From Ascoidea asiatica JCM 7603 (taxonomy: Eukaryota; Fungi; Ascomycota), in the NCBI GenBank assembly GCA_001600695.1, contig BCKQ01000007.1:574788-638787 (forward strand): a stretch of DNA of 64,000 nt, in the 5' to 3' direction. A model generated the notes under the pieces. It was not told the DNA's origin, did not search any database, and worked only from the letters and a program-made list of their open reading frames with translations. Of this stretch, positions 1 through 64,000 are shown in pieces. Each line of letters starts with the position of its first letter. The first letter of the stretch is position 1. The position numbers and the translations under genes are program-made.

Positions 1-131
1 TGTATTTAGTATTGAAAAAAAAAGTTATATACTGTATATGAGGCGTTCGAATGAAAGCTGGAGACAACAGCAGCTGCATTAAACACTAACCATTGTGAAT
101 TTTTGTTATTTTAACATTGTCCAAGAAATTT

Positions 132-320
132 TTATCTATCTTTCTTTTTGAAAAGACTAGAAAAAGGGAATCGTGGTGGAGGAGGAGGAAAATTTTGAAT
201 TGGAAAAGATGATATCTTCCCTGAACTTTTACGAGTAATAGCAGGAATCTTAACTGGCTTTGAAGGGGTACGATTTGATTTCAAGACAACTTCTAAGTCG
301 TTTTTTGATTTTTTACTCAT
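132..320 (-). CDS. Possible small basic, proline-rich protein (62 aa) or gene fragment
   Basis: ATG in A-rich context, GC higher than the flanks, FPPPPPRFP segment. No recognisable family. Confidence 0.25.
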   Translation of the reverse strand: MSKKSKNDLEVVLKSNRTPSKPVKIPAITRKSSGKISSFPIQNFPPPPPRFPFSSLFKKKDR

Positions 321-541
321 TTTAATTTTTCAAATATTTTAAATGATTTTTTTTTTGAAGTATATTGAATCTAAAAGTGTGAAATTGAAAGTGCTTTTAA
401 ATTTTATAAAACTTGAAATTTGAAAATATATTGTATCTTTCAAATTAACAAAACGTTTTCGTATGCTTGAGGCTTATAAAAATACCTTCAGTGGTATTTA
501 TAGTAATTTTTTTCAATAATAATTGAAATATTTTACTCTAT

Positions 542-869
542 TAAATTTAGATAGTAAGATTTTAGATAGATAAAACTTTTGATTGGAAAAAAATAGTGAA
601 ACCAATAGTAGTCAATTTTATAAATTTAGATAGTAAGATTTTAGATAGATAAAACTTTTGATTGGAAAAAAATAGTGAAACCAATAGTAGTCAATTTTAT
701 AAATTTAGATAGTAAGATTTTAGATAGATAAAACTTTTGATTGGAAAAAAATAGTGAAACCAATAGTAGTCAATTTTATAAATTTAGATAGTAAGATTTT
801 AGATAGATAAAACTTTTGATTGGAAAAAAATAGTGAAACCAATAGTAGTCAATTTTATAAATTTAGATA
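542..869. repeat. Perfect 79-bp tandem repeat, 4 full copies plus a 12-bp partial
   Basis: Unit TAAATTTAGATAGTAAG...GTCAATTTTA starts at 542, 621, 700, 779 and (partial) 858. Confidence 0.95.
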
Positions 870-1375
870 CTAATCCTATTAATCAAGGTTAAAGTTGAAT
901 AAATATAAAAAATTTATTCAGAATAATCAAAAAATAAAATGAAAGCGTTGACTTACAATTTTTTATTTTATTGTACTTGAAGATTAATAAATTAAGATAA
1001 ACGTTCATCAAGATTCCTTTTAGTTGGATAAGGAAGTTTAATCCAATTGAATTAATTTCAATATTATTTCCAGTTAAAAAGAAAACATTTTGATAAGAAC
1101 TCCACTCAGAAAATTACATTCATTACTATCAATCTATATTATAATCTAAAACAGATTTATTTCACTCAATTAATTAAAAAGATTCAATGGCTGAAAATAT
1201 TGAAGCAAAACTTTTAAGTTAGGAGACCTAAATCTTAATCTAGGTCCGATTTTGCTCTATTTTGGGTGGCACAGAGTCAAACAGGGTCACATGATTCCAA
1301 CCCATTCTACAGTTAAAGCCTTTTTTTTTATTTCTCCTATAAGAGTGATTTCTCGGTTTTTATATTTGATGATTT

Positions 1376-1449
1376 GATCCCTTGGCCCAGTTGGTTAAGG
1401 CATCGTGCTAATAACGCGGGGATCAGCAGTTCGATCCTGCTAGGGACCA
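1376..1449 (+). tRNA. tRNA-Ile (AAT)
   Basis: GATCCCTTGGCCCAGTTGGTTAAGG...CTAATAA...GTTCGATCCTGCTAGGGACCA. A and B boxes and cloverleaf present, closely resembling yeast tRNA-Ile(IAU). Acceptor stem has an A2:C71 mismatch. Confidence 0.93.
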
Positions 1450-1601
1450 TCTTAAAGTTTTCAGAACTTTCTCTTTTTTATCTTCAACCTCAATTTGATA
1501 AAACTTTGCTGTTATCAATAATATTTTCTTTTTGATTTTACTCAAACTTACTTGAATTTTTTACAAAGCAATTCACTTTTATTGGGGTTATAGAATATAT
1601 A

Positions 1602-2753
1602 TTATAAAAGATTTGATAATTTAAGTATATAATCAAAAAATATTCCAGCTAATAGTAATTTTCCAGAAAGAATATTACTAACAAAATATTTCCAACAACT
1701 TTTTGGTTGGTTAATATCAACTCTGTAAATCATATTAAAAAGTCTATAACCAAAAATAGCAGCTCCTAAGAAAAAGCCTGGACCCATAGCACCATTGATT
1801 CCTGCTAAAGTTAATAAACTCATTTGAACAGTACCTAAAGAATAAAAGATTTTTTTTGAATGATTACCCCAAGCTAAAGCTGTTGATTTTATACCTGCTT
1901 TAACATCAAATTTTTTATCTTGATGTGCATAAATTGTATCATAAATCATTGTCCAGATATATGATGAAAGATATAATGGAATCATTGTTGGCCAATTCCA
2001 AACTCCCATTGCGGTGAATCCTAACATTGTACCCCAATTATAACATGCTGATAAAACACTTTGTGGATAATATGTGAATCTTTTAAATAAAGGATATGAA
2101 CCAACAAGAAATAAAGAGCTTGCTCCAAATAAAAAACAGTTTAATGGTAATTGTAATAATACAAGTAATCCAATTGAAAGTTGTCCTAATAAGAAATATG
2201 AAGCTTGATGAATATTAATTCTTTTACTAGCCATTGGCCTTTCAATTGTTCTTTCAACTTTATTATCTAAATTTCTATCTAACATATCATTGATTGTACA
2301 ACCTGCACCTCTCATTACAATAGATCCAATTCCAAATACAGATAACATCCATAATGTTGAAGATAGTGGTGCAGATATTTCATAAGCTGCCATAATAATT
2401 CCCCAAGAAGATGGTAAGAATAATAGCCATGTACCAACAGGTTTATCTAATCTCATTAATTCAGCATATGGAATATATTTTTCAGGTAATTTTGAAACCC
2501 ATGATTTTTTAAGAGATTCTAATCTTTCCTTTTTTGCACTTAAGAGTAAATCTGGATGAAAAGCTGAAACTTGTTTTTGTCTTGAATTTAATAAAGTATG
2601 AAAATTTTGTTGAATTGAGTTATATTTGAAAATCGGGCTATTTATTGCGATTTTTAATGTCGTTGGTGATGAAACCTTTATTCGTTTATATAAGGTATTT
2701 TGAAATGATTTAATTCCTATTATAGGATTAGGATTGAAATATTTGATAATCAT
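1602..2753 (-). CDS. COQ2: 4-hydroxybenzoate polyprenyltransferase, mitochondrial
   Basis: UbiA motifs ELMRLDKPVGTWLL, RGAGCTINDMLDRNLD, YDTIYAHQDKKFD; basic N-terminal presequence. Confidence 0.97.
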   Translation of the reverse strand: MIIKYFNPNPIIGIKSFQNTLYKRIKVSSPTTLKIAINSPIFKYNSIQQNFHTLLNSRQKQVSAFHPDLLLSAKKERLESLKKSWVSKLPEKYIPYAELMRLDKPVGTWLLFLPSSWGIIMAAYEISAPLSSTLWMLSVFGIGSIVMRGAGCTINDMLDRNLDNKVERTIERPMASKRINIHQASYFLLGQLSIGLLVLLQLPLNCFLFGASSLFLVGSYPLFKRFTYYPQSVLSACYNWGTMLGFTAMGVWNWPTMIPLYLSSYIWTMIYDTIYAHQDKKFDVKAGIKSTALAWGNHSKKIFYSLGTVQMSLLTLAGINGAMGPGFFLGAAIFGYRLFNMIYRVDINQPKSCWKYFVSNILSGKLLLAGIFFDYILKLSNLL

Positions 2754-4098
2754 TATTATAATTCAATAGTCTAATTGAATCTCAAACAATTGAATTCACA
2801 GATATCCTTAACAGTTTCAAGTATTATCAATCTTAATAATAGAAAATAGACCCTTTTTCCAGAAATTTCTAATTGATGAATTTTTACTCGATAAATTTCT
2901 TCAGTTCAAATACTCTCGGACAATGGCACAAAAGCTTAAAATTGCTTTGGATTTGATTATTTTTTCCAGTGTGCACGTGATGGGACACTTTTCATGAATA
3001 AATCATGATGATGACTGTTAAAAGCACGTATTTAACAAAAATAAGAACAATCAATTATATAATTATTATAAACTAGCAGAAATAGATAAACTAAATAATG
3101 TTAACTGCATTATGAATAGGATTCAGATATTACCTTTTAAATTCACTGGAAGATATGAAGTTCATCTTTGATATGTGAATTCCTATTTAACCTCGGTTAG
3201 AATTCAAAGTCAATTGAGTAGATAGTAAAATCTTCTTTTTGAATGATAAAAATTTAAATTCAGGTTTATAATAGAGATAAAAAAATTAATAAACCAAATA
3301 TAATCACATATAAAAAAAGTAAAGGATATTTAAATAATTGGATTTTAATTGTATTATTGAAATTATCGAGTGTATTGAGTTAAAATGAAATTAATTAATT
3401 AAGATTATTAGCTAAAATTGCCATAAATTTAAAATATAAGATCAATAGAAATGAAATTAAATATGTAATAAAGATATTTTTTGATTTCAATTGTTGTATC
3501 GGAAAGATATGGTGAAAAAGATTTTTTATTAATTGAGTAAAAATGGATTTCATTGAATTTTAATTACTTCAAATGATAGGTATTATTAAATGGGATTTGA
3601 AATATTCAGCGTTTGAGGAGTATAAATTTATAAACGATTTCAGGAATTTGAGAAGCTTTTCAATTTCCAGTTGTATATTTTAGTTGAATTTAGTTTAAAT
3701 TTACCAGGAACTAAGAAAAATGATACAATATTTTCATGTCAAAATAAAACTTTTAAAAGATTGTTTTTCAAATAAATCTTAAAACCAAACTAAAGATGAT
3801 CAGAACAAAAATAAGAAAAATAAAGATAAAGATAAAGATTAAGAAAATAATAATTTTTTATAAAAAGCCACCATTTAATAGTGAATATTATTTGAGATCA
3901 AAAGAATTTTATGAAAATTTATATATAAGTACAGATTTATCATTATTTAATTTCATCATCAACTAATCAAACAGATGTTCTACCATTTTAAGATTTTAAA
4001 ACTAGATATTTTAAAAATAGGTTAGTTAATAAACTATATTTTACAAATAAATACTCAGTTGAAGTTGAATTAATCATTCATAAAAATTAGAATGCTAA

Positions 4099-4835
4099 GT
4101 TGAAATTCAAGCAAAAAGAGTAAACTATAATTCAGGATTAGCATTTGGAGGTTTTAAAATTAGAAAACAAAAATATATTACATTTGATGGAAATTATGAG
4201 ATATTAGTTTCAATTAATGGTGTCTAAAGTAGTTAAATAGTGACAGCAGTTGTCAAAATTTAGGTTTTGAAGATGTTTTAGTTTGAGAAGATCAGGTACT
4301 GAATTCTCAAGATAAAGATACTTGTGATAGAGTTGCTAATATTGAATTATCAAGAATTATGGGAGCAGATATTAAATTAAATCTTTCAAAATTTGATATT
4401 GGTACTAGAAAATCATGGGAAAACGCATTAATAGATTGTGAAGATAAAGGTTTAAAGCCATATCCAATTCCTGTAGAATATTGAGAAAAACATTTAAAAG
4501 GTGGATTAGGATTTTTTGGATATTTTGAAGAAATATTTAAGCAAAAAAAAAGAATTAGAATTCAAACTCGATAAAATTGTTTTTTGAACAGTTACTACAA
4601 GTAGTTTAGCAAGATTAGTTGTTGGTGCTAAAATTTATAATTGAACACAAAATATTATCGGAATTGATATATTATACATAACTGGTAAAACTAGAGATCA
4701 AGTTTTAGGAATTTGTCAAAATATTGCAAAATTACTTGAATTGAAAAAATCACTAACTGAAATGATATTCAGGATCGACTTGCATTTCTTGGTTATAGTT
4801 TTCCGAATAATGAAACAATTGAAGCTATTCAAATT
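4099..4835 (+). pseudogene. Decayed 1-aminocyclopropane-1-carboxylate (ACC) deaminase
   Basis: Manual translation across frames gives [77 protein letters not shown] and FPNNETIEAI, collinear with recalled ACC deaminase sequences. Multiple in-frame stops (e.g. TAA at 4225 and 4234), frameshifts, and no C-terminal DPVYEGK part. Ends approximate. Confidence 0.9.
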
Positions 4836-6474
4836 TTTATGATAGCCTACTAATATCGATAATCCTATTGCTGATCCAGCTCTTGCAGTAATCTTAGCAA
4901 CATTAATGAAAAACAAAAAAATATTCTCTCTTATTTTATTCTACCTCAATAATATAATTTTTCTGGTAAAGCGAGGAGTAATTTTGTAGTATCTAAGGTA
5001 TTTCAAATAGATAAAAACAAAATGCCAAAAAGAGCGGAAAACAGAGCTGAAACAAGAAAATACTTATTTTTAAATAACTATTTTCTGAAATTACTTTGTT
5101 TTGGGAATTATTTACGAACATTCTAGCCTGGAAATAGCAATATCATTTTTTTTTTAAATTTTTTTTACATTCGAGAAAATTACAAAAATATTTTAACTTC
5201 ACTGTAAAGTAAATTTATACGGATATGTAGCGGATAGAAACCAATTTGGCCGTTTTAAACTCAATAATTTTTATTATTGTTTGTAGCTAATTTCAGTCTC
5301 AGCCATGCCTTGCAATATAATTTCATAAAAATAAATTACATTTTTGAACCCAAAACTATTGTAAGGAAAGCTTTAGTCAAAGTTTATACGTTGCACCATT
5401 TTTTTTTCTAGTTCAATTTAATTTTAAAATCAATAATTTGGCTCTGATTATTTATAGCGATTTTGAGTTTTTCATTTGAATATGCTTACATGGCTGCTCT
5501 TTTTTTTTTTTATTTCCTTATTTGTGGAAAGGGTTAACTAATTGGAATGGGAATCTAAGGTTCTCTTTCAAAAAAATACGAAAAGAAAAAGAATTGTGGA
5601 AAGTTTTTATTTCAAAGAAAGTGACTCCTTGATTTGATTATGAGTTCGAAATCGAAGCTTTATACAAGTCTGGCCATTAATAAAGTTGGAAAATGTGAGG
5701 AAACTCGAAATCTGGCAATGTGAAAAAGATAAAGTGGAAACGAAAATGTGGAAATGTGGGAGTGAAAGTCACGATTGGATGGTAATTTGATTGGAATTCT
5801 CTAAATTGAACCAGTATCTGTAAAGATAGGTGTAAGCACAGCAGTAAGCATGCTTTGGAAACGTGCTAAACCTTAAGTATTTCACGTACAGACACGTAAC
5901 TAGTGTTAATGCTGCATTATGCATATGGAGAACCGCACCACAAAACTAAATATTTGAACTATTGCCCAGATTTCCAATCTATTTTCTTAACTACTATTAT
6001 AACATTACTACAATACTTTATGAAGGTTTCAAACATAAAATACTACTGCACAAGAAGAAATCTTTTAGATGAAATCAGAAAATAATTTGAAAAAGAGCGA
6101 TTGAAAGTTATTTGCTTTACTTTTACTGTGAATTAGAAGTTTATGGAAACTATCGAAAATGGTAATCCTGTATATTGAAAAATATATCATAAAATTCCAC
6201 GAATTAATTTTAGAAAAAAGAATTATTGAACATAGATATATGCAAAAAAAAAAGTGATTAACAGAACAAAAAAGAAAATCAGAGTGATTTGCTAAACTAT
6301 ACGAGCAAACAGGGGAAAATAATGTTTAAAGGTAACGATTAAACAATGAAAAATTCAAAAGTTATTAAAATAAAATTTAATAGTATAAAATAAAAATAGA
6401 AAATAAAAATAAGATAGTTTTGGAGGTAAAAGACTAGGTAAAATAAATCATCTAAATACTTTGTATATTTCTAT

Positions 6475-8988
6475 TCAAAGCCATAATAAAGAAGATATTG
6501 CTAATACTAATAAATTGAAGCAACTTTTAATAGAAATTGAATTTCCAAAATTTTCAAATTCTGTAATAGAAACTGAAGAGATGGAAGAAGAAGAAAAGGA
6601 TTGTTCAATTGTAGCACTTGCTTCTAATTTAGACAGCGGATTAGAAAAACTTTCTTTACTGAAACTAGCTGTAGTGATACTATAGCTTCCAGAATTCCCT
6701 AAACCTTTATTTGTAGCATTAGTGACTTCTAAAGCTGCGCTAGTAGTGAATTGAGATTTAGATTTGGCACCGGCTTCTACACTTAAACCAATACTTGATT
6801 TCGCATTAATTGATTCTACATTAGATGTAGTTGAATGTTTAATTGTTGAAGTTGATATATTGCTAAATTCCAAGGATGTTTCAGAAACAGATGCAGATTC
6901 TTTTGATGGTCCAGTTGATGTTGAAACATGTGTTTTAATTGAGTTTTCTTTAGTATAAGTGATTGATATTGTTGAGCTTTTTGGAGTATTTGACACAGGT
7001 AATGAAGTAGTTACGATTAAATCTGTACTTAAAACATTTGTAGAATAAGAAATAATTATACCCTGAGTATTTGTAACTGGACGAACAGATGTTAGTACTG
7101 ATTTACCAGTGGCTGTTAAGGGACAATATGTTGTATAAGAAATGCTTGTGCTGTAAATAGTTTCAGTTACAAGTTCTCCTTTATCATTAGTGGTAGTAAC
7201 ACAAGACTTAGAAACTAATGTTGATGCAACTGTTTTAGTTTCGCTTCCTAATGTGATAGGAACTGTATCGAGAATTTCCGTACATGAGATTCTGGAACCA
7301 TCTGTAGTTGTGTACTGAGTTATTGTCAATACAATTTGGCTAATATCAGAAACAATAATTGTTGATGCATTTTCTACTGAAGTTGAAACAGAATCAGTAC
7401 TAGTAGTGGAAACTGAAGTTTTAAAATTTGTAGTTGTAGATTCGAGAAATGAGGCTGTAATTCCACTTGTTTCAGTAGTTCCAGTAGTTCCAGTAGTTTC
7501 AGTAGTTCCAGTTACTTTAGAATAAGATAAGCTTGAATTAAAATATTGACTAGAATATTTAATAAATTGAAGTGAACTCATTGAAGAAGGATTAGTGATG
7601 GACTTTGAAGTAGTTGAAGAACCTAAGTTACTTATAGTAGATGATTTTATAAGGGAATTGGAGATTAAATTTGATGATGAAGGAAGAGAAATTGAAGAAC
7701 TGATTGAATTTAACAATGAATCTGAAGTGGATAATGATAGTGAAGAAGTTGAGCTAGATGATATGGGAAAGCTTGAACTAGAAGTAGTGCCAGAAGTATA
7801 AGAAGGTGTGATCGATGAAGAGGAAGTGATACTGGAACTATAAGTAAAGGAACTATGGCTTGAAATTAAACTACTTGGAGCTGATGAGATTAAACTAGAA
7901 GTAAAAGAAGAGGTGCTAATTAACATGGAAAAAGCTGAGCTTGATGATATAATTTGAGATGAAGAAAATGAATAAACAGATGAAGAGAATGGTGGCAAAG
8001 AAGATGTTAAAGAGGAAGAAGATTGGTATAAAATCGATGAGGAATATGAAGAAATTTCAGATGAAGGTGGAGTTGATACGATTGTTGAGGAAGATAAACT
8101 AGTAGATGAATATAGTGCTGCTGATGACGATGACGATGGCGATGACGATGGCGATGACGATAGCGATAACGATGGCGATAACGATGACGATGAAAAAGTA
8201 TATAAGAAGAATGATGGTAATGAAGATGAAGGAGCTGAAGGGGATGAAGATGGGTAGGAAAATGAAGAAGAAGAAGGAGATATCAGAAGGGACGATGATG
8301 CAGATGAGGAGTATGAGGAGAGGGAACTGGAAGAATATTGAGAATTTGATAATGAACTAGTAGAACTTGAGGAGGCTAAACTAGAAGTTTGTGGACCACA
8401 ATTTGTATCCCAGCAGAAAGATGGAATATCAAAAAAAGCATTATCATTATCGGCAGAACCACAACCCATAGTATAAGTCAAATGATAATACGAGTTTCTT
8501 TTCTTTTTCAGCGCAGTTGCTGTAGTAAATGAATGAGTGAAAACAAAAGTTATATCGAGTGATGGAAAACAGGTTTTGTCACTTGTAGTATCTGGATAAA
8601 TAAGGAAATCGTAGGTCCAATCACAAGGACCTGTAACAAAATTATCACTTCCATAACTATAAAGATATGTATAACTATTAGTTACACTAGCATAATTATA
8701 ATAGACAGCTTGAATTGTATTTGTTGAAGCAATTGAAATACATTCTGAAGAGTAATAACTTAAAGTCATATAGTAACGACTATATTGGGGTTCATAAATA
8801 GGAGAAGAATATGTCCAAGTAGCAGCAGGTTTTGAAGAATCTGAAGTTGCAGTGTTACATTGCAAAGACCCGGGACAAGTTGCTGATGTTGCCGTTGTAG
8901 TAGGAATAGAAGTCATGACACCATCTGAACAGATTAAATGGACAGAAATACTAACTAAACATAAAAGGAAAGAAAGAGGAAAAAGCAT
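6475..8988 (-). CDS. Flo11-domain, Ser/Thr-rich, putatively GPI-anchored cell-wall adhesin
   Basis: Signal peptide; N-terminal domain CPG...YLYSY...GPCDWTYDFLIY...CFPSLDITF...MGC...DIPSFCWDTNC follows the Flo11 A-domain pattern; long Ser/Thr stalk; TTYCPL motif; hydrophobic GPI-type C-terminus. Confidence 0.85.
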   Translation of the reverse strand: MLFPLSFLLCLVSISVHLICSDGVMTSIPTTTATSATCPGSLQCNTATSDSSKPAATWTYSSPIYEPQYSRYYMTLSYYSSECISIASTNTIQAVYYNYASVTNSYTYLYSYGSDNFVTGPCDWTYDFLIYPDTTSDKTCFPSLDITFVFTHSFTTATALKKKRNSYYHLTYTMGCGSADNDNAFFDIPSFCWDTNCGPQTSSLASSSSTSSLSNSQYSSSSLSSYSSSASSSLLISPSSSSFSYPSSSPSAPSSSLPSFFLYTFSSSSLSPSLSLSSSPSSSPSSSSSAALYSSTSLSSSTIVSTPPSSEISSYSSSILYQSSSSLTSSLPPFSSSVYSFSSSQIISSSSAFSMLISTSSFTSSLISSAPSSLISSHSSFTYSSSITSSSSITPSYTSGTTSSSSFPISSSSTSSLSLSTSDSLLNSISSSISLPSSSNLISNSLIKSSTISNLGSSTTSKSITNPSSMSSLQFIKYSSQYFNSSLSYSKVTGTTETTGTTGTTETSGITASFLESTTTNFKTSVSTTSTDSVSTSVENASTIIVSDISQIVLTITQYTTTDGSRISCTEILDTVPITLGSETKTVASTLVSKSCVTTTNDKGELVTETIYSTSISYTTYCPLTATGKSVLTSVRPVTNTQGIIISYSTNVLSTDLIVTTSLPVSNTPKSSTISITYTKENSIKTHVSTSTGPSKESASVSETSLEFSNISTSTIKHSTTSNVESINAKSSIGLSVEAGAKSKSQFTTSAALEVTNATNKGLGNSGSYSITTASFSKESFSNPLSKLEASATIEQSFSSSSISSVSITEFENFGNSISIKSCFNLLVLAISSLLWL

Positions 8989-10514
8989 TCTTGAATAATT
9001 GAAGTTTTCTTTTTTAGAATTTGGCCTTTTACTATTACTTCTTCTTCAAAGTTAATGAATTTGAATTCAATTATTTTTCTTTTAATTCGCAGAATAGTAT
9101 ATTTATTAAAACTGAAAAATAATGCTCTTTTGAAGAAGAAATTAAGGTCTTTAAATAGCAGAAAAAATTACATTTTAATTGAAAAAATTCTTTCTGCTCA
9201 TTTGAAAGTTACTCAATAGTAATATTGGGCAATGAGAACAATCATTCACTTGATGTTTTTTACAAGAATGAAAAAGAAAAAATAATTTCTCAAGCTAATA
9301 AAGTAATTAAAAAAACAGAGCCCCTAGTTCCAAGCTCATTGAATCTGCTCAATATCAATATATTGTATGTTAATCAAGCTTTTTTTAAACATAGCTTTAC
9401 GTTGCTACGAGATTTGGAAACATCAAAAATAACTGGCTCAAAATAACAGAGTAAGTAAGGGAGTACCAAATAATACATTAAAGTTTTGAAAAAACAAATA
9501 AGCTTTGGCGTTCTAAACTTTATTGAAACAATTTCATAAATCAGAGTTGGCTGCTTGGAATTTTTCAATTTTACTGTGATTATTTTTCCAAAAAAAAAAA
9601 GCTAGTAATTTGGATAGCAATGGCGAAATGTTGAAATTAAAAAAACTGGGTAGAGATTAGTTGAAAATGACTCTTTTACTTCTTGTTTCAATTCAATGAA
9701 TTTTCTGAATTAGATTTGAAAAGCCTGAGAATTTCGAGTAGCAATGAACAAAAAAACAAAAAAACAGAAAAAGAATTATTTCGTTTGAGATGTGTTATAG
9801 TAAAATTTTAATTTAATTTTAATTTGAAGAGGATTAATTTGGTTGTTAGAGTTCAAGAAAAGACAGAAAACCCTCTTGAGAAAAGTTTTTGAATGAACGA
9901 AAACTGCTCACTCTCAACAAAATTATGGGTAGAGCCTCAGATTTATTGCGTTGCAATTAAAGAGTGCGGTACTTACTCAGTTTAGCAAATGCATGACAAA
10001 TACAAAATGCATCAAAAGGCATAAGCAGAAATATGCATCAACAACAATTAAGCCAAGCTATCTATAATGCATTTTAATGCACGCTAAACACAAAAAGAGT
10101 ATTTTTGTACCTACAGCTTTATACAAGTTTTGGTATTTCGTAGTATCAATAAAATACGCGTTCCGGGAAATATCTCGTGACTGACTTTTGCGAGAACTTC
10201 AAGAACCGGAGTGGAACAAAAAGAAATACCACAAAAGAATAAATCAATTCTTGTTTACCCATTGGAGAATCGCTCTCTCATAGGTAATTAATAAAGAACT
10301 AGCAACACAACATTGAAATCTTCCTCAAAATATCTTCGAACCTTATGCCTTGACTGGTTTATTTTCAATAAAAAAAAGAAATTCACATTTTTGTCTATTT
10401 CCAGAGGTATCATTTAAAAGTTTTTTCACATTTAATCTCTTGGTTAGTAGCTGAGAATATTGTAACGTTAACACCAGACAATGCAGTTCCAAAAGCCTGG
10501 GTCAGTTAGCGGGA

Positions 10515-10577
10515 GTCACGTGTTCTGGTCACCAAACACTGCTAGAGACTCGCATACGAACTAAACGAGGCGTACGA
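10515..10577. promoter_or_regulatory. Sterol-regulatory-element cluster plus E-box in the adhesin/UPC2 divergent promoter
   Basis: GTCACGTG at 10515-10522. On the minus strand: TCGTATG (10553-10559), TCGTTTAG (10561-10568, Upc2 AR1/SRE consensus) and TCGTAC (10572-10577). A further TCGTATA lies at 10954-10960. Confidence 0.6.
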
Positions 10578-11051
10578 GCCACTCCCAGTCGTCCACTTAT
10601 TCTACACTGTTGACAAATTTGATATTTCGAGTAGAAAACATCATTTTGAAGGAAATTTAAGGAAACTAAAGGAAAATATAAAGGGAATTGAAAACAAAAC
10701 AATAGAAATTATCACAATCCATTTATTCAACTCTCATTATTCACTAATCTTATAAAAGAATAAACATTATCAATACTTCATTACACTACTAGTATTCTTA
10801 GGATTAACCAGAAATCTATCAAGTTCTTTGCTTTACGTATTATTGTTGTAACTAAGATTATCCTTTTTAGCATTAATACTTCAAAAACAAAGATTATAAT
10901 CTCAATCTTTGACAGATCAACATTATCTTATATTAAACGCAATTATAATATCCTATACGATCATTTTCATATTTATATTAGTTTTCCTTTATATATACTT
11001 ATATATCTGTTTATCCTTCGTAAAGTATTTCTTTTTTTTTTTTTTTGAAAA

Positions 11052-14000
11052 ATGGCTATTGATAATAATCAAACTCTCATTCAAAATAATATTAATAATA
11101 AAGATAATAAAGACAATAAAGACAATAAAGATAATAAAGATAATAAAGATAATAAAGATAATAAAGATAATAAGGATAATAAGGATAATAATAAAAAGGA
11201 CGATAGTAGTCAAATTCAATTAAATATTGAAGAAAATTCAATAAGTAAATCTAGTTTGAAAAAAAACTCCAAATCAAATAATAACAATCATTCTAATGAA
11301 AGATCAAAAAAGCTATCTGATTCTAAAATAAATTCCAATTCCAATTCCAATTTAAATTCCAATTCCAATTTAATTTCAAATTCTAAAAAAAATATGAGTT
11401 CATTAGATTTTTCAAATTTACCTTCTTCTGTGACTGATTCAATTGCGAAAGTCATAAATAATAATTTATCTCATTCAAAATTAAATCAACAATCGAAATC
11501 AAAAATTACAAAACCAGATATATCTCGTTCTTTAATAGAAAATAATAAAATCAAATCTCTTAATAATCAACTTAACCAATCAAATAATCAATCAAACAAT
11601 CTTTCAATAAGTAATATAATTAATGATGATAATACTAATAAAAATCTTATAAATGATAATAATAATAATGATAAATTACAAAGTGATTCCAATAATTGCT
11701 CATTTAGTAAGAAAAGTTCAAAATCTTCAACCGGTAAAAGGAGATATCATAATAAATCAAGAAAAGGCTGTAATACTTGTAAAAGAAGAAGAGTGAAATG
11801 TGATGAAACTAAACCAATTTGTACAAAATGTGAACATATGGGTTTAGATTGTGCTTATTCAGCTTTAGCTTTAGGACTCTCTGATAATATCGATAGCAAT
11901 ACCAATAATAACATTGTGAATAATGATAACGGCCTCAATAATGCCAATAATAACTCAAACTTATCTAATAATAATAATAATAATAGTATTGGTAATGGTA
12001 CTAATGGTAGTAATATTAATAACAATAACAATATTAATAATTTGTTATCCAGTCTCACTTCTGGAAACAATACTCCTATCAATTTATTAAGCTTAATAAA
12101 TTCTTTAACTAGTAATTCAAACAACTCAAATGATTCAAATAATTCAAATTCTAATAATAATATTTTGAATACTAATTTAAACAACAATAATAATATGACT
12201 AGTAGCGCTATGAATACATTGAACTCAAACATAAATTCGAATATGGATAATATTGAAGGTATAATATCTTCTTTATCAAATCAATCTGCAAATCAAAATC
12301 AATCTCCAAACATTTTTGATATTTTAGGTAGTCTAGGAAATTTGGGTAATTTGGGTAATTTAAGTAATTTAGGTGCTTTAGCCAATTTAAATGGAGCAAA
12401 TGGTAATAAAAATATACTTTCAACTATTATTCAATCTTTATCTCAGCAAAATCAATCACCTCAACAGGAAAATCAATTACCTCAACAGCAAAATCGACAT
12501 CCTCTGTCTGAATCTAATCAACAGTTCAATATCAATAATAATATCAATAATAATAATAATACCCTCCCTGCAACTAATAGTAATTTATCTTCATTATTAT
12601 CTAAAATAAGTCCAGAAATGATTCAATTAGCTACCTCTCATTTATTCTCTGCCATGAATAGTGAAAACCAATCACATTCTCAATCTCAGAACTCGTTTCA
12701 ACTAAAAAGAGAGCAACAACAACAACAAATACCTCAACCTTCTCCAAATCCTACAATAATAACTACCCAAAGTTCACCATCACCAGTTTTATCTCAAATG
12801 AGTAATATAAGTAATTTGAATAATTTAAGTACTTTAAGTAGTTTAACTAGTTTAAGTAGTATGAATAATAGGGGTACTTCCAGTAATTCAAAACTAAATA
12901 ATTCAATGAGTAATTCAAATAATTCAAGTATTCTTAATGGTGTGAACATAAATAATCAACATTTTAATCAAGCGAACCAAGCAAAACAATTATTGAATAC
13001 AATTACTCAAAATACAAATACCTCATTAAGTAATTATACAACAAACCGATCTTCAATCTCTCCATTAGCTATATCTCCAGAACCTCAATCCAGGACTCAT
13101 TCAATTTCTACAACTTTATCACCTCAACAAAGATCAGTTACCCCAAGTATTAATAATATAATTAATTCACCACAGGTTGGAAATGAAACCTTAAATAACC
13201 CAAAAAATTCAAATAATGTAAATAATACAAGTAATATAAATCCTTTACATCAAATTTTACAAGCGACAAATAATTTAGATAATAAGACAATCAATGGTAT
13301 TAGCGGATTATTGTCATTAGCACCTTTTGCTTCAATGTTTTTGCCATCAAAATCTAAAATTACTTCGAATAGTAACGCATCGCCTTCAATGATCAATAAT
13401 AATATAAATAATGATAATAATAATTCAAGTAATAGCGGAAATCAACTACCTTCAATTAATAATATTTCACCTTTAAATCAAATTAATCAATTGAATCAAT
13501 TAAATAATAATAGCAGTAATAACAATAATACTAATAATAATTCTACTCTGACACCAAATTTTTTGTTGCCACAGTCGACCACAAGGTCAAATTCAATGTC
13601 AACAATATCTGATAACTCTAGAAGAATTACAAGTGAAACTCATATACTACCAAAACCTGAAAACAATTCTATGAATATGAGTATTAGTGGGCAATTGAGT
13701 CAATATCAATTGCAAAATAATAAAAATGGTCGAAATAATAATTCAGTGTCTATTAATGATTTGAATAATTTTCATAATTTGAATAATTTGAATAATATGA
13801 GTAATTTAAATAATATAAGCAACAATATCAATAACATTAATCGAAGTATTAATAATACTAGTCAGAATAATAGTAATAAAAATACTATTAATTATAAAGT
13901 CAGCCCAAACAATAATAATGATGTTATTAATATGAGTAAAGATAACAATAAAAATGATAATACTAATGAGAATAATAGTTTTCAAAAAAATTCTAATGCT

Positions 14001-15200
14001 GAACAATCCAGAATTTCTAATAATCAAAGAGGTTTGGATAGCATGTCAGATTCTGGAGATGATACATCACAAAGATCGTATGTTGAAAATACTGATGAAA
14101 ATGAGATCTCAAATGGAACCAATAATAATGACAATAATAATGGTAATAGTAATAATAAGACTACTACAAGTAACAATAATAATAATAACACAAGTAATAA
14201 TAATAATAACAATAATAATAATAATACAAGTTATTTAAATATTCAAGATTTGAAGTTAATGTATCATTATACAACAAAGGTTTGGCCAACAATAACAGCA
14301 GCAGGAATTTCAGAAGAAAAATTATGGTCAGAATATATTCCTGAATTAGCATTTCAATACCCATTTTTAATGCATTCAATATTAGCATTTTCAGCTACGC
14401 ATTTATCACGCAGTGAAATTGGATTAGATGAATGTGTTACAAGACATAGAGGAGAAGCTTTAAGATTATTAAGAGAAGCAGTTTTAAAAATATCATTAGA
14501 TAATACTGATGCATTAGTTGCTAGTGCATTAATATTAATTATGGACGCGTTAGCAAATGCATCATTACCGACAGCAACATCACCAAAATCTTTACCAGCA
14601 TCAGCATGGATCTATCATGTTAAAGGAGCAGCAACTATATTAACAGCAGTTTGGCCATTGAATAAAAGTTCTAGATTTCATAAATTTATTTCAGTTGATT
14701 TATCAGATTTAGGAGATATCATAAATAATCCTCAAACATATGAAAACATTGAACAACCATATTCTAATTTAACATGTTTTGATGAAACTATATCAGATTT
14801 ATATCCCGTGGAATATACATCACCATATTTAATAACTTTGGCATATTTAGATAAATTACATAATGAAAGATATAAAAGTGATTTTATTTTAAGAGTTTTT
14901 GCCTTTCCTGCATTATTAGATAAAACATTTCTCTCATTATTAATGACTGGGGATATGCCTGCAATGAGAATTATGAGAAGTTATTATAGCTTACTAAGAG
15001 GATTTACATCTGAAATGAAAAATAAAGTATGGTTCTTAGAAGGTGTTAGTACTGTCTTACCAGAAGATGTAGAAGAATATAGTGGTGGAGGTGCAATGCA
15101 TATGATGTTGGATTTCTTAGGAGGTGGCCCTAGTATAACTACCAGTGTTTACAATGATGATAATATGAATCTTGATGACATGGATTTCATGAGTGCGTAA
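11052..15200 (+). CDS. UPC2: Zn(II)2Cys6 sterol-regulatory transcription factor (Upc2/Ecm22)
   Basis: [31 protein letters not shown] zinc cluster; C-terminal [16 protein letters not shown]...[18 protein letters not shown]...[15 protein letters not shown] domain typical of Upc2; long Asn-rich linker. Confidence 0.95.
11097..11190 (+). repeat. 9-bp coding tandem repeat (AATAAAGAY-like) encoding (NKD)n in UPC2
   Basis: About ten NKD units visible in DNA and protein. Confidence 0.9.
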
Positions 15201-15482
15201 TAAATTACAATTTATAGATATAATTCAAGCACTTTTAATGTATAATGATTAAAAAACAAAAGATCTGGATTATTGCAAGATTCAGCTTCAAAAGGAGGTT
15301 TTTCTCCTAAGGATGGTTCAAAAGATGATTTAAAGGATACTTCAAATAGATAATTTCGCTCGGAAACCATTCGGAAGTGTTTCCGATAAACAAGCGGAAC
15401 CTGGGGTAAATATCGGACAACTTTATCCGTATCACGTTACCAGAACAAGACCAAACTTGTGGTACTTGTTTTTTTTTGATTT

Positions 15483-15491
15483 TTTCACATG
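15483..15491 (-). promoter_or_regulatory. UAS-INO/ICRE-like element upstream of PSD1
   Basis: CATGTGAAA on the minus strand matches the Ino2/Ino4 site and lies in the GC-rich island upstream of a phospholipid gene; a CACGTG is nearby (~15573). Confidence 0.45.
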
Positions 15492-16367
15492 CCAATTTAG
15501 CGGAAATAACGGATATTTACATCCGTGTTTATCCGAGCCGCTGACGAGTGCTTTCCTCTCCGGAAAGCTTCTCACGTGCGGAATTTGCTTTGTTTGGCTT
15601 TGCTTGTTTTGCTCCGACGCGTCGCTCCGAAGTTTTGCGAGTTCAACAAATTTTCACTGCCATTCAAAACTGAAAACTGCCTCGATTTTCTTCCCGTTTG
15701 ATTTGAACTAATTTAATTTGGTTTACTTTCGTCTTGTTTGGCCTGCAATTTTAGATTTAGCTTTGTATTGACAATTGTTTTAATATTTATTTGTTTATTT
15801 CTTTCTTCTTCATTTCTATTCCTATTCTTATTTCTGTATTTATTTATTATTCCTTTATTTTATACACTTTTTTTTTTTCTTTCAATCATCAATTTAACTG
15901 AATGATATCTCTCTTTTTATCTATTCCTTTAAATAATCAATTTCATCAATACCTTTCATTAATAAAATTCATCAAATTTATTTCATTATTGATTAAAAAA
16001 GTCGTCACCGATCAATTAAATCAATCGTCAATCAATCAATCAATCAATCAAATTGAGAGCTAAATAAATACAAATAGATAGATTGGATTTAAATAAAAAT
16101 TCATCAATTCAAAACAACATTCTAAATACTTTTATACATTTTCGTATTTATTCTTATTATATATTTTCTTATTCTCCTGATTCTTTTTTTTTCTTTTTTT
16201 TTCTCCAAAATTTTCATTAATAATTCATTAATGTATATTTATAATTTTTCATACACTTTCTTTGATTCAAAATAAATAAAAAAAAATAAAAAAATAGATT
16301 AATTAGAATTATATATTCTATTTATCTATTATTAACGATATAATATTACTAATAAACTTTTCAAACA

Positions 16368-18350
16368 ATGAATCAACTTAAAAATAAATTAACCTCGAAT
16401 ATTCAAAATTCAATATCAATCACCTCAATTTCATCTTCAATTCCGACTTCAATCCATTCTTCAGTTCCATTATCATCACCATTACCAATAAAATCTAAAA
16501 ATTTCAGAAAATTATCTTACAATTATTTAATCAATAAAAAAATTTCAATAAATTCAATTAAATCAATAAGAAAAAAAAAATTATCAATAAATTCAACTTA
16601 TAATAAAAATTATATTAATAAAAATTACATTAATGTTAAAAATTATTATAATTATATAAATTCAATAAATAAAACGAAATTATCAAATAAGTTATCAAAT
16701 AAGTTTTCAAATAAATTATCTTATAGATTATCAAATGGATTTTCAAATAAATTATCTTATAAATTTTCTTTACCAAATCAAAAATATTATTCAACTTATT
16801 CAAAATATGGTTATAATTTAAAACAACAAAATTTTATAAAATTTTGGACTTTAACTTCAATTACTTTAATTTTCTTAACTATGATTTATAGAATTCACTA
16901 TAAACAACAACAACAACAAAAGGATAATGATAAAGATAAAGATAAAGATGATGATAATGATAATAACTTAAATGATATCAAACCAACTGGAGATTCTTGG
17001 ACTTTTTTCTGTTATAAAACTTTACCATTAAATGCAATCTCAAGATTATGGGGTAAAGTTAATAGTATAAATTTACCAATTTTTTTAAGAGAACCAAGTT
17101 TTAGATTTTATTCTTTTTTATTCAATGTTAATTTAGATGAAATTAAAGAAAAAGATTTAAAAAATTTTAAAAATTTAAAAGAATTTTTTTATAGAGAATT
17201 AGATTTTAAAAATTTTAGAAATTTTGAAAAAAATTTTGATCTAATTTCTCCATGTGATGGAAAGATTTTGTCTTTTGGTTTAATTAATAATAATGGTGAT
17301 ATTGAACAAGTTAAAGGTTTAACTTATAATGTTAAAGTCTTTTTAGGTGAAGGAAACTTCAAAAATGTACCTGCTCCATCTTTAAAAAAAATTATTCAAT
17401 CTCCAATCAATAATAGTTTAATCAAAAATGGTAATAATATTAAGAGTGATTTCAACGAATTAAATGATGATGAAGAATTTGAAAATTTTAATCACATATC
17501 TTACACTTTAGATGATTTAATTCAACCTGATATCAATGAAAATATTCATCATATTTTAGATAAACCTGATTTTAAAAATGATGGTGATGCAACTCTTATT
17601 AAGCCAAATAAATCTTCAATAAATATTGTTAAAGATCAAAATATTAATAATTCATCTAATTTAAAAAAAAAATTATTTTATACCGTTATTTATTTAGCTC
17701 CTGGGGATTATCATAGATTTCATTCTCCAACAAATTGGGTTGTTAATTTACGTAGACATTTTATTGGAAACTTATATTCTGTTTCTCCATATTTTCAAAA
17801 AACTTTACAAAATTTATTTGTTTTAAATGAAAGAGTAAGTTTATTAGGTTATTGGAAATATGGTTTTTTTTCAATGACTCCAGTTGGTGCTACTAATGTT
17901 GGTAGTATAAAAATTAATTTTGATAAAGATTTAACAACAAATAGTAAATATGAAAATAATAATATTTACTATAATGCTGATAAAAAGGTTTCATTGTATA
18001 AACGTGATTCAGTTAATGATTCTACTTCTTCAATTAATTCAACTGAATCTCATGATTCAAAAGACTCCTCAAATGATGGTTTATCAATTTCAGTTAAACA
18101 TAAAAGAACCAAAGTAAAGAAAAATACTTGTTACGAAGCAACTTATGAAAATGCAAGTAGTCTCTTAAAAGGTTTTCCAGTTAAAAAAGGTGAACAAATG
18201 GGTGGTTTTGAATTAGGCAGTACAATTGTATTAGTGTTTGAAGCTCCAAGTAATTTCAAATTTAATGTTAAACAAAATCAAATTTTGAAAGTTGGTCAAG
18301 GTTTAGGTACAACTGATTCATCTTTGATTGATCCAAATTTACTTGATTGA
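16368..18350 (+). CDS. PSD1: Phosphatidylserine decarboxylase 1, mitochondrial
   Basis: TLPLNAISRLWG, SPCDG, YLAPGDYHRFHSP, VGATNVGSI and the autocleavage motif GGFELGST. Confidence 0.97.
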   Translation: MNQLKNKLTSNIQNSISITSISSSIPTSIHSSVPLSSPLPIKSKNFRKLSYNYLINKKISINSIKSIRKKKLSINSTYNKNYINKNYINVKNYYNYINSINKTKLSNKLSNKFSNKLSYRLSNGFSNKLSYKFSLPNQKYYSTYSKYGYNLKQQNFIKFWTLTSITLIFLTMIYRIHYKQQQQQKDNDKDKDKDDDNDNNLNDIKPTGDSWTFFCYKTLPLNAISRLWGKVNSINLPIFLREPSFRFYSFLFNVNLDEIKEKDLKNFKNLKEFFYRELDFKNFRNFEKNFDLISPCDGKILSFGLINNNGDIEQVKGLTYNVKVFLGEGNFKNVPAPSLKKIIQSPINNSLIKNGNNIKSDFNELNDDEEFENFNHISYTLDDLIQPDINENIHHILDKPDFKNDGDATLIKPNKSSINIVKDQNINNSSNLKKKLFYTVIYLAPGDYHRFHSPTNWVVNLRRHFIGNLYSVSPYFQKTLQNLFVLNERVSLLGYWKYGFFSMTPVGATNVGSIKINFDKDLTTNSKYENNNIYYNADKKVSLYKRDSVNDSTSSINSTESHDSKDSSNDGLSISVKHKRTKVKKNTCYEATYENASSLLKGFPVKKGEQMGGFELGSTIVLVFEAPSNFKFNVKQNQILKVGQGLGTTDSSLIDPNLLD

Positions 18351-18621
18351 ATTTATCCCTTTTTATCCATACATTTTTTTTGTATAATTTCACTCACTGC
18401 TTTTTATTCTATTTTTTTTTTTTCAACTTGCATTCATTCTATGCTGATTATGATAATGGAAATCATAGCTTTATTTTTGTTTTTGTTTTTGTTGTTTTCT
18501 TTCTTAAATATTCATTATGATAAAAAAAAATTTATTTACATACATATGCTTTAAAAGTTCATAGATATACAGTATATAAAATATATACAAAAGATTTTTG
18601 TTAGTATTAAAATTTCAAAAT

Positions 18622-20196
18622 TTAATTTTCTTCTTCAAATTCTGGCCACCAATCAGGAACAAACGCCTTCAAGTAAAGCTTTTGCTCCTTATTATCATCT
18701 TTAGATATACTTGATATGTAAAAATTCTTATTTACATCACTGAATTCTTCTAATTTAATCATAGCTAATCCAATATTACCTTTAACCGTTATCAATGTTC
18801 CTACGGGAGTTTTACGACGACGTCTGGGAACTTTTGAGGTACCAAATGGTGAAGAATTTATCACTTCTTTAGGATTTGAATCATGAAAGCCAGTAGATGA
18901 AGTGTTTGTATTTTTTTTCTCATTTAAAATAGTCTCCGATAATATTTCGGAATAAGGTAATAAAGAATTGTTGGACTCTGTTATCTGGCAAACAGAATCT
19001 TTTGGATTATAAATAAATGGATCTGAATTTCTAAGAACATTAGTATCTAAAGTTAGCATTACTGGAATAAGCCTTTTTCGGGTTATTCCTGTATGATAAG
19101 TTCTAACAGTCAATTCTTGACCAACATAACAACCTTTATTGAATGAAATTCCTTGCATCATATCAAGATTGCATTCTAAAGGTAATAATTGATTTGGTTT
19201 CAATTCTTGTGATGATTCCGGAATACCATTTAATATTCTTCTTATCGCTAGTGACTCATAAGAAATCTCATATTTTTGAATATTTGGAAACCATTTATTA
19301 TTCAAATATTTACTTATATTTTCTTTTGAGTTTGTTAAAAGTTTTATTCCAAAATTGGGAGATCTGTCATCAATAATCATACCTTTAAAACCAATTTGAT
19401 CAGAAGGAATGTCATTATGAAAAATCTCATTGTTCTTCAAAAACTCATTAAACTTTTTGGCAGATTCAATAGGTGAAGTTAACTTATCATTATTTACTAG
19501 AAATGAAGTTTTTAGTTTCTCTATATAATTCTTAAATAATTCGGAATCATTGTAAATATACCATGATGATATTTGATCTTCGTTTACTTCTTCGGAAGAC
19601 TGAGAGGGCAATTTTTTTAAAGTAATATTAGATGAAAGTTCATGAAAAGTTAGTAATTTGTATAATGATTTGGCTATTTGATCATCAACTTCAATGAAAT
19701 ATTTCGAATCTTGATTTTTGAATATATCTACTTTTGTTATATTTGTAAGATCAGGATATATAAAACAATCAGTTAAAACTCTTCCCCTGGAATTCAAGAA
19801 AAAAGAATAAGCCCCAATTCTTTTATAGCCCAAATCATTTTCAAATTCACTAAAAATATCTTCATTGATTATTCCCCAATTCTTTGAAGTATCAATATCC
19901 AATAATTCATTTGATTGTTCTTCGGCGTCTTTGTCAGTTATTGTTGTAACATTTTTCTTGATGAATTTAGGCAAGGTTCTTGCTGTCACAAGTCCATTTA
20001 AAAACTTTGAAGAATCTGGTCCAGAAACTTCGATTATAACCTTTTTCTCTGACAAATTACAAAATCCAATTCTAGGAGGAGCTGAAGGTAATGTTGATAA
20101 TGATCTAATTCTCTGAGTTACTAATCTAAATGATAATGATCTAACTGATGAGTTAGGCCATCTTACTGTTCGAAAGCAAGGAATCATTCTCAACAC
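18622..20196 (-). CDS. IBA57: Mitochondrial Fe-S assembly factor Iba57/Caf17 (YgfZ family)
   Basis: [10 protein letters not shown] signature, [27 protein letters not shown]-terminus, Arg-rich presequence. Confidence 0.95.
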
Positions 20197-20927
20197 TATA
20201 TGAAACCTGTTCTTATTCAGCCTTTAATCTGATTTATATTTTTATCTTCAGTCTGGTTATATTATAGATAGATTAAATATTTTGGCTTTTAATGTTGTTA
20301 TAACCATCTACAGTATTACTATGAAGCAAAAAATATCCGTTTTCGCTTCGAGGACTGACCAATCTTTAACTTTTATCGGTTTCGACTACGGAAAATTTAG
20401 TAGTTTAAGAACTGTACGAAATAAAACCGAAAATAATCATTATTATAACAGAAATATGAAATGTTTTATTCTTTTCTAACTAATAAAGAGAGTAAATGAA
20501 AAAATAGAAAAACGTAAAGCCCAACCAAAAATGTAGTCAATCAATAAAATATATACTTAAAAGATAATTTAACTCAAAACGAAGAGATATGAAAAAAAAA
20601 ACTAAAAACATAAAAATAAAAACAAAGCCCAAGAAAATGTAAATATTTTTTAAAACAAAATCAAAATCAAAGTCAAAAGTGAAATTTGAAAGAGAAAAAT
20701 AAAAATTATCAAAAAAACAAATCGCAAAAAAGAACCTGAAAGTCCTGTTGAGGAAATTAAAATATAAAACAGGAAAAATGAAAGAAAGCGTAAATTTCGA
20801 AGGTATCTAAAAAAATAAAATGAATACAGTAATAGAAGAGTAATGAGTGTTGAAAAAATTTAAGTAATCAAAACAATGAGGTAATGATACAATTTAAAAA
20901 TAAGCTGAAAGTTTAAAAAAAAATACC

Positions 20928-21420
20928 TTATGTAGAATTCTGCTGCATTAAAGAAGATGCAATAGTCTGATTTAAAGGCTGATTCATATTTCCTGATGGA
21001 ATCATTTGAGATAAATCAGCTCCAAGATTTGAATTAAGATTTGCTGGTAAAACATTGTTAATTGAATTTGTCATTACACCAGATAATGTAGTCAAATTAC
21101 TCATATTTGAAATATTAGGCATTACCGAGATATTCGAAAGATTGTTCAGGAGATTATTTGAAAGATTAGAACCAGACCTTTGATGCATTCCATTAGGCAT
21201 TCCATTAGGCATTCCATTAGTTATTCCATTAGCCATTGAATTAGGAACTGCAGGCATTAAAATTGGAAACCTATTATTTGGATTTTGATTTTGGCGTTGT
21301 ATCTGCTGTTGAATCTGTTGCAATTGCTGCTGTTGCTGACGAGATTGAAGTTGCAGTTGAGGTTGAATAGAAGTCAATGTATTGCTGTTATTATTATTAT
21401 TATTGTTATTATTGTTATTA

Positions 21421-21458
<38 letters not shown>

Positions 21459-22764
21459 GTTATTATTATTATTCATATTATTGTTATTATTATTCATATT
21501 ATTGTTATTAGTATTGTTATTAGTATTAACATTATTGTTGTTATTATTTATATTATTGCTATTATTATTGTTATTACTATTATTGTTACTATTATTTTGC
21601 ATTGGTATATTAGAAATATTTGGATTAGTTAAAATAACTGAATTAGGTTGATTCAATTGATTAGCTATTTGATTAGATAATTGATTTTGATTTGAATTAT
21701 AATCAGTTGCAGCCATAATTTGAAAAAAAATTTCATGACCACCAATTGAATTGATTAAATTATCACAACTTTTATGATTTAGTAATAAGGATCTTAAAGT
21801 TAAAACTTGATCTTTTAGAACAGCAACTTCATTTTTCAAATTAGTATAACCATCTCTAAAAAAAATCAAATCTCTTTGAGTTTGAACCATTAATTGTTTT
21901 TTTCTCTGTCTACATTTTGAAGCAGCTAATCTGTTTCTTTCTAAAAAATTTTTACGTTTTTCCTCTTCTGATAAATTTGACGGTTCTTTCTTTTGACTTT
22001 TTTTATCTTTTTTTTGAGAATTAGAATCCATTTTAGATGAAGATGGAGAAGATTGATTATCATCCTGATTATCATCTTGATTAAAATTATCTTGTTCATT
22101 ATTATGATCATTATTTTGATCATCATCTTGTTCATTCTCTTTAGAACTGTTTTGTATATTATTTTGATCATTATTACCTAATTTTGAGTTTGAGTTTGAA
22201 TTTAATTTCGAATTCTTATTATTATTATTATTATTTAAATGTGGAGATGATTTATTTGAAGAGGAAAAAGTATAGTTTTTTGAATTATCATTTTTATTTT
22301 TGTTAGTATGAATAATATTTTCTTTACCAAATTCATTTTTAATATTTAATTTATTTGCACCATTACTATTGATTGAGTTTATACTACCATTAGATTTTAA
22401 TTTTTTATTTGTATTGATATTTTTCTTTATATTATTATTTATATTATTATTCATATTTTTATTATTAATATTTTTGTTTATATTTTTAGTAATATTTTTA
22501 GTAATATTTTTGGAATTATTTGAAATAGATAATTTTCTTCTTTTTGGAGAAGGATTACTTTTTAAAATTAAATCAGTTTGAGAAATATGATTAATTAGAG
22601 AATTTGAATCATTTAAATTATTACTTGATTTTGAATCAATTTTGTTATTGTTGTTGTTGTTGTTGTTATTATTATTATTATTATTGATATTAACTTCCTG
22701 AATTGGGTTTAAATTTTTAAACTTTGAATCTTTTTGAGATTGATTTTCCGAGATATTATTATTA

Positions 22765-22826
<62 letters not shown>

Positions 22827-24027
22827 GTTATCAGTGAGATCATTGTTGTCGTTATTATCATTATTTGAGGAGGTTATTGGATTAGTTAAGCCTAATAAAG
22901 AACTTATACCGGGAGTTAATAAATTTGAATTTAAATTTGTTAAAGGAGGTAAATTATTTAAGTTAAAAGAATTCAAAGAATTTAAAGAGTTTAAAGGATT
23001 ACCAAAAGTTATACCGGTTCTTATACCAGATTCATTTGGAGTTAGACCAGTTTTTTTTAGAAAAAGTCCAAAAGGATTACCTGGAGTTAAGTTATTTGAA
23101 TCAATATTATTTTCTATATCCGAGGTTAAATTTGTATTAGTATTAGTATTTGAATTTGAAGTTGCATTATTATTATTATTATTATTGTTATTTGAATTAT
23201 TAGGAGATTTTGAATTTTGTAGAAAATTCCAAGATAATGAACCTGGAGTAAAACCAGGTAATGAAGAAAAGCCTGGAGTTAGATTATTTGAGAATCCATT
23301 TAAAGAAGTAAAATTAGATAATCCAGAAAGAGCAGGAATACCGGGGATACCAGAAATTCCAGGAGAAGAAAGAGGAGGAGGTAATCTTCTTGAACCTCCT
23401 GGAGTTAATAATTCTACAGAGGAGGGTATTCCACCACTTAAAGATCTTTTATTTGAGTTTATAGAAGTATTTGTTGAACTAGTTGTAGGATTATTATTAT
23501 TGTTATTTAAACTTGATAAAGGTAATGGAGATTTGGAAGAATCACCAAAAGATTTCTCAAAGGGGTTTGGTTCATAATCTATTGATCTTTTCTTATCTAA
23601 AATATTTTGATTTGAGTGGTTTGAATGATTTGAATGACTTGAATGATTTTGACCATTAGATATTGAAGATATATTTATGCTTGAAGGCACTATTAATGAA
23701 AAATATAAATAAAATTTTAGTTAGTAAAATAAATTCATTTCATATAGTATAATAATCTAATATAATATAATATAATATAATATAATATAATATAATATAA
23801 TATAATATAATATAATATGAAATAATATGATATAATATAATATATAAAATATAAATATTATAAGTATATTTCATAAATATTATAAGTATAATATAAAGGA
23901 TATATCTAAATCTTAAATTATATAAATAATAAATTTGAGATGATAATATAAAAGATTATCATAAATTATGTTAAATGACATAATATGAGTTAATAAAGTG
24001 GTCATAAACTGATAATTTGTACTTACT
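20928..24027 (-). CDS. SKO1: ATF/CREB-type bZIP factor Sko1; two exons (24027 joined to 23689..20928)
   Basis: DYEPNPFEKSF, LTPGGSRRLPP, KTGLTPNESGIRTG and the bZIP KRKNFLERNRLAASKCRQRKK. The ORF-track start is GTG; an ATG forms only by splicing (A|TG). Confidence 0.9.
23690..24026 (-). other. Spliceosomal intron (337 nt) splitting the SKO1 start codon
   Basis: 5' splice site GTAAGT (24026-24021), branch point TACTAAC (23726-23720), 3' splice site TAG ending at 23690. Joining gives CAAA-A|TG-CCT-TCA in frame. Confidence 0.8.
23759..23842. repeat. (AATAT)n microsatellite inside the SKO1 intron
   Basis: About 12 perfect pentamers followed by degenerate copies. Confidence 0.9.
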
Positions 24028-24567
24028 TTTGAAGAGAAATAAGAAATATTGACAGCCAAAAGATTAAAATGGATTAAATATTTGAGAAAGAAGAAAGAAT
24101 AAAGAAGAATGATTTATAAATGATAAATGATAAATGATAAATGATTAGTGGTTTTATTTAATGGTTGAATATAAACACAAGAGATAAAGGATGAAGATAA
24201 AAACGAAACAATAAAATAGGAAAAGACGTTCTAGATATTTATACTTTCAACATATAATTCCTCCTGTTTTAGCTTCTTATTCTTCTATTTCTGCTTGGAT
24301 TCGTTTGATTGTTGGGATTGTTTCGATATTTATTTCAACTGGCAATAAAGATCAATTTGATGATTAATAAAGATATATTAATATTATCGAATAATATATA
24401 TAAAATAAAGTAATATAATAAAGTAATATAATAAAGTAATATAATATAGTAATATATAAAAAAGTAATAACAATACACTAACATACAATTATAATCGTAG
24501 TATTATCCAGTCCAGTCAGACCTGAAAACAAATGAGTGATGCGAGCGAGCTGGAGCTGCGTTGCGAG

Positions 24568-24575
24568 CGACGTCA
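24568..24575 (-). promoter_or_regulatory. CRE-like site upstream of SKO1
   Basis: TGACGTCG on the minus strand (1 mismatch to TGACGTCA) in a GC-rich island; a second TGACGCAA at 24694-24701. Confidence 0.4.
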
Positions 24576-24824
24576 TCCCCAACGCCGGCCGGTTTCCTTG
24601 CGCTTTCCCTGCGCCCCGCCAGAAACGCAGACGAAAAGGAGAAAAAGCCTGGCGCCATCCGGTAAAAGCAACACCAGCCACAGTCACAGGTGGTGACGCA
24701 ATGTCACCTGATATAAAAGCGTGACCAAATAAATGCATTATGCATTATAAAGCTACTGGACTTACATTTTGCTTGCTCAAAACATAATACCCCATAACTG
24801 TACATGTATTCCTAATTGGTAAAA

Positions 24825-27800
24825 CTAGCCTCTTTCATGGCTGAAGAACTCTACTGTCTCCTGCACCGCCACGTTTTCGTCTGATTCACAAGTAAACTGC
24901 ATCTGTCCCGAGAAATTGGTCTCATTTTTGGCTCTATTTTTTTTCATATATTCAGATCCTAATTCTAAAGTAATTTTGGATTTTAAGGCATTTTCATTAT
25001 TTATAATTCTTTCTTTAATCCAATTTGATAATTTATTTTGAATTTTAATACTTTTGAATCTTTTATCAATTAAATAAATCATTGAATAATCATTTTTATG
25101 TCTAATTGATCTACCGATACTTTGATTAATTGCTCTCATACAAATATTTTCATAAAATTCAATACTCTTAATTTTACTATCTTTTAAACTACCTCCATTT
25201 TCAATAATTTTATTTTCAATAAATTTTCTTCTATTTATAATATCACCTGAAAATAAAGTTGGATATGGTAATCCAATCATAATTATTCCTCGACATAATT
25301 TATCATCAAAATTAATACCTTCTGATAATTTTCCTCCAACAACTGAAAATAAAATACCTCCACTTTTTACATTCTTATTTTCATTAGAGCTTAAATTAAT
25401 ATGATTTGAATAGTTATTGATAACTTCATTAATATTATCTTTATTTAAATCATCAACGAAAATCTTTTTAATATTATCAATTTTTTTCCATATACTATGC
25501 TTATTATTATTACCATTAATATCATATATCATTTTTTCCCAATTATTCATTAAGAATTTTAAATATTTATAACTTGGTAAAAAACAAATAACACCATCAG
25601 GTATATTTGAAATTAATCTGATTATAAAATTTCCTAAATTTTTAATCATTTTAATATTATTTCTACTACTAAAATTGAACTCATATTCAAAATTTCTTTT
25701 ATTATAATCAATTCCATTTCCAATTGATAAAACTTTTAAATTATCTTTATTTATAATATGACCACATTTAAAAAATTTAACTTCTTTTTCAAAATTTAAA
25801 TATGGTATTAAATTATTATAATAATCAATCATTGGCTCCATTGTACCTCCAATCAAAATAATTTTTTTACAATTATTAACTAATTTCTTAAAAATTTCAA
25901 TTGGTTCTAATAATTTATAATTTATCTCTAATTCTCCAAATTTATTATAATCAAAATAAATTTTACCTTCTTTTGAAGGATTATTTAAAATTTTTAAAAA
26001 TTTTATCAATTCAAATAATATTGGATATCCTTTTGATTTATTCCCTCCTTTACCTTCTTTACCTTCTTTTTCTTTATTTATATATTTTTCAATTTTGAAT
26101 GCAATTTTTGAATTTTTAAAAAAAAAATCTAATTTATTAAAATTTAATAAATCAAAATTATTATCTTTGAATATATCAATTAATCTAATCTCATAACCAA
26201 TTTTAATTTTATTTTTTTCTTGAATTTGAATTTTATCAATATAATTTAATAAAATTTTAATAAATTTGATTAAATTTATTAAGTTAATTCTATTAAAACT
26301 GTTAAATTTTTTAAGAAATTTTTTGAAATAATTTTTTAAATTTTTTAAAATTAAATTCAAATTTAATATACTTAATTTAATAGAGTTTATATTTAAAATT
26401 GTATCAATTAAATTATGAGCTTCATCAATTATAATTATTGAATTTTTAAATTTATTTAAATTACTTGTATTATCATTATAATTAAAAATTTCATCTAGAA
26501 ATAATAATTGATATGGTAATGATTGAATTTCACTTATTGAATTAATTTTTTCATTTTTAATTGAATAATATGGACATAATTTTAATTCATTTCCAATTTC
26601 TTTAATTTCTTCAATATCATGAATATTACTATAAATTAAATCTCTATAATTATGCAATTCATCAATTCCATCATTGCCATTGTCATTAAGCATAGCTGTT
26701 TTATAATTTTCATAATAAACACAATTGTTTTTAATTTTAGTTTTATTATCATTATTTTTAACTTCACCACTTATTAAATCAGAACATGCATCATTAATCA
26801 TATTTAAATCTTTGAATTTATTAACTTTTTCATTTACACATAAAAATTTCCTTGAACTTAATGGTAAATATTTAATTTTTTCAATATATTCAATTTCTTT
26901 TTCATTATGATTATAAATTGTTTTGAAGCTATTATTAACAATATTTAATTGTTTTGAGAATTGATTTAATTGAGAATGAGTTCTTGAAGCAAAAAAAATT
27001 TGAGTCTTATTATTATAATTTAATAAATTTTCAATTGAATTTTTAGAATTTTCAATGACTTTATTAGAACTTTTATTTGATAATTTATTTAACAAAGTAT
27101 TAATTTCATTTGATAATAACTTATTTTTATTATTTAAATCATTTTCATTGATAATTTTATTATCATTATTATCATAATTACTATCAATATTACTATCATT
27201 ATTATTATTTGAGGGGAGATACTCGTCATCATTGTTATCTTCTTGTTCTATTGAAATATCTAATTTTTTTAACTTTCTTTTTTTATAATTGTTATTAGTA
27301 TTATAGTGATTATTAGAATGATCTAAGTTACTGATTTTTTGTAAAATCTGATTAGTTTCACTCAATTGATTCAAATAAATTTCATAATCTTTTAATATTT
27401 TAAATTTATCTAAAACTAAATTATTGAAATAATAATCTTTAATCCAATCCGGTTCATCATCGTCATCAATAGCATTTTTCTTGCTGTTGCATTCATTACT
27501 CGTTTCATTATTGTTTTGATTATTATTTAATAAAATATTCAATTTATAATTTCTTAACCATGTTAAAGTTGAACAAATCAAAGACAATGTCTTTCCAGTA
27601 CCTGTTGGACTTTCAAAGATTCCAATTTTATAATCATTTGTCAATAAATTAGTTATTGAATCCATTAAATTCAACTGGATCTCATATGGTTTATATGGAT
27701 GATTATAAGTTTCTCTTTTGATTTCTGACTGATTCACATTTTGTAATTGAGCTTGAGTTTGAGATTCTGGTTTTGGTTTTGGTCTTTTACTTGGAAATTT

Positions 27801-27860
27801 TAATTCCCTGGAATTGTTACCATGAATAATAGCATTGTCTGAAATATTGCCTGAAGTCAT
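24825..27860 (-). CDS. CHL1: Chl1/DDX11 Fe-S DEAH DNA helicase
   Basis: HPYKPYEIQ, ESPTGTGKTLSLIC, SRTHSQLNQF, Fe-S cysteines (LCVN, DAC, CVYY, CPYY), IIDEAHNL, GGTMEP, GGKLSEGINF, NQSIGRSIRHKNDY. Confidence 0.96.
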   Translation of the reverse strand: MTSGNISDNAIIHGNNSRELKFPSKRPKPKPESQTQAQLQNVNQSEIKRETYNHPYKPYEIQLNLMDSITNLLTNDYKIGIFESPTGTGKTLSLICSTLTWLRNYKLNILLNNNQNNNETSNECNSKKNAIDDDDEPDWIKDYYFNNLVLDKFKILKDYEIYLNQLSETNQILQKISNLDHSNNHYNTNNNYKKRKLKKLDISIEQEDNNDDEYLPSNNNNDSNIDSNYDNNDNKIINENDLNNKNKLLSNEINTLLNKLSNKSSNKVIENSKNSIENLLNYNNKTQIFFASRTHSQLNQFSKQLNIVNNSFKTIYNHNEKEIEYIEKIKYLPLSSRKFLCVNEKVNKFKDLNMINDACSDLISGEVKNNDNKTKIKNNCVYYENYKTAMLNDNGNDGIDELHNYRDLIYSNIHDIEEIKEIGNELKLCPYYSIKNEKINSISEIQSLPYQLLFLDEIFNYNDNTSNLNKFKNSIIIIDEAHNLIDTILNINSIKLSILNLNLILKNLKNYFKKFLKKFNSFNRINLINLIKFIKILLNYIDKIQIQEKNKIKIGYEIRLIDIFKDNNFDLLNFNKLDFFFKNSKIAFKIEKYINKEKEGKEGKGGNKSKGYPILFELIKFLKILNNPSKEGKIYFDYNKFGELEINYKLLEPIEIFKKLVNNCKKIILIGGTMEPMIDYYNNLIPYLNFEKEVKFFKCGHIINKDNLKVLSIGNGIDYNKRNFEYEFNFSSRNNIKMIKNLGNFIIRLISNIPDGVICFLPSYKYLKFLMNNWEKMIYDINGNNNKHSIWKKIDNIKKIFVDDLNKDNINEVINNYSNHINLSSNENKNVKSGGILFSVVGGKLSEGINFDDKLCRGIIMIGLPYPTLFSGDIINRRKFIENKIIENGGSLKDSKIKSIEFYENICMRAINQSIGRSIRHKNDYSMIYLIDKRFKSIKIQNKLSNWIKERIINNENALKSKITLELGSEYMKKNRAKNETNFSGQMQFTCESDENVAVQETVEFFSHERG

Positions 27861-28021
27861 TTAACAATGTTCCTAGTAATGTATTGTTGAATCATTACAA
27901 ACTTATCTCTTCAGTCTCCAATTGCAATTCTTCTTTCTTTCTCCAGTTGTAAAAGAACCTTTCATTTAATACTTCTTTACTATCTCTATTATCTTTGTTG
28001 TATCTCTCTCTTTGCCACCAA

Positions 28022-28076
28022 ACGCGTGAACAATTTCTCAATTAAACTTTAAATCAATTTTTGAAATTTTACGCGT
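28022..28076. promoter_or_regulatory. Two MCB (ACGCGT) cell-cycle boxes upstream of CHL1
   Basis: ACGCGT at 28022-28027 and 28071-28076, 160-215 bp upstream of the ATG of an S-phase/cohesion gene. Confidence 0.7.
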
Positions 28077-29180
28077 TTTCAGTATGAGACCATTTCAGTG
28101 GATCTTTTATAGATCAGGTGACCGGTATTTTAGAGCCCTGTAATTTTTAAATCTAAACTTTTTTAGGGCTCTGGATTATTACTGGATTTGGACAACTTGT
28201 CCGAATGTGGCAATTTTCTTCTTTTAAATTCCACGCGCTCCCTGTCTTTTCATCCTCAAAGGCTATTTTTAAATGAATCTTCTGCTTTTTTACAACTTTT
28301 CATAACTTTTTACCACTTTTCTAAAGCTTTTCATCAGTTTTTATCATGTTTTTATCACTTTTTTACACAATTTGATTTAAAAATTATATAAAATTTATTT
28401 AAGATCATAATTTATTTTTTAACCTTTATCTAAAACTTATTTAAAATTCTAAAACATAAACAAAAGACACTTACCTTTATTCGTTTTCAATCATTTTTAA
28501 TCATTTCAGCTCATTTCAATTCAGCTTCATTCCATTCTATTCAACTTTCAATTAATTTTATTCACTTTCAAATAATCCTTTTTCAATGTTATTCACTTTT
28601 TAATGATCATTTCAATTCAATTTTACTCATTTCCAATATCAACTACTAATTAAAAGATGATTATTTCACTTCATCATCTTAAATCACTTAAATTCTTTTT
28701 TCAATAAAATAAAATAAATAACGTACATTTACATTTTAAAATTGTTCTCAGAGTTACTGACTGTTAAATAATTATTTTCTCTTATTTTTTTTTTATTTTT
28801 TTTTTTTTAATTTAATTTTAGTGTTCCTTTAAGGAAATATGATAGCCAGCTTTACTTTATTTTCCTGAATATTCAGATGATATTCTCTTAAGTTATGATA
28901 AAGTTACTCCATTTTCATTTCCATTTCCAATTCCATTTTAATTTCCTTTTCCATTTTCCACCTTCAATTTTAACTCTTAGTTCAATTTACAACTCGAATT
29001 CCATTAGAATTAGAAATTGGTACTAAATTTTGTTGTTATCCACCAAAAACTACTTTTTAGTAACGTTGCCTTTACTGTCACCTACCTACCTACGTACAAT
29101 AGTTTGTATTAATTTTATTGTACTATTGTTTTGTGATTGTTTGGTAATTGTATGGTATTTTTTACATCTCTGGACTTTGT

Positions 29181-29219
<39 letters not shown>

Positions 29220-29492
29220 TTATATAAATATAATTAAATACCCTTTATTTCTTTTATTTCAATTTTCTTTATTATTTATAATTTTATTCTTTCCTCCTTT
29301 CTTTTTCTATAAATATACCTTTAAATTATAATATTATACCCGTAGTTTATACAGTTTTAATAAAGTTTATATCATTATAAATATTATTACTTATTTACTT
29401 TCATATTCATATTCATATTTAAATTATTTATAATTCTAATAATTCTAATAGTTAATAATTAATAACTAATCACTAATCACTAATAATTAATA

Positions 29493-31499
29493 ATGACTAC
29501 ACCTGCTCCAAAACCAACTTCAACTTCAACTGAAGAAGTAAAAGCAACTGTAATGCCAAAAACTGAAACTATTTTACCAACAATAGCTGGTGAACCTGGT
29601 ATAGTTATACCTGCAAATGCTGATAAAATTGAAGCCTTTACAACTTTAGATCCAACTAAACCAAAAGATGATATTAAAGTTGATGATAAAACAGCTATTG
29701 TTAAACCAGTAGAAGAATCAAAACCAATTGTTGAAGAAGTTAAAGATACTAAAGAACCTATTGTTGTTGAAGCACCAAAAGAAACAAAAGTTGAAGAATC
29801 AAAAGACTCTAAAGTTGAAGAACCAAAAGAAACTAAAGTTGAAAAAAAATCAACTGTTGCTAAAACTGAAGAATCTCTTAAAAAAAAATTTACTCTGATT
29901 AAAAATAAAATTACAAAAGATAAAAAAGAAGTTAAAGAAACTAAAGAAGTTAAAGAAGAAAAAACTGAAACTCCATCTAAACCTGTTGTTGCTACCACTG
30001 CTGCTCCTGAACCAGTTCCAGAAGCTAAAGTTGAAGAAGTAAAGTCTGAAGAAGTTAAAGAAACTCCAAAAGTTGAAGAACCTGTTAAAGAAACAAAATC
30101 AACTCCAGTTGAAAAAGTTAAATTTTCTGAAAAAGCAAAGAAATTATCTAGTAAATTTAAATCTGAAGTTACTAAACATACTGAATCTAAAAAAGATGTT
30201 TCAAAAGTTTCTCCAAAAGTATCACCAAAAGTAACTAAAGAATCAAAAGAAGTTGAAACACCTGTTGAAGCTGAACCAGTTGTTCCTGTTGTTGAAACTG
30301 AAAAAAAAGTTGAAGAAAAAGTTGTTGAACCAAAAGTTGCTAAAAAAGGAGTATTTTCAAAATTTAAAGAAGAATTATTTGAATTATCTAAGAAAAAATC
30401 CCCAGAACCAAAACATGTTGAAAAGGTTGTTGAAACCCCAGTTGAAGCAGCTGTTGTAACTCCTGAAGTTGTTGAAGAAGTTGCTAAACCAACTGAAACT
30501 GTAGCTAAAGATGTTGAAGAACCAAAAAAAGAAGAAGCTAAACCAGAAGTTAAAACTGTTGATGCACCTGCACCTGCTCCAATAAGTAAAAGTGATAGAA
30601 GAAAATCTGTATTTGGTAAATTTAAAGAAGAAGTTTCAAAACATGTTCCAATTAAAAAAGAAAAAGTTGTTGAACATGCTAAAGTAGAAAAGAAAGAAGT
30701 TGAAACTAAAGTAGAAACTCCAGTTGAGGAACCAAAAGTTGAAGAAGCTGTTGAGAAACCTGCTGAAGAACCAGTAGTTGCTAAAGTTGAAGAAGAAACT
30801 AAAGCTGTTGAACTAGTTGAAGAAGCAAAAGTTGAAGAAGTCAAAGAGGTAAAACCAGTAAGTTCTAAAGTAGAAAGAAGAAAATCAGTTTTATCAAGAT
30901 ATTTACATAAAAAAACTTCATCTGTTGAAAAGAAACCAGTCAAAGTTGAAAAAAGTGTTGAAAGCAAAGAGCCTGTTGTTGAAGAAACAAAGTCAGAAGT
31001 TGTTGCTGAAGAACCTAAACCTGTTGAAGTAGAAGAAACTAAACCTGTTGAGGAAGTCAAATCTAAGGTTGTTGAGAAAAAAGTTGAAGCCAAATCTCCA
31101 ACAGAAGAAAAAAGAAAAAGTTTTTTTGGATCTTTAGATAAATTTAAACATGCCTTTGAAGAAAAAAAAGTTTTAAAGAAAGAAGAATCAAAACCTGTTA
31201 AAAAAGAAGAACCAAAGGTTGAGCCAAAAGTTGAAGAAGTTTCTAAGAAAGAAGAAGAACCAAAAACTGAAGTGCCAGTTGTTGCCAAAGTTGAAGAACC
31301 AGTTGTTTCAAAAACCGAAGAACCTGTTGCTGAACCAGCTACTGAGCCAGTTACAGAAACTGCAAAAGTTGAAGAAGTTAAATCAGAAGAACCAAAAAAA
31401 GAAGAAGTTAAAGAAGAAGAAGTTAAAGAAGAAAGTTCAACTGAAAAGAAAAGTAAAAGAAAAAGTTTCTTTGGTAAATTAAAAGAATTTGTTAATTAA
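29493..31499 (+). CDS. E/K/V/P-rich disordered protein, Crp1/Mdg1-like but lacking the N-terminal CBM48 domain
   Basis: 668-aa ORF with strong codon bias. AGEPGIVIPANADKIEAF and the KRKSFFGKLKEF C-terminus resemble Crp1/Mdg1 motifs as recalled. The CDS is solid; the family call is tentative. Confidence 0.75.
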   Translation: MTTPAPKPTSTSTEEVKATVMPKTETILPTIAGEPGIVIPANADKIEAFTTLDPTKPKDDIKVDDKTAIVKPVEESKPIVEEVKDTKEPIVVEAPKETKVEESKDSKVEEPKETKVEKKSTVAKTEESLKKKFTLIKNKITKDKKEVKETKEVKEEKTETPSKPVVATTAAPEPVPEAKVEEVKSEEVKETPKVEEPVKETKSTPVEKVKFSEKAKKLSSKFKSEVTKHTESKKDVSKVSPKVSPKVTKESKEVETPVEAEPVVPVVETEKKVEEKVVEPKVAKKGVFSKFKEELFELSKKKSPEPKHVEKVVETPVEAAVVTPEVVEEVAKPTETVAKDVEEPKKEEAKPEVKTVDAPAPAPISKSDRRKSVFGKFKEEVSKHVPIKKEKVVEHAKVEKKEVETKVETPVEEPKVEEAVEKPAEEPVVAKVEEETKAVELVEEAKVEEVKEVKPVSSKVERRKSVLSRYLHKKTSSVEKKPVKVEKSVESKEPVVEETKSEVVAEEPKPVEVEETKPVEEVKSKVVEKKVEAKSPTEEKRKSFFGSLDKFKHAFEEKKVLKKEESKPVKKEEPKVEPKVEEVSKKEEEPKTEVPVVAKVEEPVVSKTEEPVAEPATEPVTETAKVEEVKSEEPKKEEVKEEEVKEESSTEKKSKRKSFFGKLKEFVN

Positions 31500-33124
31500 A
31501 TTACTTATTAAATTCTTCTTTCTATGTTACTTTGTTTTATTTTGTTTGATCTGCTTTTTTTTACTTTACTTTTATTGAAGTAAAGTTATTTTATTAATTC
31601 TCCATGGATGTTTGGTCACTTTTGTTTAATTTTTCAGTTTTATAATCTAAATTTTAATTTTTAATTTTTTTGTTAATATTTTTGTTATTTTTGTTAACTT
31701 TATTTTGGTTTTTATTTATCTATTCAATAATTTGCTTTGCAATTGCTATCTTTTTTAAATAGCCCCTAATCTTAAATATAATAATTAAAACTTTGTTCTT
31801 TTTATGTTGAAAAGTAAACTTATTCTTTTTAGAGTAAGTTTATTTCTTCTAAAATTGTAATTAATTCATATTTCAATTACTTGATTTTAAGAGAAAATTG
31901 GTTTCATAATAATTGAAGAACTAAACTTCAGATAAAAAATCATATCTTTAGAGAATTATTCTCATAATTCTTATTGTATCTGAGAAGATTTTTCTACTTC
32001 TTTGACTCAGGTTGATGATTTTTCATTGAATCTTTTTCAAACTACTTTGATCAACTGAATGTAAAAAGCTATTGAAAAGGTTCAATTCAAGAAAGGCTGC
32101 AAAGCTTCGGAAGAGTGCCGAATATACTGAACACTGTCCAACCACCGATACAGAATTTAAAAGAGCAATTCTTAAGCAAGGCCTCAACTACTCCACCACA
32201 CGTGATAATCTGATTTTTTTGCTTAACTGCCACCCATAATCCAGTTTAAAGGGCTGAGTGACCTTGTTGGGCCGGTGATGCTGTGGCTGGTACATCTGGT
32301 CACGTGTTTGAGTGTTCAATTTTAAAACAAGGTTTGGGTTGATGCAGTTATTACTTTATTAAAAAGTAAAGTGCATACAAATCCACATACAAATCCAGTG
32401 GGCTGGTACCATTAATATATCACTGTGTAGTAATAAATTACTGATGTATTATTTAAGTATCCGATGTAGCCAATGTTGTATGTATACAATATATCCAGCA
32501 CAATACAATGCTTTTTATTTATTTCTTTTGATCCAATTGACTTTTGGAGCATTTTTTTTATTCTTTTTATAATTCTTCACTAATTTTATAGACTGTCTTT
32601 GTTCGGAGAAATACTACTTGTAGTAAAATATGTCTTCGAGTATTAAAAATTTTGATTAAATACTTTACTTTATTGCATTCTTTTCTACTCCAATAAGTTT
32701 GTTTGCATACATATTGAGGTATTTTATTCATTTAACCCCCATTTTTATCCATCAAAGTAATAAGTTAAAATATTTTATTTGAAGTGAATTACGAATTATC
32801 CAAATAATCATACTGGAATAATTGATCTTTTTTATTCTTAGGGAAACCTAAATTTGGCTTATTAATGTAACTTAACGTTCAGTAACTTGATTTTAATTAT
32901 GAGGTCCTTTGTTTATTTGCCTGTTATCCCTTGAATGTTGGTTATTATCAATTTTGATATGAATTAAAAGATATAACATTATATATAAATACACCATTTT
33001 AACTACAAAAATAAAATTAACATTGAAGATTTTCTTAATTACTTTTTCTCTTTATAATAAAATAAGTTTTTATATCAAAAAGTAAAATTATTTTTCATAT
33101 TTGATTATTTTATTTTTTTTCAAA

Positions 33125-33898
33125 ATGTTTAATTTATTTTCTTTAGAAGGTAAAACTGCTTTAATAACTGGCTCTGAAAGTGGAATTGGACAAGGTATTG
33201 CAATTGGGTTAGCACAATCTGGTGCTGATATTGTCATTGCTTATTTTTACAAACATTCACCAGATGAAACAATTAAATTAATAAATGAATCAACAAAAGA
33301 TAAACCAGTTAAAATTTATTCAATTCCTGTTGATTTATCTAAAAAAAAAGATGTTGCTGAATTAATTTCAAAAGTTTATGATTTAACAAATAATAATTTA
33401 GATATTTTAGTTAATAATGCAGGAATTGCAGATGATGAAACCGCTTTATTAAAATCAAATGATGAATGGGAAAGAGTTCAATATATTAATTTAACTGTAC
33501 CTTATTATCTTTCAAGAGATTTTGCTAAAAAACAAATAGAATTAGGTAAAAAAGGTAAAATTATTAATATTGCTTCAATTTTAGGATTTCGCTCAATTAA
33601 AAATACTGCTGCAAGTTATGCAACTGCAAAAGCTGGTTTACGTAATTTAACAAAAGCTTTAGCAAAAGAATGGTCAATTAAAGGTATTTATGTTAATGCA
33701 ATTGCTCCAGGTTGGGTTGTAACAAATATGACAAACTCTCTTGATACTTCTTCTAGAGGTTATCAAGCTGATAAAATTCCATTAGGTAGATTTGCTACTC
33801 CCAATGAACTCGCAGGTGCTGCTATTTATTTAGCTTCCGATGCTTCTAGTTATACAACAGGTATCACTTTACCAGTTGATGGTGGATACTTGACCTAA
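33125..33898 (+). CDS. Short-chain dehydrogenase/reductase, KduD (2-deoxy-D-gluconate 3-dehydrogenase)-like
   Basis: ATG at 33125 (MFNLFSLEGK; the track start is TTG). TGSESGIG, LDILVNNAG, YATAK, VNAIAPGW, VDGG. Confidence 0.9.
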   Translation: MFNLFSLEGKTALITGSESGIGQGIAIGLAQSGADIVIAYFYKHSPDETIKLINESTKDKPVKIYSIPVDLSKKKDVAELISKVYDLTNNNLDILVNNAGIADDETALLKSNDEWERVQYINLTVPYYLSRDFAKKQIELGKKGKIINIASILGFRSIKNTAASYATAKAGLRNLTKALAKEWSIKGIYVNAIAPGWVVTNMTNSLDTSSRGYQADKIPLGRFATPNELAGAAIYLASDASSYTTGITLPVDGGYLT

Positions 33899-34247
33899 TT
33901 ACATATGCTCTTCTTCTTTGTCTCAATACTTATTGTCGCTTTCATTTCTTTTCTTTTCATTTCTTTTTCTTTTTCTTTTTCTTTTTCTTTCGTCTCTTAC
34001 GAATATATTTATGATCTTCATTTCCATTTGTTATCCTTCACAAGTTGTAATTACAACAAACAATAAAAGTTACTTCAATATTTTCATATTTCTTTTCCTT
34101 GTTCGAACAATGCCCTAAAACTACAAAGTCACATGCACTATTTAGACTTACCCGGTCACCATATCCTTTTTTTACTATAAAAGCAGCCCAAATCCTTTTA
34201 ATTAATTTTAATATTTTTTTGTTTTTTCTCTTTTCTTGATTCATCAA

Positions 34248-34355
34248 TCAACCAGGAGATCAATATCTTAATCGAACATGGCTCTTGCCTTTTACCAGAG
34301 CCATCCGGGTATTGTCTTCACTTCAAATGGTTTACTTTTTTATTTTTGGCAATGT
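34248..34355 (+). ncRNA. SNR7: U5 spliceosomal snRNA
   Basis: Invariant loop 1 GCCTTTTAC (34287-34295) closed by ATGGCTCT/AGAGCCAT, followed by CCGGGT and an Sm site (ATTTTTGG); TATAAAA about 70 bp upstream. Ends approximate. Confidence 0.93.
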
Positions 34356-34725
34356 TATTTCTATACTTTTGTTTAGATCTTTTAAGTGATTAATCTGGTA
34401 ATTTGAAATTTCATTAATTTGTTATTTTACTGGTTTTTACATAAAAGTTTTATAAATGAAAGAATAAACTATAATTGCTGGTTAAGAATGGTTTGATAAT
34501 TGTGAATCAATTCGAACTATGATTGACTCTTGACTCTTTGACTTTAAAAAAGTGATGTTTAATTATTCGAATTTACAAGCTGTTTAGGGATTGTAGCCGA
34601 AAGTGTTAATATAAATTTATAATGTTCATAAAAATCATACAAAGGTTTTATTTATTTGTTATCATAATACATATACAAAAATATTATATTTTCAAAATTA
34701 ATAAAGGTTTAAATATAAATATTAA

Positions 34726-37549
34726 TCATCGTTTACCTAAAATCAATGTGTCCATAAAAGGTTCCTCTAATAATATCTCACAATTACTTCTTTTCTTTGG
34801 ATCTATATTAAATATTTTCTTTAAAAAATTTATACCATCTTTTGTAATAATATCTTTACTGGGAAAATTTGGATGATTCAGCATGACTCCAATTTCAAAC
34901 ATTGCTTCTTCAAAATTTAAGTTTGGAAATGGATGAAATCCTGTAATCATTTCAATAATTAAACATCCAACTGACCAAATATCAGAATTCTTGGAATATT
35001 TTAATTCATTTATTACTTCTGGTGCCATCCAATATATTGAACTTTCCATTATTTTTTTCTGAATTCTATTATATTCTTTAATAACTGATTTTATTTCTTT
35101 ATCTTCTTCTTCATCTTTCACTTCTTTATCCTTTGATTTTGTATCATTTCCAATTTTTATTCCGTCTAAAGCTTTTCCTATTTTACTATCACTATAATCA
35201 TCATCTGATATACTTCCATCTCCATTCCAAGTTTCATAATGATAATCGTACTCTATGAAATCATCTTCATTTTCCTCCTTATCAATTGAAGCACTATCAT
35301 CATTTAGTTTATTGAAATTCTTACTTTCTCTCTCATTAAATGTATTGTCTTGATTATTCAATTTTGGAGTTGTCAAACTAGTCGGTGTTAATGTTTTTAT
35401 AATACTATTATCACCAACTTTATTATCTTCTTTATTATCACTATCACTATCACTCGAATTACAAAAATCATCAGATTCTTGACTTTTTTTAGAAACTGTT
35501 TTTAAAATCCCAAAATCAGAAATTTTAACGTATCCGTTGTTATCTATTAAAACATTACCACCTTTGATATCTTTATGAATTATATCCATAGAATGTAAAT
35601 AGTTTAACCCAATTAAAACTTGGGCTGTAAAATTTCTAATCATTGGTTCTTCAAATGGTCCATATTCATTCAACATTGAAGAAATTGATCCACCAGGAAC
35701 ATATTCAAGAAATAAATTTAAAAAATTATAATCTGAATTTTCTTCAAGTTCATAATCATATGTAAATCCAATAAATCTAACAATATTTGCATGATTTAAT
35801 TCTTTTAATTTATTTAATTCATTTTGTAATCTCAAAATTAATTTTTTATTACCATTTTGTTTTTTAATATTTTTTTTAGCTCGCTTATTAGTAATGTCAA
35901 AGTTTATTAGTTTTTTAGATACCTCAAATTGTTTAACTGCCATCAATTCTCCAGTTAATCTATTCATACCAAGATAAACTTGACCTAGTGATCCAATTCC
36001 AATTTTAGTTCCCTTTAACCATTTTTCTGGTCCTAATTTAGTAATTTCTTGCACTAATGACATATCTTTTTGTATTGAAAATTCTTCTTCATCTTCCTTT
36101 TTTTCTTCTTGTTGATCTTGTTGTTGTGGATGACTTTGTTCTTCATCTTCTGTCTCACTACCAAAACTTAAAAAATCATCATCATCCGATATTATTGATT
36201 CACTATTATCAAATTCTACTCCATGATTTTTATCTAAAGAATTATTATTATTATTGCTCACAATATTATTTTCATTGTCTGAATTATTATAAATTACATC
36301 ATTGATAAGATCTTCTTTAAAACTTGTTTTAAAATTTGGACTTATTGATTCATGAATTAAAGAAATTTTACTATTATTTAATAAATTTTTTGGAGATTGA
36401 TTTTGATAATGTATAGAAATTCTTTTATTTGAATTTTTTGTATTTACAGTTAAATTTGAAAAAATTGACATTCTTTTATTATCTTTATCACGATTTGAAA
36501 AAATATTATTCAAGTTAATTGTATTATTATTATTATTGTTATTAGTATTATTATTATTTGTTACATGAGATAAATTTCTTAAATTTGAAAATGATCCAGT
36601 TACAGATGATATTGATAATCCTTTTTTATTTGTATTGCTATTCAATAAAGATTCCTTTATATCATCACTTATATTTAATTCGTTTAAATCAGGTAATTTT
36701 GGAGGCGTATTATTGATATTTGGTGTATTATTTATATTATTATTATTAGTACCATTAATTTCATTATTCAATAATGAAGAAGATGAAGATCCAATATTTG
36801 CATTATGACTATTATAACTATAAAATGAACCCATTGATAATCTAGAAAATGCTTTTGATAATCTAACTGAATTTCGAATAGTATCTCTTAATTCTTTTGG
36901 TTTTGCTTGAGGAAAATATTCAGCTAAATTTATTGAAATTAATTCACTTGGAGGTCTTTGGCCATAAACTTTTAAAAATTCTTTATTAGTATTTGAAGAT
37001 AGTTTTGATGTTAGAGTTGATGAAGAATGTTGTGATAAATGTCTTGAAACTTTTTTTTTCATAATTTTATTATTAAGGGTATCATTTGATGTATTATTAT
37101 TATTATAATTATAATTATTATCATTTATATTATTATTATTATTTATATTATTATTATTCATATTGCTATTACTAACATTATTGATAACTTTTTTATTATT
37201 TGATTTTTTTAACTTATGAGTTGAAGCATCTAAAAAGATTTCAATAATATTATTTTTATTCAACTTTTCAATAGAAGTTGAAACTTTATTTATATTTTCA
37301 TTTACGTTTTCATTTCCATTTTCATTTCCACTTCCATTTCCATTTACATTTACATTTACATTTACATTTACATTTACATTTTCATTTCCATTTTCATTTT
37401 CAGTTTTATATTTCTTTAAATTTGAAATATCTTTTGAATTTATAATTTTTGAAATATCTAAAGGTTTTTCAAAAATTAAAGCATCTTTATATTTATTTTG
37501 TTTTAATTTTGAATTAGTTATAGTTATAGGTTTCTTATTTTCAATTTTA

Positions 37550-37587
<38 letters not shown>

Positions 37588-39087
37588 ATTATTATTATTT
37601 TTATCAGTTTTAATATCAATTAATTGTTTTTTATAAATTTTATTTGAAATTTCAATTGAATTTATATTTGGTAATTCATTTTTTAAGGTTATTATTAATC
37701 TTTCTTTGATTAAAGAATTTTTAACATTTTTACAAAAATTTAATAAATTTTTTAAACTGATTTTTATTGGAATTTGTTCAATATAAAAACTACAATTATT
37801 AGTACTGGTTCTATTACTACTTTTACTATTTGTTTTAGTATAGGAAATATAATAAATATTATAAATAATTTTTGAATTTAAATTATTATTGATGCCTAGT
37901 TTTTTGAATAATTTAGCTAATATTGAAGCAGGTGAATTACAATTTGAAATATCGATTTTTTTAGTTGAACCATCATTGAATATAAAAGTTACAATACTTT
38001 TTATTAAACCTTTACTATTCAATGTTGAAGTAGAACTATTACTATTATTATTCGAAATTTTTGAAATTTTTGATAATTTTGAAAATTTTGAAGAATTTGA
38101 AATGAGGGAGTCATGAGATTGTTTTGTATTTATTAAATTATTTGTGCTTATTGATATCTTACTTTTATTACTTTTATTTGAATTAATACTTTTATTAGTT
38201 TTATCAGATTGATTTGAGTTATTTGAAATATTTGAAATTTTAGATTTATCTGAATGAATTGAATGAATTGAATTATTTGAATTAATTGAAGTATTTGAAT
38301 TTGTTGAATTTAAAGAATTTTTAGAAAAATTTGATAAATTAGAATTTGTTGAAAAATTAGAAATATTTGAATAAGTTGATAAATTTCCAATACTTTTTTT
38401 ATTATTTAAATCCATATTACCATTGTTATTATTTAATATACTATTATAAAGAATTTCATTATCTTTTAAATTATTTAAAAAAGTATTTAGATTTAAATTT
38501 GAATTCAATTTTTTAAATTTTAAAGATTCTATAGAAATTTCAAATTTTATTAAATCACCAACTTTATTAATACCTAATTCTTTTAATAAATTATAGTCTA
38601 ATTGAGTTAATAAATCAAAAGTTATATCATTTTCTTTGAATAATCTATAATATTCTTTACAGTTTATTTCTTCTAACCAAATTTTAATTTGATCATTATT
38701 AATATTGTTTAAATTATTCACATTATTTAAATTTTTGAATTTTAATGAAGATTTATTATTGATTGAATTATTTGATTGATTACTTTTGTTACTTTTATTA
38801 CTATTATTACTTTTATTTGAATTACTGGAATTTCTTAAAAAAGATTTTGAATTTAATGAATTTTTCAAATTATTATTTTTATTTTTCAAATTTATTGAAT
38901 TGTTAGTAAAAGATTTTATTGAAGTTAAGGAAGAATTTCTTTTATTATTAAGGTTATTATTGATATTATTATTTATATTATTATTATTATTATCATCTTT
39001 TAAAGATGAAATTTCTTTTGAATTATGATTATTATATAAAATTGAATTATTTAAACTATCAAAAGATAATTTCCTTAATGCATTCAT
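34726..39087 (-). CDS. STE11: Ste11-family MAP kinase kinase kinase with an atypical catalytic domain
   Basis: SAM domain (WLEEINCKEY...LKELGINKVGD), RA-like domain (TFIFNDGSTKKIDISNC), YGQRPPSELISINLAEYFP, kinase motifs GELMAVKQ, FLEYVPGGS, DFG, YWMAPE, SDIWSVGC. Confidence 0.88.
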
Positions 39088-39893
39088 TGTAGTTATAATG
39101 AGTATTAATAAAAATAAAAGTATTGATATGATATGGATATGAATAAAGATAAATTGAAAAAGAAAGCGAGAGATTTAATAATTTGATAATTTAATGATTA
39201 ACTGATTAATATCGCCATATCATTTCATAACAAATAATTTATGTATTATTGGTCTTTTTGATATATTTCAAAGTATTGAATTGAGTTATAATCAAGAGTA
39301 TTAAAGAAAGAATTATGAATGTTTTATTACTGTAATATATTTAGTGCTTTAAAGCTTTATTTCTTCGATAATATTATCAATTGCAATGGATTGATTAAGT
39401 ATCAGAGTGCTGGCGGTAGAATTGTTTTATTGTTTTATTGTTTATTGTTGATTGTTTATTCAACTGCTGAGTATTAAGTATTAAGTATTAAGTATTAATT
39501 CTGTCTTGATTGTTCAGATGTGCTGAATCGCAGAGTTTGAATCTGATACGGCAGAGAAACGTTCGCTTTGGCGGTGGGAGAAATGTGAGTGTTGAAAAAG
39601 AGTGTTGACGGTAACTGTTACTGCTCGTAGTTACTCGGTGCCTGGCAAGGAACCGGAGAGACGTAGCAGCAGGGTAACAGATCTAAGCAGCAGCGCGCTG
39701 ACGGTACAGGCGCTTTTGTATGCAGCAGATCCGCGATGGTTTCATTACCATACTACTGGTCGAGAAGGAGGTGTGTATCACAGCGCTAAGCTGTGGAGCG
39801 TGCGTCTACTACGAGACCCAAATGTTTGGCTCCATTCATTCATTCATTCAATCATTTCTCATTTACTATTAATTACTAAATATTAGCTATTGA

Positions 39894-40694
39894 TTATTGA
39901 TTATTATTACAGTTATCAATATCAATATCAATATCATTATCATTATCATTGTTGGTTAATATCTTATTGTAAATAGTTTCTTTTGATAATGGAGTTAAGC
40001 GTAAATATGGTTTAATGATTCTAAATTTCGGAAATAATTTACGAGCATTTGTATCATTGACTGAATAATTAATAATAACATCATCTCCAGGAATCCAATT
40101 AATTGGTGTTGAAATATTATAAGAATCTGAAATAATTAAAGAATCTAAAACTCTTAAAATTTCTGCAGTATTTCTACCTGTTGAAGTTGGATAATTTATA
40201 ATTAATCTAATTTTTTTGAAATTATCAATTATAAATAATGATCTTATTGTTAATCTAATTTTAAAATTTGCTTCGGATTTATTATTATCTTCATTATATT
40301 TGAAATTTTTTGAATCTTGATAATCTAACATATTATATAATATTGAAATTTTACCACCTAAATCTGAAATTATTGGAAATTTTAAATCTGAACATGTTAA
40401 TTCATTTATATCTTTAATCCAATTTAAATGATTTTCAATTGAATTTATACTTAAACCTATCAATTTACAATTTCTTTTATTAAATTCATTTTCTAATTTG
40501 GAAAATGCTCCTAATTCTGTTGTACAAACTGGAGTAAAATCATCTGGATGTGAAAAAAATATACACCATTTATTATTAATAAATTCATGAAATCGAATTT
40601 TGCCAATTGTTGTATCACATTCAAAATCTGGAGCAATGGATCCCAATCTTATTACAGGTACTTCATTTTCATTACTTTCATTCATCTCAATCAT
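39894..40694 (-). CDS. PRX1: 1-Cys peroxiredoxin (Prx6 type)
   Basis: FSHPDDFTPVCTTELG, YPTSTGRNTAEILRVLDSL, TPINWIPGDDVI; no obvious mitochondrial presequence. Confidence 0.93.
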   Translation of the reverse strand: MIEMNESNENEVPVIRLGSIAPDFECDTTIGKIRFHEFINNKWCIFFSHPDDFTPVCTTELGAFSKLENEFNKRNCKLIGLSINSIENHLNWIKDINELTCSDLKFPIISDLGGKISILYNMLDYQDSKNFKYNEDNNKSEANFKIRLTIRSLFIIDNFKKIRLIINYPTSTGRNTAEILRVLDSLIISDSYNISTPINWIPGDDVIINYSVNDTNARKLFPKFRIIKPYLRLTPLSKETIYNKILTNNDNDNDIDIDIDNCNNNQ

Positions 40695-41363
40695 TATTAT
40701 CTATCTATTGTAATATTTCCATATACAGTACCATTAATATTATTTAATATACTTTTAATCCATAACTGAATAAATATATCATTATCGAGCAATGCAATCA
40801 GTAGAAATAACCTCAGTGTCTGCGGCGTTATCAGTGAATTACTGACAGTAACAATAATATTTAAACAGGGTCTAACTTAGATCTGGTCACATGCACCATC
40901 GTTATTTTAGTCACGCCACGTGATCTCCCTGATACGTGTCTACTGCCACACACGCTGAACCCTTTAGATTTGCACGCTTTTTCAACTCCAATCTTTAACC
41001 GCCGACACTTTTATTCAATTATCATCAAAAACCACTTTTCAATATTGATATTCATTCGTTATATATTCAATATTTCTTATTTGATAGATATAATCAAATA
41101 ATATAACAATCAATACAATAACAATCAATATAATCATAATCACAGTCATTATCATTCACTATCATATCTTATCACTTTAATTTGATAAATATTCATATTC
41201 ATGATTAAATAATAAAGGTTATAATCAATCCAACTAATTCAACTTATCCAACTATTTTACTCTCATTATTAAAGATTATATATTTATTTATATAAATAAA
41301 TAAACAAACAAACTCATTCATAAGCGCTTATACATAACTATAGATAAATATATTATAATTAAA

Positions 41364-43448
41364 ATGAATAATTCAACTGTAATTCAATTACCTGACTGGT
41401 CAAAAGATTATTTAATAAGCTTAATAAATTTTTCAAAAAGTTTATTATCAACTTTTGAATCTTTACCAGGTGGTTCAATAATTATGAGATATATAAAATC
41501 TTCTTATCAAAATGATCCTTTTAGATCTTTACTTGAAATTTTTTTAATTATATTTAGTTTAAATTATTTTTTATCTTCAAAAATCTCAAAAAATAAAAAT
41601 TTTTATTTAAATTTAAATAAAACTGAAAAAAATTCAATTTTAAAAAATTTTAAACCTTTACCATTAATTAATGATTTAAAACCAGAAGAATTTTATAATT
41701 TGAAAAAAATTCCAATTGTTAATGGTAATAATAATCTTAAATATTTAAATTTAAATTTAAATCCTTATTTAAATGATTATAAAAATCAATATAAAGGTAA
41801 ATTATATAATACAAATAATTTAATCACCAATGAATCAAATAAAACAAAAACTTTTTTAAATAATGTCTTAAATTTAGCTTCAAATGATTTTTTAAATTTA
41901 AGTAATAATAAATTCTCAATTAATGAAGCTTCAAAAGTTATTAGAAACTATGGTGTTGGAGCTTGTGGTCCTCCAAATTTTTATGGTACTTCCGATATTC
42001 AAGTTAATTTAGAAAAAGATTTATCTAAATTTTTTGGTACTGAAAATGCAATAATTTATGGTCAAGATTTTTGTACTGCAGAAAGTATTATACCTGCTTT
42101 TTTAAAAAGAGGTGATATATGTATTGTTGATTCTGGTATAAATTTATCTATTCAAAAAGCAATTATTTTATCAAGATGTAAAGCTTATTGGTTTAATCAT
42201 AATGATTTAAGTCATTTAATTGAAATTTTAGAAAATTTAAAATTTTTAAATATTGGTATTAATGAAAATCCAATTCCAAGAAAATTTATTGTTACTGAAG
42301 GTTTATTTTATAATACTGGTGATTACCCAAATTTACCAAAATTAATTGAAATTAAAAATCATTATAAATATAGATTATTTTTAGATGAAAGTTATTCAAT
42401 TGGTGTACTTGGTAAATCTGGTAAAGGTTTACCTGATTTTTTTAATATTGATAGAAAACAAATTGAAATTACAACTTGTTCAATGGGTAATTCTTTAGCA
42501 TCTTCTGGTGGGTTTTCAATTGGTGAAAATTCAATGATTTTTTATCAAAGAATTGGTTCAAGTGCTGTTTGTTTTTCTGCTTCTTTACCTCCTTATTTAT
42601 CAAAAGTAACTTCATGTTCTTTAAAATTAATTTCTGATTCAATTTCTGAAGAATTAAATTCAAATGGTAAAAAAAAATCATATTTAACAAAATTAAATGA
42701 AATTACAACTTATACTTTCTCAAAATTATTAAAAAATAAAAAAATTTCAAAATATTTCAAAATTACTTCAATCAAAGAAAGTTCAATTATTCATCTAGAA
42801 TTAAATAATAATTTTAAAAATATTTTAGATTTACCTTTATATTATGTTAATGAAAATAATAAAATGGCAAAAACATTAAATGATGAATTAAATTCTTATC
42901 TCAGTCAAGAAGAAGAAGAAGAACAACAACAACAAAATACAAATGAAACTGATAATAAAATTAATAGTGATAATGATAATGATTCTTCAAGCGATTTTAC
43001 TTTAATAGACAATGAAAAATCTGGTGATGATTATGAAAGAGTTGATTATTATTCATCAAATTTCAATAATTCAAAATCCGCTCATTCTACACTAAAAGAA
43101 TTAGACCCAAATTTTATTATAAATCAAAATGAATTAAATTCAAAAGATAATTTAGATATTTATGAGTTATATAATATTGAAAATTTTTTAATCTGTAAAA
43201 TTATTAATCATTTATTAATCAATTATTCAATTTTAATCAATTCTTCAACAAGATCTCTAAAACATGAAATTGTTAAAGTTAATCCACAATTAAAAATTAA
43301 TCTAAGTAGGGAATTGACATTTAAAGAAATTGATAATACTTTAGATTCTTTATCAACTTCAATTAATGAAATTTGTTCAAAATTAAATTCTTTCAATGAT
43401 TTAAAAAAATTGTTTGATACTGATAATGCAGTTAATGATTATAAATGA
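41364..43448 (+). CDS. LCB1: Serine palmitoyltransferase subunit 1
   Basis: RYIKSSYQNDPFRS, YGVGACGPPNFYGT, AFLKRGD, LFLDESYSIGVLG, FSASLP; acidic low-complexity insertion near the C-terminus. Confidence 0.96.
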   Translation: MNNSTVIQLPDWSKDYLISLINFSKSLLSTFESLPGGSIIMRYIKSSYQNDPFRSLLEIFLIIFSLNYFLSSKISKNKNFYLNLNKTEKNSILKNFKPLPLINDLKPEEFYNLKKIPIVNGNNNLKYLNLNLNPYLNDYKNQYKGKLYNTNNLITNESNKTKTFLNNVLNLASNDFLNLSNNKFSINEASKVIRNYGVGACGPPNFYGTSDIQVNLEKDLSKFFGTENAIIYGQDFCTAESIIPAFLKRGDICIVDSGINLSIQKAIILSRCKAYWFNHNDLSHLIEILENLKFLNIGINENPIPRKFIVTEGLFYNTGDYPNLPKLIEIKNHYKYRLFLDESYSIGVLGKSGKGLPDFFNIDRKQIEITTCSMGNSLASSGGFSIGENSMIFYQRIGSSAVCFSASLPPYLSKVTSCSLKLISDSISEELNSNGKKKSYLTKLNEITTYTFSKLLKNKKISKYFKITSIKESSIIHLELNNNFKNILDLPLYYVNENNKMAKTLNDELNSYLSQEEEEEQQQQNTNETDNKINSDNDNDSSSDFTLIDNEKSGDDYERVDYYSSNFNNSKSAHSTLKELDPNFIINQNELNSKDNLDIYELYNIENFLICKIINHLLINYSILINSSTRSLKHEIVKVNPQLKINLSRELTFKEIDNTLDSLSTSINEICSKLNSFNDLKKLFDTDNAVNDYK

Positions 43449-46400
43449 TTCTAAAGATCTATAATCATATCTTTTTTTTATTATTTATAATATTTCTTAA
43501 ATCTCTTCAACTTCTTTTCTCTTCATTTTAAAATCATTTTTAATTTTTTTTTTTCTCTCATTTATTATTTCTTCATTTTTTCTTGAATTTTTGTTTTTAT
43601 ATCTATAATTTTTATCATAATTCTCTTTCTGTTAATTATAACCCTACTTTTACTTTCAATCATGGATCATTTAATTTGATTTTTAATATACTTTTAACTA
43701 ATTTTTAATAAATATTTACTAAATTTTATTTCAATTTTTCTTTTTTTTTTCTTCTTTTTTTATCGTGGTTTAGCTTTTACAGTTTCAAACTCTTTTGGAA
43801 TATTGTACTCTGGATATCTTTTGAGAAACTTTTTAGTATTAATTTATTATTTTTTTAATTTTTCTTTTCATATATAAATTCAAGTAGTGGAATATAGTTT
43901 TTTCAATTTTTATCAGACTTCTTTAATTAATTCAATAATTCATAAATAAGTTTACATTACTTTACACATTCAAAGAACTTACGAATATAATTTAGTACTG
44001 AAATAATTTCATTTTCAATTTCAATGTTAATTTCAATTTCTATCTCGATTTGAGATAAATGTTTTGATTTATTTGAATAAATAATTATAGTTTATTTTAA
44101 TGTACGCATCTTCTCAAAAGTATTTCTTTTTAATTTCATATGAAATTTAACATTTAATTAACCAAATTTCAAAAAGCCCCAGAATTATAATTCCAAATTG
44201 GATTTTTTTTAAATTTTAATTTTTAATGGATTTCAGCTTGCGAAAAAAAAAAGGGAGATTTCAAATTCAAAATTAAAATAAATATATTCACAGGTTGTAA
44301 ATTCAGATACACTTCAATTTGCAGATTAAATGTGCAGATTAATTCACACTCTTTTCAAATTTCTTATCTTATCTGATTTTGAATATATAAGATTCAATCT
44401 CAAAACTGCTTGTCAATATGATCAGCAACTAGTTGATACTGCAAAAAAGTTAATTTCTATTCATCTAAAATTGAATAACTTGTCATTTATAACACCCGTT
44501 AAATTGATTTGAGTTATTTCATCAAAGAAACAGCCTATGAACCATTTTTTTCGACAAAATTAAATTTAATTCTGTTACATCGACCACCATTATCGATTCC
44601 AAAAGTAGAATAAATCTCTCACTTTTAGTTTCTTTTGATTCACATAAAATCCAATAAAATCCAATAAAATCTAATAAACTCAACTCAAACCCAAATTCAA
44701 CATCAACCCATTATAATCTACTGTATAAAATTTCTATTTCACTTTCTTTGAACCAGCTTTTTCTTGGTGTATTAATCCAGCTTTTATTTCAGCTTCTATT
44801 TTACCGACAGTTTCAACTGCTGAGTTTTTTGAATTTTTCAATCAGTTTCGAAGGCGAATTCGGAGCATTCGCAGGCGGAGCACGTTTTTTCCGTGTCGCA
44901 TTTTGGTCCGTGTGCATGGATATCTTATTTTTGATAACCTTAATAACCTGCTGCGGATGAGTACTTCGGAACGGACATTTGTCCGGGTGTGTCTAATTGA
45001 AGGCTTTTTACCAGTTCTGTGGATTGAATAGAACAGCTTCACACTAATTCATTAAATACGCCAATCATTTTATAAACTGCTTGAAAGTAAGCAATTGAAC
45101 TTAATTGCAAGTAAAGCATTAGAATAAAATTAAGGTGGTAGATAAATAGATAGATAGATGATAATCATATTAGTAAATAAAATAATAATGGATAAATATT
45201 ACAAGAAAATGCATAAAAAACGAGATAATGAATAGAGAGAGATACCTTATCTTTCTATTTAACTCACTAAACTGAAATCTGGTGTGAATTTCTTGAAGAA
45301 ATCACGACAATTTTTGCGATTTTCAAACTTATTTTGCATTAGAGGCAGATTTTAAATTAAATATTTCTTTACTTTTCTCATTATTTTCAAAACTAAATGT
45401 TTCAAAAATTTATCAAGTTTAACCCATAATGTTTATTAGATTCCTTTTATCATCGGTTAAAATGAATTCCCATGTTGTTTAAATCACTAAAATATAACAA
45501 AATCTGAAACTTTACAAATTACATACGCCTTCAAGTTTACCATAAATTGATTGTTTTAATAATCACATTATCTGAAAAAAAGTTTATAATTTCAAATGAT
45601 CAAAAAAAGATTAAAAGTATAAATGAAACTCAAATAACAAGTATCTTCAAATTATATTCAACCTTTTTTCAAATTAAAATTCAAACGTGGTTTAATTTTG
45701 ATGATTTAACCACATAATTTGGATTTATTCATCTGCCTATTTTACACATAATGTACTATATGTATGTTAATGGAAGTAAAAATTTAATACAGTACTAATA
45801 ATACTTACTAAATTTCTTTCAAAGCTGCAACACATATTCTTGAATTTTCTTGATATAAAATTTTTTGAATTATATCCAATTTTTATTAAATTTAATCAAT
45901 ATATTCTATTATTCATTATCCATGATCTTTAATTGGAGAATAAAAGGCTTTTCAAAAAATTTGTTACTTCATTATAAATTTTTTTTATCCTATTATATTA
46001 TTGTATAATTATGACAAATAATTACATACTGCAGATTTATTGTTATTTGAGTAAAATATAAAGTGATATTCTTTTAATTTATATGATAACTAGTTTTATG
46101 GCTTGATAAATGAAATCATATTAACTAAACATTCGATCCTTTATTCCCTTTTTTTTTTGTTTTTTTGAAGCAATTAAGGGGAAAATATGATTTTTTTTTA
46201 CAACATAAATGACTTTGAACGAATTTCGGTGTAAATTTAGTGCAAGCTTTGTCATTTGAAAGGAATAAATTCTCAATTCATTAATTAACTAATTTTTTTT
46301 TTATCTGTTTGATTGCTTGGTTGTTCAAGTTTTGATTTTAGTTACTTTATTGAACATTATCTACAATAAAAATCTTTTTAATAAACCAAAAATTTTATTT

Positions 46401-46753
46401 GAAATATGTATACATAACAAAACCTTCCTCTAACTGTATATAGATGAAAAAAAAATTGAATATAAAAAGTTTAAATAAAAACTATGCTTAGAATTAGTAG
46501 AATTAAATAAGTTAGATATTTTTTGATATATAATTATAAGTTAAGCCGATAAATAATAGATAAAGATAAAAAAATAAGCATAATTGTAAAAAATACAAAA
46601 TTATTGAATTGAATAGAAATAAAAACTGAAATTGAAATAGAAATTGAAATTGAAATTAAAATTAAAATTAAAATTGAATTTAAAGTAGAAATTAAAATAG
46701 AAGTTGAAATAGGAATAAAATAAATAGTGTAAATAATTAAAAGAAATAGAATT

Positions 46754-49012
46754 TTACCTACTTAATGGAGGTAGAGTATAGTTATTTGATTTTTCACCTT
46801 CTTTGAAACGATTCAAACTTTCTGAAGCAACATGAGCTAAAGCAGGAAGACGATTATTATTATTATTATTATTGATATTATTAAATGAAAAATCTCTAGG
46901 GGATCCGGAAAATGGAGGTAATTGAATTGAACTATTATTTCTAACTGAACTTTCTTTTAAATTTGAATTTGATCCTGTTAATTCGGAGATTCCTGGTAAT
47001 TTAATTTTATTATTATTGAAATTATTATTAAGTTGATTATTAATTGGGTTATTATAGTTATTATGAATACTAGGAATATTATGAATACTAGGAATCATGG
47101 AAATACTTGAAAGATTGGAAATATTAGATTTATTTGAAGAGTTTGAAATATTAGGATTATTAAAAGTATTTTGATTAAGGTTATGAACATTTTTACTCAT
47201 AGTAATTGGTTGATTTGGCATAACTGGAGAAATATCAAAACTTGGAGAAATTGGAGAACTATTTGTATTTATACTATTATTATATTGACTTGCGTTATAT
47301 TGACTAGTATTATATGGACTATTATTACTATAACTACCATTATTATAATTAGTATTGTTAAAAGTAGCAAAAGAATTTAATGAGGAATTTGAAATATCTC
47401 TATTATGATTAATATTTGAAGGAAATGAATTATTGGTATAATAATGATTTGGTTGAAAAGGGGGTAAGCTTCTACCGGAACTTGATTGATTTGGTAGTGA
47501 AATATGAGGATTAGATGAATTAATATTATTAGGATTATTGTTATTGTAAGTATTGTTATAAAGGTAATGTGCAGGAGCCTGTGATTGAGATGGGGGTTGA
47601 GATGAAGACAAATTTTGTTGAAGAGTTGATGATTGAGAAGCCGTGGATCTATACATTATTGGTTGAGAATAAGTATTAATAGGAGGTGGAATTGGTCTTA
47701 ATTGATTAGGAGGTAGTTGACGTTGATGTTGACGATAATCAAATTGATAAGTTGGTATATGCAATTTCTTTAATGGTTGTTGTTGCTGTTGTTGTTCTTG
47801 TTCTTGTTCTTGTTGAATTTGATTTTCATTTTGCTTATTATTTTTATTTTTGATCTTATTTTTATTAATTTTATTTTTATCTAATTGATTTGAATTAATG
47901 ATTTTTTCATTATTTTGATCATTATTAAAATCATTGAAAGATCTTTTTTTATTTATTGATAAATTATTATTTTTAGTTGATTTACTAATTTGACGTTTTC
48001 TTTGTCTAATTCTAGCACCATGTTTATAAAGAAATCTAGTTAAAGCAGTTGAAGTTAAAGAACCTGGGAAATTTTTCTGAGTATAAACAGTAAATATAGT
48101 ACTTAAAGTTTTATCTAAGAAAATAATTTTATTATTATAGAATTGAAATAAAGAAAAAAGTAAAGCAAATTTACCAGTTTTTCTAACAGATATATCACCA
48201 AAAGCAAAACAAGTTACATAATTATCAGATTTACTTGAGCGCTTAAGATTAAAAATTTGAGATTGATCTTGTTGTGGTTGTTGTTGTTGTTGATTATTTA
48301 AATTTGGAGAAAGATTATTATTATTAATATTATTAGTTGAAGGAATTGAAGGAATATTAATTTTCATACCAGAAACCACTTCTGAACCAAATAAATCATT
48401 TGAATTTGAATCTAAATCATCAAAATTTTTTGAATTTTTTATATTATCTAAATCAATTAATTCAACACGAACAAAATAAGTTGGAAAATGAGACCAAGAA
48501 GGCATTGTACCATTTTTATTTAATTCCGATATAACTTTTGTTGTTTGTTGAAATTCAGGTTCATTATAAACATCATTATTTCTAATTTTTTCAGCAGTAT
48601 CTTTTGTAATATTAATATCATCAAAACTATCAGGATCTGAACAAATATTTGAAACATTAGGTAATATAGATTCTTTTAATTCAGTATTAAATTTTAATTG
48701 AAGTACAGGAGGTGGATGAATTGGACGATGTTCAGATAATGGAGTTGAAGGACAATTACCGCCAAATGAATTTTGTCTTGGAGCAACTTTTGCATGTAAA
48801 GGTTGTTGAATAATATTTAAAGAAATTCTTTTGAATAATTTTTCATTCGAATTATGTGAAGATTCTTGATTAAATTTTACAAATTTTTTTTGTTTTTTAG
48901 TCTCTAGTTTATCATTATTTTGAATATTATTATTATTATTTTGATTATCATCAGTAATAGTTTGTTGTTTACTATCACCTAAGATAAAGGATAAACTAGT
49001 TTTTGTTGACAT
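46754..49012 (-). CDS. Velvet-domain protein (VeA/VelB/VelC/VosA family)
   Basis: LNIIQQPLHAK, RPIHPPPVLQL, LFGSEVVS, FAFGDISVRKTGKFALLFSLF, STIFTVYTQKNFPGSLTSTALTRFLYKHGARIRQRK, the complete ordered set of velvet motifs; N/Q/P-rich C-terminal region. Confidence 0.92.
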   Translation of the reverse strand: MSTKTSLSFILGDSKQQTITDDNQNNNNNIQNNDKLETKKQKKFVKFNQESSHNSNEKLFKRISLNIIQQPLHAKVAPRQNSFGGNCPSTPLSEHRPIHPPPVLQLKFNTELKESILPNVSNICSDPDSFDDINITKDTAEKIRNNDVYNEPEFQQTTKVISELNKNGTMPSWSHFPTYFVRVELIDLDNIKNSKNFDDLDSNSNDLFGSEVVSGMKINIPSIPSTNNINNNNLSPNLNNQQQQQPQQDQSQIFNLKRSSKSDNYVTCFAFGDISVRKTGKFALLFSLFQFYNNKIIFLDKTLSTIFTVYTQKNFPGSLTSTALTRFLYKHGARIRQRKRQISKSTKNNNLSINKKRSFNDFNNDQNNEKIINSNQLDKNKINKNKIKNKNNKQNENQIQQEQEQEQQQQQQPLKKLHIPTYQFDYRQHQRQLPPNQLRPIPPPINTYSQPIMYRSTASQSSTLQQNLSSSQPPSQSQAPAHYLYNNTYNNNNPNNINSSNPHISLPNQSSSGRSLPPFQPNHYYTNNSFPSNINHNRDISNSSLNSFATFNNTNYNNGSYSNNSPYNTSQYNASQYNNSINTNSSPISPSFDISPVMPNQPITMSKNVHNLNQNTFNNPNISNSSNKSNISNLSSISMIPSIHNIPSIHNNYNNPINNQLNNNFNNNKIKLPGISELTGSNSNLKESSVRNNSSIQLPPFSGSPRDFSFNNINNNNNNNRLPALAHVASESLNRFKEGEKSNNYTLPPLSR

Positions 49013-52000
49013 TTTTTTTTAATGTTTATAATAAGATATGTAATATAGAGAATATTAAAGATGTATTAGAGGGTAATGAATATTAAAGTAACAGTTATTT
49101 GGTAAGATTTTAATTTTGTGATTGGTGTAAGAATATTGATTATTGAGTATGTGTTATTAAATGTATAATTAGTTTAGTATTGTTTATATATTTGTATGTT
49201 TGTATGATTGTATGATTGTATGATTGGGTATATTTGTATACAAAGATAGTAAATATATAAGATATATAGGATTTATAACAAATAAAAAATTGAGAAGAAG
49301 TTTAAAAAAGGGAGGAAATTCGGATTATTTATATATTAAACCAAGTTGTTACTTTTAATTTATATATATATATTTATATATTTTGGTAAATATGGTAGTT
49401 ATGAAGTAATAAGTTATGTGGATATGTGAATATGTAAAAAATTAGAAAATTAGATATTTGAAAATTTGGAATTATAAAAGATAAAACATTAAATATAAAA
49501 GATAAAACAATAAGTAATAAAAAAAATGAGTAAACTAGAGTTATTTATTCAGTATATTCAGTATATTTAGAATATTTAGTATATTTGGTATATTTCGTAT
49601 GTAACCAAATTTATATAAAAATGAGTTGGAAAAGATAAGTTATACACTGTTAGTTAACTTAGTTAAGTTAGTTAGGTTAGTTAGGTTAGTTAGTAGTAGT
49701 AAATAATAGATAAATATTAAATGCAGAGGAAAAGTGAGCATGAAAATTGGCGATACCCAAAATTTTGAATATTTTGAATTTAATCGAATTTAATTTTAAT
49801 TTAATTTAATTTTAATTTAATTTTAATTTTAATTTAACTTGAATTTAAATTGGAGAAGCCTTTTAAAATTAGTGGTAAATAATAAAAAAATAGATAAATA
49901 ATATATAGAAGAATAAAAATAACAGACTAAAATGAAATGAATAAAATTAATATGAAAAAATTGATCATTCAAGCAAAAAAATATTCCTCTTTTTAATGTT
50001 TGTGCAAGTCGTTTGAATTAAGGAAAAAAAAGGTAAAAAGGTAAAAAGGTAAAAAGGTAAAAAAATTGGAATAAAAAGGGATTAGAAAGTGAATATGAAA
50101 GTGAATACTGAAATTGATATTGGTATTGGTATTGAGAAAAAGTGAGATGAATTTCATTTTGGATCAAATTTACTGTAATTAGAGAAATACTTGGAATACT
50201 GGCTGAAATACTGGTTAAAAAAGTGATTAAAATACTGGTTAATTATTACAGGTAGATAAATAGAGAGAAATTAAATGAACTTTACAAGATTTTTACAAGA
50301 ATTTTGCTTCGTTCTTCTGCTGCAACTTCCACTGCAGCTGCAAACAAACTGCAAAAGAATTGCAAATGAAACTGTAAATGCAACACCAGCTCAAATAAAC
50401 TGAAAACAACTGAAAACAACTGAAAATAACTCGATTGAACTCGATTGAACTCAAATGAACTCAAATGAACTCAGATGAACTCAGATTAACACAATTCAAC
50501 CCAATATTGAATTCCAAAGACATTTCAAAGACCTTGAGTATTCACCTTTTAAAGAATTTAAATATTTGAATACTTTAGTTTTGTAGGATTATCAAATTTC
50601 AACATGATTTGCAATCATAAATTATCTAAACTTGTTGGTTAGTTGATTAATTGGTTAATTTATTGAATAAATTGAAACAAATTTTAAGCCCAAAGTAAGC
50701 AAAGTAAGTTTTTGAGGAAAGAAAAGAAAAAGAAAAAGAAAAAGAAAAAAGAAGAAGATAAAGAAAATGGGTTTTTGTACTACTAGGCATTACATAATAA
50801 TTGTTTGCTTTATCAATAATATTGAACATATGAAATTTAAAATTACAAAATATGAAATACGTAAATCCTGAGTATGAAATTACAGTATAATTTCAAATAG
50901 TGTAACATTTAACTATAAATTCAAATAAATAATACGAAAAAAAGAGGTTGGTTTAAAATCTTGGTTATAATAAATAACTTTAAGTATTAAGATATTATTG
51001 ATTGTATTCATTATTATATATTTTTGAACAGCTATTGGTTTACCAATATTCAAATCTGAGACACTTAAAAAGATATTTAAAAAGAAAATTTGAAAAAAAA
51101 TAGGAAACTCAAAGGCCATTTGTAACCATGGCTCAGTAAGCAAAGGATTCAAAGAAATTGATCAGTAAATTGAATAAAATGAATAAATTGAATAATCTGA
51201 ATAATTGTAAAAAGTCTGGAAACTATTCGGAAAATACTAAGTGGTTATAAGAATAACACTGTAAATTCACTCAACCACTGCACTTCACTAAGTAAAACTT
51301 GAGGACAAAATTTTTACAGTGGTTAGCATTTCAATTAGTAATAGCAGTAGTTTCAGCCTATTTCAGAATTCAAGCCACCCTTTTGCCTTTGATTTTGCCT
51401 TTACTTTTGCCTTTACTTTCTTCTGAGAGTAACGTTGGTTGGTTAACATTTGTGATTTTTCTCTGCGAATTTCTCTGCTTGATCTTTTGAACCGAGTTTC
51501 CACCAGAAGAATACCAGCACAAGCAGAAAAAGCTGCAAAAGACCCAAAAAAACTCACTTTTTACTGGTGCTGGTGCTTTATGGCGAATACGGCCCTCGTG
51601 TTATTTGCTCTTATCAAGAACAAGCACGAGAATAAGAAGCATTTGCACTTGCATTTGTGTTTGTGTTTGTGTTTGTGTGGTATTTCTGCTTGTCTTTGTG
51701 TTTTGCGTTTTGTGTTTCACGTTTTGCGTCTTAAATGAATGTGCTTGTGATTTAGCCTCAATTTTAATCCCACTAGAACTTCTTCTACCACAAATCACAA
51801 TCTCAATCTCAATCTCAATTTCAGTCTTTATCTTTATCTTTAATTATTATTGTTGTCATATATTCTCTTCTATTCTCCTTTATAGAATCTATTCTATTAT
51901 ATTCTATTCTCTTATATTCTATTCTACTATTCTACTATTCTGCTATTCTACCGTTGACTTTCCTCAATCGTTACTAATACTCTACAGTATAATGGTTTTA

Positions 52001-55000
52001 TTCGCTAAATATTAGTACTACAACTACTAAGGTACTGTAGTATTTATGTAACATTTTATACCCACTGCTGAGTAAGTTCCTGAATCTCGATACGAAATAC
52101 CGCCAATCCACTAAGAAGTTTCTGCACTTTGTGCTCAGCAATTTGCACCTTGTACTTTATGATTGGCGCTTTGTTCTTTGTGTTTTATCAAATTTATGTG
52201 CTTTGTGTGTCTAACAACAAAGAACAAATTCTACTTGAATTTCAACTGCAGCTCTTTGAAAATTTTATAAAGTAACGTTAAGTAACATTATTAATTTGCG
52301 TAAAAAGCGATCAATTTGTTAAAACGTTACCGTTACTTAAACGTTACCTAATCATCAATACCTAAAATTTACCTTAAACACTGTCTGCGATGTAACCTTT
52401 GTACTTTACAAAATTAAATATTGGTGTTATCACTTTCAATGCCTTACTGGTATTTCTGTATAGTGTAAAGTGAAAGAGAGAAAATCAAGAACAAAAATGG
52501 CTTTTTCTCATCCATTTCTCATTTTTCTTTTCTCTTTCTTTAATATATCAATAATTTATCTTCACTTTTCATTTGCTATTAGTGGAAATGTATTAACGTT
52601 ACTTCTTTTATAATTGCAATCCTTGAAATCTCTCTCAATTTTTCAAATACTTAACATTATATCTTTTTTTTTTGCTTTTGCTTTTTCAATCCCCGCTACT
52701 TTTCTTCTAAAATGACTGATCTCATATACCCGGTTCACAAGCAGCAGAGGAATGCAAAAATGCTTCGGTCCCTTCCAGAAAATAACGTTGTGGGTGCAGT
52801 CAAAAGCATTACACCAAAATATTAACATGCTTTTAACATGCTCGTAAAAAAACAAAATGATTCACGTATATTCCTGTTTCTGTGGCGCAATATATCAGGT
52901 GGAGCAGCTTGTGCAATATTTGACTGCCGAAAACCTTGCTAACATCTTCAACCTTTTTGTTTTTCCGGATCATTTGTACCAAAAGTAACAAGCATCGTAA
53001 CACTATTTGAGCCATTAACCAGTCTTTTAAGTTAGAAGTATGTCCCTTATTGGCTAGAATAACTATGTTCATGTATCTAAATACACCTTATTTTATTCTG
53101 TGGCCGCTTTATGCATACAATGGTCATCGTATTGGCCTTATTCCTTACAAAACAGTTATAAATATTGTTAATCGTTATTTACAATTTAAATTGTAACTTG
53201 TATTGTAACTTTTATTGTAATTGATATTTCTTATGCAGGTATTTAACATTCTCTTTTTTTGATTTTTACTCTTTTCTCATGTTTTTCCTTATGTTTTTTA
53301 TCAAGAGTTTTATTTATTATTCTCCTGGTTTTATTTCCAGTTTAAAATTTATGTTTATAACATATGTTTTTTATTAATGGTTTGAAATTATCTGTTTAAA
53401 ATTATAAATAATTTCATCTTTTATCTCAAATCACACTTTTTTTTTTTCTCATTTTATGTATTTATGTCTTAAATATCACAAATTTGGTAAATTCTTTTGA
53501 TTTAATAAAAATATTAAACCAATTTAAAGGTAAATAAATAACTTTTTTAAATCAATTACACTATAATACCAATTTACCAATTCTTACTAATAAAATCCAA
53601 TGATATTTATAGCTTTACTTATTTTGACGAAAATTTTATAATTTAATCATTATTTATACCCATTATAAGAAATAAATAGAAATTAAATATAAAAAATTGT
53701 CTTATAACTTATAATATTATAATATTATTATATTTAACATACAGCTTACATTATATTTATAAAAATATCTTAAAAATTTACCGAAATTGGAAATTTCTTC
53801 ATTCAAGTTTTCTTCTATTAAGAATTCAGATGAATTTCACATTCCTTATAGATATAGATATAGATATAAATATTTATTATTTATTATTTATTCAACTTCA
53901 TTCATTTGTGATAATATAATATACTAAAATATATTTAAAATTATGTAAAGTTAACATTAAAAAAGAGCCACGTGACCCATATATGTCCACCAAAATAAAT
54001 ATTTCTCTTGTTAAAAATTTACAACCTTTAAATTACAACCTTTAAATTACAATTCAAATTTGAATTCAAATTTACTTCGAATTTACTTCGAATTTACTTC
54101 AAATGTAATTTGAATTTGAGCAGCCATGCAGATTTATTCAACAACTATTTCAAATAAATAATAAATAATGGAATAAATAATAGGATAAATAAAGGATAAA
54201 TAAAATTTAATTTATAAATTATCAAATTGTTCATACATCCCCAATTTAGGATAAGATCCGATCGATTATTATAAAATTTGTTTAAAATTTTATTCAAACA
54301 TAAATGAGATAATTCCGGCAAAAATTTTGTAAATTAAATTTTGGGCAAATATATTAATTTAAATATTGATAAACATTTATATAATACTCAATAATTTGAG
54401 AAATTAAGTAAAAAAATTAAACAAATTAAAAAAAAAAAATTTACAAAAAAAAACAATAAAAAAGTAATAAAACAACAAAAAAATTGAAAAAAAAAACAAA
54501 AAAAACAAAGTTAATAAAAAATACATAAACACACACACACACACCACATATTAAAACGCAAATATAATAACCTCCAATTTCATTTTTGATATTATATTTA
54601 ACATAATGCTATATATATATAATAATAATAATATAATAATATAGTAATTTAATAGTATAATAATATAAGGATAGTAATAGTAACAGTAATAGTAAGGTAG
54701 TCATATTTATGGCAATTTAATTAAAAAAAAAAGAAAAAAAACATAATTAAAAAAACATAATTGAAAGAAACAAAGAAAGAAAGAAAGAAAAAGAAAATAA
54801 TAATCCACTTCATTATTTAAATAAGTAAGCAAGTAAGCGAATAAAAAACAATTTTAATAGTATTTTCCAAATATTAGAGAAGAATTTCAGTGAATGAATT
54901 ATAAGTTGAAAAATAATTTTGTAAGTGAGGATGTAATGTAGTAAGCAAATTAATTAGTTTAGATTGAAGATAAAGAAAAAAAGGAACGGATATTAAAAGC

Positions 55001-55169
55001 AACAACAAGACGAATTTATATTAGGATTGGATAACATAAGATAAGATAAGATAAGAGTTTTGGATATGGAGAGATATGATGAACTGAGATTAGATTAGAT
55101 TAGAAGAAATGAAATAAAATAAAATAAGATAAGATAAAAGAGGATAAATAATATTGCAAAAAAGGATTA

Positions 55170-55727
55170 CTATTTCTTCTTTCTACCAAAAAAACTTTTC
55201 TTTTTCTTTTTTTGATCTTGTTTTGGAGCAGGAGCTTTATAAACAGGAACATAAGTATCAGCAGCTGATTGAGTCATACCATTTGTTGTTGCATATGGAT
55301 TCGAATTAAATCCTTTAAATAAAGGATATTCAGGTCTTGGTCTAAAACCATATCTTGAAGTTTCTAATTGATCTTTATAATAATTATCACCAGTTATTGA
55401 AAATTCAAAACTTCTAATGGTATCTAAAGGTCTTTCATCTCTTGATCTTGTTGGATTTGACATATCAACTTGAGAAATTGGATTACCAAATACATCAGCC
55501 ATACCACCATTATTTTGTGACATTTGTGATAATGAATTTCTATTAACATCTTTATTTGAAAATTGTTCATTTGCTTGTTCAAAAGGTTGAGAATCTGTTA
55601 TTGCATCCATTATACGATCTTGTTGTGAAGATTTTGTTTTAAATTTACTTTTATCTTCTTTTGTTATTTTAACATCATTAATTGAATTTTTCTTAGCATG
55701 AGTTGATTTTCTACCAAATACAGCCAT
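55170..55727 (-). CDS. DUF2406 protein, YMR295C/YGR273C-like
   Basis: DVKITKEDK, QPFEQA, DVFGNPISQVDMSNPTRSRDERPLDTIRSFE, QLETSRYGFRPRP, KKKKKSFFGRKKK. Confidence 0.9.
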   Translation of the reverse strand: MAVFGRKSTHAKKNSINDVKITKEDKSKFKTKSSQQDRIMDAITDSQPFEQANEQFSNKDVNRNSLSQMSQNNGGMADVFGNPISQVDMSNPTRSRDERPLDTIRSFEFSITGDNYYKDQLETSRYGFRPRPEYPLFKGFNSNPYATTNGMTQSAADTYVPVYKAPAPKQDQKKKKKSFFGRKKK

Positions 55728-56769
55728 TGTGATATTAAATTATTATTATTTTTTTATTTTTGAATTACTAATATAAAATTTAAATCTTATTACTTATAAG
55801 GAATGAAATAATAAATTAAATTAAAGGGCAGAAAATTATTGTATAGAAAAAGCGAGGGAAGAAATTTTCAAATTGAAACAATAATCAGTGATTGTGATAA
55901 TAATTGATATATTATGTCCAATGAAAGTATTAGAAATTGGAGATTTATTCAAAAAAATTAATATATTCGAAAAAATTATGAATGATATAATTATATGATA
56001 AATTAATGAAAAGAAAATTATTCAAGAGCGAATATTGCATCTAATATACTAATAAAAATAGTGTACTAGCAGTATTAAAAATAGCATGAAAATAGTTTAA
56101 AAACAGTGTAAAAACGGAGTGGGAAGGATTTGGCCCAGATTCCGGAGGGATTCCGGATCGCGTTCCGGGCAGTGTTTTTCTTGCTTTTTCTATTACGTAA
56201 CCGCGGAAAATACGGCGGAAATATATGCGGAAAGCACTGTGAAAGTACTAGGAAAGTACTAGGAAAAGGCTGAGAAACAGGCAAAAGAAAAGCGGCGGTC
56301 CCGTGACAGGGCTGAAGCGGCTGGTCGAACAGCCTTCAAAATACTCCAAAAAAGCTCTAAAAGGTTTTAGAGCTTTAAAAGCAACGCCAATCGCACAGCT
56401 TCCAAGCCAACTCCTTAAACAAAGCCCAGGAGAATTTGAATATTCAAAGTGAATATCTCGTTTCTTCGTCTCTGTGCATGAAGTATTTATTTATCATTTC
56501 TTCTGCATTTCTTCCTCTCAGCACGAAAATCTTCCATGATACAGGCTCGGCCCGATTTCTCAGGTATTTACCCGCTCCGGGCCTATTAAAACTCACCCTG
56601 TTTGAACCACAAAACTGGTTGCAACCACAAAATTGGCTTCCTGAGAGTACGGTTATAAGAAATAGCCTCATTTGACACTAACGCTAACTTTACTTCATCA
56701 GATTCATCAGTTTTTGGTGATTTTCAAAAAAAATTACTATAAAACATAATAAAACCTATTTAACTCTTT

Positions 56770-57687
56770 CTATGAACGTGACTCAACACAATTCCAAACT
56801 ATTTCTTCATTTTCCAAAGAAATCTCAAGTATATCTCCTAAACTAGGATTAGAGTTAAAATCTGGAAATAAATCAATATATCTACCAAATTCAACTAAAT
56901 TTTTCCATTTCAATAAATTTATATAATAATAACTTCTAACAATTGAAAAATCTTTGAAATCATTTAATTTTTTCTCATCTTTTAATGAAATAATTCCTTG
57001 AATCCAATTACCAACTCTAATTAATTTTCCGTCAAATTTATCACACTCACTTGTAACTAATGTGAATTCTTTAATTTTTTCTTTTGTAGTATTATTAATA
57101 TTCTCTTCTTTTTCATTTAAATCTGATAATCTCTTGAGATTCGTGAAATTTGTATTTTTCTTTTTTAAAATTTCACTAACTGATTTTTTTGGATCTAAAG
57201 TTTTCCAAATTTCAATATATTTATCTAACTTAAAATTATTTTTTGAATTGATCATTTTTCCTTTTTCAATTCTAAAATTTTTTACCTCTTTTTCATCTTT
57301 AATCATTCTAAAAAAATGTCCAATATCAATATAATCTCTTTTTGGTTCAATTTTTTTTAAATTATCAATAAAAACTCTTGAATCTGATTCTAAATTAAAT
57401 TTTATTGAGAAATTGTAATTTTTAAAATCTTCATCATCTTTAATATCTTTATTATCTTCATTATTAATATTACTTAAAATTTCTTCAGTTATATCTTCTT
57501 CTTTACCAAATGTTGCCATTTCAAAAGGAAATTCTTTCTCATTAGTATCAAGTTCATTTTCATGTTTTAACAAAGATCTAATATCAACAAAATGATTATT
57601 AGTTGTGGTCAAAACTAATACATTAGCTTCTTCGTTTGCTTGTTCCCCTTCCCATTGAATTGAAATTCTACTTGAAATTACCGCCAT
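56770..57687 (-). CDS. HRI1: Hri1-family protein
   Basis: ATG at 57687 (MAVISSRISIQW; the track start is TTG). VLVLTT..HFVDIR, YIEIWKTLDP, GKLIRVGNWIQG, terminal WNCVE. Confidence 0.8.
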   Translation of the reverse strand: MAVISSRISIQWEGEQANEEANVLVLTTTNNHFVDIRSLLKHENELDTNEKEFPFEMATFGKEEDITEEILSNINNEDNKDIKDDEDFKNYNFSIKFNLESDSRVFIDNLKKIEPKRDYIDIGHFFRMIKDEKEVKNFRIEKGKMINSKNNFKLDKYIEIWKTLDPKKSVSEILKKKNTNFTNLKRLSDLNEKEENINNTTKEKIKEFTLVTSECDKFDGKLIRVGNWIQGIISLKDEKKLNDFKDFSIVRSYYYINLLKWKNLVEFGRYIDLFPDFNSNPSLGDILEISLENEEIVWNCVESRS

Positions 57688-58148
57688 TATTATAGTTCTT
57701 ATTATATTCAAAGAGTTATTAATAAAAGGTATATTAAATATTTTATAAATTATTCTCAGAAACTAACTTACATCAAGATAAATGGCGATATACATAATAC
57801 ATACAGTAATAGATAAGATTACCGATCCAATTTATTACGAATAAAGCAGTTTGATTGGTTAAACTCGGCGGAAATTTTCTATTATTATTAAGCAAAATTA
57901 ATATTGCAGCATTCATTAAATTCAAATATATTTACTCATTTATTCAATTCTTCGATACTTATATTAAAATGTTTTTATACTATTCTAGTATATAAAAAAA
58001 AATAAAATGAAAATTAGTTTTTTGATTTTTTAGTTTTTAGTTTTCAGTTTTTAGTTTTTACCTATATTTTTGCTTTCCAATTCTGATCTACATAATTAGA
58101 ATATGAATATGAATATGGGCGCTAATAAATTAAAATAAAAGTATTAAC

Positions 58149-58793
58149 TCACAATTCATCTTTACCAACAGATTCAACTTTAACTTCATCTTCTTTAACA
58201 TCTTCTTTTTCAGATTCAATAATCTCACCACAATCTGCAATAACAATATCTTGTTTTGGTTTATCACCTCTTGAAGTTTTAGTATTTTCAATTTTTGTAA
58301 CAACATCCATACCATCAATAACTTTACCAAATACAACATGTCTACCATCTAACCAAGAAGTTTTAATAGTTGTAATGAAAAATTGAGAACCATTTGTATC
58401 TTTACCTGCATTTGCCATTGATAAAATTCCAGGTTCTGTATGTTTTAAGATAAAATTTTCATCTTCAAATTTCTTACCATAAATTGATTTACCACCAATT
58501 CCACTTCTATGAGTAAAATCACCACCTTGAATCATGAAATTTTTAATAACTCTATGAAAAATTGAATTTTTATATCCAAATGTTGGATCTTTTGAAATTG
58601 ATAATTGTCTAAAATTTTCAACAGTTTTTGGTACAACGTCTCCAAATAATCCAATTGTAATTCTACCTAAATTTTCTTTACCTTGTCTAATATCAAAATA
58701 TACCTTATTTGTGATTATTGGTTCTTCATCTTTTTTACCTTGAACGGTAATGAATAATAATCCAAAAAATAAAACTAAAATTGATAATCTCAT
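58149..58793 (-). CDS. CPR5: ER-lumenal cyclophilin (peptidyl-prolyl isomerase B)
   Basis: Signal peptide, [46 protein letters not shown]-terminal KDEL. Confidence 0.95.
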
Positions 58794-59092
58794 TTTGAAA
58801 TAAACTATTTGATTTGATTAACCTCAATTGTAGCTAACTGCTGAATTTAAGTTGTTTTAAGTTAATTCTAAAGAAGTCAATTGATAAATAACTTATGAAA
58901 CTGTCTCTTTACTCAATTTATTTTATACAAACTAATCCAAGCCAAACTTCATTCACTGTTTTCTTCCTTTCCTCTTCAAAAGAACATGTCAACCAATTTC
59001 AATCTCCGTTTCAGTTTCGATTTCAAAAATTATCATTTTCCGCTTACACCCAAATTACGTAACACAATTACATAATCGAGTATTTGAAGAAA

Positions 59093-59174
59093 AGCCCTAA
59101 TTGAATTTCATAACGAAAAGGATTTTTGTCTTTCCTTTGAAACTTTTAAACTTTTCAAATATTTTGATATAAAA
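59093..59174 (+). promoter_or_regulatory. Tbf1-type site and TATA box of the snoRNA promoter
   Basis: AGCCCTAA at 59093-59100 (ARCCCTAA consensus of yeast snoRNA promoters), TATAAAA at ~59168, then a T-rich tract before the snoRNA. Confidence 0.55.
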
Positions 59175-59239
59175 AGGATTAAGAACTATTTATTTTTTTT
59201 TAAATTCTTTTTTTTATTTCCTTTTTTTTCTTCATATTT

Positions 59240-59403
59240 ACATTGATTTTGTATTATTGTAGTGATTCAATGACACTTTTTTCGAGGTTAAATCACTCTA
59301 CAACAAAATCTAGAGAAGATCATCGTAAATGAGGATAATTATACTAGCTGGAAATAATGTTAGATTTAATGACATTTTTATCCTTACCAAGTGTTGAACA
59401 TTT
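59240..59403 (+). ncRNA. Box H/ACA snoRNA, predicted guide for 18S rRNA Psi466 (snR189-like)
   Basis: Hairpin 1: GATTTTGT/ACAAAATC lower stem, AGTGATT/AATCACT upper stem; pocket TTATTGT + CTAC is complementary to 18S GUAG-U-G-ACAAUAA. H box AGAGAA (59312-59317) lies 14 nt from the top of the pocket. Hairpin 2 AGGATAA/TTATCCT; ACA at 59398-59400. Confidence 0.75.
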
Positions 59404-59709
59404 TAATGAAAAAATTCTTCAATTATTTGATTTTTATTGACTAATCGTTTTGTAGAATTATTGTTAGATTAAGAGGGAATTGACTGGGTCTCTAATTTTA
59501 TTGTAGTATTTTGAATTTTGAATTGAAAAAAATCGATATAAAGGAGTTTAGTTTAAATTTTAATTCTAGAATCATTTTTCGCCAATTTATTTTGAAAAAA
59601 TATATATAAATTTAAAATTAAAAAAAGTTAATAAAGTATAAAAAGCGAAAGATCTAAAGATTAGGTAGATAACTTGGAGAAAAAAACAAAAAAATAAGAA
59701 GAAAATTAT

Positions 59710-61272
59710 TTAAACAACTCTTTGTTTAGCAGGTTCGAAAGGGAATAAAAGTGCAAGAATTCCAATAACTCCAACACCAGCACCACAAACCCAAATTGGA
59801 ACAGAAGATGCTTTATCACCATAATAATAAATAACTGGTGCTAAAGTTCCTGCAACTCTATTTAATGATAAAGCAATTGAAGAACCAGTACCTCTTGCGG
59901 ATGATGGAAAAACTTGGGGTGTATAAGCATATAAACAACCATAATAAATATTAATAAAGAAATTTGAAAGTGATGATAATGCAAGATTTGCTTTTGGATC
60001 TCTAACTTGTGTATAACCAAAAAATACAGCCATACTTGTTAAACCACCAAAAACCATTGTACCTCTACAACCACATTTTGGTATTAAAATCATTAAACCA
60101 GCAGCCATTGGACCAAAAATACTTACAAATAAACTTATAACTGAATCTCTATAAGTATCATAAGTTGATTGAGTTAAATCACCACCTTGAGATTCAATAA
60201 ATTGATATAAGAAATTATTAAAAATTGCATATGCTAAACCAATTACAAACCATGAAATAAAAATTAAAATTGTTGATCTACCAATTAATTTATTTTCAAA
60301 TAAAGTTTTAATATGTTTTGAAGAAGCTGAATACATTTCTTTAAAATTATAACCATTTTTTTTAATATTTGTATCATCTTTTAATTCACCACACTGTTTT
60401 AATTCCTCAATAGTTAAAGAACAATTTCTATTATATTTTTTAGCTAAATCTTTTAAAATTATTAAAGCTTCTTCATCTCTACCATTTGAGACTAAAAATT
60501 TTGGAGATTCTTTTAATTTAAAAATAAAAATTCTAGCTAAAGAACCAAGTAAAACAATTGCAGAATTTACATACCAACAATATCTCCAACCACGATTAAT
60601 TGAAGAAGGACAATAATCAGCAGATTCACAACTATTATTTGGTAAAAAACCCCAAGAAATTAAAACTGCAATTGTTTGACCAACACCCCACCAACATGCA
60701 AAAAAAGTTGATAACCATTGATATTTAAAAGGTAAAAATTCAATAAAAACAGTTGCATCTAAAGCTAAATTACCACCTAAAGAAAAATTACTTAAAAATA
60801 AAAAAATATTATAATAAGCAAAAGAACTTGAACCACCAATAAAAAAGGAAAAAACAGAAGCAAGAAATAAAGATAAATTAAAAGCAACTTTTCTACCAAT
60901 TAAATCAGCACCCATACCCCAAAATATAGCACCAAAGAATAAACCAATATATGCAACTTCAGTTGTATAAGGATAATCAATATTAAATTGATATTGAACA
61001 AAAGATCTAACTGAACCTTGAAGAATAGCTAATTGAGAATCAGCAGAATAACCAAAACCTGCAATACAAAATAAAGACATATGATTCCAAGTAAAACCAA
61101 TTTCATCAATTGCATTATTTATAAGATAAATTTTTCTTGCTAAAACATCATCATTTGATTCTAAACCAACCATATCATTTTTATAATCAAAATTTCCTTT
61201 AGATTCAATATCATCATTTGAAACGGAAACAATTGCTTGTTCTTTACCATTTTCAGAGGAAATTGAAGACAT
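59710..61272 (-). CDS. Major facilitator superfamily transporter (SV2/SVOP-like), substrate unknown
   Basis: About 12 hydrophobic segments, GMGADLIGRK (motif A), GGNLALDATVFIEFLP, LKESPKFL, YAYTPQVFPSSARGTG. Confidence 0.92.
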   Translation of the reverse strand: MSSISSENGKEQAIVSVSNDDIESKGNFDYKNDMVGLESNDDVLARKIYLINNAIDEIGFTWNHMSLFCIAGFGYSADSQLAILQGSVRSFVQYQFNIDYPYTTEVAYIGLFFGAIFWGMGADLIGRKVAFNLSLFLASVFSFFIGGSSSFAYYNIFLFLSNFSLGGNLALDATVFIEFLPFKYQWLSTFFACWWGVGQTIAVLISWGFLPNNSCESADYCPSSINRGWRYCWYVNSAIVLLGSLARIFIFKLKESPKFLVSNGRDEEALIILKDLAKKYNRNCSLTIEELKQCGELKDDTNIKKNGYNFKEMYSASSKHIKTLFENKLIGRSTILIFISWFVIGLAYAIFNNFLYQFIESQGGDLTQSTYDTYRDSVISLFVSIFGPMAAGLMILIPKCGCRGTMVFGGLTSMAVFFGYTQVRDPKANLALSSLSNFFINIYYGCLYAYTPQVFPSSARGTGSSIALSLNRVAGTLAPVIYYYGDKASSVPIWVCGAGVGVIGILALLFPFEPAKQRVV

Positions 61273-61707
61273 TATTATTTCTACTAATATACTATATCTT
61301 GTTTATATAAATATATTGTTCATATGAATATACTATTTATATTAGTGATACTTTTATGAATATATAATAGTTAAAAAATATATTCTATTCGGTTGATTTA
61401 ATAAAAGAAGAATAGAAGTATATTTATATATAAATTAAATTTTCATTATTGAAGAACTTTTTTAGCTTTTTTTAACATTTAATTTAAAGTTAAAAAGATT
61501 TGAATAAATTGGTATTTGATTTGATATGATAGTTGAAAAAGTTTAAAATAGTTTTTATTTAATTAATTTCTTAACGTTAACTATATCAATTTGAAGAAGA
61601 TAATTTTATTTCTTTTGAAATATATTCAGTACTGTTATGATAACTTTAAAAGACATAGTTAAAATAGTTGCTAATTATTATTGGTAGAAATACAGTATAT
61701 TTGCCAT

Positions 61708-61758
61708 GTGAGTTTCCTTAATGAGCGTGGGTGAGTTTCCTTAATGAGCGTGGGTGAG
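61708..61758. repeat. 23-bp tandem duplication (2.2 copies)
   Basis: GTGAGTTTCCTTAATGAGCGTGG at 61708 and 61731, then GTGAG. Confidence 0.9.
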
Positions 61759-62423
61759 ATTTTATTGAAGGAGTGAAAAGTAAAAAAGTACACACGCAGT
61801 ACTAATTAAACACGATTTAGACTGAGAATTGGAAATTGAGTTTGGATAACTTTGAATAGTTTACCAATGTAAAAGATATTGAAATAGATATTTTATAAGA
61901 TATTTTATTAGATATTCTAATCTGTATTAATTGATTAAATATTTTGAAGTATTATGAGATATTACTTGAAACAAAAGAAATAAAAAATTAAATCTTAGGC
62001 TAATAACTAGTAGTTTATTTTGTTTCGAGGTTTTCAATATGTCATTGGTAGTTATTACAAATAGATAAATTGAAATGAAACATAGAGTATGTTAATTTTG
62101 AGATGAGATGATTGAATAAATTTTCAAGAAAATAGATATAAAGAATAGAATTGATAGAATTGATAGAATTGACAGAATTGACAGAATTGGAAACTTATAT
62201 AGCTTCTGGTTTATCTTTTATTCTAAATAAGAAGACAAGAGACCAAAGATCAGTAGTAAAGTGAAGATAAAGTGAAGATAAAGATTCAATTGAATAGAAA
62301 TCAGTAATCAGATAAGTTAATCAGTTACTCGTGAATAGCGATCTAAAATAAAATAGGTTTCATAAACCTATCAGACAAGACACTTAATTTCCTGTCACCG
62401 AAACAAACCGCAAAGACACTGCA

Positions 62424-62473
62424 GATAAAGAAGCGATAAAGAAGTGATAAAGAACAGATAAAGAACAGATAAG
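62424..62473 (+). promoter_or_regulatory. Array of five GATAA sites at 11-bp spacing
   Basis: GATAA at 62424, 62435, 62446, 62457 and 62468; more copies near 62266, 62277 and 62311. Confidence 0.5.
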
Positions 62474-62636
62474 CAAATATTCTTACGGGCGAAAAAGCAG
62501 CAGATGAAGAAACAAGGCTCTAGGACAGCCCTGGATAGATAACAGACGAGAGATCACATGTTCGAGGGGTTTATAAACACGTGAAGCTACCATTTACACG
62601 CACTAATTATAATGGTGCTAATCTAGCAAAAAAAAA

Positions 62637-62710
62637 TGATTCGTCCCAGGATCGAACTGGGGACGTTCTGCGTGTTAAGCAGATGCCATAACCAACTAGA
62701 CCAACGAACC
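62637..62710 (-). tRNA. tRNA-Val (AAC)
   Basis: Reverse complement GGTTCGTTGGTCTAGTTGGTTATGGCATCTGCTTAACACGCAGAACGTCCCCAGTTCGATCCTGGGACGAATCA followed by an oligo-T Pol III terminator. Confidence 0.97.
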
Positions 62711-62996
62711 AAACAATACATACCGTAACTTTACATGCACTTAGTAAAAACTAATTAAAAATAAGATATGCTGTTACCTTTATTTTTATCGCTTAAATAT
62801 ATTATTTTATATGAAATCAATATTAAATAAAATAAAAAAAATAAATAAAAAAAATAATAAAAAAAATAAATAAAAAAAATAAATAAATAAAAAAAATAAA
62901 TAAAACAAGAACTTTAAAGGAAGTTAGAAATACTTATAAAAGATGAGGTTAAAAGAATAGAAGACAATTTAAGTCAAATTAATAAATTTGATAAAT

Positions 62997-63827
62997 TCAA
63001 TTACCTAACCAACCACCATCAACATTTAAAGTAATACCAGTAATATAATCAGAAGCATTTGAAGCTAAGAAAATAGCTGCACCCATAATATCATCAGGTT
63101 CACCCAATCTACCAACTGGAATTCTTTTAATTAAAAAAAATCTTCTATCTTTTGGAATAAATTCAACAATTTTTGTATCAATAAAACCAGGACCAATTGC
63201 ATTAACATTAATACCTCTTCCAGCCCATTCTGTTGATAAAGCTTTTGTAATATTAGATAAAGCAGCTTTTGAAGTTGCATATGATGAAACTGTAGACATT
63301 GAATGATTTGCTAAAACAGATGATAAATTAATAATTTTACCCTTTTCATCTAATTCAAATTTTTTATTTGCAAAATCTCTTGATAAAAAAAATGGTACAT
63401 TTGCATTTAAATGTTGAACAGATTCCCAATCTTCATTAGAATGTAATTCTGCTTGTTTTATACAACCTTTACCAGAATTATTAACTAAAATATCTAATGT
63501 ACCATTACCATTTTTACCTTTAAAATTTGATGCAATTTTAAATGATTTTTTAATTAAATTTTTAACATCATCTTTATTAAATAAATCAATTGAAATTGTA
63601 TCATATTGAACTTTTAAATTATTATTTAATTCTTTATTTTTTTTATTAATATCTTTAATAATTTTAATTGTTTCACTTGGATCATTTTCATTAAAATGTG
63701 CAATAATTATATTAGCTCCTGACATTGCTAAACCTTTTGCAATTGCTTGTCCAATACCTCTTTCACATCCTGTAATTAAAGCAGTTTTACCTCTTAAAGA
63801 AAATAAATTATTGGAAATTTCAGACAT
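62997..63827 (-). CDS. Short-chain dehydrogenase/reductase, KduD-like; paralog of the gene at 33125
   Basis: LFSLRGKTALITGCERGIG, LDILVNNSG, YATSK, VNAIGPGF, VDGGWLG. Confidence 0.92.
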   Translation of the reverse strand: MSEISNNLFSLRGKTALITGCERGIGQAIAKGLAMSGANIIIAHFNENDPSETIKIIKDINKKNKELNNNLKVQYDTISIDLFNKDDVKNLIKKSFKIASNFKGKNGNGTLDILVNNSGKGCIKQAELHSNEDWESVQHLNANVPFFLSRDFANKKFELDEKGKIINLSSVLANHSMSTVSSYATSKAALSNITKALSTEWAGRGINVNAIGPGFIDTKIVEFIPKDRRFFLIKRIPVGRLGEPDDIMGAAIFLASNASDYITGITLNVDGGWLGN

Positions 63828-64000
63828 TTTAATTGAAATAATTAATGAATAAATAATTGATTAAATTTGATAAAAAAGAAAAATTTTTTTGTTTTTTTGG
63901 TGTTTTAATTGTTTTGGAATTAAAATATTAATGTTCTCTTAAGGAATACACAGAAGATTGATTAATGATAATTAATTTTGATGAGCAATAACTTTTAAAA

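Follow-up and report, generated by a model that had tools for sequence, protein, structure and literature searches.

From sequence comparisons, the velvet gene at 46754..49012 on the minus strand of the window (the whole 64,000-nucleotide stretch of Ascoidea asiatica JCM 7603 DNA analysed here, from contig BCKQ01000007.1) is intact and native, was inherited vertically, and falls into a small, clearly bounded subfamily shared by Ascoideales and Phaffomycetales. Our preferred explanation, to which we assign a probability of about 70%, is that it is a functional Ascoideales velvet gene acting as a developmental regulator with a VelB-type partner. The mechanism is drawn by analogy with VosA-VelB, VeA-VelB and the Histoplasma pair Ryp2-Ryp3. 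The protein would enter the nucleus and, by way of the velvet beta-sandwich, dimerise with a second velvet protein, for which the six VelB-type paralogs in the genome are the most plausible candidates; the dimer would then regulate a developmental programme, such as sporulation, spore maturation or the choice between yeast and hypha, the protein would bind DNA, and its disordered tail and short conserved motifs could recruit cofactors.

The velvet gene and its protein

The gene is a single uninterrupted open reading frame from ATG to TAA, with no internal stops and no need for an intron, and the N-terminus of the encoded 752-residue protein aligns with its orthologs from the first residue. It contains no CTG codon, so its translation is unaffected by the CUG-Ser code of Ascoideales.

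The Pfam Velvet profile (PF11754) matched the protein with an E-value of 4.9e-21 and 76.3 bits, against a cut-off of 25, and a six-frame search of the genome with the same profile scored the gene at 78.8 bits. The match covers residues 64-340 (47993..48823, minus strand) and profile positions 2-236 of 237, in agreement with the complete domain that the initial annotation had placed at about 48820-47990. The AF2 model of the domain (pLDDT 79.9, pTM 0.77) was compared with the PDB using Foldseek, and the best seven matches were all VosA, VelB or VeA, with a probability of 1.00 and target-normalized TM scores of 0.58-0.75 (0.67 for VelB and 0.63 for VeA), followed by STAT and NFAT. Profile, predicted fold and structural matches thus all bear out the earlier claim of a real velvet-family gene, with the Rel/NF-kB-like beta-sandwich typical of the family; a language-model atlas search again returned "velvet" and nothing further. 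The velvet signatures QQP..A, RP.xPPP, F.F.D[LI]SV, FPG...ST.L and G.RIR.RK are all present, and vary little or not at all across the subfamily.

Several features outside the common velvet core were located by ortholog alignment. Near the N-terminus is the motif K-[ST]-S-[IL]-x-F-[IL]-L (KTSLSFIL, aa 4-11; 48980..49003, minus strand); 11 orthologs, drawn from two yeast orders, all share K4, F9 and L11, and nearly all share S5 and S6. Inside the domain, a subfamily-specific helical insertion (aa 138-165; 48518..48601, minus strand) is kept in the orthologs with the consensus ...SxERxEELKVIxxLR..., and the AF2 model predicts helices there at model residues 81-88 and 95-108, with pLDDT 59-91 across the block. 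A second insertion, in a domain loop, is N/Q-rich, of low complexity and species-specific (aa 226-256; 48245..48337, minus strand), being missing or much shorter in the orthologs; model residues 182-203, which lie over it, have pLDDT values below 50.

The domain ends in a basic stretch, GARIRQRKR...NKKR (GARIRQRKRQISKSTKNNNLSINKKR, aa 332-357; 47942..48019, minus strand), in which G332 to K339 are invariant in the 11 orthologs. This corresponds to the NLS-like stretch described earlier, and from its composition it may serve as a nuclear localization signal; a K/N-rich stretch follows at aa 372-396. The remainder of the protein (aa 358-752; 46757..47941, minus strand) is a disordered N/S/P/Q-rich region with no match to any Pfam family. 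The tail rich in N, Q and P with LPP/LPG motifs, as originally noticed, was recovered by composition and motif scan: aa 421-752 include 76 N, 59 S, 34 P and 20 Q, and six LP[PGA] motifs start at aa 433, 516, 672, 698, 722 and 747. One of these lies in KIKLPGISEL (aa 669-678; 46979..47008, minus strand), which is conserved across orthologs, as K-I-[KR]-L-P-S-[IL]-[ST]-x-L at or near the C-terminus in Ascoidea and Saccharomycopsis, and as KLPS[VI] in Wickerhamomyces. Another lies in a second tail motif, SIQLPPF (aa 695-701; 46910..46930, minus strand), whose A. rubescens counterpart, read from the open frame without splicing, is SICLPPI.

Class, loop A and predicted partner

The layout of the protein, with an N-terminal velvet domain, a basic NLS-like stretch and a long disordered tail, is by sequence of the VeA/VosA type and not of the VelB or VelC type. 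VelC proteins carry the velvet domain at their C-terminal end, and here it occupies aa 64-340 of 752. In VelB proteins the domain is often interrupted by a long insertion. The VelB signature ARMCG..DKDRRP is replaced here by HAKVAP...SEHRP, VelB was the weakest of the three PDB velvet matches with the subfamily profile, and the six VelB-type genes of the genome (L001-L006) form one clade (100/99), separate from the subfamily.

Between VosA and VeA the signals are divided. VosA, the spore-maturation regulator of Aspergillus nidulans (PDB 4N6Q, 4N6R), shares the near-N-terminal domain, the basic stretch and a disordered C-terminal half, and is the top PDB match both by sequence (47.8 bits with the single sequence, 70.3 bits with the profile, both slightly in favour of VosA) and by fold (4n6q, TM by target 0.75). 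The clade containing Pezizomycotina VosA also takes most of the best matches of the profile search outside the subfamily. However, this clade (100/99) leaves out the subfamily in the maximum-likelihood tree, and the protein differs from VosA in having a helical insertion, a longer loop A and an N-terminal motif of its own. VeA, the light-dependent developmental regulator (PDB 9I2S), shares the N-terminal domain, a long disordered tail, a similar size class and a long loop separating the QQP..A motif from RP.DPPP, but its single-sequence PDB score with the window protein is just 20 bits. The best tree makes the subfamily the sister group of the three VeA-leaning paralogs of the genome (UFBoot 98, SH-aLRT 88), on long branches that raised the long-branch warning of the tool; the best PDB match of these paralogs is itself VeA, weakly (50 vs 39 vs 27 bits). 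[quoted passage not shown] The phylogeny that had been suggested for assigning a class separates the subfamily from the VosA clade and gives it a VeA-leaning sister group, but a placement with VosA was not rejected by the AU test (p 0.405). Sac-VeA is one of two dominant velvet clades of Saccharomycotina in a 2024 survey, whose supplements contain no by-clade listing of Ascoidea, Wickerhamomyces or Cyberlindnera jadinii proteins.

The most distinctive part of the domain is loop A, the DNA-contact loop of VosA, which is lengthened and re-written in the window protein (HAKV...SEHRPIHPPP, aa 73-102; 48707..48796, minus strand). Compared with VelB, VeA and VosA, it has 7-11 additional residues, and in the subfamily the motif EHRPIHPPP replaces the near-universal DRRPIDPPP. 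Mutagenesis of VosA showed that the well-conserved basic patch of this loop (K37, K39, R41 and K42) is required for DNA binding, with K37 and K39 mattering most (PMC3876986). These four residues align to P, S, H95 and R96 of the window protein, so that only the K42 equivalent is retained of a patch that is a functional trait of VosA and not a formal criterion of the family. None of the 17 subfamily members has a basic counterpart of K37 or K39. In 130 other velvet proteins four loop-A columns read, in order, K/R (105), R (122), R/K (124) and D/E (123), whereas in the subfamily the same columns read S/G/Y, H (15/16), R (16/16) and H (14/16), the second and fourth being those of R41 and D45. As the VosA-type basic patch is largely lost, it is uncertain whether this protein binds DNA directly in the way VosA does.

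These changes bear on an alternative that we regard as unlikely, although far from negligible: that the protein keeps the velvet fold, no longer binds DNA itself, and acts as a modulatory subunit altering the activity, localisation or DNA specificity of VelB-type or VeA-like partners, that is, as a regulatory member of an expanded velvet network and not a DNA-reading one. The missing lysines, the two histidines and the longer loop all argue for it, as would the predicted heterodimer described below. On the other hand, R96 is kept, as are two basic residues where the lengthened loop begins, K75 and R79; all three are invariant or nearly so and might restore a basic patch. The GARIRQRKR end, basic and strictly conserved, and a tail resembling an activation domain would also suit a transcription factor. 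Less probable still, in our estimate, is the proposal that the subfamily makes up a fifth kind of ascomycete velvet, restricted to yeasts and with a rebuilt DNA-contact loop, serving as the regulatory subunit of a 10-15-gene network that sets growth form or sporulation in Ascoidea-type yeasts. If true, such a velvet, having lost the lysines and exchanged an arginine and an aspartate for two histidines, might not itself read DNA, or might read it in a manner dependent on pH or metal.

A search for partner velvets had been recommended in the initial annotation. Nine further solid velvet genes were found, six VelB-type and three VeA-leaning, making ten with the window gene, plus up to five weak ones; single-sequence genome searches with two weak velvet-like ORFs gave no close copies. 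The VelB-type paralog L001 (151 bits to VelB vs 77 to VosA and 70 to VeA) was modelled in complex with the velvet domain of the window protein, giving an ipSAE of 0.75 against 0.00 for the best control, a mark that 51 of 78 solved complexes attained, as did 2 of 108 mismatched pairs. The runs had at least 56% of contacts in common and a partner pLDDT of at least 66. A heterodimer with a VelB-type paralog is supported in silico, but the prediction may reflect memorisation of the solved VosA-VelB structure (4N6R) and does not indicate which of the paralogs, if any, is the true partner.

As to the companion suggestion of looking for LaeA, no LaeA-like methyltransferase stood out among the 17 Methyltransf_23 matches of the genome, judged by this profile in place of a LaeA reference sequence, and the best six of them resemble ordinary housekeeping methyltransferases. 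LaeA is stated to be absent from Saccharomycotina in a 2026 review (PMC13006574).

Subfamily, descent and earlier reports

An exhaustive profile search of 1.84 billion representative proteins returned 12 matches at 218-466 bits, and the next best match scored 99 bits. Named members are limited to Ascoidea, Saccharomycopsis, Wickerhamomyces and Cyberlindnera, with A. rubescens as the nearest named relative. An ortholog is carried by Saccharomycopsis species (P0008, P0002 cluster); a 2.7-kb Logan contig containing a Saccharomycopsis ortholog lacks a poly(A) end and cannot be called a transcript. In the maximum-likelihood tree the subfamily is monophyletic (100/98), the window gene groups with that of A. 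rubescens (100/99) and the Ascoideales members group together (92/92), congruent with the yeast orders. Alignment of 11 orthologs from the two orders revealed 59 invariant columns, and at the DNA level the C-terminal part of the domain is 79% identical to A. rubescens, against 73% for LCB1; both indicate selection on the gene.

This conservation leaves very little probability for a decaying relic, open by chance and lacking selection or expression. Of the ten solid velvet genes it does score lowest with Pfam, and it has large low-complexity insertions, but the low score is common to the whole subfamily, pointing to a conserved property and not to decay of one copy, and the invariant columns include the short N- and C-terminal motifs. 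A frame that stays open for 752 codons likewise speaks against it, since stops appear readily at a genomic GC content of about 25%, and the pseudogene reading was rejected on these grounds.

Vertical retention, as originally proposed, is sustained by the surroundings of the gene. The adjoining genes are typical of budding yeasts by their Pfam identities (a Ste11-type kinase, a peroxiredoxin, an LCB1-type aminotransferase, DUF2406, HRI1, a cyclophilin and a sugar transporter), and composition is shared as the initial annotation had described, with a GC content of 24.8% in the gene vs 25.1% in the window, and a GC3 of 8.2% vs 4-17% in the other long ORFs. The order cyclophilin-DUF2406-long gap-velvet/LCB1 is common to the window and A. 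rubescens. The LCB1-type aminotransferase gene (41364..43448, plus strand; Pfam Aminotran_1_2) is convergent with the velvet gene, and the DUF2406 gene lies at 55170..55727 on the minus strand; both have A. rubescens counterparts in the same placement relative to velvet, and for LCB1 the orientation also matches. The neighbours are similarly diverged, with amino acid identities of 52% for LCB1 and 58% for DUF2406, against 45% overall and 54-62% in the domain for the velvet protein. Horizontal transfer from a filamentous fungus, or contamination, might be suspected from the lack of velvet in the best-known yeasts, but it is effectively refuted by composition indistinguishable from that of the neighbours, by the conserved neighbourhood, by a gene tree that follows the orders of its closest relatives, all budding yeasts, and by profile scores of at most 99 bits for all non-yeast proteins.

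In filamentous fungi, velvet proteins act as master regulators of both development and secondary metabolism. The model yeasts lack them, and PMC7539958 reports none in S. cerevisiae and C. albicans, as the initial annotation had stated. No functional work on a budding-yeast velvet gene came up in the literature search, consistent with the expectation that the gene is uncharacterised. The further suggestion of an undescribed system did not hold, because velvet genes were catalogued in part of Saccharomycotina in the 2024 survey, 12 were reported in Saccharomycopsis fibuligera in 2016 (PMC5106798), and UniRef already lists the A. rubescens ortholog as "Velvet domain-containing protein". The S. 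fibuligera expansion concerns the same yeast order and a copy number similar to that found here, but the paper gives a Pfam count only, with no subfamily analysis, partner assignment or function, and velvet is not mentioned in its supplements. The value of the present gene is therefore that of a well-characterised candidate and not of a discovery, the presence and expansion of velvets in these yeasts being already published.

The closest functional analogy is Ryp2/Ryp3, the velvet pair steering yeast vs hyphal growth in the dimorphic ascomycete Histoplasma. Ryp2 and Ryp3 are Pezizomycotina orthologs of VosA and VelB, whereas the subfamily of the window gene is confined to yeasts and has an altered loop A. 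Ryp1-4 are named as required for yeast growth in PMC12505909. Wickerhamomyces and Cyberlindnera are mainly budding and not markedly filamentous; the presence of the subfamily in them weakens a simple tie to filamentous habit and does not imply a hypha-specific role. These two genera are also more tractable carriers of the same subfamily, and the window gene and its nine to fourteen paralogs offer defined targets for studying the role of velvets in a budding-yeast body plan, in Ascoidea and Saccharomycopsis as well.

The upstream region

The gene is preceded by a 6.2-kb gene-free region (49013..55169) with no ORF of at least 150 aa, which is probably a promoter or regulatory region; a comparable gap of about 8 kb lies upstream of the A. 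rubescens ortholog. Searches of this region for Rfam families and tRNAs were negative, and tblastx against A. rubescens detected no coding similarity. Comparison of the upstream and downstream spacers with A. rubescens (blastn, tblastx) for conserved non-coding sequence gave just AT-rich low-complexity matches. A cluster of AACGTT or GTAACGTTAC-like sites was found at 51431..52789, 2.4-3.8 kb upstream of the velvet ATG, and holds 9 of the 14 TAACGTT matches and 6 of the 13 AACGTT cores of the window. In A. rubescens, three of the four matches to the upstream-site motif in 21.7 kb fall within 3 kb upstream of the ortholog.

Gene structure and predicted fold

The velvet-family gene, on the reverse strand (window 46754-49012), is an uninterrupted ORF that starts with ATG, stops at TAA and has 752 codons. 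The Pfam Velvet family (PF11754, cut-off of 25 bits) matched residues 64-340 over model positions 2-236 of 237 with 76.3 bits. The domain thus lies at nt 47993-48823 on the reverse strand, nearly identical to the approximate 48820-47990 of the initial annotation, which had rightly regarded it as complete. It closes with GARIRQRKR and is followed by a second basic cluster (NKKR), a K/N-rich stretch and a C-terminal tail of ~330 residues that is enriched in N, S, P and Q and carries six LP[PGA] motifs, much as the basic stretch and the N/Q/P-rich tail with short LP motifs had been described. The native composition and typical yeast neighbourhood were also confirmed: the GC content is 24.8% vs 25.1% in the window, third-position GC (8.2%) is in line with the other long ORFs, and the surrounding genes are typical of budding yeasts, one of them belonging to the yeast-specific HRI1 family. 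A Ste11-type MAPKKK with SAM, Ras-binding and kinase domains (window 34726-39087, reverse strand), an ordinary yeast signalling gene, is found ~8 kb from the velvet gene. Ascoideales use the CUG-Ser code (PMC11342251), which is irrelevant to the translation of this gene, since it contains no CTG codons.

An AlphaFold2 model of residues 58-345, based on a 69-row alignment, had a mean pLDDT of 79.9 and a pTM of 0.77, with low-confidence zones in a species-specific N/Q-rich loop insertion and in part of loop A. The best seven Foldseek matches in the PDB were all velvet domains, followed by STAT and NFAT proteins; TM-scores by target were 0.75 for VosA (4N6Q), 0.67 for VelB (4N6R_B) and 0.58-0.63 for VeA (9I2S).

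Origin and extent of the subfamily

The closest public protein is ASCRUDRAFT_8110 of Ascoidea rubescens, with 51% identity over the domain. In both genomes, cyclophilin and DUF2406 genes are followed by a long stretch devoid of genes (6.2 kb in the window vs ~8 kb in A. rubescens), then by velvet and, convergent with it, an LCB1-type aminotransferase gene. The flanking LCB1 and DUF2406 proteins are 52% and 58% identical to those of A. rubescens, a divergence on a par with that of the velvet protein (45% identity overall, 54-62% in the domain). The shared gene order and equally diverged flanks therefore argue that the gene is native and orthologous to that of A. rubescens, and rule out horizontal transfer. 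The source of the genome is an Ascoideales yeast other than A. rubescens.

A profile built from the N-terminal region and domain of eleven orthologs and run against 1.84 billion cluster representatives recovered 2281 velvet proteins at E <= 1e-3, of which just 12 scored 218-466 bits, the next one falling to 99 bits. All the named members of this subfamily come from Ascoidea, Saccharomycopsis, Wickerhamomyces or Cyberlindnera (orders Ascoideales and Phaffomycetales). In a maximum likelihood tree of 84 rows, which left out the canonical Aspergillus references, the subfamily was monophyletic (UFBoot/SH-aLRT 100/98), the window gene grouped with that of A. rubescens (100/99) and the Ascoideales members were placed together (92/92). 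Tree and distribution are consistent with vertical descent which, combined with the published yeast phylogeny, suggests that the gene was present in the ancestor of Ascoideales and Phaffomycetales and was lost in the Saccharomyces lineage. The vertical retention proposed initially is thus supported by synteny, flank-like divergence and monophyly.

The eleven orthologs share 59 invariant alignment columns. The subfamily is marked by the motif K-[ST]-S-[IL]-x-F-[IL]-L at the extreme N-terminus, a helical insertion within the domain (residues 138-165, predicted with moderate-to-good confidence), the invariant basic domain end GARIRQRK, and the tail motifs KIKLP[SG]I[ST]xL and S-I-x-L-P-P, the latter also found in the A. 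rubescens gene when read unspliced. The public model of ASCRUDRAFT_8110 (L013 10001-11751, in the A. rubescens locus) splices out a C-terminal intron; when read through, the frame stays open over the rest of the annotated range and encodes SICLPPI, the counterpart of SIQLPPF in the window, and the annotated splice may be wrong.

Velvet genes are already on record in budding yeasts: a 2024 survey, with Cyberlindnera fabianii in its data set, listed them for a part of the Saccharomycotina (PMC10845976), and the 2016 genome paper of Saccharomycopsis fibuligera counted 12 of them (PMC5106798). No functional study of any budding-yeast velvet gene was found in the literature. The gene is therefore uncharacterised but not undescribed: the initial annotation was right in its observation and in part in its interpretation, as the velvet circuit is uncharacterised but not an undescribed system.

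Paralogs, class and putative partner

The genome contains ten solid velvet genes by Pfam search, so that the suggested search for partner velvets yielded nine besides the window gene. Three weak matches were also found, and a broader profile added two. These five ORFs (C6:912015-913499, C3:573929-574864, C20:202367-202831, C4:1315748-1316227 and C20:140437-140913) have weak, partial matches of 19-44 bits, mainly to the central and C-terminal portions of the domain, and may represent either highly diverged velvet-like genes or matches arising by chance. Six paralogs (L001-L006) form a single lineage-specific VelB-type clade (100/99) bearing the ARMCG..DKDRR motif; against PDB sequences, L001 scored 151 bits for VelB vs 77 for VosA and 70 for VeA, and the domain of L006 is interrupted by a ~500-residue insertion. 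The other three (L007-L009) lean to VeA. Four of the ten solid genes, the VelB-type L005, L001 and L002 and the VeA-leaning L007, are grouped in a 140-kb stretch of contig 4 (419-560 kb), and the VelB-type L003 maps to contig 7 at 518 kb, 56 kb before the window. The genome gave 17 matches to Methyltransf_23, none of which was recognised as a LaeA candidate. A 2026 review reports LaeA as absent from Saccharomycotina; it says the same of velvet proteins, and is wrong on that point (PMC13006574).

Among the ten solid genes, the window gene scored lowest against the Pfam model. At the sequence level, the subfamily analysis shows this to be conserved divergence of the whole subfamily, which excludes decay as the cause.

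In layout the protein resembles VeA and VosA and differs from VelB and VelC. Single-sequence scores against PDB sequences were 47.8 bits for VosA vs 20 for VeA, and profile scores were 70.3 (VosA), 65.7 (VeA) and 54.3 bits (VelB). The best tree placed the subfamily as sister to the three VeA-leaning paralogs (98/88), both on long branches that raised the long-branch warning of the tool, and an AU test did not reject its grouping with the VosA-containing clade (delta lnL 4.08, p 0.405). The evidence is mixed, pointing both to a VeA-derived and to a VosA-derived subfamily.

On the precedent of the solved VosA-VelB dimer, the window domain was modelled with the VelB-type paralog L001. The predicted complex had an ipSAE of 0.75 (best control 0.00), a mark that 51 of 78 solved complexes attained, as did 2 of 108 mismatched pairs, but it is like a complex already solved, so that the score may show likeness only and does not discriminate among family members. 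The runs had at least 56% of contacts in common, with a partner pLDDT of at least 66. With these caveats, the predicted pairing suggests, by analogy with VosA-VelB, that the protein would act in the nucleus as a velvet heterodimer, which could regulate a developmental programme.

The main rival reading, a modulatory subunit that does not bind DNA, turns on loop A, where the subfamily shows its most notable change. In VosA this loop makes contact with DNA; K37, K39, R41 and K42 are each required for binding, and the K37A/K39A double mutant loses it (PMC3876986). The subfamily was compared with 130 other velvet proteins drawn from the profile search. The K39 column, K/R in 105 of the 130, is S, G or Y and never basic in the subfamily; the R41 column (R in 122/130) is H in 15/16, and the D45 column (D/E in 123/130) is H in 14/16. 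The near-universal DRRPIDPPP becomes EHRPIHPPP, and loop A is 7-11 residues longer. On the other side, the K42 column (R/K in 124/130) is R in 16/16, and, at the loop start, the conserved basic residues K75 and R79 may make up for the altered ones. The joint exchange of R and D for histidines appears to be coupled.

Non-coding DNA around the gene

The 6.2-kb upstream region contained no long ORF, Rfam family or tRNA and, apart from AT-rich repeats, nothing in it resembled A. rubescens, whether as coding or as non-coding sequence. It includes a cluster of palindromic AACGTT / GTAACGTTAC-like sites (window 51431-52789), 2.4-3.8 kb upstream of the velvet ATG, with 6 of the 13 AACGTT cores of the window. 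In A. rubescens, three of the four TAACGTT sites of the 21.7-kb locus lie within 3 kb upstream of the ATG (L013 7066, 8562 and 9838), which is suggestive of a conserved candidate cis-regulatory element. Neither of the two ORFs in window 52643-53106 had a Pfam match, and window 51300-53200 had no second copy in the genome save short microsatellite-like matches.

Downstream, window 44751-45046 folded only slightly better than shuffled sequence (z -2.08 on the forward and -1.37 on the reverse strand); it is single-copy in the genome, with no Rfam match. The spacer between velvet and LCB1 (window 43449-46753) measures 3305 bp vs 647 bp in A. rubescens; the excess of ~2.6 kb, slightly richer in GC, is thus peculiar to this species.
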